Under the pieces are notes generated by a model. The model was not told the origin of the DNA and searched no databases. It worked only from the letters and a program-made list of their open reading frames with translations. 64,000 nt of DNA, taken from Balamuthia mandrillaris (lineage: Eukaryota). A program made the translations under genes and the position numbers. The stretch spans positions 558,001 to 622,000 of the forward strand of contig JAVKOQ020000001.1 of assembly GCA_031835245.2 (NCBI GenBank). Reading direction: 5' to 3'. This document shows, piece by piece, positions 1 through 64,000 of this stretch (within the stretch, counting starts at the first letter, position 1; every line of letters begins with the position of its first letter).

Positions 1-1124
1 ATTACTGCAGTATTGTTACACCAACAAGATAGAGCGGAGCAAAGTAAGTCTGGATTTGCTATTGTTGGCACGATCAGTGAGCTTTTGGGGATTGGCCCTT
101 TTCTGCGAACATTCGGCAGTGTTGGAGATGGAGCTGGAACCTGCTCTGCGGGAACGTGGTGTGTTTCCCATTTGTAGATTAGACCCTTCGCTCAACATTT
201 TTCAATTGTTAAAGGTTCGATTCTGCTTCTCTCTCCTCTGCTCCTCTTCTCTCCCCGAAATGTCCTCATTTTCTTAGGCGTAATCAACAGACAGCAACTA
301 AACACGAGTTGAATGGATTGAAAAACTTTTGTATGGATTATTTGCTGTTGCACTTTGACACGTTATTGCCTGACTATGAAGAGGAATGCGCCAACATCGA
401 TGATGATCTCCTTGACACCATCCTTCAGGCCGGAATGAACCATAAGGCCCTACGTATTTCCTACATCGACAATATCCCCTCATCTGCATCCGGTGTAAGT
501 CTTATTCGTCCCTGTTCTGCTGTTCCCTTTCTCACTTATAATTGGCCCTAACAAATAAACAGCAGAAGGCAGTGACGGACCAGCTGCGGGATTCGTTAAC
601 AAAAAGCAGTGACCACCAGCTCCCCACTGTGTGGTTCGATACAGACACTGCCACAAACCAAGCCTGCCTCATCAGCCAACCGCACGCATTGCCACTCTCC
701 GTGGTCTGCGAAAACGAAGTCCGAAGCAGACAAGCCACTCCATTAGACCGGCTCTTGCAATTGGGCGTTGCAGTAGTGCGTGTAAGCAACATCCCACCAA
801 GTTGGAGTGGACACTACGTCTACAAGTTCTTTTCCGAGTGTGGGCTGTTGCCTTATCCTTCCTTAGGGTGGCAACCCTCTGACTATAGTCCTACGGGGCA
901 ACTGAAAGTGGCTCGGAACCCAAAGTTTCCGGCCGAGTCATGTACGTCCTTGCTCTCTCTCGTTCTCTCTCTCTCTCTCTCGCTGCTATCTTAGCTGACT
1001 CTCATGCTTTGTAGTAAAAGTGGCCTTGTGGACGTTGGATGGAATGAAGGTGGAAGATGGGTACTCTTTGCAATGGGAACCTTATCTGGAGTTTGCCTTT
1101 GGAGAGCACACAAAAGAGGGTTAA
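1..1124 (+). CDS. 5'-truncated multi-exon gene with BTB/BACK-like helix and possible RRM-like segment
   Basis: Spliced reading NIFQLLK|TATKHELNGLKNFCMDYLLLHFDTLL resembles the BACK helices that follow a BTB domain; VVRVSNIPPSWSGHYVYKFFSECG is RRM-like; last exon ends FAFGEHTKEG* at 1124. Confidence 0.5.
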
Positions 1125-1188
1125 GTTATTATTGTTTGAACATATTATTATCTGAACTTTTAAAAGACAAGAAAGAATGAAGGTTTGT

Positions 1189-1420
1189 TCATGCTGCCAA
1201 AGAGGGGATGGGGTCCAATGGGAAGGTGGTTTTCGCTCCACGCAAGACCTTGTCCACAAACTCGTTGATGTTGGTGGCCTCGAAGGCACCCTTAAAGTCA
1301 GCTGCCCGTTTCTTGTGAGGACTCAACAACACCAATCCCGGCAAGTTATCCGACACTCCAAAGTCGTTCCTAAACTTGCTTTCCTTCTCTGTTGTCGTTA
1401 AGAAATCTTGAGCAAAGGCG

Positions 1421-1464
<44 letters not shown>

Positions 1465-2285
1465 AAACCTCCATCAATCCACAAAAATACAACAGCTCCA
1501 TTTGACCGACGATCCGCAGCCAATTGCTCCACCAAAGAGACATACTTCTCTCTGTCTTCGCTAGGGAGGAATGCCAGCCCGCAAAGCGCCCTTTGAGAGA
1601 GACACTTGACCTCCCAATCCTTTTGTGTGACTACCTGCAATCCTTCCGTGTCGGGTTCCACCTTTGGTTTGGTCTCCGCAGCGGGAGGAGGATTGCTGCT
1701 GCCCTTCTTGGAGGAGGATGAAGCGGAGCCAGAGAAAGGAGCGGCATAACCCTGAAGGAACTTCTCAATGTCGGAATATTGCAGCTCTCCTTGGTATGGC
1801 ACTTGCTCTCCTTCCTTAGTAATTACCATCAAGGTTGGGAACTTCTCCACGCTGAACCTAGTCACTATCATTTTTGTGATAACGAGTCAGACGATGAAAG
1901 GAGAAAAGGAAACGCAAAGCAGATAAAATACCAAGCTCGGCCTCTGTGTTTTGAACGTCTCCGAATTGGAGGCGACCAGCAAAGTTGTTGGCAAGAGCCT
2001 TGAAGAGGTTGGTTCTCTTGGGCTTGTTGGTGAAGAGTAGCACCGAGGCAGATGTGTCTTTGCCCTTCTCAAGAAACTCCTCAACGTTGGAGGAGACCAC
2101 CCGCTGGATGCCCTTTTCGTTGAGCTTGGCCGTCAGCCAGCTCACGATGGCAGCCGCAGTGCGTGGGCCTTGATAGTCCTCCACCGGAGTGTCCGATCCG
2201 GATTTGAAGAGCTTCAACGTTGGGAAACCTTTTATATTTTAAAGCAACAACAACAACAACCAAAAAAGGGTCAGTGGTCATCGAC

Positions 2286-2362
<77 letters not shown>

Positions 2363-2822
2363 AGAGACAGAGACAGAGAGAGAGAAAGGGACAATGAAAG
2401 AAGTGAGAAGAGAAACCTTGAATGCCATATTTTCCGGCAAGAGGGCGGTTGCTTTCGACATCGCAGTTGACGGCGGCCACCTGGATCATGCCTTGCAAGT
2501 TCTTGGCTACCTTCTCATATTCAGGAGAGAGCGCTTTGCAATGACCACCTTTTTTTTTTCAAACCAAAATGTTCGGTAAGAAGAAAAACAGAAAAAGAAA
2601 AGGAAGGAAGAAGAGGAGGTGCTTGGAGGACGTACACCAAGGAGCGTAGAACTCTACCAACGTGTATTTGGGGCTGTTCACCACTGTAGAGACAAAGTTT
2701 TGTGGGGTGAGCTCGATGACGCCGCTGTTTTTGCCATAAGGCAGCGCCGCAACCAGCTGCAGGCAACCCACCAACACTGCCACCGCCACTACCGCCGCGA
2801 GAAAAGTGAGGTTCTTCATCAT
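1189..2822 (-). CDS. Protein disulfide isomerase family protein (one active thioredoxin domain, PDIA6/Mpd1-like)
   Basis: Signal peptide MMKNLTFLAAVVAVAVLVG; VEFYAPW-CGHC assembled across the first intron; QVAAVNCD, YQGPRTAAAIV; ends PLDPIPSLAA*. Confidence 0.9.
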
Positions 2823-3013
2823 CGTTCTTCTTCTTCGGTGTTTGTCTCTACTCAATTTTTCTTTTTGGCAATTTTTTTCACTGTCCTTTTTAATGATTAT
2901 TTTCCGGTTACGTGTCACCATGCGATTGGTCCACGTATTTTTCCGAAATTTCCAAACAATAAATTATTTCCTGGAAAACATATTTTTTTCTTCTTTCGAA
3001 GCGAAGAGACACT

Positions 3014-5569
3014 TTATTGCATGGACCAATCGAACGGTCGGAACGCTTTTTTAAAGTCCTTGGCCAGCTGCACCTCCTCTTCTTTGGTTAGCACGCACTG
3101 CCGCCAGTCTGCCTTTTCTGGTTGTCCCATCAAAGCGGCCGCTATCTCCCTTTTTGGTTTGGGAAATGCCCAACGAAAAGCCAGAGGACAGAAAATGTTA
3201 ATTTTTTGCAAAGAAGAAGAACAAGAAGAAGAGGGACGATAAGAACGAGAAAACGAACCTTCCCAAATTCATCGATATCTTCTTCTCTCCAACAAGATGC
3301 AAAAAGGCATCATGCATGGGAGTCTCCCACAAGAAATACGGACGTCCTTTCGTCACGCTCCGCAAAGCCATCCACCCTTTCTCTTCTCCTCCACCTTCTC
3401 CTCCTCCTTCCAAGTTCAACGGTCTCAATTCCAGCTCTCTCTTTGTGGCTTCTTCCTCAAAGAAGGGACCGGCTCGCTCCGCATCCTCGTTTCTCGAGAG
3501 GGGGATGACTTGCACGTGGCAATGATGATTGGAGTGAAGAAAACGTTCAAAGCAAACCATGCCCTTGTAGCCTTTGCTCTCTTCAAAGAAACGCCGCAGA
3601 GAGTGCTTGTACCGTTGAATCTCTTGGATGACTGCAGGGGGAAGAGAGGCCACGCTGCTGACGTGGTCGATGGGAATGATGAGGACATGGTCAGGAGAGA
3701 GACCGCCTTTGGCAAGTGCCACGTAGACCGTTTCTCCCACGCTTACCACTAGATGCTTTTCGACTTTAGGACTCTTTAAGCAGAACCAACAGTCGCTTCC
3801 TCCTCTGTCGCCTCTTCTGTCAGCAGAATCTCTGTCTCGCCGTTCTCTACCTCCTCTTTCTTCTTGGTCATTGTATGTTCTCTGTCGTTTTGTGGGCGAT
3901 GGATCAGGGAGTAATCCTTCACCAGCTCTTCCTCTATCATCCCTTCTATAATAATTGGAATCACCGCCTCTTCCGCCTCTTCCTCCTCGAGGAGGTGGTG
4001 CTTGAAGATTCCAACGATAGGCAGCAACACTGTCTTCATCCGCTGCTTCGCTTTGTTTTTGTTGTGAAAGAGCAGACGACGAATTTACTTCTTCGTGATA
4101 GGGAGATGGAGTCGTGTTGGGTGGCGGTCGGATCATGTCTGGTGGTGTTGGGACCACAGATAAAGGAGTTAAACTCGCTGCATAGAAAAACTGTTGTGAC
4201 GTTAGTTGACAAACAACGAAGAGAAAGACGGAAGAACAAGAACAACAACAAGAAAGTACCCTCTGTTTAAGCTTGTTGCCAAGGTAGCCAAGGCCAAAGA
4301 AGCGTGTAACACGCGAAGAGGGGCTGCGATAAGGAGGCCGCTCGTAGAATATGTTTTCGTTTCCTGCAAAGTGATATCGAGGCTGCAATATTTTGGCTAT
4401 CTCAGCTGTGGCCGAGGAACCTATACCTACAACAGATAACAGGTTGGCAGCGACGCTTTGTTGGTCTTTGCTTACTTGTTGCTGCTGAGGTAGTTTGGGG
4501 TAATCAGCTTCTCTATTAAGGACAATAACTGTGTGAATGAGCGAGAAGCCAGCAGATCAAAGAGAGAAGAGAAGAAAAGAGAGAAGGGACTGAAGAATGC
4601 AAATAGAAATGGAAAAGAGAAGAGAAGAGGTGAGAAAATAAAGGGTAACCGACTTGAGATTCTTTAAAGAGCCACTTGGCCAGTGCGTCGTTAAAAGCAC
4701 ATCCACATCAACGCATTCGCAAAGCCATGCTTTACTCTTATCATCTGAGTCACAAACAATTGCATTAGTTTCTCTGTTGTGAGTCTTCATTCAAGCACAT
4801 AGATGAGAGAACGAAGAGAGGAATGCACAAAGGAGGAGAAGAAACACGTACCAAGTGGTGAGTCCATGTTGCTGCGGAGCGTGGCAAAATAAGCCACATT
4901 CAGGCCAGAGACTTGGATGTTTCCATAGCCACCTTTTTTTTAAACAACCGTCAGAGAAGAGCAACCAAAGCGAGAGAAGCAGAGAAGAGTAAGAGAGAAT
5001 GAGAGAGAGAGAGTGAGAGTAAGAAGTGAAACAAGCAGATGAGAGAGAACCACACGTACCCAACTTGGTGATATTTTCACACAAAGGTTCGTCTCCAAGG
5101 GAGGTGCCGTCCAAAAAGAAGGTCGGCAAAGGGGCTGGTGGAAAAAAATGCGTACATAAGCGCAAGAGCAAAGAGCTTGTTCAGAGGGCAGCATGAGAGG
5201 AGGCGTACCTCGTTTCTGGCCGCTGATGTATTCCTTCAGCTCAGCGTTGTTGTTGGCCTCCGCCTGCAGAAACGTGCCCACGCAAAAGAGCGCAGCAAAG
5301 GGACCCGCCTTCCGGTTCAATGGCTCCACTTTGGCAAAGAGCTGATGGATCTGGCCGTTCACATCGCCGCACACCAAACTGATGCGCAGTGAAGACAAGA
5401 AAAGAGAGAGAGAGAGAGAGAGAGAGAGGTTGTTGTGAAAAAGTCAGCTGTCGTCCGTACTGCAGGAGGAAAACAACCACAACCACAAAGTGCAGCAAGA
5501 GAAGAGGAGGAGGAGCAGCAGCAGAAGGAGAAGAAGAAGGAGAAGAAGAAGAAGAAGAAGAAGAAGAAG

Positions 5570-5607
<38 letters not shown>

Positions 5608-5664
5608 ACACACATACATTTTAACGGGCGCTGCACTAGTGGGGGCGGCAGAGCTGGGCTGCAT
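3014..5664 (-). CDS. CWF19L1: CWF19-like protein 1 (metallophosphoesterase-like N-terminus plus CwfJ C-terminus)
   Basis: LVCGDVNG...GPFAALFCVGTF; VDVLLTTHWP; QPRYHFAG..FYERPPY; CWFCLKSPKVEKHLVVSVG; ends DFKKAFRPFDWSMQ*; multi-exon. Confidence 0.92.
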
Positions 5665-5873
5665 CTTTTTTCGTTGCTTTTTGCTCAAAGAAGAGGTCGG
5701 TCCTAATACCCTAATAGATTAGCTCCAATTCACCTATTACATCGGCTTATCCTTCCAATACAACAATTTGATATTATGCTGGAAATTATTCGGAAAAGCT
5801 AATAGCTATTAGGTATGGAAACTTCAAAAAAAAAATTAAAAAAAGAAAAAGAAAAAGAAAAAGAAACATAAAC

Positions 5874-6297
5874 ATGTTGGAGCAGCTATGCAACGAGCTG
5901 TTGCTCAAGATCTCCTCCTTTCTGGAGCCGCGGGACCTCTCCTCCCTCCACCAATCCTCCAAGCAGCTGTCCTTGGTGGCCGCCGATCCTTCCCTTTGGC
6001 TGCCTCACCTCTGCTCCTCCTCCTCTACCGACGACCGAGCGGAGGGTTGGTGGCTGGTCGATCGCTTGGCGGTCGGAGCCTCGGTGGGTGAAAGCGGGGA
6101 AAAGGCGGGGAGGGAGGAAGCAACCCATTCGATAGGGAGCACGGAACACCTTGGGTTAGCGTGCAGAAAGCTGTGGCGGCAGAAACAGTTGAAGCGGCTC
6201 TACTCGTTGCTGCACGAGCAGACCTTGGGCTGGATCGAAAGCCAACGGCACGACACCCTCTCCCCACAATGCAGCGTTTGTGCCATCATGGTCTTTG

Positions 6298-6329
<32 letters not shown>

Positions 6330-7924
6330 CTCTCTCTCTCTCTTCTCTCTTCTCTCCCTGCTCTCTCTCCTCTCTCTCTCTCTCTCTTCTTCTTCTTCTT
6401 CTTCTTCTTCTTCTTCTTCTCTTCTTCTTCGTCTCTCTTCTCTACTTTCTCTCTCTTCTCTCTGCTTAACCATGAAACTGTTAATAGGTGGGAGACGAGT
6501 CGGCATTTCCCTGTGCGGGTGGCGAGTCTGAGTGGGGCATTGACGACGTGTTGCCACACCTTTCATGGTGCACTGTTGACAGAAATGCCAAAGTGCAAGC
6601 CACGGGAACCAACCACAGCAACGACTTTGGTCCCTCCGCCTCCACACGTTATTACCCAATAGAGGCGCGTCAACTTGTAAAGATGCATGCTAACATGAAG
6701 CCTTCTATTCGTGACCATCCGCTTCATCTTAATATTGAGCATTCATTATGTGGTACGTTCTCTGCTCTCTCTCTCTCGCTCTCCTCTCTCTTCCCTCCTC
6801 TCTTCCAAGGTGACTAACGTGGTTTAATTCTTATGTTGTTTCAGTTGGAAAGGAGATCATACGCTACATGCCTCTTGATGCGGATAAGTTGGAGGTTCCA
6901 AATGTGATTGTTCTCTTCTTTTCTGTTGTTGACATTTGCACCTTTCATTCGCTTCGTCTTGAGGTTCGTTTTTTCACTGCATCGGTATACATCCACTAAC
7001 TTGCTTTCCTCTCTCTCTCTAATTTTTAGGCAATACCAGCTGTACAAACTCATTTTCCTGGTGTGCCCATTCTTTTGGTTGGCACTCGCAGTGATAGCCG
7101 AGAAGCACGCGGTGAGGACGATACCATCAGTACCTCTAGGGTTACTTTCGCATCCTTCTTGCTCTCCGTCTTTCTCTTCCTTACAAACGACTTTAAAAAA
7201 AAAAAAACAGGGAGAGCAACTAGCAAGGGAGATAGGGGCAATAGACTACGTCGAATGCGCCACAAAACATCCCAAAGGACCATCCCAACTCCTCCAAACG
7301 ATTCTTCAAATAGGAGTTTGGGACGCAATCCTCAAGCACAACCGCAAAGAGGCCGCCGTGCACTACGGCATTAGTTGTGATGGATGCGGTAAATTCTCCA
7401 TCCGCGGAGATCGCTTTGTATGCAAAGATTGTGCTCCACGGCGGCAGTATGACCTCTGCGCTAGTTGTTGGCGAATGCCTTTTGCAAAGTTGTTGGCGGC
7501 ACAAAGAAGAGATGGCAACAAAGAAGAGGAAGGAGAAGAAAGGCATCAGCATAGCGCTTTGCATCGTTTCATCAAGCTGAGGAGACCTGCCTCAGCAAAA
7601 GCTGTCAGGGCACTTCTTGCACGAGGAAGTCACGCTTTCAACTCGGAAGAAGGAGAAGAGGAAGAAGAGAACGAAGAAGAGGGTACGGGAGCAAAGCAGA
7701 CGGAAAGGGCTCCGTTTTGGCATAAAGAATTCTTGAAGGAGATCTACCAATCCAACCAACAGCAGCATCATCGTGCAAAGAGGACAAACTTCAACCATAG
7801 GAAGCAGCATCGCAGTTGTTGGCAAAAGAAGAGAAAGAGGGCCACTGCTGCGATTCGTGGAGACGGTGGCAGTAGTTTTCAAGAGAGCAACAATCGCAAG
7901 TCAGCACGACGAGGCGGCAAATAA
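5874..7924 (+). CDS. F-box + degenerate Rho-like GTPase + ZZ zinc finger protein
   Basis: F-box LEQLCNELLLKISSFLEPRDL..ADPSLW; Rho-like PGVPILLVGTRSD and GEQLAREIGAIDYVECATK; ZZ HYGISCDGC..RGDRFVCKDC..YDLCASC. Confidence 0.8.
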
Positions 7925-8013
7925 CCAAAGCTGTAAAAAGAACAGATCAACATGAACACTGAGGTTGAGATGAATGAAATGAGTTCTGGAAGACAATCAA
8001 CATTTTTTGAAAG

Positions 8014-9187
8014 CTACCGAAGTGAAGATGTTTCTTGTTCTTCTGCTTCGTCTTCGTCATCTTTCTCTGTTGATGCCGAAATAGCAGGCAGTGCGCTCTC
8101 CTTTTCGGCTTCTTCCTCCTCATCAGAGGAAGATGGCAGCCTGTTGAAGAACTCATCATCGATTGGGATGAGCGCTTTGGAGATGCCCTCCGGCGTCCAT
8201 TGCTCCTCAGTGAGGGCCATGTCCTCCGTGAAAGCGCCATGCCGCGTGCGATGAAGCTCCGCCACATAGCCGCACGTTCCTACCCCTTCGCATATGTCAT
8301 GCACCAACCGCCGCACGTACATTCCTGCTCCTGAGGATACCTCTTGTTTACGAAAGCAGAAAGACGAGAAGAGAAGCAGAGCAGCGAGAATGAAGAAAGA
8401 AGAAAGAAAGAAAGAAAGAAAGAAAGGAACAAACGAGAAAGAAAGTACGCAGAGTAAAGTACGGGCTGTCCCAGGAAAGTAGCTCAAGGCTATGAACCTG
8501 GACAGGCCGCGGCTGAAGCTCCACATGCTGCCCCTTTCGTGCCAGCTCATAGAGCCGCTTCCCACCGCGGCTCAACGCGGAGAACATGGGAGGCGTTTGC
8601 AGGATGTCGCCCGTGAACTTGGGCAGCGCGGCCTCGACCATCTCACGAGTGACGTGACAGTAGTCCTTCTCCTGTAGCACCCGCCCGGTTTTGTCCATGG
8701 AGTCCATCTCTTGGCCCATCTTTGCTTTGGCAATATATTCCTGTGGCAAAGATGAGAGAGGAGTGTGGAAAGAAAGGAAGAAAGGAAGAAGAGATGAAGG
8801 GTGAACCTTTGTTCCTTTGAGATAGGTGAAGAGGGCTTTGCAGCCATCACCGACACCAATCACTGTGATTGCATACACAAACAAGAACAACACAAAAGAC
8901 GTCAAGTCAGTGGCAAACCGTTAGAGTTGTGGAGCAGAAGAACTCTCTCTCACCTATCACTCCAGTTGCAAACGGATCAAGCGTTCCTGTTTGGTTTTAG
9001 TAATGTTTTGAGCGTTGTTCGCAGGTCGTTGGTTGATGAAAAACGGACCTCCGTGCCCTACTTTTAGTCTTGAGCGTCGTGATGGTGAGGATGGGGAGGA
9101 CAGCGGCTGCAAAGCGCGACGAATCTTTGCCACGACCCCAAACGAAGATATGCCACTCGGTTTGTTCACCGCAAACACTCCGTTCAT
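8014..9187 (-). CDS. truB: tRNA pseudouridine-55 synthase TruB family
   Basis: GVFAVNKPSGISS; KVGHGG|TLDPFATGV (catalytic Asp across an intron); QTPPMFSALSRGGKRLYELAR; GMYVRRLVHDI. Confidence 0.93.
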
Positions 9188-9405
9188 CTTCCTTTTTGTC
9201 TCTGCCTCTTTCTTTCTTTTTGTTTTATTATTTATACGTGTGATATATCTAATGAGGGCGGAGGGCTAGCGATGGCGGTGTTGCATGGGGGGACCACCTC
9301 TGCCATCCCACTCCCTTCTTGTTTGGTGTTGTTGCCATGCCTCAGCATGGATATAATACATTGGATGGTGTTACATAGTTGGTTGGAACGTGGCGGAGGC
9401 TGCTG

Positions 9406-11420
9406 CTAATCTTCGAAAGTGACCACGGGGGGTGGGCGGCCGTGCAGGCATCGCGGATCATGTATGCAGGCGCTCGTATCAAGGCAGTGGTTGTGCGAGC
9501 GGCTCACCTCTTGAGACTCGACGTGGAGATGAGCCCTGCGACAGCACTCCTTTCGTTTGCAGAGATGAGTTACTTCTTGCACAACCTCATCTTTTGCGGC
9601 ACAAAAGATAAGGTGAGTTCTCAGCATGAGAATGAGAGGAGAGACTGAGACTGGGAAACCAGAGAGAACAAGAAGGCTTGAAGATGAATACCATGTCTTG
9701 CAGCTGGTAAGAGGTAGCTCTCTCCATGCGCTACTATCACAGCCTGGTCGAGGGGAATGATTATTCCGTCGGTGATGTGGATGGTGGGATAAGCGTTCCG
9801 GGGTTGGGGAGCAGCTGCCAGACGGCATACCCCGTTGTGGTCCACTGCTTGGAGACGCCCTTCGCTTAGCCAAGCATTAAGCGTTCTCGATGTCTCCTCC
9901 AATGAGGCCTGGAGCGCATTGGTCATCGGCAACGTTGCCGGGCCAAAGCTGTCTCGGTTTCGTAAGACGATGACCTCTTCCATGAGTGCGCAGCGAATGC
10001 AAATTTGGAATCTTGGTGGAAGGGTTTCGAAAGGCAGGAGATAATATGTTTGACGGCCAGCCTTGAGCGTCTTACCGAATATATTTCCGTTACGAGAGCG
10101 GGTCAACTGGTGGGTGACGTTACCTCTGGTAACCGGCTCTGGTCGCCGGCGCCCACATTGTTGGAAATAGGCATCTCTTAGAGCGTTCAAGCTCCTCCAC
10201 ACTTCTTTTGAGCCAATGCTAGTCTCCTCGTTTGTGGCTGGCCACTTGAACAGCACCCATGCTGTCCAGACTCCCCCAGCCCATCGTAGATTTGTGTCTG
10301 GCATGAAGCCACTCCCAAGCAGAGGTGATGAATCTGAAGCAGATGAAGATGGAGAAGAACGTGGAGAAATAGATCTTGCAGCCGAGAGAGCTACAGCATG
10401 AGTAGTCTCAGCTGTGGTCGAAGGTGAATTAGAAGAAGCGGCTGGGCAAGCAGCAGCAGGAGAAGAAGAAGGCGATGAAGCAGAAGCACAAGAAGAAAAT
10501 GAGCAGCCAGATGTCCATAATAATAGTGGATCATCTTCGTCGTTTTCTTCTATCGCTTTTTTCAAAGGTGATGAAGAAGAAGAAGATGGAAATGAAAAAG
10601 AAGAAGAAGAAGAACAAGATGAAGATGAAGAACAAGAAGAAGAAGAAGAAGAACAAGAAGAACCAGAAATACAAGAGGACGGAAGGCTATGAGAAGGAAA
10701 GATTGGACAGGAGCATCTGCGTGCATATTCTTGAACTCGAGAAGGCATCAAAATTGAAACCAGGTCGCCTCGTACCAGTTCTTCTTGTCCGTCTCTCAAT
10801 TGCACCTTGAAATATAAGGAATCCTCGGTCTGTCCAGCCACCGCTTGAGCGTGATCGTTCAATATCCTTACTGCGTGCTTGTGTTCCATGGGACTGAGCG
10901 GTTTGTATGTTTCTTTAGTAGATTCGACTGGTATACCATTGCAAAGCTGAGAAAGGGAGTCAGCCTAACAAGCTAGAGGTTTAAAGAACAACGAAGACAA
11001 ACATGAATAGACCAAGGAAGAAAAATTTAAAATGAATGTAAGAAGGAAAGAATTCCAACCATCCTTCGGTGGAAGCGCCTCTGGTGTTATAGTTGTTTGT
11101 TTGGTTAATGGAGTTGTCTGTTTTTGAGGAACTGTTGTTATTGTGACTCTTTGCCTGTGTTTTGATGATATTCAGGGTGACCTGCGATCAGGGAAACACA
11201 GGCTTAGATAATAAGAACAGGACCAAATCGAAAACCACAAACAATACAACATTAAACATACACTAGAGTCAAAGTGGTGCAGTTCAGGTGGTTCCAACTT
11301 TGTAGGCTCGACTTTGAAGGACGCTTTGTTGCGTTTATTCCTCGGAGAGGCTTTCTCATCTTATTCGTCATCACTGTCCTCTATAACGATGATGTCCCTT
11401 TTTGTGTTCCGTTTATCCAT
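9406..11420 (-). pseudogene. Spliced gene (possibly inactivated) with chromo-like segments and a C-terminal His-Cys box (His-Me finger) endonuclease-like domain
   Basis: ORF 10889-9692 splices (intron 9691-9591, GT..AG, frame kept) to DEVVQEVTHLCKRKECCRRAHLHVESQEVSRSHNHCLDTSACIHDPRC; putative first exon from ATG 11420 has an in-frame TAA at 11363-11361; upstream exon boundaries uncertain. Confidence 0.7.
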
Positions 11421-11514
11421 CCCCTGCCCTCTCTCTTCAGTAGTCAATCGTTGTTGACAACAGAAACGAAACGACGCAGTGCTCTTAGAGTGGTCAAAAA
11501 TAAAACACAGAAGG

Positions 11515-11831
11515 TACACCGACTTTTACTCCTCTAAAGAGCACGCCACTAACGTTGGCACCATGTTCCGTGGAGCTGAGAACGCTCTTATGCCCAATTG
11601 GTACTTTTTTTTTGTAACATTAGTTATTTGTAGTAGCTACTGCCTGCTGTATAAATGACTTTACTTGCCTCTTATCACAGGCTTCACTTGCCAGTTGGTT
11701 ATCATGGCCGCGCCTCTTCTGTTGTGGTCAGCGGTACCCCTATTAGAAGACCTGTGGGACAGACAAGACCGCAAGATGACCAACCTCCTGTCTTTGGTCC
11801 CTGTAAATTGCTTGACTTTGAGCTGGAAATG
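11515..11831 (+). pseudogene. FAH: Internal fragment of fumarylacetoacetase (two exons and one intron)
   Basis: [29 protein letters not shown] | [35 protein letters not shown]; no N- or C-terminal FAH exons nearby. Confidence 0.9.
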
Positions 11832-11871
11832 GTATTTTTAAACCCTTTTCTTTCCTCTTGCTGCTCTCCCT

Positions 11872-11913
<42 letters not shown>

Positions 11914-12075
11914 GTATCCACGTTATAAGCATTTGGAGAGAACGTGCTTGTATGCAAGTTCCTTGCTCCTTGTGTTACGCTTGTGGATTAAAATGATGCA
12001 CCACGCTGGAGACCTTTACCAGGTCTTATCTGCTTCTCCACGGGAAATTTTTACTTTTGGAGATATGTTGTTCGA

Positions 12076-12371
12076 GCCCGACCATGCTCACCTGGTCCCA
12101 CTATCGCTTCAGGCAGAGGCTCCTCAACAAGGCCCAGCAATTTCCGTCCTGTACGGTCTGCCTCTGCGATGAGGAATACACCTCCAAGACCTGCGGCAAG
12201 TGCGGCCAAGTCCACCACCAGTTGGGGGGAAACAAGACCTTTCGGTGCCCCCAACCCGAGTGTGGCTACCAGGCGGATCGAGATGCCAACGCCGCCCGAA
12301 ACATCTTGATCCGCTTTTTCACTTTACAAGCACTTACCACCTCCTCCTCCTCCTCTGTGAGGGGGCGGTAG
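12076..12371 (+). mobile_element. 3' remnant of a Fanzor2/IS607-type TnpB gene (zinc finger plus RuvC-III)
   Basis: MLTWSHYRFRQRLLNKAQ..DEEYTSKTCGKCG..FRCPQPECGYQADRDANAARNIL; N-terminal part including RuvC-I/II is missing. Confidence 0.9.
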
Positions 12372-12547
12372 GCGGTAAGGTTGCTTTGGTGCCGGCACCG
12401 TTGCTTATAGCGAGTCGTAAGACAAGCCGTGATTAGGCACGCCGGAGGTGGTGGGTTATTTTTTGTTTCTCTGTTTTTTGTTTTCCTTTTACTAATTTTG
12501 CTTTATTTTCGTTGTCCCATGGATCGGCTTGATCTTGGCGCCGCCTT
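12361..12547 (+). ncRNA. Candidate Fanzor omegaRNA scaffold / element right end
   Basis: Directly 3' of the TnpB stop; complementary segments 12370-12376/12540-12546 and 12419-12429/12525-12536; palindrome GGTGCCGGCACC 12388-12399. Confidence 0.5.
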
Positions 12548-12710
12548 AGAAGGTACACAGAAAAAAGGAAAAGCAAAAGAGTTTTTAGGGAATCGAGCTG
12601 GGGCTATAAATGTCTCAAAGGCCATAGAGGTCGTGCTAAGAAAAAGGGGACACCCGCCAACCCCCTCCCCTTACCATTTGGCTCAATTAATTGGCCTTTT
12701 TTGGGCATTG

Positions 12711-14369
12711 TCACAAAGTCACCGCTTCGCAGCTGGCGGCAGGGCCTATGTCCAACACGGCGTAGCGTTTCTCGATGGAGGAAGAGCTGGAAGAAAGGAG
12801 ATCCACCAGATAGCGGCCCACCTCTTCATAGCTGCTCTCGGCAAGGGCAAGAATGGTTGATCCGCTTCCTGACAGACAAACTCCCAACAATCCTTGCGGC
12901 AGGGGGGAAGATGGGGAGGAACAAGGAGAGGAGAGAAGGTGGTTCAGAGCCAAGCAACGATCAAAGCCAGGAACTTGAATGGAGATACGGTAGGGTTGAT
13001 GGAGCTTGTCTTTAAGGCATTCACTGATGCGATGTCGGTCAAGGGAGCTCAATGCTGATACAAAGGAAACTGCCCTTTGCAGATTGTAAACCTGATTTTA
13101 CGTTAAAACGAGCGGGCAAACAAACGTTAGTATTGCTTAAAATGTAAGCCCTCTTTTTTCCTCTCTTCTTTTCTACTTTCAAGAAGAAAGAGAGAGAAAA
13201 AAAAGAAAGAGAAATAGCACATACCACATCCCCTCGAGGATAAGATGGAGGCAACGCTTTCCGCGCTTTGGCAGTTGATACTTCAAACTCTGGTATGATC
13301 ACAACTGCTTTCAACTCACGTTGCCTATCCTCCTTCGCCGCAACAGGAATGGCGTTACACCATACTCGACGTTTGCTCTTTTCATGACTGTCCTCCCTGT
13401 TGTTGTTGCTTTCTCCTTCTTCTGTCTCGACACAACAACATGAAACAACGCCGCCACACAAGCTTGCTCCAACGTTGTCGGGATGACCTTCTATCTCGGT
13501 GGCATATCGAAGCAGCTCCTCCCTTGACAGTCTGAGCTCCAGCAGCTCATTCGCAAGCAACACTCCCGCAACAGCAGCACTGCCGCTGCTGCCCAATCCT
13601 CTTGAGAAGGGGATCTCGTTGTGGATCTCAAGACGCACTTCTTCTAACATCTTTGGACGATGTTCTTGTTGTTGGATGACGTGAAGAGCGGAGGTCCAGA
13701 TGAGATTCGTTTCGTTCAAAGGAGCTGATTCTTGGCCTAAACCAGAGAAGCGAATGTCTAGCTTTGGTTGGTGTCTGCTGTGAGGTACTTGATTTAAGTC
13801 CGCCTGCTTTTTGTACGTGGCGGTCACTGTAACAGTTAGGAATAAACCCAGCGCCATTCCAAAAGTATCAAAGCCAGGCCCTTGTTTTATTTATAGTGTG
13901 AAGGTTAACATGAGAGAGAAACCAGGTTTTAAGGAAAACAAACCTAAATTGGCGGAAGAACCAGGAACTCGTATACGAAAATGTTTCACGTTGGCAGTAC
14001 TGCTGGACGAAGAAGCAGACAACTGCTCTTCCATTAACTGTTTGAGACGATCAGCATCCTTGTAAAGCTTATGAGCACGCGAGGGAAGATGCATGACTGC
14101 CTCCAATGCTGGTGGATTGGTTGGCTTGCAACCAATGGCCTTCTCCACTGCGTCGGGGAACTTTGCTGGATGGGCGGTGGCAAGACATATTATTGGTGTG
14201 TTTCTTGAGAGTATGTTCTCTTGAAGGAGTTGAATGGCAGCACTAACTCCCACAGCAGAGTGTGGGCAAAGCACATAAGAGTTCTGCTTATAAATTGAAG
14301 CAATTGTTCCCAGCGTTTGCGTTTCTTTTTTTATTTGTTTGTTTAAGGAGAAAGGTAAGGAGAAGGTAA

Positions 14370-14452
<83 letters not shown>

Positions 14453-14698
14453 GAAAGAGAGAGAGAGAGAGAGAGCAAATACCAGTGATAGCAAGCGCGG
14501 AGATCAGGGTGCGAGCACGTTCAAGGATCTGTGGTGAAACGGAAACCTTTCCGTTAGACTTGAATTCATTCATTACATCCTTGACCTGTTTGGCATCCTC
14601 TTGGCTCATGTGATACAGAAAACGTTCAAAGTTGCTGGCCACTAAACATAAAAACAAGATGCAACAAAGATTCCCAATTAAAATGACGCCCGAAATAT

Positions 14699-14740
<42 letters not shown>

Positions 14741-16041
14741 GAGAGGGAGAGAAACCTTGAATGTCCATGGAAGGAGTGATGGTTGGCTGCACTTCTTGTG
14801 CTGCATAAGTTCCAGTCTCAAAAAACCGGAACAAGATGCTTTCAAGTGAAGAGAGAGGAAGCAAAGAAGGAGAACGAACAGAGAGGTCAATGATGGCGCA
14901 ACATTAAGCGTAACAAAGTGCGTACTCGTTTTGGTTGGTGGCAACAATAAGCCGGTGAATAGGCAATCCCATTCTCTTGGCATAATAACCAGCAAGCACG
15001 TTACCAAAATTACCGGTGGGAACAGCAAAGCTTACTTTTCTCTTTTCTTTCTGGTCTACTACAGATGTGACCTTAACGTGAAATGATGAGAAACATGTTT
15101 GATAGGGAGAGAGAAGATGCTCACTTGAAAGTAACAGTAAAAATAGTAAACTATCTGAGCAAGAATGCGAGCCCAATTAATGCTGTTGATAGCGGCAAGA
15201 TTGTGCTTTCGTTTGAAGGCAAGATCGTTGAACACGGCCTTCACCATGTCTTGGCAATCATCAAATGTGCCTTCCACTGTGCATTTTTCATTTCAGAAAA
15301 CTTGGAGAACGAAAGAATGAAGCAGGGAAAGAATGAAGCAGAACAGCAAGAAGGTAGAGAGAACCAGAGAAGCGCAGAGTACACTGAAACAAAAAGAAAG
15401 CATGGAAGAAGCGAGACAAGAAAGAGCATACCAGCAACATTGTGAACGTTGTGATCAGGAATAGTCGTCATTTGCTTCTCCTGCACAAGGCTGACCCTGC
15501 CATGAGGGTGCAAGATGAACACCTCTATGTTCCTCTTCCCTCTCAAGCCAGCCAGAGCAGCACTGCCTGTGTCTCCAGAGGTAGCGCCCAAGATGGTAAT
15601 GTCCTTTCTCTCTTCCTCCTTGTCGTCGAGCAGGAGAAACTCGAACAAGTTGCCAAGGAACTGAAGTGCTACGTCTTTAAATGAGAACGTGGGGCCATGA
15701 AACAGCTCTCCAACATAAACCACTTCTCCCTCTGTTCCATCCATATCAGCGGTGATAGATCGAACGTTAACCACATCCCAGGTGCTGTAGCTCTTCTGGA
15801 GGAGGCGCCTCAGCTGCTCTGCGGGGACGTCGCTCTCATCCACAAAGAGGGACATAACGGCAAAGGCCAGCTCGGCGAAGGGAAGGTTCCTCCAGCGGGA
15901 GAGCTCCGTGGCAACCTCTGGCCAGCTCTCGGGGACGAAGAGGCCGCCGTCGTCGGCCAGCCCACGCAGCACCACCGTACGAAAGGACCTGCCTTGGTCT
16001 CCTCCTCGTGTGCTGTTGTAACGGATCCTTCGCCCAGACAT
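12711..16041 (-). CDS. Threonine synthase - homoserine kinase fusion protein
   Basis: ThrC: YNSTRGG, GLADDGGLFVP, ELFHGPTFSFKDVAL, ATSGDTGSAA, PTGNFGN, ATAHPAKF; runs in one exon into ThrB IRVPGSSANLG|PGFD, IPFSRGLGSSG, EGHPDNV, LSGSGST. Confidence 0.93.
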
Positions 16042-16130
16042 GACACTGTGTTTGCTGCTACCTTTTTTCGCGTGTGTTGCTCGCGCGTGTTGGTGGTGGT
16101 GGTGGTGGTGGTGGAGGTGGTACGTAAAAA

Positions 16131-17100
16131 CTACCAAAAAAAAAAAGCAAAGCGGAGCAAAGCAGAGAGGCGTGACAGCCCGCAACGCACCCACCACACC
16201 CCGCCCAACCCAACTATTTTTGTTCCTGTCTTCTTGTCGTCTCTTTCCTTTGATTTTTTGTGTGTCGACGAAAATCTGACGTCATCCACAACCTGCCGGT
16301 TCGGTTCGGGTAGTGGCAAGGGGAGGACGATGCCCGCAGCTCGGCATCCATTCTTGCCTTGCTGCTCTACGTGCTGGAGGGGTTCCCAATCATGTGTAGA
16401 TCTCCTTTCTGCAGCTCGGTTGTTCTCACCGAAGACTTTGCTCGCCCGTGGCTTCAGTAACGTCATCTTCACCTTTCGTCAACGATGGCAATACGCAAGC
16501 TTTTCCCGTTGTGCGCTGAAGATACTGAGCTGAAGAAGTGCCTTTGGTTGAACCGATAACTGTCGGAAGGAATCTGTGACATGCCTACAGGTAGGGTGTA
16601 TAGCCAACGGTAGACTTTCCACCACCTCCAACAACAAGTTCGTGAGGTGAAAGTTTCCTGTTTCCACGAACACTTGCAGCACGAACCTAAACCGAGCAAG
16701 AAAGTTCATGGGAAGACGTTGGCAGTAGGACACATGTTCACGGGCTTGAGTGAGGAAAGAGGAGGCCAGTTGAATGGCGAGGTCCGTCTCTCCTCGAAGG
16801 AGATGGCACTTGGCTTGCAAAGCCGTGATGGACAGGGAAGTGTAGAAGAGGTAGTAGTTGGGGAGCGGTGCATTGGTGCGGTTGAAGCTCTCTGCTTCCA
16901 CCAACAGCTGGGACATAGAAAGAAGCAATGAAGCTAAAATGTGTCTGGCTTCGTGGTCATATGTACAACGATCCACTTCATCTGTCTCTTCCTCCACTTC
17001 CGTTCGCAGCGAAGATGTAGATGAAGAAAATCCTGAAGCAGGTGGACAGGAGCGGGTTGAACCAGCGAGAGACACACAACAAAGGGCACATTGTGGTGGG
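16131..17100 (-). pseudogene. 5'-truncated, frameshifted paralog of the 17976-19975 gene
   Basis: LASLLLSMSQLLVE..YYLFYTSLSITALQAKCHLLRGETD..VFVETGNFHL..SFRQL is nearly identical to the neighbour; the N-terminal half is absent. Confidence 0.7.
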
Positions 17101-17975
17101 TGCGGTTTTTGGTTTTCTCTTAGGCATTTTGTAGGCGTACTGTGAAAATAAAAAATTTGTTCCAAAGCAAAGGTACAAAGGTTTAAGTTGCAAAGGGGTC
17201 ACAAGAAGACCCCCTTGTTCACCTTAAAACTGGTAGCGGGCACCACACAAGGCACAGGAAAGTAATCCCGTTTCCTGTCGATTTGGGGGAGTTTGGCGTC
17301 CAGTTCCTCGTCAGAGTCAGAAGATGAACTGGTAGAAAGCTGAATTTTCCGCATAGAGGAGCCACCAGCGGTGGCAAGGGGTACCAGAGGATACAAATCT
17401 GGGGTTAGGGTTGGCAGCTAGGGTTAGCGACACAGCAGCTTTTCAACCAAAATGTCTTTGCTTTTGTCCGATTTTCCTTTTTTCCAAGAAATAACTTTCT
17501 CTTAAGATTCCGTACGCTTGAGGGTCCCCTAATAAGTTCGAAGCATAATTAGGGGACCTAATGTATGTCGACTTTTTTTTTTGGTCGACTTGGTCGGCTC
17601 TACTTTGTGGAGAGGAAGGAGTTTCACACAGAGAAAAGCCTCAAACAGAAAAAAAAGAAGCGGGATTGCTTGTTTATTTGTTGGGTTTGTATGCAAGTTT
17701 GGTTTCGCCAAAGCAAGGGTAAGCTCAAAGGTGGGCAGGGTACTTCCTCCCCCGGTGGAATATGCGGTTTGGTGATCAGCAACCAAAATGAGTGATGCAT
17801 GGAATCCACGCTGCAGACAGCATGTTGGGACCTCCAACTGGAAGAGCAGGTGGCCACGAAGGAATTGGTGGTCGAGTCTCCAAAATCCGAGAGAGCTGTT
17901 ACGTGTCGTTTTCATGTGGGCGGTAATAGTGGCGTTCTTTGTCCCATAACCGAGCGCATAGTTATTCCTGTTGTC

Positions 17976-19975
17976 TCACTTTTTTACGAGACGGTTGAAT
18001 GAAGAAGCTCTGGCGAAAGTGTCGCCTTGGGGTTTCCACTCATACCAATGTTGCATACGTAGTCTCACAGGAGAGTTGGTCTTTTTCCGTTCTCGCACGG
18101 AAACTCCTACCTCTTGAAGAGCATCGTTGTCAGCATCAGCAGAGGTGACAATATTTCGGTGTGCATGTCTTCGTTCTCTTGTCCTAACTCCTGCCATTTC
18201 GGACAAAGGACTCTCCTCTCCTTCTTCATCTTGTCCTTCTTCTTGTTCTTCTGCTTCTTCTTGTTCTTCGTCTTCTTCTTCTTCTCGAAACTGTTGACGC
18301 TGAAGATTGCCATGTGATGGTTGCTGTTTGTCTAGTAGGTGTGTTTGCTTTGGTGCGTTGGGTTCGCTGTTGTGGAAGACAGTGTTAGACGTTGGGTGCC
18401 CCAGTAGCTGTCGAAAAGAGTCGATGATGAGACGACAAGTAGGATACAAGGACACGGACATACTCTCCACAACCTCCAACAACAAGTCCGTGAGGTGAAA
18501 GTTTCCTGTTTCCACGAACACTTGCAACACGCACCGAAACCGGGGAAGAAAGGTCATGGGCAGTAGGTGGCAAAAGGATACATGTCCACGGGCTAGGGTA
18601 AGGAAAGAGGAGGCCAGTTGAAGGGCTTGATCCGTCTCTCCTCGAAGAAGATGGCATTTGGCTTGTAGGGCCGTAATGGACAAGGAAGTGTAGAAGAGGT
18701 AATAGTCGGGGAGCGGTATACCGATGGAGGTAAAGTCTTCGACCTCCACCAACAGCTGGGACAACGAAAGAAGCAATGAAGCCAACGTACTTCTGGTTGT
18801 GAGATCGTGGGTGCAACTTTGCTCTTTATCTTCCTCTCCCATTGATATATCAGGGCACGAAGACGAAGAAGAGAGTGGTGAGGATGACGACGAGGATGAA
18901 CACCGTTCCACGAAGATGGAGGTGTAAGTAGCAATCTGGGTGAAGTGAGCAAAGTAGAGGATATGCTCAATGCAAAAGGGCAAAGGATAGGTATCGGCAT
19001 CGAATCCAAAGGCGTAGGCATAATCCTTTTGCACCTTCCAAAACGCCACAGAGTAACTTTCTCTTTCTTCTACTGAGAATAGGGGACAGTGGGCGTTGTA
19101 GATAAGACACACCAGGTTGGCATTACTATTCTGCCACCCTAACCGTTTGCAGATAGTGATGCAAAGGGTGCTGTAATAGGAAGCCTTGTGAAAGTCTCCC
19201 ACCGTCCACTTGTAGATCATCATTTGAGCGAGAGCCATTGCTACGGAGCAATCGCTCTGGTCGAACAGATAAGACATGTCCTCTCGTGCTGCAGCGAATA
19301 GGTCCTCTGCTGCTTTAGTTTCTCCCATATACAGCGCTCCTTATCCATTTTGGTTTGTTTGTTTGTTTGTTAGGTAAAAGAACAAGACAAGAAGAAGAAG
19401 CAGATGAAGAAGAAGAAGAAGAAGAAGAAGAAGAAGAACAAGAAGAAGAACAAGAAGAAGAAGAAGAAGAACAAGAAGAAGAAGAAGAAGAACCAGAAGA
19501 AGAAGAAGAAGAATAAGAAGAAGAAAAACAAGAACAAGAAGAAGAACAAGAACAAGAAGAACAAGAAGAAAGTAAGAAGAGAGCAGGTACCAAGGCAGAG
19601 GGTGATGTTCACGCACAAGGAGAGGCATGTGTGTTTTGCGGTAGGGTCACACGTGAGCAGCTGAACGGCAGAGGGCTGCATGGCAGCAGGATGTACCGGA
19701 ATAAACAGCCACAAACAGCTGCCAAAAGTCTGGAGGTAGCGGCCTCGCTGCTCCGCCAAGCACAGGTGCATGTCTTCGTTCCATATGTGCTGTCGGTAGG
19801 GAACCAGTTCGTCGACGCTACGCGTTGTTGTGTCACGCCGATTATCACGCTGCCGCTGGCGAGGAGAACCTCCTCCACCTTCTTGGGTCCGCCGTAGCAT
19901 ATGCTGGTGGAAACCCCAATCGGCCCTTCCATCCTGCCCTCTTCTTGTTCTTGGCAAGGCCTTCCAAACATGCAT
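17976..19975 (-). CDS. Hypothetical helical protein, weakly like the middle-homology region of fungal-type transcription factors
   Basis: Two exons (intron ~19589-19340 rich in CTT repeats): LCLG|ALYMGETKAAEDLFAAAREDMSYLFD; no intact Zn2Cys6 motif seen; start uncertain. Confidence 0.55.
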
Positions 19976-20252
19976 TCCCCCGCTTTTCTCCTCCACCGCT
20001 ACTCCTTTTACGTAAGCAAAACGCCGAAATACATAAATTGGGTGGACAAAAATGAACCCATTTTGTGCACAAAGCTGGGCTAGGCCACAGCACAAAATTA
20101 CCGTGACGACATGGAATCGTTTGTGACGACGTGGCAAGAACCGGCAAGAGGGAGTAGGGCCAGCCGCCAAGTGTTCAGCAAGCTCACTCCGACCCTTTGT
20201 TGAAGGCTAATCATCTTCTTTTTTGCGGGGGTCTACGTTGGAGCAAGCAAAG

Positions 20253-21626
20253 ATGCGGAAAACAAGAGCGAGAGCGTCTCGAGCCAAAGAGCAAGAAGAG
20301 GAAGAAATGGAGGAAGAGCAAGACGACGAAGAACAGCAACCGATCTACGCCGACCGCGCAGCGGACGGGGTGAGCAACAACCGTTCAACTTATGGGCTTG
20401 AAGAAAAGGTGCCTTTTTTTTATTTCACGTTGCTTCAATCAATGCACTCAACGCTGCATCACTCTCTTCTCACACTGATGTTATTTTTGGCCAGAAAGAA
20501 ATCAATCAGAAAAAAGTAGTGGTGCTTCATCCAGGTTCAGCCTTTCTTCGTGTTGGTTCTGCCAACGACAGTCGCCCTCTCACCATGCCTCACGTCATCG
20601 CAAGGAGAGTCTTATCAGTACGGTTTTTTATTTTTACTTTCTTGATTTCCTCAATCCTCTCTGAAGAGCACCGTTGTTGATTGTCGAACACTGCAACCAC
20701 CAAAAAAAAAAAAAACCATAGATCCACTCGTCAAACCAAGCAGAGAAAGAAGAAGATAAAGATAAACACACAGAAAAAGAAGATAAGGATGGAGAAGACG
20801 AACGGTACCAACAAGAACAGCGAGCTGCAGAAGAACGCATGAAAACAACGTTGAAAGCCATCAAAAGCGAGATACCCTCCAAACGACAGCCTCTCCATGA
20901 TGAAGTAAGGCATTCCCTATCCCATAGGACGTTAGCGATTGTAAATAGTTTTTGCTGAATGTAGTTGTTAGGTGGAACGGTTTGACGAGTCGAATTGTAC
21001 AGAGGTGGTATCTGAACAGGAGGATATTTCTTTCACATGGACTGATTTGAGTGAACGACCTTCGGTTCTCTTTGGCCAAGAGGTCTCTTCTCTCTCTCTC
21101 TCTCTCTCTCTCTCGCTCGCTCTATTTCCCGTTTTGAGAGCCACTAACTATTCTCTTCGTTTATACACATGCAATAGGCATTGAACATAGCGGATGTGAC
21201 ACATTATCGGTTGCGTTATCCTATTCGCAGAGGTAAACTCAACATAAGACGGGACTATCCATTGCAAGAGGTAAGAGGTGACTTGGCCGCCATCTGGCGG
21301 TATGCTTGTGCAACAGTACTAGATATGAGGAACCAAAATCACACACACGTAAGATCCCTTATCATTCTTCCTTCCTTCAGAGGGGATGCCCTAAATTTTA
21401 AGAAAAACTGTGAATAAGTGACTAACATTTGCTTTTCTCAGCCGCAGACATTTTCTGAGTATTCCGCCATTTTGCTCATTCCAGATGACTACGATAGGCG
21501 AGATGTTAAAGAGTTGATCAGCCTTTTGTTGTTTGATTTAAAGTTTTCCTCCATCCTCCTTCAACAGGTTTCTTCTCTTCTCTTTTTCTTTGTCTTCTTA
21601 TTTTCTCTTCGTCATTCTTCTCTCTT

Positions 21627-21673
<47 letters not shown>

Positions 21674-23238
21674 ACATTTCGGCCAACCTCTTGTCGTTGT
21701 TGTATTATAACTTTAATGAAGGAATCCGTCTGTACTACTTTTGGATCTGGCGTGACAACGGCATGTGTTGTCGACGTCGGCCACCAAAAAACGAGCATCA
21801 GTTGTGTCGAAGATGGCTATTGTCTTCCTGCAGCCAGGTACTCCATTATCAACTTTCTTCTTTGTTAATTCACGTTACTAAAAACCTTTTAAGAGTGACT
21901 ATGCCTTTTGGTGGCTATGACATCTCTCGTTTCTTGCTTTGGTTGCTGAAGACTAGCACAAAACATCATTTTCCGCTTCCTCAGTGTGATATTCGCAAGC
22001 CTCAGCATGAAGCTATTATCAACGAGCTCAAACAGTCATGCCATGTGCAATTTGTAAGCGCTTCTTACGGTTTTTTCCCTGAGTCATTCACTAGTAACTG
22101 AAAATGAACAGGAGAACCAGAGCACTCAAATGCTTTCATTTTACGAAAGAAGACCCGGACAGCCTTCACTTCGGCACCATCTTAACATCAGTGATGCGTT
22201 ACTTATCGCTCCACTAGTAATTCCCTCTCTCTCTCTCTCTTTCTCTCTCTTTGCTATGCGCTGATACACTTTTCTTTCTTTTAACACCAAAACAGAGTTT
22301 ATTCCATCCATCAGTACTGTTATTTGATATTATGGAGCGACCGCCCGGCTATGAGGAGACTTCTTACTTTGAAGATTGGCTACGTGAGGTTCGATATTAT
22401 TCTTGATATCTCTCGCTCATTATCTCTCTCAAACGTTAAACAACTTATCCTCTATCTCTCTCCCTCTCTCTTAATAACCGCAACTATAGCTTCCTGGCTC
22501 AAAAGGACCAGCGCCCGCCAAAGGTTTTATCTGCTATTCTTCCCTTTCTCTCCTTAAAGGACAAAAAAAACCTGAACTTGGTTTATTCCTTCTTTAAGAC
22601 ACAACAAGTACAGCCAACGCGGATTCACAGCCTGAGCTAGACGAAAAAGAAGAGAAGCACAGTGATGCCAGGGTGATGCCTCTGGACGAAGCCATTGTGC
22701 ATAGCGTGTGCCTTATTTCTCGTACGCTTATTTTTATATCTTCTTTATTGTACTCTCACGTTATCTCTTATCTTAATTTTGGTTCTCTCTCAACTCAAAC
22801 AGAGAAAAAAGATTTGAAAAAGAAGTTGTTGTCTACAATAGTGCTAACAGGGGGCTCCACCATGTTTGCTGGTTTACCAGAAATGCTTGAAGAAAGGTAT
22901 GTACCACTATCATTTATTTTTTGTTTGTTTTGTTTGTTTTGTTTGTTTGCTTAAAGATTTCATACCCGTGTTTAATGTTTAACGACGCGTATTAACATCA
23001 AACAAGAGTATCGCAACTAGTTACAAAGAGTGACCAACTGGCGGATGTCGATTTGGAAGCGGCGGAAGTGCTGAGCACGTATCGAAAGGAATACGAGCTG
23101 GATCCTCAGTTCGCGGGCTGGCGGGGTGGCGCCATTCTGGCCTCCCTCGCCAGCTCGGAGGGGCTTTGGCTGAACGCCAAGGAATGGCGGGACAAAGGGG
23201 AGCTCTGCTTGAAAGAAAAGGCCGCATTTTATTGGTGA
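20253..23238 (+). CDS. ARP8: Actin-related protein 8 (INO80 subunit)
   Basis: VVLHPGSAFLRVGSAND..MPHVIARR; YPIRRGKLN; ESVCTTFGSGVTTACVVDVGHQKTSISCVEDG; GWRGGAIL..LKEKAAFYW*. Confidence 0.92.
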
Positions 23239-23522
23239 AAATTACGAAAATTGATCAAAATTCTTTGAAACTTATTATACTATTCAATAACCGTCAATAA
23301 ATTTCGGTTGCTAGACGACAAAAGGAAACAGCAGGGTATTTTAATTAGTAATTTAATTTATTTTTCGGGAGACCCTCGACTATTAATATATTAATTGCGT
23401 TACACGTCAAAGTTTTCGGGAGCAAACCAAGACACAAACAGGAAAAAGCTAGAACGGTTAACACAGTGAGGGAATACATAAGCCCAAAGGGAGGAGGAAG
23501 AGCATCACTCAAACACAACACC

Positions 23523-23922
23523 ATGAAGTTCAGCTACTTTGCGATTCTGTGCATCTTTGCGGCTGCCTTTGCTGCTATAAGGTACCTTTCTTCTTTTCTT
23601 TTTTTTTTTCCGTCCCCCGCTCTCTATTCTTAGCGGTATTCCTCGTTTTGTGTTTCACCTTGAAAGCGTTAGAGCGGAAGAGTGCTGCGAGTCAAACGGT
23701 GACTGCTACGCGGAAGGCTGTTTCCTGGAATGCGAGGAGGAGCTGGATGGTTTCCGCATCGAGTGCGACTGCAAGATGCCCGGCTGCGGTATCGCCGTTA
23801 TCGTGGTGGTAGTGGTGGTGGGAGTTGGGTTGTGCGCTGCGCTCATTGGAGGCCTTGTGGCCTTCTTTGTCTTTGGCAGGAAGAAAGGCATCTTGTCTCG
23901 CATTAAGGACCGTTTGTTCTAA
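23523..23922 (+). CDS. Small Cys-rich type I membrane protein
   Basis: Signal MKFSYFAILCIFAAAFA, one intron, ectodomain EECCESNGDCYAEGCFLECEEELDGFRIECDCKMPGC, hydrophobic TM, basic tail RKKGILSRIKDRLF*. Confidence 0.75.
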
Positions 23923-24432
23923 AAGAAAATCTTGAACAAAAAATAAAAGAAAAAACAATTCGGGTTATACGCCGCAGCCGTGGTATATGATCCTGCTCAT
24001 GGAGGCAAGGCATTCTTGGCTAGTGTTCTTTCTCCTGTAAGCCCGCAGGAGTAGACAAAACCAAGACAACACGTCGGTGGGGAAATACATGATCCCTCAA
24101 TACTTGCGACATGTCCTTGCGGCGCTACACTCTTTCTCCTGCTTCCGCATGTCCACGCGAACAAAAAAAGTTACAACCAAAGTAGTATATACACTTTTTC
24201 CTCGTCACCCACGTGCAAAATACGATGGCCAACCACATCAACTCCATTTCTTCCGGTACCCCGAAGTAATGTGTGGTGGTGGTAGGTCTGGCGTTGTGCG
24301 TTGCCGGAGGCGCTGCCCTTGTCTACCTCATCAAGAAAAAATTGTAAGAAAACAACAACGTGGAAAAATAAAACCGATCTTTTTTTCTTTAGGTACAAAA
24401 ACATAGTCCCAAGTTATGACTGTAAAGAACCT

Positions 24433-26917
24433 TCAAGTATCCACTTCTTTCTCTGAGTTTCTTTCCTGACGAGTTGGAATGCCTCCACTCTCCGATAATC
24501 CAGAGGTTGGCGGGTTCTTGGTCGCTTTTCTGCCAATTGTATACTTTGTCCGAATGTCGTTCATGGAACGCGCTTTGGAATGTTTCATCCACCCTCTCTT
24601 TTCTACACCTTCCTCCTCGCCTTCTGCCGACGTTCGGTTCTGCGCTTCTTTCTCTCCACACTCAACTTCCTTATCTCCTTCATTACTGTTCTCTGGTTGT
24701 GCCTTTGTTGTTTCTTCATCTGTTGTTGATGACGATGTCGTTGTTAATGGTGATGGTGGTGGTCTAGAAAATATTCCGCTTCCTTTTCGCTTTCGTCGAA
24801 TGGTTCCCAAAAAGCTTCCTTCTCTTACCAACTTTGGAGTTGGCATATCACCGTCTCCGGCGCTCAGCTTTCTTCGAGAGAGACATGCCGCAATGTCACC
24901 TAAAGCGCCTTCGTTTGTGTTCTCTTCTCCTTCCTTTTCCTTGATAGATGAAACGCTTTGCCTTCTTTGCCTTCGGTTTCTGTCTTTCGCTTCTCGAATC
25001 CGTTCGCTTAGTCCATCATCCATCGTCGCTGCACCTCCTCCTGCTCCTTCAAGTTTGTTGTGAAAGAGCTTCGAACCGATGTCAGAAAGTTTTATACTGC
25101 CTCTGCGCCACCCTCTGCTCATTATCATGCTTCCTCTTCTCTTTCTTGTCTCTTTGCTTCCTTCTTCTCCTTCTTCTCTTTCTGAGGATTCGTTGTTGCT
25201 TTCCGGTGATTCTGCTTCTTGTGCTTTTTCTTTTTCTTTTGCTTGTTCTTGTTCTTTTTCGTCTTCTTCCGAAGAAGTTTCGTCTTGTGCATCGTCCTCA
25301 TCGTCTGCTAGATTTATTTTTCTTTCTTCCTTTTTCTTCGATACCTTTGCGTCGTTCGTTGTTGACAAGGAACGTTTCTGTTTTTGGGGACGATCTTCAG
25401 TCGATGGTCGTCTTTTTGTTTTCTTTGTTGACGTCTTTTGGGACGAAGCAGGCGGAGAATCATCGACATTCGTTACTGTATGGCGAGAAGAAAGTGATTT
25501 GCTTTTGCCGCTTGACGAGAAGGATTTCTTCGAGAGTGGGAGAGAACTTGGGCGATCCACTTTGCTTTGTTGTTGTTGCAAGTCACGAAGTCTAGCAGTG
25601 GGTTTTGGGGAATGGCCTGCTTTCTCCAACAAATCTGTTCACAAAATAATAGTACGAAAATGAGAATATGAAGCTTTTTTTCAAAAAAAAAGATAGTTGG
25701 AAAGAATGAATGAAACCTGCTCGAGCTTTGTCTTCTAGTGTTATAGTTTTTTTGATGGTCATAAGGTCGACGAGCCACTCGTTCTTTATCAGTTGGTTGG
25801 GAGCCAATAGTTTGAGAGTCAGTTCTCCATCTTCATCATTTAAAGCTATCGCATATTGAGGTTCATCTATTATCAAAAGTAATATTTTAGATGAAGAAAG
25901 AAAATAAAGAAAAAGAAAGAGAAAAGAAAGCAAGGAAATAACCTCCATAGTCTGGAATGGTAACTGCGTTGTAAACTCGAAGGTCATAAGCTCCAAGAAA
26001 CGCAAGATTCCCATCTTCGTTGAGATTGTTGAAGCTGTTGGAAGAGGTTAAAGATGATGCAATAATAGTGCCACTGCTGGAACTCGAAGGAGATATTGGC
26101 GGAGAGTTTTGTTGTTTGGACTTGTCTGATTTGATGGAACGGAACCTGTCTTTGCTGCTTCGTGTAATGAGAACGAGGTCGCTGAAGAGGAAGACAATGC
26201 AGGGTTGCTTTTTCTTTAGCTTGGGAGTCCACACGTTCAACTCGCCTTCTCGTACGAACAGTCTTCCCGGCCTTACGAAAGTCTGGCAATGCGAGTCAAG
26301 TAAGAAGAGAACGAAAAAATTAGAAAACCATAAAGTACTTACTTCAGACTTTCCAACAATTCTTTCTTGGATCCGCAACATCTTCCAGTTATTCTCTGCT
26401 TCTGCGGATTTCGTTTCAATATAATGGGCCACTCCTTCTATTTGACTCAAAGCCTGAAAAACACCCAAACATATTTAACAAAAGACCAACAAAAGAGTAT
26501 TGTTTTTTGCAGACGTACTTGCTGAAGAGAGGTATAGTCTTTATGATCAGACTCGGTATGCTTTGTGAGATCTTTCAATAACATGAGATAACGAGGTATC
26601 CTTTGAACCGGTTGTATCAAAAAGGTTGATATCTCTTGATTTCCTATTCCTTTATGCTTTTGAGCACATTCCTACACACGCAACAAAAAAAAAAAAACAA
26701 ATACAGAGAGAGAGAGAGAGAGAGAGTGAGTGAGTAAATGGAAGAAGCACGACGTTGAGAATTTGAGAATAGAAGAACCTTTAAGAATTCTTGAAAACCA
26801 ACATTAGATGATCTCAACTCAGCAAGTTCTCGTCTTCCTTTTTCGTAGTCTTTCACGTACATTGTGTAAACTTTTAAAAATTGACTCTATCATGTTTTAA
26901 AAAAGTCAGCCTTCTCG

Positions 26918-26969
<52 letters not shown>

Positions 26970-28521
26970 CACACGCTAACTCTCACTCAAGGATGAACGT
27001 AACTATGGTTACAAATATATCACCAAGTTGTTGAGACGGTGACCAATTCTGAATGCGAGGTTCTATTTCAGCCAAAAGCTTGGCGTTGTAGTTTTGGATA
27101 ATGGTCAAATCGGATATCATCGAGAGAAAGTCTTTGAGAATGACCTGTTAAATAAAGAATTGTGAGTCAAAGAAGCAGAAGCAACAGAAAAGTGAATGAA
27201 GAAAGATGAAAGAAGAAAGAAGAAAGAAGAAAGAAGAAAGAAAAACCGGTTCTTTAGATTTTTTGCGAGTTTCTCCATTTGGAGAAACCCAAACCATGTC
27301 CTGAATGTGTTTTCGTATCGGAAGGAGAAAACCTTCGAACAATGCGTTCAGGTTGTTGACGTAGTCTCGCTCCGTTTGGTAGATCTCTCGAGCGACATTT
27401 TCTCTGTAAGCAGCGTTACGAACTGCAGCAAGATTTAAATGAGTTTATGAAAGAAAAGCAAAACTGAGGAAAGAAAAAAGACAAGCAAAGAAAACAAAGC
27501 AACGTAAAAAGAAAAGAAAGAGAAAGGAACAAACCTTTGACTCGATATTGTCGTCGGACCTTCCATCCACGAGCCATGGCTTGCAACCGAATAACACCAG
27601 CTTCCACCGGCTTAAACCTATCCAACTCTCCTTTTTGTTGTTGCTGCTGCTGGTTCAATTGTTGCTTCTCCTCTTCCATCCATTTCTCTTTCACCATCGA
27701 AAAAGACTGCCGACGAGTATGGTTCAGATCTGATGAAGAAGAGGAAGAGCTTAACAGTTGATGCCATAATAGTGGGACCGAACTCTTTCGTCGGTTGGAG
27801 GCTTCTAAAATGGTTGTTGCTCGTGTTTGGTCTTCGGAGGTGAATTCGTTGCGACCGGTCTCTTTTTTGAGCTCCGCTTTGATGGCCTCCTTGGAGGTCT
27901 TCAACTTGAAGTAAAAGCCATCTTTCTCAGCCACTTTTGCCAGACTTTCCAAACATTCTCTTTTTGTTTTTTTTGGAAGAGAGTACCGTTAAGTATTTTT
28001 TTTGTTTTTTGTTTTGTTGAAGAAAAAACCAAAATGAAATACGCACAAAACAGAAACAAAGTCGGAGAGTTTATACAGATGTTCCACTTTGAAGAGCTTG
28101 TTGGAGGGAACGCCGTACTCAGCGCACGCCTCAAGAAAGAAGAAAATATTCTCTCGCTGCTTGAACGCATATTTGGCCGCATCCATCTCGCCAACGTGTA
28201 TTCTCGGGATCGACTTGGGCTTCAGCGTCAACATTAGCTTACATAGTCGAACTCCGTTCTTTTGTTTTTGTTTTTGTTTTTGTTTTTGTTTTTATTTTGT
28301 TTTTATTTTGTTATAACAGAGAAAAAAAAAGGAGAGGAAAAAAAAGAACAAACTTGAAGGAGTTGAGGCAAATGAGATGTATTGCTGCCGAGCAACAGCT
28401 CTTCTTCGAGGAGGACATCGCGAAGCCAACACCGTAGGGCATATTCCCGGAAGAGATAGTCCTGGGTTTCCTCCTGCCTGGAGACCTGTGCCGCTGCCCT
28501 CGGCGTTACTGGGCTAGCCAT
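24433..28521 (-). CDS. RhoGEF with calponin-homology, IQ, DH and PH domains
   Basis: CH: RENIFFFLEACAEYGVP; IQ: LQAMARGWKVRRQY; DH: EIYQTERDYVNNL, IQPVQRIPRYLMLL; PH: RLFVREGEL..VFLFSDLVL; charged low-complexity tail. Confidence 0.9.
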
Positions 28522-29037
28522 TCTTTTTTTTCTCCTTCCTTTTCCTTCTTTTTGATTTTAATTTTTTCGTTCTCTCATTATAACACACATATTGATTGGA
28601 AAAAATATCTGTAATGCTTTGCTAAATGAATTGGTCGACAAATTTGAAATTTCAAAGGAAACATGACATCAGCAGGATGATGTCATCCGAGTGAAAAGCG
28701 AAAAGGAAAGAGTTTTAAGGACTTTCCATAGATAGCATCCCTAGCCATTTTTGGCAAATAGAATTAAGGTGGAGGAGGTCTCTTCCCCGTTAAAAAGTAT
28801 ATTTTTGCTTTTGTTTTATATTGCCGTTGTTTTTGCCCATCTTTGGGCTTTTATTTCACAGAGTTGCTTTTTGTATTTCCATCCATCCCCCAGAGGTGGT
28901 GCTTTGTTTTGTTTTGTTTTCTTTGAGCCATTCATTCTGCTGGAAATAAAACAAACAAAAGGGACAAGTCCATTCATTCTTTTGTAAGGCGACAGTATTT
29001 TTTATTTTGTAAGACCTTCCACGAAAAGAAGTAAACC

Positions 29038-29165
29038 ATGAAGAAAGGTTTGTTGGAGAGGTTGGCAGAAGGACCAGTAGTCATTGGTGAGGGCTACATT
29101 TTCGAGTTGGAAAGAAGAGGTTACATTCAAGCAGGTCCATTTGTCCCTAGAGTGAGTCTCTTCTT

Positions 29166-29206
<41 letters not shown>

Positions 29207-29598
29207 CTGCTCCAACCATGCATTTCTCTTGCTGACAAAGCGTCCTGTTGACATAGGTGTTGGTGGACAGACCCTCTGCTGTGAGCGAGCTGAGCCATGA
29301 ATTTCTCAACTGTGGCTCTGAAGTTATAGAAGCGTTGACTTACTATGCCCGTTTGTATCTCCTTCTTTTGTTGTTTGTGTGTGTCACATACCCAAGACTA
29401 ACCAAACCAAATGTTAACATGAAGATCGTGAGAAAATGAGGCTGGTAGGGATGGAGGACTGTTTGGAGCAAGCCAACCGCAACGCCCTTCGTATTGCCAA
29501 AGAAGTGGCTGCTGAAGGCGATGCTCTCGTGGCTGGCAACATTTGCAACAGGTTCACCTTCTCTCGTTCGCTCTCTTCTTTTCTTCCATGTTATGTTG

Positions 29599-29646
<48 letters not shown>

Positions 29647-30591
29647 CTCTCACCTTTCTTAATTCAGTAACATTTGGATTACGGACAACAAAGAACGTGA
29701 AGCTGAGGTAAGTACCAACCCACAATAAGGAGAGAAACAAGGAGAGCATCCTCGGTACTAACCATCGCTCCTGCAGGTGAGAGCCATGTTCGAGGAGCAA
29801 GTAGGTTGGGCCAAAGAAGCAGAGGTTGACTTCATCATCGGAGAGACCTTTGACTTTTATGGAGAGGCCCTCTTAGCCCTAAACGTCATCAAAGAGGCTG
29901 GCTTGCTTGCTGTAATCACGCTGGCTATCCACGAGAACGGATTGACAATGGACGGTCTTTCGCCGGTAAATGCCTACTTCCTCTTTGATCATGCATTGTT
30001 GACGTTCTTTTCTGCCATACTTGTAGGAAGAAGCATGCAAAAAACTGGAGGAGGCAGGAGCGGACGTGGTTGGCTTGAACTGCGCTCGTGGACCTAAGAC
30101 AATGTTACCTCTGTTGGAAAAGATCACCAAGGTGGTGTCCTGTCCTGTTGCAGCGTTGCCAGTCCCCTATCGCACCACTGAAAAAGAGCCTTGCATGCAA
30201 TCCCTCACCGAAAACGGTTGTCGTTGCTTCCCTACGGTTTGTTCTTCCTCTTACTTCGTTCTTTCCTTCTTCGCACTTACACTGAACGTTGGCTTTGTTG
30301 TTTTGGCATGTGAAGAAACTGGATCCATTTGTGTGCAACAGAGATGAGATCGCCGAGTTTGCACAGGAGGCATTGAGGATGGGAGTGAGGTACATAGGCC
30401 TTTGTTGCGGCGCTGGTCCTCATCATCTGAGAGCGTTGGCGGTGGCTTGCGGCAAGAACCCTCCGGCCAATCGTAACACAGCCGATATGTCCAAGCACGC
30501 TCACTTTGGCACCGATGAGAAGGTCAGAAAGGATAACAGAGACGTATTGCGCAAAGCGATGGGCATCAAGGATGATTCAGATCACGTCTAG
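29038..30591 (+). CDS. BHMT: Betaine-homocysteine S-methyltransferase family
   Basis: GLLERLAEGPVVIGEGYIFELERRGYIQAGPFVP; GLNCARGP; YIGLCCG (Zn-binding Cys residues). Confidence 0.88.
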
Positions 30592-30671
30592 AGGGCAGAG
30601 AAGGTTATGTGAAGAACAGACGGCGAGAGGATTGAATAAAGCTCCTTTTTCTTTGTTAGTTGTTCAGCTAT

Positions 30672-31767
30672 TCAGTCAGAGTCAGAATGACGGCTTCGTC
30701 TTCGTTTGTGTTTTTTGTGCTTCTTATCCTTCTTGTGCTTTTTCTCTTTCTTTTTGTCTTTCTTGTGCTTCCTTTTCTTCTTTCTGTGTTCGTCATCGTC
30801 GTCATCGTTCTGTTGTTTGGCTAAAATCTTTAGCGCTTGTGCTATGGACGTTATAGCCCCCACCGCCTTTGGTGCCCTGCAAAGAGAGAAACAGAAGTGA
30901 GAAACGAAGATGAACAAAACAAACAGTGGATAAAACAAAGATTAGCAAAGACAAACTCTAATTGAGCAGCTTCTAGTTCAGCATCTTGGCCAACAGGCTC
31001 AGCAATGAGGTCATACTTTTTTCCACCGACACCGCTATAGCATTCAGCGGCCAAATGGCCACTGCCTCCGCATCGGGTACACACCGTGGGCAGCACCGCG
31101 CCCAGCTCGATGCGTTTCTGTTCTCGAGGTGCTGTCTTGCGTTTTTGTTGGGATTGTTCCAATTCGACTGTTGTTCATCTGGTTTTAGAAGGAGACAGCG
31201 AGAAGAACGTGGAAGAAAAGAACAACAGAAAGAAAGAACAGAATGAAGAAAGAAAGCAGAAGGAGAGATAAATAGAACCATTGTTGGCGTCGAGGTCCTG
31301 GCCGGTCGTTTGAGAAACGTACTTCATGGAAAGGTTGATTTTCTTTTTGGGGCCTTCCTCGGTGACGCCGATCACCTTCACCCACACCGTCTCTCCCACC
31401 TCTACTATCAGTGAGAGCTCCTCTGCGTCCACTCGCTCGTTGCTTATTTGAGAGAGGTGCACCAAGCCTTTTTTTTAAAAGATAGAATAGAGATGAGAAT
31501 AAGAAGAGACAGAGCGAAGAGGAGGGCAAGAACCTTGCTGCCAATAGCCGTCCATTTTCACGAAAATGCCAAAAGGGTGCAAGGAACGGACGGTTCCTTG
31601 CAAGATCGAGTAGAGCTCCGGCACAGCGTCCTTGTCCTCTTTGGAGCCTCCTCCTCTGTGGGAGTGGTGGGCTCGCCCTCCTCCTTCTTCGTTTCTTGCG
31701 CCTTGTTGGAGAAGCCGTGCCCTGTCCGGGTGTATGAAAGAAGGAGGCCCTTCTTCTTCATCCCTGT

Positions 31768-31798
<31 letters not shown>

Positions 31799-31828
31799 TC
31801 TGTCCCTGTGCCTGTCTCTGTCTCTGTC

Positions 31829-31859
<31 letters not shown>

Positions 31860-31948
31860 TTGTCCCGACTGCCCCTACGGTCCCTGCTGCTGTACCGGCC
31901 TTCCCGGTCGTCCTCGCGGGCTCGTCTCCTCTCTCTGCTTTCTTCCAT
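30672..31948 (-). CDS. S1 RNA-binding + CCHC zinc-knuckle protein (ZCCHC17-like)
   Basis: RD dipeptide repeats; S1 YSILQGTVRSLHPFGIFV..GLVHLSQIS..LSMKYVSQTTGQDLD; CTRCGGSGHLAAEC; Lys-rich tail. Confidence 0.85.
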
Positions 31949-32089
31949 TTTCTTTTTCTTTCGTCTGCAGATAAACACAGAAATTTCGCTCCTTTTTCTA
32001 TTTTTGTCGACACACTCAAGTCGACAATAACTCAAAGTCGACACAAAATCTGAACGAAAAGAGAAAAGAAAAGAGAAAAGAAGCGCAAA

Positions 32090-33547
32090 ATGTGGGGCAT
32101 GCTATCCTCGGGAGGCGGCGGCGCCTCTTCATCGGTCAACCCCATGCCTCCTGTGGCGACGACGGATGCTTCGTCCTCCTCTTTCAGCTCAAGGGAGGCC
32201 CCTCGTAGCAGCATACGACGGTTTGTTGGCTCTGCCATCCCGCCGGAAGGACCCACCCCGCCGCTACTCCAAAAGCTTTGCCGTTTTCTTACATCGAAAG
32301 GTAAAACGTTTGTTCGTTGGTCCAACACTTGCAACGACAACAAACAACAAAAACAAATAGAGAGAGAGAAGAAGCAGAAAAAGATAATTCCTCAAGTTAG
32401 TTGATTATTCACAATTTTTTAAACTCTATAGGAACGAGAACGCCAGGACTTTTTGGGGATAATGTGGAGGCAAGCCACAAAGAAGAGTTGGAGTTTGTCA
32501 AGAAGAAGATCAACTTTGGTGCGAATGTTCTCCTCGAGGTGTTTCTTCACTTTCCTGTGTTGTGGTTGCTGACCTTCACATTATGTTTTATAGACAAAGA
32601 CAACTCAGACATTTCTAGCTTTACTCAAAACCCGTTGGTGGCCGCTGAGGTGCTTCGGCAGTATCTCTTTGCGCTGCCCGAACCCCTTCTCACATTTGAC
32701 TTATATGACAGCTTTCTTATCACTTTGAGTTTGTTTTCTCCTTGTCTTCCTTCTTCCTTCTTCCTTCTGATCTTCGTTCCTGTATCATCCTACTCCTGTT
32801 TCTTTCTCTCCAGTCGTTTCTTCTTTCTCACTTACTTCCGCCGCTACAAAAAAAAAGCAATGGTGGAACGTGAGGACCGAATGGCATGCCTTCAAGCACT
32901 AACGGCCTCACTGCCACTGGGTTACCGCAAAGCCAACAAAGAAGTATTAACCCTCTTCAACGCCATCCACAAGGCTAAAGCTACCGATGGGCTGGACTCC
33001 GCCAAGCTGGCCTCCATCTTTGGACCTGTCTTTCTGCGACCGGCTCAAGTTATTTATTATATGGCTGATGATGTCTCTCGTGTTGGTGAAGTTTTGCAGC
33101 TTCTAATAGAAGGTTCGTTTCGTATGTTTGTTTTTATTTCATGTTTTTATTTTGTTTATTTACCATTGACGATTCTTCTTTGTTCTTCGATTCACGTTGG
33201 TACTACAGAAGCTCCAATCATTACAACGGTATTCCACTTTCCTCCTCTCTCCTCCTTTCCATTTTTTTTTAAATGCTAACTTCACCATTTCAAAAAAGGC
33301 ACACGCACTGACTAAAGCGCACTCCTCAAGTACATCCATCAAACGACACATCTCCACGATGCAAACAATAGCATCACGTCCACGCATTCGCAGCGCCTCC
33401 AAAGCCAAACGGCCGCAACAGCCCCTTCAAACCCCTTCTTCTTCCAAGCCACCAGTAACGCAATCGCTGGTACAGTTACACCAACCGCTTTTGGGAAGAC
33501 GAAACCCGCAAATGTCTGAGAAAGATAAACAAAAGAGTACAACATAA
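32090..33547 (+). CDS. RhoGAP-domain protein
   Basis: PPLLQKLCRFL; VAAEVLRQYLFALPEPLLTFDLYDSFL; LASIFGPVFLR. Confidence 0.82.
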
Positions 33548-33791
33548 TAGTAAATTATCTCCATCTTTCCATTCTTCTTTCTTCAATCTTCATTCGCCAT
33601 TCTTCTGGCCTACAGTTTTGTCCAGCTAGCTAATTAAAAAGGTTGCAGTGCTCTTCGTTAGCTTGCGGGTGACGATAGCCAATCCACAACTGACAAGGCT
33701 CATTTCAGCCGTAGTGAAACACAAACTGACATCTTTTCTTTTGCCCTTCCTTTCAGTCCCACAACGACATACATAATAAACCAACCTACAA

Positions 33792-33992
33792 ATGATGAAG
33801 CTAGTCTTGTTCCTTTGTCTCTTGGTGACCGTTGCCCAGGCGCACGACTCCCACTCTCGTGCCGAGTCGGTGGGCTCTGAGGACAGCGAGGATAGCAGTC
33901 CTGGTGGTGGAGACGGCAGCTCATCTGCCGATGGTAATGACGGCTCTCCTGCAAACTCGATGGAACCTTTTCGTTTGAGGCAATATATGTAA
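33792..33992 (+). CDS. Secreted Ser/Gly/Asp-rich micro-protein, paralog 1
   Basis: 66-aa single-exon ORF with signal peptide; C-terminus DGSPANSMEPFRLRQYM is homologous to paralog 2. Confidence 0.75.
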   Translation: MMKLVLFLCLLVTVAQAHDSHSRAESVGSEDSEDSSPGGGDGSSSADGNDGSPANSMEPFRLRQYM

Positions 33993-34524
33993 CAAACAGA
34001 TGACCATATGCTTCTCAATAAATGAAAAGTATGCAAAGAGCGAGGAAGAAAGGAGAGCAGGGATACGGGTGGAATAAAGTGGTTTTCTTTTTCAATTCCA
34101 GCATTGCATCTCTTTCGTTATGAAAATCCTTGCAGCTTACTGCCTTCTTCACAAAGTTGGTGCTGAGAAGCGACTCGGTTGTTAACCATGCATGACGGGT
34201 GCCCATCTCTGGATATATTAATATCGACTTTGTTGGGCAGATGCATTGCATAGGGTGGTAATGTGGTAAACCACCAAAGTAAGGATGATGGGTTAATTTC
34301 GACCAATCCCAATTGAACGGTTATATCAGTAAATGACGTTTCGGCTAACCGGGCAGTAACATCCAATCCAGCAAGGGGAGAGTCTGATTAATATCTCCAT
34401 TTTGCCGCTTAAGTGAGATCCACCACAAACTGTTTATTGAAGCCAGGACCACTGCTTCATTCTTCTGCTGTAACGCAAACAATCGAACAAACATCCTTAC
34501 AATCCACAACAAAACTTACAAAAG

Positions 34525-34746
34525 ATGAAGCTCAGCGTGGTCTTGCTCCTTCTCCTTGGTCTCTGTACCCTCATGTTGAACGTCGCCAAAGCTCAGGACT
34601 CTGACTCTGAGTCGATGGGGTCCGAGTCGAGCCAGGGTAGCAGCTCCTCTGCCTCTGATGGTACGGATGGCAGCTCTTCCAGCGACGGTGGCGATGGCTC
34701 TCCTGCAAGCACGTTGGAACTGTTCCCTCTGTTGCGCTACCTGTAA
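34525..34746 (+). CDS. Secreted Ser/Gly/Asp-rich micro-protein, paralog 2
   Basis: 73-aa ORF with signal peptide; C-terminus DGSPASTLELFPLLRYL. Confidence 0.78.
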   Translation: MKLSVVLLLLLGLCTLMLNVAKAQDSDSESMGSESSQGSSSSASDGTDGSSSSDGGDGSPASTLELFPLLRYL

Positions 34747-34872
34747 CCTGGCGACATTTCTCTAGTCAAGATGGACTGTAAATGAATGAATCAATATACC
34801 ACCCCTTTTTCTTTCTACATCGCGAGACCACGAGAGGAAGCGACAGCGGAGAGAAGGAGAGAGGATGAGAGA

Positions 34873-34911
<39 letters not shown>

Positions 34912-35020
34912 GGGAGAGATATGAGAGAATGCAGTCGAAGCGTTACCTTAATTAAGGGTATTCTTTTAAGGAGATCTTTAAGGAGGAGAAACAAATAAGA
35001 GGAAACGCAAAGCTGAAAGC

Positions 35021-35202
35021 ATGTCTGCCCCATCTCCTCCTGCGATACCTGCGTCCACGCTCGTACCGGTGGCGTCCTTCCCTCCGCTCGCTGACAAACA
35101 ACCGGTGACCAACGCGGTCGATCCGTTATGGCTCAAGTTCGTGTTGGGAGGATCCTCTTGCTCCGCTGCCGCTTGCGTGGTTCGTTACCATCTGCTCTTT
35201 CT

Positions 35203-35241
<39 letters not shown>

Positions 35242-35269
35242 TCTCTCTGTCTCTCTCTGTCTCTCTCTC

Positions 35270-35301
<32 letters not shown>

Positions 35302-36719
35302 ATGAGAAAAACTTTCAGACCAATCCGGTGGACGTTGTGAAGACACGGTTGCAGCTGCAAGGTGAACTTGTGCGAAAGCAACAACTTAATGCGGAACACA
35401 TAAAGTACAAAGGCTTTCTTCGTGGTGGTCTTCAGGTTTGGAAGGAAGAAGGTCTGAGAGGCCTTTACAAAGGGTTGGTCTGAGTTTGCACTCGTGAAAC
35501 GTGTGATATGAGGAACTCTAACGCTTGTTTTCTTCAAAACATTCATGAACAGTTTAACTGCTTCTGTGTTGCGAGAAGCGTCCTACTCTACTATCCGGTA
35601 CTTGCTCTCTCTCTCCTCTCTCTCTCTCTCTCTTCATTGTTCTCCACTCTTCTCTTCTTTTCTCTTCTCAACTCTGCTTCTCGGCATGAGAAGAATGGGA
35701 GGCTACGACGTAATGAAAGAACTGTTGGGAGCACACGACCCCAAAACAGTACCTCTGTGGAAGGTCAGTTGCGTGATGTATCAACCTTTTACTTCAAAAT
35801 GGGAACTCACCATCGTTGTTTGCCAAAACGACATCCAGAAAATAGCGGCGGGCGGCACTTCAGGAGCTGTAGGAGCTGCGATAGGTACCTTTTGAGCTCG
35901 TCTAAACGGAACAACACCTGACTCACCTACTTGGCCGCTGCTTATTGAATATACAAGCCAATCCAACGGACTTGGTTAAAGTTAGATTCCAAGCGGAAGG
36001 AGCCAACACAAAGCCACGGTATAGAAACGTATTCCAGGCCTTTGTGCACATTTGGAGACATGAGCAAGGACTCAAAGGACTTTACAAGGTACTTGAGAGA
36101 GAGAGAGAGAGAGAGCTGAAATTGTTCGCTGACAAAACACGCAACGCATGGGAAAACAGGGGGTTGGCCCCACCACAAAAAGGGCAGCTCTGTTGACGGC
36201 AGCTCAACTGGCTTCCTACGATCACTCCAAACATTTCTTTTTGAACATGGGGCTCATGGAAGATGGACCTATGGCTCATTTCTCGTATGTAGCTTCTTTC
36301 TGCTCTGCTTACTCTTCTCGCTCATCATGTCAAAGGGCTTCGATGGTGGCTGGTTTAATGGCAGCGATAGTGACTTCCCCAGTAGACGTCGTAAAGACTC
36401 GCATAATGAACCAGTCTGCTGGTAGCAATCTCTACTCCTCAAGTTGGGATTGTGTCATGAAGGTTCTTGTTTTGTGTCTTCTTCTTCTTCTTCGTTCTTT
36501 CTCTTTTGTCTCATTTGTTAACACTGCATCCTCTTCCTTCCATTCGATGACTATTTCTCATATTACCTCCTACAACAACAACAGACGATTAAAGCAGAAG
36601 GGTTAATGGGTCTTTACAAAGGCTTCATACCAAACTGGATGCGGATCGGCCCTCACACTATAGTTACTTTCCTGGTCTACGAGCAGCTGCGCCGGTTATG
36701 TGGTCTTCGTCCGGTGTGA
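35021..36719 (+). CDS. Mitochondrial carrier (SLC25, UCP/dicarboxylate-oxoglutarate-like)
   Basis: Three PxDxxKxR motifs ([30 protein letters not shown]); [25 protein letters not shown]. Confidence 0.92.
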
Positions 36720-36972
36720 ACAAAAGTTAAATAACAACAATGGTTCATGAACAGGCATGAGAAAGTAACTTGTTCAGTTGGAGTTGTCAGAGTAAGCTTC
36801 AACCCTTGGAGAAGCGTGTTCTCTCTCTCTTTCTCTTGTGTGTGCTCTTCGAAGTTGTTGCTCTCTTTGCGCTGAGGAACACTTCCAGCTGTTCGTTTTC
36901 TGCAACAGTGTGTTTGTCACAGAAAAACACTGTTCTGGTTTGTTTGTCACTTTGGCATGCAAACGTTCTCTG

Positions 36973-37633
36973 TTATGAACGGAACGGGTTTTGTGGAAGC
37001 AGAGAAGCTGGGTCAAGCTCCAAACCCTGACAAGCCTCTTCGAACGAAGGACCCTCTTCTGTGTCTGAAGAAGAAGAAGAAGAAGAAGAAGAAGAAGAAG
37101 AAGAAGAAGAAGAACAAGAAGAACAAGAAGAAGAAGTAGAACGACTTGGTTGCAGCTTCACTGCAGTTTCGCCTGACTGAGCCGACGTGGAAGAAGAAGC
37201 AGAACGTTGAGAAGAGGTAGGTTGTGTCACATCTGCCAACGCTCTTCAACGAAAGAAGAGAAGAGAGATGAGTCTCTACAAAAAACAAAAGAAACCTGAG
37301 AGGAAAAAAAATCTCTTCTCTGCAACGTACTTTAGAAGCCCTCTGCGCAAGCCAGCTTCGAACCCTAGAGCAGCACCTTCCTTGAAGCCAGCGTTGAAGC
37401 CTTCTTGAAGGATTTCATCAGAGGATTGGCTGATACCTTCACGATAGCCAGTCTAATAGTTCACTTGTCAGGCGGTCACAAACAAAATGCAAACACTCGG
37501 TATAGAGCAAAGCAAAAATACGCACCGTGAGGTGCTCCTGTCGTAGCTTCTTCCACGCCTTGTTTCTCATTTTCTGTTCGTACTCGTCATCCCCCTCCTC
37601 CACTTCCTCCCAAACATCATCATCACTGGCCAT
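36973..37633 (-). CDS. Yae1/Lto1-like deca-GX3 protein
   Basis: MASDDDVW..WKKLRQEHLT|TGYREGISQSSDEILQEGFNAGFKEGAALGFEAGLRRG. Confidence 0.75.
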
Positions 37634-37991
37634 CTTTTGTGTGTATGCAAGTATGTGCGTGATAACTTCCCTTCAGCGTTGGTTCTTCTGTTCTGTAGCT
37701 CCAAAAGACTGGACTGCAGTCTCGTCCGAGTCCTCTCTTCTCTTCCCTTTCTTTTTTTCTTTGAAACCCCATCCAATCGTAAATCAAACACACGTTAGAT
37801 CACCTTTCTTGCCGACAACAGATCGAATGCTGGTTGTGCAGCACTTCTCCAATATTTCATCCGCTTTTCTTGTCGCTTGGTAAAAAAACGAAAAAAGGGA
37901 AAAGTGAAAGAGAGAGAGCAAAGCAAAGTAGTGCTGCTGCTGCCTGCTTGAAGCCCCCCACCCTCACGAGAAAGAACACCACCAGTCAATC

Positions 37992-38441
37992 ATGTCTTCT
38001 GCTTCGTCTTCATCTTCTTCCGCCACTGCCACCACTCGGACCACAGGCAGCAGCGGCAGCTCCTCCTTCACCAGCCGCATCCCCGACTTCAACGAGCTCA
38101 ACGACCTCTGGCGCAACTCTGGGGATCCAGAGGCCAGACAGAGCCTGCTACGCAAGTACCTGCCCTGGATAGCTGGTGCAGCCGCCTTGTTTGGCACGCT
38201 CTTTGCCCTCTGGCCCTTTGGCGCCCTCCTCTGCGCCCTGGACCTCTGCATAGCCGGCAACACCTACGGCTCGGGCTTCTCCATGGCCCTGCTGCTGGTG
38301 CTCTTCGTGGCGGTGACGGTGGCCCTCATGCTGTCCGCCTTCTATGCGGCAAGGTGGCTGCGTGCTCGCTTGGCGGCCTCCTCCACCGAGGCCCATCTGG
38401 TGGACGCCCCTGACGATGATGATGGCATTATTCGCTTGTAA
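37992..38441 (+). CDS. Small membrane protein, unknown function
   Basis: 149-aa single-exon ORF with GC-rich codons and 2-3 hydrophobic segments. Confidence 0.7.
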   Translation: MSSASSSSSSATATTRTTGSSGSSSFTSRIPDFNELNDLWRNSGDPEARQSLLRKYLPWIAGAAALFGTLFALWPFGALLCALDLCIAGNTYGSGFSMALLLVLFVAVTVALMLSAFYAARWLRARLAASSTEAHLVDAPDDDDGIIRL

Positions 38442-38593
38442 TAACATAACCTAACCCCTTTTACTTACAGCTTCTAAGGCTTTGTTAGGTTTCGTGAAAG
38501 GTCTTTAAAAGGCCACCTAAAGCACAACGAGCTTTGCTCGTGCAAGTAGACTCGTTTGCGCGTGGGAGAAGGAAAGGAACAAAGAGAAGACGC

Positions 38594-38639
<46 letters not shown>

Positions 38640-38669
38640 TGGCAAGAAGGAAAAAGAAACATGGGTTTC

Positions 38670-39569
38670 CTAAAAGGAATTGGTTCTATTGATGAGCCTA
38701 AGGAACTCTTGCCGAGTCTTTTCGTCATCCCTGAACACACCGACCATGGAGCTGGTGATAGTGTTGGAACCTGGCTTTTGTGCTCCTCTCATCACCATGC
38801 ACATATGCCTGTATATCATTGGGTTTTTGTTGTTGTTTTCAGCAACCGTTTCAACACAGAAAGAAGTAAGAAAAGAACGAGTGGAAACCACAAAGAAGTG
38901 ACGAGAAAGAAAGACATGCCAAGAAGAAGAAGAAAGAAGAAGCAAGAAGCAGAACAAGAAGAAGAGAGAACGTACGTGGCTTCCACAACTACAGCAACAC
39001 CAGTGGGCTGAATGGCCTCCATGACCGCCTCTGCTATCTGCTTGGTCATACGCTCCTGAATTTGCAGCCGTCGAGCGTACATCTCCGCGATACGGGCCAG
39101 CTTGCTGAGGCCCAACACCTTCTTGTTGGGAATGTACCCAATGTGGATCTTCCCGTAGAACGGGAGGATGTGGTGCTCACACAGTGAGAATATGTCAATA
39201 TCCCTCACGATGACCATGTTATCATTGTCCGTCTCAAAAATGGCATCATTCACACAATCTTTTTTTGTGTGTAAAATCGAGTAGCAAAAAAAATAATAAT
39301 CAGCAAAGCAGATTCGAAAAAAGGTTGGTGAGGCAGCGTGCACCTTCCAAAGATTGAGAGTAGCCTCTGGTGAAAAACTGTAGGGCAGTGGCGAGGCGTT
39401 GGGGCGTTTTCTTGAGGCCCTCTCTCTCCGGATCTTCTCCGAGCCCCTCCAGCAAGACCTTCACCGCATCACACATCCGCTCGTGCGTCTCCTTGGTGAG
39501 CGTTCTGTCGTGCCCGTTGGGCAGGCTGGAGGCCATCAGGTTCTCCGTCATCTCCGTTGGGTCCGTCAT
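38670..39569 (-). CDS. GCH1: GTP cyclohydrolase I
   Basis: [42 protein letters not shown]. Confidence 0.96.
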
Positions 39570-39731
39570 TCTTTTTTGTGTTTTTTTTTCCCTTTGTGCG
39601 TCGTTCTTTTTTCTGCTTCGTCTCTGTTGACAGTCTTGACTCTCTCTCTCTCTCTCTCTCTCTCCTTTCTCTTTGGTTTTTTTTCCGTTGTTTTTGTTTT
39701 CTTTTTCTTTTTCTTTTTCGTTTCTTTTTTT

Positions 39732-39928
39732 AAGGTGTGAAGATGACGTCACAATCGGGGAATTATGAAATTTCTTGGGGGGGGGTGTACGCCCGGTTCG
39801 ACTCTCACTGTCTTCGAATTTGTTTTTTTTTGAGGTGCGAAGTTGACGTCACAAATGGGGCATTATGAAATTTCTTGTGGGGAAATGGAGCCTTTGCCCC
39901 CGGTTCGACTCTCGCTGTCTTCGGATTT
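39732..39928. repeat. Two ~100-bp direct repeats, each with TGACGTCA and GGTTCGACTC
   Basis: TGACGTCA at 39744 and 39844; ATTATGAAATTTCTTG in both copies; GGTTCGACTCTC at 39795 and 39902. Confidence 0.85.
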
Positions 39929-39948
39929 CTTTATACATTTTTTTATTG

Positions 39949-40487
39949 TTATTCTTCTTCGCTGCTTGCGTGGAGGATATTCCACATGAGAGCAAACATG
40001 AGAACGGCCACCACCTTCCAAAGGTAGCGGTTGCGATAGAGCATGTTGTAGACGTGATGCACGATCACCACGTGGAGGTAGAACGACAATGTAAGTAGGA
40101 TAGAGAGGAACAATGCAAGCCCTGTCTTGATGAGCCATTGCATCATGGGAGGAATCTCAACGGTCGTATGGCCTGGTGCTCCTTTATCTTCTCAAAGCAA
40201 GCAGAGAGAGAGAGAGAGAGAGAGAGAGAGGTTTAGAGGAAAGAGAGCCGCGAACAAAACAGAGAACATAGAAGCAATTTAAAAAACCGAGAGAAGAGAA
40301 AGAGGGATAGAGCAAAAGAAAGATGGATACGAACGAGTGTTCCCAGGTCCTTGAGTACTTTGCCATCCACGCCCAGTGCTCCAATAAAAGAACTGATACC
40401 TGCTCTGCACGGCATCATACCAACTCCGCTTCTCTTCATCTTTCAGCGTTTCAAATGCTTTTTTTAAATAAAGTTAGTTTGCCTTTG

Positions 40488-40532
<45 letters not shown>

Positions 40533-40821
40533 CTCAGAATAGAGAGATACCTTCTAAAATCCGTACATATTTACGCCGTAGCATCTCCTGCTCCTCTTCG
40601 GGAAGACTCAAAAGTTTGTCCGGGTGGAACTTGAGGGAGAGGTCCCGGAAGGCCTTTCTTATCTCCGCGGTGGTGGCCTTTGGGTGAACGCCGAGAACAT
40701 CGTAGTGAGTCGGGTCGCTGTTCCCAAACAAGTTGGCCTCGCCAAGAGAGAGCAGGGCCAACGTGAGCACCACCACCAGCACCCCGCCATACCCCGATCG
40801 ACAGGAATAACCACGAGACAT
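39949..40821 (-). CDS. DnaJ-domain secretory/membrane protein
   Basis: Signal peptide; [24 protein letters not shown]-terminal TM segments. Confidence 0.88.
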
Positions 40822-41165
40822 CTATGAAAGGTGATCGTACGATAAGCGTTCGTCGTCGAAAGAGAGAAGAGGGAAGGAAGGAGTGGTGAAAGGGGAGAGA
40901 GCTGAGAAGGTCTCACTAGAGAAGAAGAAGAAGAAGAAGAAGAAGAAGAAGAAGAAGAAGAACAAGAAGAAGAAGAAGAAGAAGAAGAAGAAAGGAAGCG
41001 GCCTACTGCTGCTGCCGTTACAAAGATGAAAGTCTAAAGTTTTCCCTTTTATTTCTGTTTGCTTTTGCCGCACACGTGCTGCAGCATTGGTGGACAAGTG
41101 GAGCACACCGGAAATTAATTTTCACGTCGTCCCGAAATGAGCACCTTTGTTTTGTTTGCGATAAG

Positions 41166-42100
41166 ATGAATCCGCAACGGAGGAGGGCTCGTTTGTTGTT
41201 GCTTCATTGTCTGCCTTCTCCTTCTTCTTCTTCTCCTGCTGCTTGTTCTTTTTATGCTACAAACGTCGCATGTGCCTCTCTTCTCAACCCATGGTCCCGG
41301 AGGGGAGGTAGCCGCCCAATCCTTGCTCTCACCCCTCGGCAGCGAGTGAAACAACCACCGAGTGGGTTCCCTCCTTCTTGCCGTCCCACCCGTTCCTCCA
41401 CTTTCTTCTCTCGCACTTCTTCTTACAGCACTTCTGCTGGCACCACCCTCACCGGGAACCTCTCGGTTGGCGATGAGGATCCTCAGCCTCCTCCCAACGA
41501 GGCGAGTGAAGCAACCAACACAACGACAACGACCGCATGGAAGGAGACGCAACGTAAGATACAGGCTTGCTTGGAGGAGCGAAAAGCGGCGAGAGAGGCT
41601 CAGTACGATGTGCAGCCGGTTTACTACTTTGACCGGCGGTTGAACGCCAGGCACGTGGAGCCCTACTACTTCTGCTACCACACCACCGTGAAGGCCAGCT
41701 GGCAAGGTCTCACCTTGCGGCAAGTCATCAATACCTTTGTCCATCACAACAACGACTACTTTGTACGCCTCTCTCTCTCTCTCTCTTCCCGTTCTCTTCT
41801 ACTCTCTTCTCTCTCTCGTTCTATCGTTCTCTCTTCTCATGTCATATTTCAAAGGAATGGGCTGTGGAGAACGGGAAGATAACTTTGAATGGAGAGAGAA
41901 CAGAACCGGATGCAGTGTTGCGCAATGGCTATATTATTCAGCACCAAACGCATGTGCATGAAGCTCCTGTCACTGCAGAACCCATTGAAATTCTCCCAGA
42001 TACAGACGAAGAGGTGTTGGCGGTTAACAAACCACCTGGCATTCCGGTAGGATACACAATACCCTCTACCTCTCTCTTTCATTCTCTCTCTCTTTCTCTC

Positions 42101-42136
<36 letters not shown>

Positions 42137-43392
42137 CTCTCTCTCCCCCCTTCTCTTTTCTCTATTATGTGTTTTTATGCATTTACTCATTGAATTGATT
42201 CTTCTGCATGTTTGACTTTCATTCGCAAAAGGTTCATCCAGTGGCGCGGTATCGGTTCAACAGCGTTCAACACGTGTTGGCCTTTGAACATGGGCTTTTT
42301 CCTCTCTATGGTATTTACATATACTCTCGCTCTCTTCAAATATTATAATTTATTATATTTTTTCTTAAAGTTTAAAAGCAAATAACCATTTGAAGGCTTT
42401 CATAGGCTTGACTTGCCAACTTCGGGAATACTGTTGTTTGCTCGGACACTTGATACTGCCCAGACACTCGCCAATGACGTTCGAGAGCGCCAACTCGAAA
42501 AAGTGTATTATGCTAGGGTTGCTGGCAACTTTCCTGAGTTTGTTTCCAAAACCCTGCTTCTCCGTCTTATATTCATGATCTTATTTTTCTTCTACAATAG
42601 AGGAGAAAAGGAAGTTTCAAGTCCACTTTACGTAGAACCACGATTGGGAGCTTCTGTTGTGGATGAAACGCTTGGACGAACCAGTAAAACCATATTTCAT
42701 AAAGAGGCTTATGATCCTCGATCCAACACAAGTTTGGTTCGATGCGTGCCTGTCACTGGTATTCTTCTTCTTCTTCTTCTTCTTCTTCTTCTTCTTCTTC
42801 TTCTGCTTCCTCCTTCGTTCTTCTCTCTTCTTCTTACGCTAAGTGTTTAACGGCTAATTTAACAGGACGACCACACCAGATACGAGTTCATTTGCAATGG
42901 TTAGGACATCCCATTCCAAACGACTTTCTATACGGAGAGAATGGCTCATTCGACGAGGCCTTCTTGCAACGCCGCAAACAAGTCTACAAGGACATGGCTG
43001 CTCTACCCAAAGAAGATGATGACAGGTGTAACCAAAAGCACAAGACCAAGCACAAGTACCACAACCAGCACAATCACATCAAGAACCCAATCTTTCAGGA
43101 CTGGTTAGCTTCGGAACGCCGAAGAATGGAAGAACGGAAGCAAGAAAGAATACGAGAAACAGCAGCTCATATTGCGTCAATACGAGCAAAAGAAGAAGTA
43201 ATAGCAAGTGAAGAAGCAGCAAAGGAGGAACATGCTCATTGGTTCGATCCATATTGTCCGGAGTGTGTGCGAGAAAAGAAGCATGGGAAGGACCAACGGC
43301 TCAACAGCATGCTTTGGCTGCATGCCTATTCCTATCAGCTCCGAAACAAGACTTACACAGCACCACTCCCTCCTTGGGCTCTTCACATATGA
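41166..43392 (+). CDS. RluA-family pseudouridine synthase (RPUSD2/Pus9-like), possibly organellar
   Basis: RHVEPYYF; HVHEAPV; VNKPPGIPVHP; HRLDLPTSG; TGRPHQIRVHLQWLGHPIPND; LWLHA. Confidence 0.92.
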
Positions 43393-43886
43393 ACTCACTT
43401 CCGTTAGATGAAGAACATAATTGCCAACTTCTTTTTCTATCTCGCATTGTCTCTTCTCCCTTCTTTCGTTCTTTGGTTTATTCGTTGTCTCAGATACAAA
43501 TAAGGACTTGGTAGAATCCAACCCTTACTTACCCCAGTTCTAAAGGAACAGCATGGGAAAAGTTCCCCTACTCTCTATTCTCGCTCGCTCTTTAGTTATC
43601 ATGACGCGCACAAACAGGTGTTCTTCATTTGCTACAAATATTATTCTCCAATTCTTCTCGATACAAAACTGAGGGCTCCACTTCGTTCCGCCACCATAAC
43701 GTCTTCACTGAGCGGCGGAGCAGCTGCCTTAGTGTGTCGTTGGTGGCGCTGCAACATGAGTGCCTTTGTCGCGAAAAGAGTTTCGTTGGAGCAACAACTC
43801 CGCGCAAGTCGTCGCAGAGAAGCAATCGTTAGTTAACCTTTGCCTAGGTGTTTCCTTGTTGGGGTTGTTTTGTTGCGGGTTGGTGC

Positions 43887-44285
43887 TCAGGAGGGGAGTT
43901 GGTTCGTTTTAACCCGAATTCCTTCTTCCTTGGCTTTGACAAAGCTGCTGAGGGGCCGGTAGACAAACGTGTCCTGGAAGAAGTCAACCGTGACCTCGAA
44001 GAAGTTGCAAGTGGCCGACTGGGGCATTGACGAGAGGTTCTTGCTCTTCACGCGGCACTCGCACTGCAAGCCAGGGTCGTACCAGTGCAGCTGCCCTCTC
44101 TCTCGGAGTTGCTCGAGCTTCTCCTGGTTGCTGGCAAACGAGGTGAAGAAAGGGGAAAAGGCAAAGTCGAACCCCGTGTGAGAGGCTTGCTGGGCGGGGT
44201 GGCATGCGCTCATGCTGGTGGATCGTACGGTATGTTGTGTTGTTAGATTTGAGGGTTTGGGCAAGGTTGGCGGAAACGGCACCAT
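43887..44285 (-). CDS. Hypothetical 132-aa ORF
   Basis: ATG-initiated ORF with GC-rich coding-like composition; no recognised domain. Confidence 0.35.
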   Translation of the reverse strand: MVPFPPTLPKPSNLTTQHTVRSTSMSACHPAQQASHTGFDFAFSPFFTSFASNQEKLEQLRERGQLHWYDPGLQCECRVKSKNLSSMPQSATCNFFEVTVDFFQDTFVYRPLSSFVKAKEEGIRVKTNQLPS

Positions 44286-44381
44286 TTTAAAAGGGCGAAA
44301 AAAAGTGATCAGTTGAATGGAACGACCTGAAGACGTCCCGCTCCATAAAAAGAAAAACGTTACCCGACTTGGATAAAGAAT

Positions 44382-44611
44382 GAATACTGAGTGAAAACTC
44401 AGTAACTGCCCAATAGAATCGTTCGGTTGCGCGGGGTGCAGGTTCGATCCTCACCTGTGAGTTGCAAGCTGGAAACCATTCCGGTGCAGAGCAGCGGTTC
44501 GGCTTGGCCCCCGAGCTGGGTGGGGCTGGTTACAGTTCTTTTCTATCACACCACAGATAGTGTAACGCCATTCTTTTCGACCTGTTTGTGATCGTGATAA
44601 CTGAACTTTTT
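44382..44611 (+). ncRNA. Structured non-coding RNA candidate (Pol III-like)
   Basis: GAAA-tetraloop hairpin 44385-44404, B-box GGTTCGATCC 44441-44450, several nested stems, T-run at 44607-44611. Confidence 0.5.
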
Positions 44612-44918
44612 GGTCACCAGGAAAACTACTAATAGACTAGAGTTTGCAAGGCGAATACAACAACAAACATGGAAGGATTGATGACCTTCCTGGCCTCACG
44701 CTTTCAGAGAACGTCTTGCTTGCTCATTTGGCCAAAATTATGAACCGGAGTATTTTTCTTTATTTGACACCTTTCCAATGGGTACAATGAAAAATTATCC
44801 AAAAAAATTTGGTTCTCACTCCCACCAAAAATTTACTACCCATTTTTGGACGATTTTCCCATCTCATACCCCCTTGCCATTGGGAAATTGTCATTTTCTG
44901 TTTTATGTTTTTATGTGG

Positions 44919-53369
<8,451 letters not shown>

Positions 53370-54054
53370 TTGCTTTAGATCACGCACACCCAGTGTCAAA
53401 ACGGAGCTTCTGTTTTTTTTTTTTATTTTGTTCGGACATTCGAAGGTCCGATTGAGTGTGAGTGAGCGAAAGCCAGATGACAGTGAGACAAACAACACCA
53501 CGATGGAACAAAAGAAGGCAAAGCCATACCAAAGAGAAAACCAAAAAAAAAAGATAGAGGGGGCCGAGCGGGACGGAGGAAGAGGAGTGAGGCACGGAAG
53601 AGGGTCTTTTTTTAAAAAAAAATGACAAAATGGCCACCAGCACCACCACCTTTCTCCTTCCAACAAAGAACGCAAATGAAAAAAAAAAAAACAAACTTGT
53701 CACTCCCCCATCGTACGTTGCAACACGTCAGCCCGGAGCGAAGGGGCGAAAATTCGTCGACGAAACTACCTTAAAAAGAAAAATTGAATCAGCTGCATTG
53801 TGTGGAGGCTGACGTCAGATAGTTTGAAAAAGAGGTGCTTATGTCATGTTTTACCTGTTTAAGATACATTACTTGAGGGTTCGTTCCTCCTTTCTTCCCC
53901 GTTCTGAAATTTTTTTTTTTCCGTCATTCTTTCTTTTCTTTTTTTTCTTTTTTTTCCTCTCTTTCTTTTGTCTTCAGCCCCACAAAGCTCAGCGGTGTCT
54001 ACGTGGTGACTTCCCCAAGCCTTCTCCTTACAAAAAAAAAAAGTTTAATCAACA

Positions 54055-54758
54055 ATGAAGATCTACAAGGATATCTTCTCTGGTATGTGGTATTCACGCT
54101 ATTTTTTTTCCAAAGTACGCGGCGATTAACGCTTACCTTTTTTTTTTTGCAATTAGAGGATGAGCTCAGCTCTGACTCCTTCCCCCTGACCCTGGAGGAT
54201 GACGTGGTCTACAAGATTGAGACCAAGGTTAGCCCTATTTTTTTTTTCTGATTTTTTTGCCAAGTAAGGAACTCACTCATTTTTTAAAAAAAAAAACGTG
54301 AACAGTTGATCACGAAGACCGAGGACGGCTATGACATGGCTGGAGACGGCGCTGGGGAGGAAACCTACGACTCCACCTCCACCACCGTCAACAACTTGGT
54401 TGACGCCCACAGACTGGTTGAGACCAGCTTCACCAAGGCTTCTTACATGACCTACATCAAGGGCTACATGAGGAAGCTCAAGACCCACCTCGAGCAGAAC
54501 GCCCCCGACCGTGTGCAGCCGTTCATGAAGGGTGCCCAAGAGTTCATCAAGAAGGTTGTTGGCGACTTCAGCGAGTATCAATTGTACGTCCTCTCTCTCC
54601 TTCTCTCTACGTACATGTTGTTAACAAAATCATATTATAGCTTCACTGGAGAGTCCATGAACCCTGACGGTATGGTTGTTCTCATGCGCTATTCTGAGGA
54701 TGGTCAGACCCCCTTCGTCTACATCTTCAAGGATGGTTGCCGTGAAGAGAAGTATTGA
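54055..54758 (+). CDS. TCTP: Translationally controlled tumor protein
   Basis: MKIYKDIFS|EDELSSDSF; FTKASYMTYIKGYM; FTGESMNPDGMV; FKDGCREEKY*. Confidence 0.96.
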
Positions 54759-54890
54759 ACAAACAACGCTATTTTTCCCTTTTAAAACGTTATTTTGTCT
54801 TTCATGAGAGATTTTGCAAGAGACGTGAGAGAGAGCTTGATCAAGGAACGGTTTAAAACAAGTGGGCGTTGGTATTTACTAGGAAAGAAC

Positions 54891-55494
54891 TCAGTCCGCC
54901 TTTGCTGGCTTCCTCCTTCCCGAAGCGGTCCTGCGTCCACCAACGTCCTCCTCCGCACACCGTCCCTTCCTGCTGCAGGCAGAGCCCCACAACAGGAGCA
55001 ACCCGCCGAGCATGCTGGTGTTCTTCAGGAAGTGGACCATGTGCATGCTCTGCTCCTGCGAACCTTCCGGCAGGCGCCAAAAGGCGTGCATCACTAACGT
55101 AACGGGCAGCAAAAAGAGCACCAAGAGCAGGCAGCCCAACTTGCGGAGGTGGGGCAGAAACACCCCCACCACCAGGAGCAGGCTGCCCAGCAGCTGCAGG
55201 GCGGTGGCGCCCCAGAAGAGGGCGGGAGCCAGCGAGGAAGGAACTCCGTAGGGAGCCAAGTGAGCGGCCGTCTCCGCTTGGAGCTTTTCTTGCTGCGCAA
55301 AGTGACCTACAACGGGAAAAAAAAAAAAAACGAAGGAGGAGCATAAGCCACGGTTAGAGATGGACGCGCACCGGAATACGCCTCCGATCAGTCGGAGCGG
55401 CAAGGTGCACGAACGTACCTAACCCACCCAGCAAAAAGACTCCCACAAAAAGGGCGGTGCCCACCAACTGAAACGCCTTTCCTCCTCCTCCCAT
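54891..55494 (-). CDS. DoxX/SURF4-like membrane protein
   Basis: Two exons; LQLLGSLLLVVG, TLVMHAFW, HFLKNTSMLGGLLLL. Confidence 0.85.
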
Positions 55495-55739
55495 CTCTCC
55501 TTGTGCTGCTGGCCAACAAATGATACACAACCACCACCACCAAAAAAACGGCGGCAGCGGAAATTCTCCGAGGTTGACCCTCAAGCATGATAGGTGCCCT
55601 TTCGCGAAACAGCTGCAACCAAGGTGACGCCTGATATAGACGCCTGTCCTCCTTTCTTTTCCAGGTTCTCTCTCTTCGGCCGCACCGAACGAACCCTGTT
55701 CGTCTGCCAAAAAAACAAAAACAGGGGATTTAACTCTGG

Positions 55740-57371
55740 ATGACCAAAATGTACGGGCCGCCTCCCCCTCCAAACAGGGAGGTTCCCGTGGGACAGGGGG
55801 AGGACCTTCCTTGGCTGACTCTCAGGGTCGCGCCTCTTCCGCCCGCTCCGTTTGGAGCCTCTGATTCATCAGAGGTAGAGGACTACGACTACTGGAACGA
55901 AGAGGGCTTTGATCAGAGCTATCATGAGAAATACCTCTACGAAGCATCTTCGGACCCTCCCCCTCCCCCACTGCCTCAACGAACTTTCTCACCTCAAAGA
56001 GAACTGGACCTACCACCTCCTCCCATCCCTGATCGAAGCGTACCAAGCCAATCACATCCGCCCGTTTTCCTTCCTCCTCCCCCAATTCCACAACGAAACG
56101 AATGGAGCCCAGTGCCGCCCCCGACATCATCTACGTCTCAACGGAATCCGCCGAGCCAACCACCCCTCCCACCTCCCTCTTCTTCCATCCCTCAACGGAA
56201 TCCTCCCAGCCAGCCTCCTCCTCCGCCTCCACCACCTTCCATCCCTCAACGGAACCTTCCCAGTCAACCACCTCCCCCACCTCCAATTTCATCTATCCCT
56301 CAACGAAACCCTCCCAGCCAACCTCCTCCGGCTCTTCCTCCTCCTTCAATCCCTGAACGTAATATGCCAACTCAACCCCCATCTATCCCTCAACGAAATC
56401 CTCCCAGCCAACCTCCTCCCCCTCTCCCTCCCCCCTCCATTCCAGAACGTAACATCCCTGGTCATCCTCCTCCTCCACCACCTGTACGGAATACATCTCC
56501 AACCACTTACCCTCATCCTCTTGCTTACGGAGAAGACCCAGAAGAAGACGAGTTGCCTCCTCCTCCACCCATATTCAACCCCTACGCCAACTTTCGCTCC
56601 AGCCCTTATCAACAAGCGCCTCGAAGACATACCACTGCTGATACTGTCGGTTGGGAGGTGTCGCACAGCGACACGTATCAGCAGGACTGCTGTGGACCAG
56701 GTGGAGCTACCAACTTTATTCCTCCGCCTCCTCCCGAGAATGACCTACCACCACCACAACGGACACAACAACGGCCTTGGCGTCACACAGAACCGCCTCT
56801 CCGTTTTGTTGACCCTCTGGGTCTTGGACTGGAGAAGCCGCTTCCTCCTCCTCCATTGGCTTCTATCTACGTCTCCAATCAACATTCCTTTCTTCCACCT
56901 TCTCTTCCTGATGAAGCTCCCATCGACCGCTTCTCTTCCCTGAGGTCCGACTCTGGACAGCAACAAAGAACCGCACTGAAACCAGTTTTGTTTTCCTCAA
57001 CGCCAATGCTTTATCCTCCTCTTCCTGATGATGTGAAAAGAAGTCTCGTTGCAAATCGTTCCCCCTCTTTCGCAAACTTGAGAGAGAGCAGCGACGAGCA
57101 AGAAGAATCGGGAAGGTTGGCCAAGTTAGTGCGACGAGCAAGCTTTCGGTCGGTAAAGGATGAAAAGGTGAAGAAAGGGGACAAGAAACAACGGCGGAAG
57201 AAGTCCAAGGAGGAGAAGAAGTGGCGGAAGCAGAAGAAGAAGGCGTTGGATAATACAGACATTGAAGAGCTGATGAGCCTGTGCGAGAGTATGGGCATTA
57301 AGTATGAGAACAGAAAGCAAGCAGTATCCCAACTGACAAACGCACTTGCGTTCATGACTAACGCTTACTGA
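55740..57371 (+). CDS. Proline-rich repeat protein
   Basis: 543-aa intronless ORF with repeated (S)IP(Q/E)RN(P/L)PSQPPP units and a basic C-terminal region. Confidence 0.75.
   Translation: MTKMYGPPPPPNREVPVGQGEDLPWLTLRVAPLPPAPFGASDSSEVEDYDYWNEEGFDQSYHEKYLYEASSDPPPPPLPQRTFSPQRELDLPPPPIPDRSVPSQSHPPVFLPPPPIPQRNEWSPVPPPTSSTSQRNPPSQPPLPPPSSSIPQRNPPSQPPPPPPPPSIPQRNLPSQPPPPPPISSIPQRNPPSQPPPALPPPSIPERNMPTQPPSIPQRNPPSQPPPPLPPPSIPERNIPGHPPPPPPVRNTSPTTYPHPLAYGEDPEEDELPPPPPIFNPYANFRSSPYQQAPRRHTTADTVGWEVSHSDTYQQDCCGPGGATNFIPPPPPENDLPPPQRTQQRPWRHTEPPLRFVDPLGLGLEKPLPPPPLASIYVSNQHSFLPPSLPDEAPIDRFSSLRSDSGQQQRTALKPVLFSSTPMLYPPLPDDVKRSLVANRSPSFANLRESSDEQEESGRLAKLVRRASFRSVKDEKVKKGDKKQRRKKSKEEKKWRKQKKKALDNTDIEELMSLCESMGIKYENRKQAVSQLTNALAFMTNAY
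56100..56500 (+). repeat. Coding minisatellite (~55-60 bp units)
   Basis: Recurrent ATCCCTCAACG(G/A)AA(T/C)C(C/T)TCCCAG(C/T)CA..CCT. Confidence 0.85.
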
Positions 57372-57501
57372 AACCAATTTTTTTGTATATTTCTGTTGTA
57401 ACTCTAAAACGAACTTGTTTTTTTAAATCGACATACGGTCAACAGGAGAAGAAGAAGAAGAAGAAGAAGAAGAAGAAGAAGAAGAACAAGAAGAAGAAGC
57501 A

Positions 57502-57532
<31 letters not shown>

Positions 57533-57558
57533 AAGAAATGGAGATGATACAAACAGGT

Positions 57559-59989
57559 TTACTTTTGATCCTGCATCGGGAAATAACGAGAAGCTAAAGC
57601 ATCCAACATAGCCCTCCTGCCCTTCCGCAGCTTCTTTGCAAAATGCAACGATCGATGCGTGGCCAGCTCTGCACTGATCACCTTGCTGAAGAGATAGTCA
57701 CGAAAGAGTTCTCGGTCGTTTACCTTGTGGAACAATGGCGGTTTAGGAAGAGGTCCGAACGAACAAACTCCTTCCTTCGAGCATACAGAGATGCGATAGT
57801 GGGTATGTTGTTGCTGTTGAGAAGAAGACAAAGAGGGGCCATTGGATGCTCCCGACTCAGCTCGCTGGAAAGAGACATATTTCAAGTCACGAGAAGGAAG
57901 AGATGCCACATTAAGAGGAAGAGGGGGCGGCGGAGGAGCTGGAGGGCCTCCTTCCCCGGTTCCATCAGATGCGCCACGAGGAGAGGTGGATGAAAGAGTA
58001 ACAGGACGAGTGCGAGGAGAAGGTCGAGACTTGAACGAAGTTTTAGTCTCACTCGCTTTCTTCAGCTGAAGTTCTAATTGTAGATTTGTTTGCAGACTGG
58101 CAGCTTCCAACGGAGTCGGGTTCACGCAACGAACGGTGATAATGTTATGAATGAACTGGGAGGTGATGGTTGTAGGAGAGAATGTCACAGCAGGACCATC
58201 CAAGAACACAATGATGTTGCAGTTGTTGCCCAAATGGCGCTTCCTTTCTATCTGTTGTTGGTCTCCCTCCGTAAAAGGAAGCAACGTGCTCACATGCCAC
58301 ATAACCTCGTTGTCCTTCCAACGGGCGTATCTCGAGTACAAGCCAGTGCTATTCTGTTTCACATCCAGCCCACCAGAGTATGCGGTCCATCCTTGTAACT
58401 GTACTTGTTCCCCAAGAATGGACAAGAACTCGTGCCACTCGGGACTGCCATCCTCATCCGTGTTCCTCCACATTTCCTCTTCCAATAATTGGCCTTCCTT
58501 CGCCAACAAGACGCCAAATTTGTATTTGTTGGGTCGTTCTTTAAGCTCCATTTCTAAGAGATCTTTGCAAAGTCCATCAGTGGGAGAGCTGTATACTTCT
58601 CGAGTGATGCCAGTGGCGACCAACAACGGGTTAATGGTTGCCAATAGTTTGATGGCTGGTATGTGCCAACCGAGGAAGGATGGCATCTTTCTAGCAGGTA
58701 TTAAGGCTCTTTGGCAACCCTATAAATTTTAATATTACACATCGCATGAGCTTCATGCTTCATCTTTTCATTTCACCATAAATAAAAACAGAAGTACAAA
58801 TAAAAAAGCAATGAGGGCGTACATCTTGAGTTTGAAGCAATATTCGAATAAAACCAGCGTCCTTATCGGATGAAGTGCTCGACTCCCTCCGGAATGATAA
58901 AACATACGTTCCTAAAGGAGTATCGATGCCAATAAAGTTACGATGTTCTACAATAAGAACCTATTGATTAGTGCAACGTTTTACAACTCCACTCTGTCGA
59001 AGAAAGCGCAAACCTGTGCCATAAAAGTAATCCTGATACCATGACTGTGCCTCGATTGTGGTGAGCAAGGGCTGCATTCGTCCCTCTCGCGCTCTCTCGA
59101 TAGTCCATCCTTCCGCTTCTAAGAAATCACCAACCGCTGTGCGCTTTGTTACCCGCTCTCCCATTGCAATCGACTTCCTCCGCTCAAAATTCATCAGATC
59201 GTGAGGTGAAGCGCTCCATCTTTGTGCTATGAGCGAAATTGCGGATGAGAATAATTATTGGTTGCAACTAAAAGAGGAGGAGCGACGAACCATCTTTGTT
59301 CACAGTTGCTCTTCTGCCAGTCTCTTCTTTAATCACCCCTCCATCAACCTCTGTCAATGTATCGTAGCTCTTGGCAGTGTCAGGCCTGGGCGGCACTGGC
59401 TTGTTAGGTCTGCTCATCCCGCGAGAGGTTCGTATCTGACTTTTACTGCTAGTACTGATATCTGATGCAGTTGAAGCATTGTAAAAGGAGGAATCGGCGG
59501 TTGTCGTAGTAGAGGCATGCGAAGGGAGTGTCGGTGTAGTTGGAGGTTGTTGTTCGTTCGGAGTACTAGACAGAGGTAAAGGATGAAGCCTACTATTAGG
59601 AATGGGAACCACGAGTTGAGCGGAAGAGCTTTCATCTTCGCTCTGTTGGTCTTGGCTCTCGATAGAATCAAGTTTGGGGCCTTGTTCGTGAGGGGAAGGT
59701 ACTGCGAGGCTGGTGTTTGCCGCACCAGCTGCTTGTTGTGATTGATACTGTGGTTGTTGATTTGCTGAGTTGACGGAAGAGGAACTTACTCTGGCAGCTC
59801 TGGCTTGTCCCAAAAGAGAGGTAGGACCTATGTTGGATTGGCGAAAAGTTTAATAATTTCGAACAATAAATAAAACACAAAGCCATGTCAACCTACCTGT
59901 CTCCGGTCGAAACGATAACAGTTGAATATATTGTCGTAAGCTCCGCACCTTGCGAGAAGATAAGAAAATAAGGTCAAGATGACGCGAAT

Positions 59990-60052
<63 letters not shown>

Positions 60053-60545
60053 AAGGGGAGCAAAAAAACGGAAGTGGACAAGCGCCACATACCTGTTTTT
60101 CCAAATCGCTAATGTAAAATCGTAAAGTTTCGTTGTTTTGGTTCTCCTGTTGGTAAAACAGTTGCAACTCTTCCACTTGTTGCAGAAGAAACTGATTTTC
60201 CTCCTCTAAACTCTTGTGGTTCGCAGCTACTATCAGGGATCCGTTTTTGTGTTGCGAAATTTCGGAAGGAGTTGCTGAAGGGGAAGAGGAGAGGTGCTCG
60301 TTTAGCGTTGGGAAGCTCGTAGAGACTCCAGGAGGATTGGAAGGATGATACATCTCCGCGAGTTCATGGAAATTGAGAGGGTTGCTTCCCAAGGTCACTT
60401 GGTTGGTGGTCAAGCTTTTGTGTCGCGATTTCCATTCCTTGGAAGAAACGGGCTCTTTGGAATGGCTCCATCCTTCCGGAACCTCTTTCTTCAATGTTCC
60501 CTTCTTCAATCCTTTCTTCACTCGCTTTTCCCTATTCATTATCAT
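57559..60545 (-). CDS. Rap/Ran-GAP domain protein
   Basis: KYKFGVLLAKEGQ; EFLSILG; GGLDVKQNSTG; EVMWHVSTLLP; QQIERKRHLGN. Confidence 0.9.
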
Positions 60546-60866
60546 CTATGTCAACTCTTTTTGTGTTCTGTTGGCTGCACTTGCTGGACCATGCCTTTTC
60601 TTTTCACCTTCTTCTTGCCTTGAGAGCAAGGGTTCAGGTCAAGATATCTTGGTTTTTTTTTTTCCTGGTGCCCCTTTTGTTTTTTCGTTAGGCCTTGAGC
60701 ATTTTTGTTCTGTGTCTGTTCGACTAATGTACGTCTCACATAAATGGTAAGCAAGCGAGATGTTCTCTCTAAAATGGCAAAGCTAAGCTTTGAATTCTCA
60801 TTGGTTCAAACAAACAAACAAATGCACAATTAAAAAAAAAGCACTGAAGAAAGCGGAACGAACTTT

Positions 60867-62140
60867 TTAGTTTCTATGCTTCGCTCTTTCCACCGGAAGT
60901 AAGGTATTGACATAGCTATAGCGAGAGAAGAGGACAAAGAGGCGGCGAAACCAAACGTATTGGCTATTGTGGCAGATCATGGCCCTATGCGTAGGAAGAA
61001 AGAAGGAGGTGGAGGAGTAAAAGTGAATGGCGTTCCTTTGTTGAACGGATTCCACTATTCCTGAATAGAGGACGTCCACCAGACCCGTATACTTTCGCAG
61101 TAAAGAGGTGGTCGTCAGCTTGAAGACTTGGCATTGTGCTCCTGATGAAAGTATGTCTCTGCATCCACAAAATTGAAAAAAAAAAAGAACATGATAATTG
61201 TAATTTGTGGTGATGGAGTTTAAAAGAATAAAATAGAAAGAAGAAACATACCGGACGCCATTATAGACAGCTATATGGTTGGGATGCGAGGACACACCGA
61301 ACTCATCAAAGGTAATAACCTGCATTCAAAATGTTGGTTCGCAGAACCAATCAAGAGAAGCGAATAAAGAAAGAAAAGAAGAAAGTAGAACAAAACAGAA
61401 GAACAACGATGAAAGAGACGAACAGAGAAAGAAAAAAATGATGAGAAGAAAGTTACGCTGTCAATGCGGTGAGCAGAAACAAATTGGGAGACAATCTTAG
61501 CAATCAGCTTGGTGTCCCATTCGTTCTCTGGTCCGTCTTTCAACCGCTCATGGTCCTCCACCACCACACGATCGGCAGCAATACCCAACGAGCGACAGCT
61601 AGCGATGAGCTCCTTTGTCCTTTGTTTACCTGAACTCTTTCCATAGTCCCCTACGCAAGAAAAAAAAAGAGAAAGAGAGAGAGAGAGAGAGAGAGCAAAT
61701 AAGATGGAAGAACGACAAAAGGAGAGAAAGAAGCAAGGAAAGAGAAACAAACCGTTGGAGAGACAAAGGACATAGAGTTCTCGTTTCATTTGTTGGAGGG
61801 AGAGGACAGTAGGGACAAAAAACATGGCCTCATCGTCCGGATGAGCAATCACCAGCGCCACTCTGCGAGTTCTGTTTGTTCCTTCCGTTTGAGGAGAAGA
61901 AGAGGGGGATGTCGCTGGCCGCCGAAACCAAAACGCCAGAGCAAAGGCCACCAAGAGATTGAGTAGCAACAGCGCCGTCTTGGTCCAGGACAAAGCCGTC
62001 TGCACCCACTCCTCCCAATCCTGTCCATGTTGGTATTCCTCTTCTGCCGCAAGTTCTTCCCAATGCAGCCGCCTTCCCACCAGCAGCTCCTCCACCCCTT
62101 GTTGTAATTCGGCCAGCAAGGCGCGTTCTCTGTCTTCCAT
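60867..62140 (-). CDS. PIGL: GlcNAc-PI de-N-acetylase
   Basis: TM anchor; VIAHPDDEAMFFVPT; LCLSNG; ITFDEFGVSSHPNH; HNSQYVWFRRLF. Confidence 0.95.
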
Positions 62141-62351
62141 CTTTCTTCTTTTCTAAAATATTTTTTTCTTGGAAATATTTTGGGGGAGATACATGACATC
62201 AGCGTTATTACGTCACAGCCTGTGACGTCACAGTCCGGACGGTGACGTGGCTCCCGTATGACCCGACGTTAAATTTATCTAAAAAAGGGCAAAGGAAATC
62301 AACCTTAAAAAACATTTGTTTTTTGTTTGGGGGGTGGGACGAGCAAAAGAC

Positions 62352-64000
62352 ATGAGTGACAACATGATAGAGGGCCTGCCTGTGGGAATGGAAAGTAACG
62401 CGTCTGCTGCTGCTGCTCTTGCGGGTGCTGCTGGTGTGGATGGCAAGGAGGATGGCTCTGATCCCAGCGTGTCGAATGCTGGAAACGGTACCACGACCAG
62501 GGCCACTCTCGACAACGCCAAGGAAGACGCCGAAATGGATACCCACCACAGCGCCGCTCAGCCCAGTTCAGAGGATGAACGAGCTTCTTCAGCTCCGTCT
62601 ACTGTTTCTTCCTCTTCTTCTATCAATGCTTCCTCTTATGCCTCTTTCATAGATAACTACGCGACGGCAGCACTGGGAAAGCTCTTTGCCCGGACCGCCC
62701 AACAAGAGGGCGACTACCAGGGAGACACCAACAATTGGAAACAACGCCACGGGCAAGGAACCTTGCACTACCGCAATGGCGACATCTATGAAGGACAGTG
62801 GAAGGTTTGTGTTAAAACCATTATATTTTGTTCCTTTTGTTTACTTGGTGTTGTTTTTGTAGGATGACAAACGAGAAGGTCCGGGAAAGCTGGCTTATGC
62901 TAATGGAGACGTCTATGAGGGCCAATTCGCAGGCAACAAGCGACAAGGACTGGGCAGGCTCACTTATGCTAACGGCGATGTGTTTGAGGGAGAGTTTTGG
63001 GATGACAAGAGGAATGGGCAAGGCACCCTCACCTCCAGCCAGGGAGAGGTGTTTAAGGGTCTTTACGTGGATGATAAGGCTGCCAATGATGTGGCTCTCT
63101 TGCGGCTTCCCAATGGAGATAGCTATTTGGGCACCTGGCGAAGTATGAACGCCAAGCTCCTCTCCTTTCTTTCTCCTCTGTTTTCTTTTCTTGCTCTCTT
63201 GACCTCTCTTCTAATATATGTGGTCATTTAGACGGACGTAAACACGGCTCTGGACGTTATGAATGGGCCAATGGCGAGAGCTACGACGGACACTGGGTAG
63301 CTGACAAGCGGGAAGGTCGAGGAAAGTTCATCTACGACAATGGCAACATATACACAGGCACTCTCTCTCTCTCTCTCTCTCATAATTACACTCTTGTTGC
63401 TCTTATTTATTTTATGTTCATCTTCAAAGGGTTATGGTCAAATGATCGTAGAGCACCTGGACAAGGACGAATGGAGTATGCCAACGGAGAGATATATGAC
63501 GGCACGTGGGACGGCGCGCAGCGTCCCCACGGCTGGGGGGAACGCACCTACCTTTGTGGCAACAGATACGAAGGTCCCTGGGTATGCGGTAAGCGCTCCA
63601 CCGAGGGCAGCGACCAACGTGGCAAATGCACTTATCATGATGGAAGCGTGTATGCTAGCGTGTTTGAGCTCCTTACCTGATTTTAGTTGTTCTGTTGCTT
63701 TTTAATGCTGTTTGTTCTTATTCTTCTCTCTTATAATATAACGGACACAAATAGGTATGTGGGTGATTGGAAAGATGACAAACGTGAGGGCCACGGAACT
63801 ATCCATTACCCCAATGGAGAGACCTTTGAGTGGGACTGGAAGCACGATGAACCTATAGATGGCGCCGGTGTATGGACTAACGCCAAAGGAGACTGTTACA
63901 AAGGCTTCTTTGTGGACAAGAAGCGAGAGGGACAGGGCTCTATCGTCTTTGCTGGTGAAGGTCCCACCTTTGAGGGTCTGTGGAAAGCAGGCAAACCTGA
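62352..64000 (+). CDS. MORN-repeat protein (3'-truncated by window)
   Basis: Repeated Y-x-G-x-W/F..R-x-G-x-G units (RHGQGTLHYRNGDIYEGQW etc.). Confidence 0.93.

Follow-up and report, generated by a model that had tools for sequence, protein, structure and literature searches.

What is a His-Cys box nuclease domain doing among the housekeeping genes of Balamuthia mandrillaris, and is it still a nuclease? The window, by which we mean the whole 64,000-nucleotide stretch of DNA analyzed here, is a gene-dense and intron-rich eukaryotic region whose housekeeping genes include those for carbamoyl-phosphate synthetase, TCTP, GTP cyclohydrolase, threonine synthase, and TruB. The His-Cys gene is encoded on the minus strand, flanked by the end of a homoserine kinase domain (12711) and the TruB start codon (9187), with an AATAAA signal (9224-9229, minus strand) 177 nt past its stop and ahead of the TruB start. 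On one strand (12711-16281, minus), a threonine synthase domain and the homoserine kinase (GHMP) domain stand in close succession and may belong to one fused gene. That His-Cys nucleases can move out of rDNA introns is known from KolobokP and from rDNA plasmid ORFs, and one old domestication into a DNA binder is represented by Smad MH1. A first-pass annotation had proposed that the gene at our locus is free-standing and encodes either a chromatin-targeted nuclease or a catalytically dead DNA binder. Its statement that there is no rDNA or group I intron here holds: Rfam returned 0 matches at gathering score over the whole 64 kb, so neither was detected, and the neighbors are housekeeping genes.

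The last exon (9406-9590, minus strand) encodes the core of a His-Cys box (His-Me finger) domain. The proposed I-PpoI type of this exon is borne out by a Pfam match of the frame 9409-9876 to PF05551 (27.9 bits, E 3e-6, cutoff 27), which spans profile positions 60-114 of 131, and by an alignment with I-PpoI in which every Cys and His of the exon is in register. By itself, the 61-residue piece scores 24.1 bits against PF05551. In a PDB sequence search, I-PpoI accounts for the top three of five matches, each weak alone (E 0.2-0.27), and PHROGs and NCBIfam returned weak HNH rows alone. The exon also aligns with a His-Cys box protein from a viral contig (L001, described below), with 17 of 47 identities and a pairwise E of 2e-8. 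The exon shares with the I-PpoI/His-Cys box homing endonucleases (His-Me finger group 12, PF05551) the zinc-ligand pattern as well as the conserved non-zinc residues H98, E114, S115, and N123. The codon of the general base H98 is found at 9567-9565, within a THLC motif starting at 9570; seven zinc ligands (equivalents of C100/C105/H110 and C125/C132/H134/C138) are kept, and the exon finishes with C-x-H-x-x-x-C, as in the I-PpoI group, ahead of the stop at 9406.

The metal-binding position has changed. N119, described as the metal ligand of the His-Cys family in PMC5714182 and PMC9587614, is replaced by Ser (AGC at 9504-9502), as the first-pass annotation had noticed. Beyond that earlier account, we found His at the R122 position (CAC at 9495-9493) and Arg-Arg at the N107-P108 position (9540-9535), which places an Arg at P108. 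The codons for N119 and R122 are each one transition away from the consensus residue, and that for P108 is at least two changes away. That seven zinc ligands were spared while three non-zinc sites changed has a probability of 0.12 by chance, in a rough count that depends on our choice of conserved sites. According to PMC3597653, the N119A substitution abolishes cleavage by I-PpoI, and a fusion protein carrying it still targets rDNA; a role for Arg61 is described in PMC11325842. The N119A result and the differences at two further conserved sites make it unlikely that this copy is a chromatin-targeted nuclease, which leaves the catalytically dead DNA binder as the better of the two options originally proposed. 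By analogy with I-PpoI, where the data are for Ala and not for the Ser present here, we infer that the protein would cleave DNA little or not at all; since the metal-binding residue is absent, the product is predicted to bind rather than cut DNA. The gene descends from the I-PpoI group, yet unlike homing endonucleases of this group, which act as dimers on long homing sites, it lacks N119 and is not located in an rDNA group I intron.

What distinguishes the protein further from I-PpoI is an extension of about 340 N-terminal residues, for which no homologue was found. Most of it is encoded by a big exon (9692-10964, minus strand) of 424 open codons, with its first Met at 10889. None of 2000 shuffles was as open over these 424 codons, and 2 of 5000 were over the 206 codons that follow a Ser-rich linker; the exon is coding-like and no chance frame. 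The linker (10311-10700, minus strand) is a low-complexity, slippage-prone tract of 130 codons in which the frame has been kept. It separates two putative modules, with the peptides LYFKVQ...SRVQEY at 10817-10725 in module 1 and WVLFKW...DAYF at 10259-10164 in module 2. All peptides quoted in the first-pass annotation are indeed present on the minus strand.

Module 1 (10701-10904, minus strand) had been called chromo-shadow-like, and a lead in that direction comes from the ESM Atlas. In a search limited to named clusters, chromodomain clusters came first (score 0.84, 141 of 256 features shared), 10 of the 10 best family matches belong to one clan, and a chromo-shadow cluster appears at rank 18 (0.81); these scores serve as a lead only, since one shuffled protein in three also attains 0.8. 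Like the HP1-type chromo and chromo-shadow domains (PF00385, PF01393), module 1 is predicted to have a hairpin with two helices after it, and it has language-model neighbors in the chromo clan. Unlike HP1-type chromodomains, it has no Pfam match and no match to a profile made from five chromodomains, and its first strand is modeled as a helix in a single-sequence structure prediction (pLDDT 59.8, pTM 0.28). Regarding the absence of PF01393, the Pfam scan filters drop weak matches. PDB sequences gave no match to module 1 either. The chromodomain profile, which was built from the five of eight fetched loci carrying the KWKGY-type cage motif and scored 43-64 bits in leave-one-out controls, gave -2.1 and -1.1 bits for modules 1 and 2, values reached by 732 and 276 of 1000 shuffles, respectively. 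A profile-to-sequence comparison of the two modules with four chromodomains returned probabilities of 0.05 and 0.24 per cent. Six fold searches started from low-confidence models produced no hit with E <= 0.001 and none with Z >= 5; in the search with module 1, CHD1 chromodomains and the Rhino shadow domain were found at ranks 30 and 50 (E 1.6-1.9). What we take to be the aromatic cage residues of chromodomains are not evident in module 1. We consider a chromo-type fold for module 1 possible; if it has one, a shadow-like domain is more likely than a methyl-lysine reader.

Module 2 (10020-10292, minus strand) had been described as chromo-like, a proposal that received no support from the Atlas, the profile comparisons, or Pfam, and we now regard it as an orphan domain. 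It matched neither Pfam at cutoff nor any PDB sequence, and an ESM Atlas search with residues 215-425 of the big exon gave nothing (0.78). Together with the next 45 residues, module 2 is predicted to form a strand-helix-helix-strand-strand arrangement (model pLDDT 30-50; 36.6), an order of elements which by eye, and presumably, resembles a winged helix more than a chromodomain. The low-confidence model suggests that module 2 may be a DNA-binding, winged-helix-like domain. Modules 1 and 2 are not detectably repeats of each other. In the largely open-access literature covered, we found no report of a chromo-type domain joined to a His-Cys box, and the fusion here is itself putative.

It is likely that the gene originally began further upstream, at an ATG at 11420, an earlier start than the first-pass annotation had considered. 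The candidate first exon (11262-11420, minus strand) ends at a strong GTATGT donor. It would encode an acidic, SIM-like stretch and a basic, NLS-like stretch, which we assume to be typical of nuclear proteins. An in-frame TAA at 11363-11361, codon 20 from this ATG, interrupts it. A contig of a second sample, X13, which we guess to be RNA, covers 11304-11507 with 0 differences, and the TAA is therefore not an assembly error. Between the first and the big exon (10965-11261, minus strand), two candidate introns with inferred splice sites (11261-11182 and 11059-10965) flank a 122-nt candidate exon, which breaks the frame with the best-looking splice sites. One-intron routes that skip the TAA exist (four stop-free options), and we judged them unlikely, with introns of more than 400 nt and weak donors.

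The region upstream of this start appears to have been disturbed as well. An exact 11-nt direct repeat at 11509-11519 and 12548-12558, of a kind shared by 39 of 200000 random window pairs, brackets a likely inserted cassette of about 1.03 kb (11509-12558, plus strand), which starts 90 nt upstream of the ATG at 11420 and leaves the His-Cys gene outside. Its first part is a fragment of an FAH (fumarylacetoacetase) gene (11515-11839, plus strand; PF01557 18.5 bits, below cutoff). The fragment includes an 80-nt intron, whose retention implies that it was captured from DNA; spliced reads and a 1045-nt contig that diverges from the window further on suggest that an intact FAH gene is present elsewhere. 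A (CT)n microsatellite tract separates it from a 144-nt piece (11931-12074), which in three runs is covered by RNA to a depth of about 100-580. Many molecules end at 11931 and 12074 while most reads match only part of the piece, Rfam gave no credible match to it, and its minus strand folds with a z of -2.59; possibly, an abundant small RNA has been copied here. The cassette closes with the 3' end of a Fanzor/TnpB-family gene (about 12082-12550, plus strand; PF07282 65.7 bits, NCBIfam TnpB rows below cutoff), and the presence of other, longer copies elsewhere in the genome is indicated by its many variant letters and by loose ends at 12082 and 12549-12551. As a whole, the cassette has the look of an insertion that was templated from several fragments and duplicated its target site, and it would have landed in the promoter region of the His-Cys gene. 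Because the original first exons look damaged by the stop, the frame mismatch, and the insertion upstream, any protein would likely start at 10889.

RNA evidence was drawn from four runs, three of raw reads sampled at 3-5% and one contig set. Depth was 0 from 9335 to 10069 in all four runs, and no read crossed the 9691/9591 junction. TruB is also at depth 0 in three of the four, so that the blank over the nuclease exons carries little weight. A few read pairs map to the big exon and to exon 1 at depths of 0.1-1.8, near those of TruB; they may derive from DNA because the runs look unstranded.

Taken together, we tentatively favor the reading that the gene encodes a host-resident, likely non-cutting, zinc-stabilized DNA-binding protein. 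An ancestral His-Cys box would have escaped from a selfish element and then been kept by the host. Translation would start at 10889, and splicing at 9691/9591 would unite the nuclease fold from its two halves. This fold would be held by the zinc sites, and without N119 the catalytic metal would not be bound, while the front modules, which may be a chromo-shadow-like protein-binding domain and a winged helix, might tie the protein to chromatin in a repressor- or insulator-like manner. This reading draws on the sparing of seven zinc ligands and on the position of the lesions: both disabling lesions fall within the 5' 16% of the gene model, and the other 485 codons are open and free of them (0.026 if random, a rough count that rests on the inferred 5' exon model), a distribution that suggests constraint on the downstream part. 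It also draws on the few reads on the big exon and exon 1, on the Atlas lead for module 1, and on the precedent of Smad MH1, a dead endonuclease kept for DNA binding according to PMC5714182. The comparison with Smad MH1 (His-Me finger group 16 in that source) concerns a proposed likeness, namely an endonuclease fold that has lost catalysis and retained DNA binding. Smad MH1 lacks the catalytic His, whereas the gene here keeps it and has lost a metal ligand, and the Pfam scan of the last-exon protein has no match row for PF03165 (Smad MH1), so that we speak of an analogy and not of membership. Against a DNA binder, the retention of H98, E114, S115, and N123 together with the one-transition codons looks like a recent loss of activity rather than an old domestication. 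The lack of a junction read and of an orthologue, the putative identities of the chromo and winged-helix modules, and the inferred 5' model weigh against it too.

The same evidence can be read in another way, namely that the locus is a pseudogene in early decay, and this we regard as possible if somewhat doubtful. Here, a once-active, free-standing nuclease with accessory domains would have had its promoter severed by the insertion, with the remaining changes being neutral. The repeat-bracketed cassette 90 nt upstream, the TAA in exon 1 that recurs in X13, the phase mismatch of the 122-nt exon, and the single-transition changes at N119 and R122 next to an intact H98 and E114 are all in line with such a history, as is the lack of RNA over the nuclease exons, although that blank, given the TruB depths, is weak. 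A decaying gene would, however, have had to keep 485 codons open, including the slippage-prone 130-codon linker, as well as all seven zinc ligands of the last exon, and the P108 codon, with its two or more changes, indicates that drift would not have been only recent. The two outcomes differ in what the locus would mean. A young, host-style spliced gene that has kept the zinc scaffold, dropped the metal ligand, and possibly carries chromatin modules would, if real, be an intermediate in the transition from nuclease to DNA binder; a mere decaying orphan would be a minor example of homing-endonuclease debris.

The predicted 101-nt GT-AG intron (9591-9691, minus strand), proposed from composition and not seen in RNA, would join the big exon to the last exon in frame, and its removal yields an open 460-amino acid frame from the ATG at 10889. 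It is 69% pyrimidine, the highest among 26 in-frame GT-AG options, and resembles nearby RNA-seen introns in size and composition; we consider it plausible. Nearby introns seen in RNA have CAG at their 3' end, but this one has AAG. Spliceosomal introns inside His-Cys genes are known from myxomycetes, according to PMC9223047. As the last exon holds seven zinc ligands, the eighth must come from the upstream exon, and we found a candidate, by spacing only, in the Cys of a GVCRL motif (9833-9819), which would be equivalent to C41 and lies 53 residues before H98. Together with a helix and an R-x-x-Y-P motif (RNAYP, 9800-9786), this Cys, at about the expected spacing, makes it likely from sequence that 9692-9900 (minus strand) is the front half of the nuclease domain. 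The earlier claim that the general-base His and both zinc-ligand sets are kept therefore stands for H98 and seven ligands, and for the eighth it is a matter of spacing. By eye, the upstream half resembles L001, the one natural His-Cys protein available for comparison, but 280 of 2000 shuffles of this half score as well against it. A PDB sequence search with the piece containing the candidate ligand gave no match. That the His-Cys exon is instead a separate relic behind an unrelated orphan gene, unspliced to the big exon, we consider quite improbable: the AAG acceptor, the missing junction reads, and an upstream half that adds no significant score would fit it, but the last exon covers only positions 60-114 of the 131-position profile and lacks its own start codon, and the upstream Cys and R-x-x-Y-P motif and the intron-like character of the intervening 101 nt argue the other way.

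We then asked whether the gene belongs to a wider family or to a mobile element. No orthologue was found in the sequence libraries searched. Word-index searches confirmed 0 of 7985 candidates for the whole big exon and 0 of 672 for residues 218-424, and gave no candidate for the last exon among longer proteins. The middle part of the protein has no homologue among 1.84 billion representatives; the single phmmer match over this set (E 6.7e-4), a 718-residue tandem-repeat shrimp protein, we judged spurious. Scans of contigs from metagenomes and prokaryote genomes left no locus, nor did viral contig scans, in which one confirmed stretch was reported without a locus. These homologue blanks weigh little because the contig and genome libraries searched hold few eukaryotic genes. 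Motif scans for further His-Cys proteins returned the same single viral contig each time, a 28-kb contig that encodes a free-standing His-Cys box protein (L001:814-1572, minus strand; PF05551 40.5 bits), the sole motif match in the viral collection. L001, too, carries PF05551 in a plain ORF and has a long N-terminal extension; its extension is basic and differs from the one here, and L001 has kept the Asn and the Arg.

His-Cys genes outside group I introns are already in print, as KolobokP (PMC9587614) and on Naegleria rDNA plasmids (PMC12482156). The Naegleria plasmid ORFs likewise carry PF05551 in a plain ORF but are rDNA-linked, and the available text reports no chromo-like module in them. 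The His-Me finger nuclease of KolobokP is similarly an I-PpoI-like gene outside rDNA. KolobokP elements, as described in PMC9587614, encode a DDD/E transposase next to the nuclease and are bounded by long terminal direct repeats that have short inverted ends, neither of which was found at the His-Cys gene, and their nucleases, reported from animals, keep H98, H110, and N119, the last of which is missing here. The first-pass annotation had proposed an undescribed mobile-element or genome-defense family, and nothing points to a mobile element that carries the gene: a Pfam scan that covered 114 of the 130 window ORFs of at least 120 residues revealed no transposase family, nor did one of 8 proteins, no long terminal repeats surround the His-Cys gene, and the window holds no second copy of it. 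That the gene encodes an active nuclease, targeted to chromatin and belonging to an undescribed mobile element or defense system, in which the Ser or a water-bridged neighbor would serve the metal, is very improbable, for while the general-base His and E114 are kept, module 1 has its chromo lead, and KolobokP sets a precedent for such nucleases in DNA transposons (PMC9587614), the metal ligand is lost, the mobile-element features just listed are missing from the window, and module 1 has no canonical chromodomain sequence (732 of 1000 shuffles scoring equally).

A bolder idea, and in our view a long shot, is that the genome holds a family of His-Cys nucleases with a chromo-fold and a winged helix, which would read chromatin and cut or guard DNA, with this copy recently disarmed and active relatives elsewhere. 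If true, rDNA homing endonucleases would have given rise to a chromatin-guided descendant, caught in the course of a domestication separate from that of Smad MH1. Separately, in window ORFs that have no Pfam match, we observed a 324-nt direct duplication (16614-16937 and 18462-18785) with 84% identity between the two copies.

Follow-up and report, generated by a model that had tools for sequence, protein, structure and literature searches.

A Fanzor2 tail joined to captured host DNA in a strain-polymorphic insertion of Balamuthia mandrillaris: a possible scar of RNA-guided homing

How did the tail of a Fanzor2 nuclease gene come to be joined to a piece of a host gene in Balamuthia mandrillaris? 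The locus that raises this question lies in a 64-kb stretch of DNA, the whole of which is here called the window; a first-pass annotation had described a Fanzor2/TnpB C-terminal remnant at 12076..12371. The fragment is indeed present there, while the feature to which it belongs is larger (11509-12558) and comprises a right end, a piece of the host gene for fumarylacetoacetase (FAH) and a target duplication, all of which had been overlooked. The new part is a scarred, polymorphic insertion around a genuine Fanzor2 fragment.

The Fanzor2 3' coding piece (12082..12371, forward strand) holds the final 95 codons of the nuclease gene, with the shifted RuvC-II glutamate, a C4 zinc finger, the RuvC-III aspartate and the stop, and without RuvC-I. 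The open reading frame 12084-12371 encodes MLTWSHYRFRQRL...EEYTSKTCGKCG...FRCPQPEC...DRDANAARNI; the Fanzor2-type C-terminal motifs previously read from the letters are present in this translation, and the GC-rich codons noted with them are confirmed by a GC content of 0.59 and a GC3 of 0.77, compared with about 0.47 for the window. The fragment matches the Pfam domain Cas12f1-like_TNB (E 4e-18), and its top PDB match is 9b0l, 'TnpB-like protein L79' (E 6e-11). The RuvC-II glutamate of Fanzor proteins is described as shifted, six residues ahead of the zinc finger (10.1101/2023.08.09.552727); here the stretch EEYTSKTCGKC at nt 12171 contains the RuvC-II Glu, then six residues, then the C4 zinc finger. 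The claim that this copy lacks both RuvC-I and RuvC-II holds for RuvC-I, whose DPG motif is absent, and fails for the shifted RuvC-II Glu (nt 12171), which is kept together with the RuvC-III Asp. The loss of RuvC-I bears out the conclusion that was drawn from it: judged by its sequence, the fragment itself cannot cut DNA.

Phylogenetic analysis was performed with FastTree on 191 of the 251 prepared rows, 60 database proteins being omitted. The remnant, which fills only 39% of the columns, forms one clade (99*) with the Balamuthia rows; this is nested in a clade of 147 rows (100*), including 40 viral and 3 cyanobacterial ones, and 44 other bacterial TnpB rows fall outside this Fanzor2/pro-Fanzor clade. 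One bacterial MAG row is placed inside it and the chosen outgroup is not a single clade. The grouping with the viral Fanzor2/pro-Fanzor clade, apart from canonical TnpB, agrees with the motifs in assigning the fragment to Fanzor2 of the IS607-derived clade, as first proposed. The genes of the window are eukaryotic, with introns and with RhoGAP, RapGAP, TCTP and mitochondrial carrier products (88 of the 100 window ORFs of at least 130 aa were domain-scanned, and 10 frames near the fragment were scanned separately), and the flanks of the fragment are contiguous in the runs of other strains. Thus, neither bacterial top matches nor a chimeric contig, which had been named as grounds for rejection, was found; the contig is that of the eukaryotic host, the motifs are genuine and of Fanzor2 type, and contamination is ruled out. 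Among the other contents of the window, genes for homoserine kinase and threonine synthase, which act one after the other in making threonine, adjoin on the same strand (12711-16281, reverse), and a multi-exon series of carbamoyl-phosphate synthase and carbamoyltransferase domains at 45315-53699 (reverse) is likely one CAD-like gene; no tRNA was found in the window.

No second copy of the element was detected in the 64 kb by blastn or tblastn; relatives occur elsewhere in the Balamuthia genome. A search for longer relatives gave 314 matches among 359 candidates, and the best 120 of the 314 were examined. One of them is named 'Transposase [Balamuthia mandrillaris]' and belongs to a cluster of 10 proteins that is confined to this species and spread over contigs of 10 different lengths; the fragment is 100% identical across 56 aa to the family protein P0130. 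The DPG of RuvC-I and the shifted RuvC-II Glu are found in 6 of the 10 annotated copies; an intact zinc finger together with RuvC-III is found in none of the 10, which counts against any reading that presumes an active family nuclease. Three annotated copies change frame at G or C runs near 12224-12253; since deletions at 12224 appear in run X1 and none is listed in X2, which comes from the same sample, these frame changes are likely sequencing errors. Read depth on the element in X2 reaches about 48-277 times that of the flanks at single positions, and less in X11 and X12; depth is no copy number, and these values are read only as 'many copies'. The element family is young and present in many copies in Balamuthia: the ten near-identical annotated copies, the high read depth and the empty sites in other strains support the recently active donor family that the first-pass annotation had supposed. 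No report of Fanzor in Balamuthia was found in the open-access literature; Balamuthia is absent from the readable supplementary tables of PMC10432273, which hold two Acanthamoeba Fz2 rows, and from two supplementary files of PMC10530073. When P0130 was used as sole query, no viral locus was matched.

The Fanzor2 tail and the host FAH copy lie within a 1,039-bp strain-specific insertion, composed of 560 bp of FAH, 7 filler bases and the last 468 bp of the element (12082-12549). It is flanked by an 11-bp direct repeat on the forward strand (AG followed by 9 nt; repeat family D9), with the left copy at 11509..11519 and the right copy at 12548..12558; from 12550 on, the sequence is native flank and, at the same time, predicted guide. 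Within the window the 11-mer is found only at 11509 and 12548, and the similarity can be extended to 13 of 14 nt. The last 5 nt of the left repeat (11515-11519) double as the start of the FAH piece and represent a microhomology, whose match extends to 7 of 8. The probability of such a repeat by chance is 4e-6 for the 9 nt, and 4e-3 for the 4 nt that remain without the FAH contribution. In two of four runs, X11 and X12, the left flank is joined to 12575, revealing the empty site in two other strains. Between 11491 and 12575, 42 letters remain in X11, which fits the 44 expected if one repeat copy is left, and X12 has 14 against 29 expected, which indicates that the X12 allele carries a further difference; since the site is empty in both strains, the insertion is recent and polymorphic.

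The apparent frameshift before MLTW is in fact a junction, and a frameshifted remnant decayed in place is not supported: the family copies join other letters at 12082, where loose ends occur in runs X1 and X3 and also in X2 and X9, and the DNA up to 12074 belongs to an FAH intron. Thus, the 3' 468 bp of the element are joined to captured FAH DNA through a 7-nt filler (12075..12081, forward strand), which covers the gap between the end of the FAH match at 12074 and the start of the family match at 12082; as a possible alternative to a filler junction, the Fanzor piece may come from a variant family copy that differs at 12076-12081 by a single substitution and a single deletion. It is very improbable that the site derives from an old full-length insertion that decayed in place, by a 5' deletion, an unrelated refill and a coincidental repeat, or that it is a mis-assembly. 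Such readings can draw on the fact that no record among those listed spans the full insertion or bridges the inner 12074/12082 junction, which is deduced from contig ends and depth, and that the contigs of the outer junctions cross by 30 and 17 letters, under the 31-letter rule. In a 31-mer graph it is the graph itself that sets where junction contigs end, and the left-junction contigs of three runs from two studies cross the junction and stop exactly at 11544, the stop that such a graph forces; moreover, contig ends and a twofold depth agree with the internal junction, the pieces are 98-100% identical to their sources, and the chance probabilities of the repeat given above (4e-6 to 4e-3) argue against coincidence. 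Contigs of X3, which are spliced and likely derive from RNA, enter the insertion from both neighbour genes (11100-11544 and 12533-12839), so that the insertion may now contribute to the 5' UTR of one neighbour and to the 3' UTR of the other; a second, divergent haplotype is present in X3 at 12713-12839.

The captured host DNA is a 560-bp copy of part of FAH (11515..12074, forward strand), with a 100% match to the exon stretches of the Balamuthia FAH models P0132 and P0251. It consists of a partial exon (11515-11600), an intron (11601-11680), an exon (11681-11831) and the next intron from 11832. Native FAH differs upstream of 11515, and the depth of the piece is 2-3 times that of the flanks in X1 and X2, two FAH models being known. 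The piece ends with a copy of an abundant small RNA of about 148 nt (11927..12074; likely forward strand if intron-encoded, since intronic small RNAs usually run in the sense of their host gene), which has discrete ends and a raw depth of about 180-560 per direction, compared with 1-7 on the FAH exons. Model P0251 includes a translation of 11930-12022 as a false exon, by which the small-RNA DNA is assigned to the next FAH intron; a composition of three donor pieces, considered at first, was dropped on this ground. Nearly all small-RNA reads have A at 11998, so that all but a few of them derive from other copies. Read variants differ before 11949/11951, and a second type diverges behind 11990, which points to a small family of such RNAs; a few reads return from 12072 to 11943, as circular or ligated forms. 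In Rfam, no family covers the small RNA (8 matches, E 0.6-10, all far under the gathering score), and its pattern had 0 matches in viral contigs.

The end of this RNA lies 2 nt past 12074, that is, the FAH piece ends at most 2 nt from it, and the FAH and Fanzor pieces have the same sense. Both features point to RNA templates, and an origin as a LINE-type retro-chimera fits them equally well. In that case no Fanzor cut would be involved: reverse transcription by a host enzyme would have started from a nick, with a Fanzor transcript as template, at or near the right end of the latter, and after 468 nt would have jumped to the 3' end of unspliced FAH RNA trimmed to the intronic small RNA, the 11-bp repeat being the target duplication. 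Same-sense pieces, a 5'-truncated 3' part, a filler and a short direct repeat are all among the listed features of LINE chimeras (PMC2104539), and the FAH piece ends, as just described, within 2 nt of an abundant RNA end. This origin, the main rival to a Fanzor-made break, is nevertheless somewhat unlikely: the FAH piece retains the intron 11601-11680, which is spliced out of mRNA reads, no reverse transcriptase was found among the 88 window ORFs scanned, and the right side of the insertion also speaks against it.

The right end (12372..12549, forward strand) is intact and contains a predicted omega-RNA scaffold and a terminal TTAG (12546-12549). Behind 12549, past the TTAG, family copies diverge in all four runs of one mapping and in both contig runs of a second. 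The boundary is sharp: neither donor flank nor a poly(A) or A-rich tail lies between TTAG and repeat, and the join falls exactly at the element boundary, whereas Fanzor guide RNAs, the supposed kind of transcript, extend beyond it. The 9 nt from 12550, which is the predicted guide base 1, recur at 11511. The fold of the right end is no better than that of shuffled sequences (z +1.14), and a weak, pseudoknot-like complement of 5 nt pairs 12376-12380 with 12544-12548. In a viral multi-copy Fanzor2 family (L141, L145, L148, L149; about 5050-5300), the elements end in ...TAACTTA, which complements a hairpin loop 91 nt past the RuvC-III motif, and the window has a weaker parallel at an offset of about 95. 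Comparison of the non-coding right end with 210 related loci revealed no DNA similarity above chance, its pattern had 0 matches in metagenome contigs, and a GGG-CCTA-CCC hairpin noticed in relatives (4 of 120 rows examined) is absent from the window. A role of the right end as a spliceosomal 3' splice site found no support, as no GT..AG joint ending at 12549 is listed, at an RNA depth there of only 0-3. In X21 and X22 no pile-up of read starts or ends indicative of guide-RNA expression occurs in the right end, and the flanks are almost readless. With right end and flank kept and the nuclease lost, the sequence suggests that the insertion could supply a 'ghost' guide RNA.

The leading explanation, at about even odds, is that the insertion is the scar of a break made by a Fanzor at its own target and repaired by aborted copying, with the cut, the TAM and the donor all presumed. 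According to this reading, a Fanzor RNP guided by the sequence to the right of the element would cut the element-free site about 9 or more bases in; the right broken end would then copy an element-bearing template, namely guide bases 9 to 1, the right end and the end of the ORF. Copying would drop off at 12082 and continue on FAH, either on the gene itself or on an unspliced transcript that ends at the intronic small RNA, and sealing to the unresected left end by a microhomology of 5-8 nt would leave the first 9 guide bases duplicated. The template may have been a filled allele or sister at the same site, or else a copy elsewhere whose flank matches. Such a repair should yield the target motif and the first guide bases, then the truncated element with its right end intact, then the guide once more, and this is the layout observed.

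Published data on Fanzor cutting are compatible with the size of the duplication, which begins at predicted guide base 1 and whose 9 nt are within the reported cut offsets. The guide of a Fanzor is described as the bases directly right of the element; for MmeFz2, a cut of the target strand after base 9-14 is reported, together with minimal activity of Fanzor guides of 7-10 nt (PMC10432273), and other Fanzor2 proteins cut the target strand at 15-21, for an overall range of 9-21 bases into the target. In favour of aborted homing are the sharp right end, the duplicated bases after TTAG, the empty sites and the host DNA captured at the truncated left side. Against it, the duplication is preceded by CAG, while family copies have TTAG at their ends; were TTAG the only target of the family, this site would be an invalid one. 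Insertion at TTAN is reported for mollusc Fanzor2 elements (10.1101/2023.08.09.552727), and in the comparison with Fanzor2* elements, which lie in transposons with terminal inverted repeats and a 4-nt TTAN duplication, the TTAG is constant at the right end, the left end being missing here. Neither a full-length nor an empty allele of the site appears among the matches listed for the carrier runs X1 and X2, and their left-flank contig passes unbroken into FAH at flank depth. The reading is drawn from one locus and, in the available text of PMC13565253, homing is listed as shown for bacterial TnpB/IscB and for no Fanzor.

A different origin of the exact right boundary would be a transposase. Serine-recombinase matches are found at 78 of the 210 related loci (including L001, L006, L007 and L081), and in L081:3316-5182, L006:226-1957 and L007:1-1032, which are close relatives, tnpA occupies a second frame over the initial 150-220 codons of the nuclease gene. 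Motifs of serine recombinases were used to scan for such overprinting: counting a protein only if two TnpA motifs fit together in a shifted frame, 3 of 3 overprinted controls and 4 of 9 other relatives qualify, and none of the 7 Balamuthia proteins does. The linked serine recombinase that the first-pass annotation had suggested looking for was not found: the six frames of the window contain none, the family proteins have none overprinted, and the best 120 of 1,038 TnpA matches include no protein from Balamuthia, the last being a weak result. From these sequences, the Balamuthia family has apparently lost the overprinted serine recombinase of its close relatives, with a separate tnpA elsewhere being possible. 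In the family model P0127, residues 4-25 resemble a C2H2 finger at the N-terminus, as read by the C2H2 spacing rule (Pfam zf-C2H2_4, E 0.068, below the cut-off); basic patches and an E/K-rich tract follow, in place of the tnpA-overprinted N-terminus of the relatives.

The hallmarks of IS607 are not seen at the locus, since an 11-bp repeat is present and the copies end in TTAG and not in a GG core. IS607-type elements are described as producing no TSD (PMC3627910); this finding, together with the lack of an overprinted TnpA, leaves ordinary IS607 transposition unable to explain the site. In a one-ended or aberrant event, a transposase supplied in trans, either an unlinked IS607 TnpA or some other enzyme, would have linked the right end with the AG of the target, and host repair would have resolved the other side by capturing FAH DNA. 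This would account for the precise junction at the right end and for the AG that both share; close relatives do have TnpA, and the CRe copies of Chlamydomonas were first interpreted as products of one-ended transposition (PMC3627910). Such an event is quite improbable, as serine recombination yields no 9-nt duplication and the searches for TnpA described above, including the weak one, were negative.

Aborted homing also bears on how a family apparently devoid of TnpA might spread. It is doubtful, although conceivable, that the family spreads without any transposase: with at least 100 guides, a match of 11-13 nt would lead to a cut, and the broken end would prime on the flank of a donor, giving an ectopic insertion. 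The primed template would be donor DNA or a guide-bearing RNA, and the right end would be copied with a short duplication. At a genome size of about 68 Mb, which we take to be that of Balamuthia, sites that combine a 3-nt TAM with 13 matches should number about 0.03 per guide, so that a large family should have several such targets. If the flank were unique, its contig should start at 12520; in X1, X2 and X3, which come from two studies, the right-flank contig starts at 12533 instead. This later start is a hint, and only that, of a second locus with the right end and 13 identical flank bases, or of a variant at 12532. A C variant at 12532 is present in X22 reads and has zero depth in X2, and chance sharing of 13 flank bases has a probability of about 3e-6 for 200 copies. 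If true, transposase-free spread would account for the lack of TnpA, for the precise right boundary, for a captured piece that stops at an RNA end and for the contig break at 12533; it would be a naturally occurring counterpart to target-primed editing.

What biological role Fanzor cutting plays is called unknown in published work (PMC13565253, PMC10432273, as far as their available text goes). A recent, strain-polymorphic insertion with a duplication that starts at guide base 1 is the footprint expected of cutting within cells, and since Balamuthia has many copies, and sequenced strains both carrying and lacking insertions, comparing genomes should by itself be enough to address the question. 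Moreover, the locus adds a Fanzor2 family apparently without TnpA and with its own right end, and illustrates a route for duplicating pieces of host genes and small-RNA genes. If the LINE-type origin were true, the insertion would be an ordinary retro-chimera of modest interest.

Among known systems, the family resembles Fanzor2/IS607EU elements (ApmFz2 9b0l, NlovFz2, MmeFz2; Acanthamoeba ACa-1/2) in its DPG RuvC-I, shifted RuvC-II Glu, C4 finger and RuvC-III, in its placement in the Fanzor2/pro-Fanzor clade and in a conserved non-coding right end of about 180 nt; unlike them, the copy at this locus consists of the 3' 468 bp only and has a duplication of 9-11 bp, a feature that IS607-type elements lack. 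The family also differs from them in having no overprinted TnpA, in ending in TTAG instead of the GG core described for IS607, and in the weakly supported C2H2-like start of P0127. TnpB restorative homing (IS605, IS607/IStron), described in PMC13565253 as demonstrated in bacteria only, is similar in that the right flank is the guide, and a cut empty site with a filled template would rebuild the element; there, the whole element is restored without a scar, whereas the Balamuthia copy is partial and scarred, and its cut is deduced. Fanzor 'ghost' loci (PMC10432273) likewise keep a guide-RNA region without a functional protein; those described keep both ends, whereas the Balamuthia locus has no left end and its guide is predicted. 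LINE template-switch chimeras (U6-L1; the Magnaporthe WEIRD-SINE-LINE, PMC2104539) share the same-sense pieces, the 5'-truncated 3' part, the short direct repeats and the end of an abundant small RNA at the junction, and differ from this insertion, which has no LINE part and no poly(A), keeps an intron and has its 3' end at the boundary of a DNA transposon. Finally, the Fanzor1 copies of the Chlamydomonas elements CRe-1/2/3 are 5'-truncated and 3'-intact, with duplications of 7-19 bp right after the target motif, and sometimes carry captured DNA; the pattern is reported in about 70% of CRe-1 copies, compared with 1 of 200 Fanzor-less Helitrons, and its cause is left open by Bao and Jurka (PMC3627910), while Craig tentatively proposes Fanzor cutting (PMC10288648). 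The Balamuthia locus shares with these Fanzor1-Helitron2 copies the 5' truncation, the intact 3' end, the short duplication after the motif and foreign DNA on the 5' side; conversely, it involves a Fanzor2 and no Helitron, it has an empty allele in other strains, and its captured piece can be traced to FAH, with microhomology.
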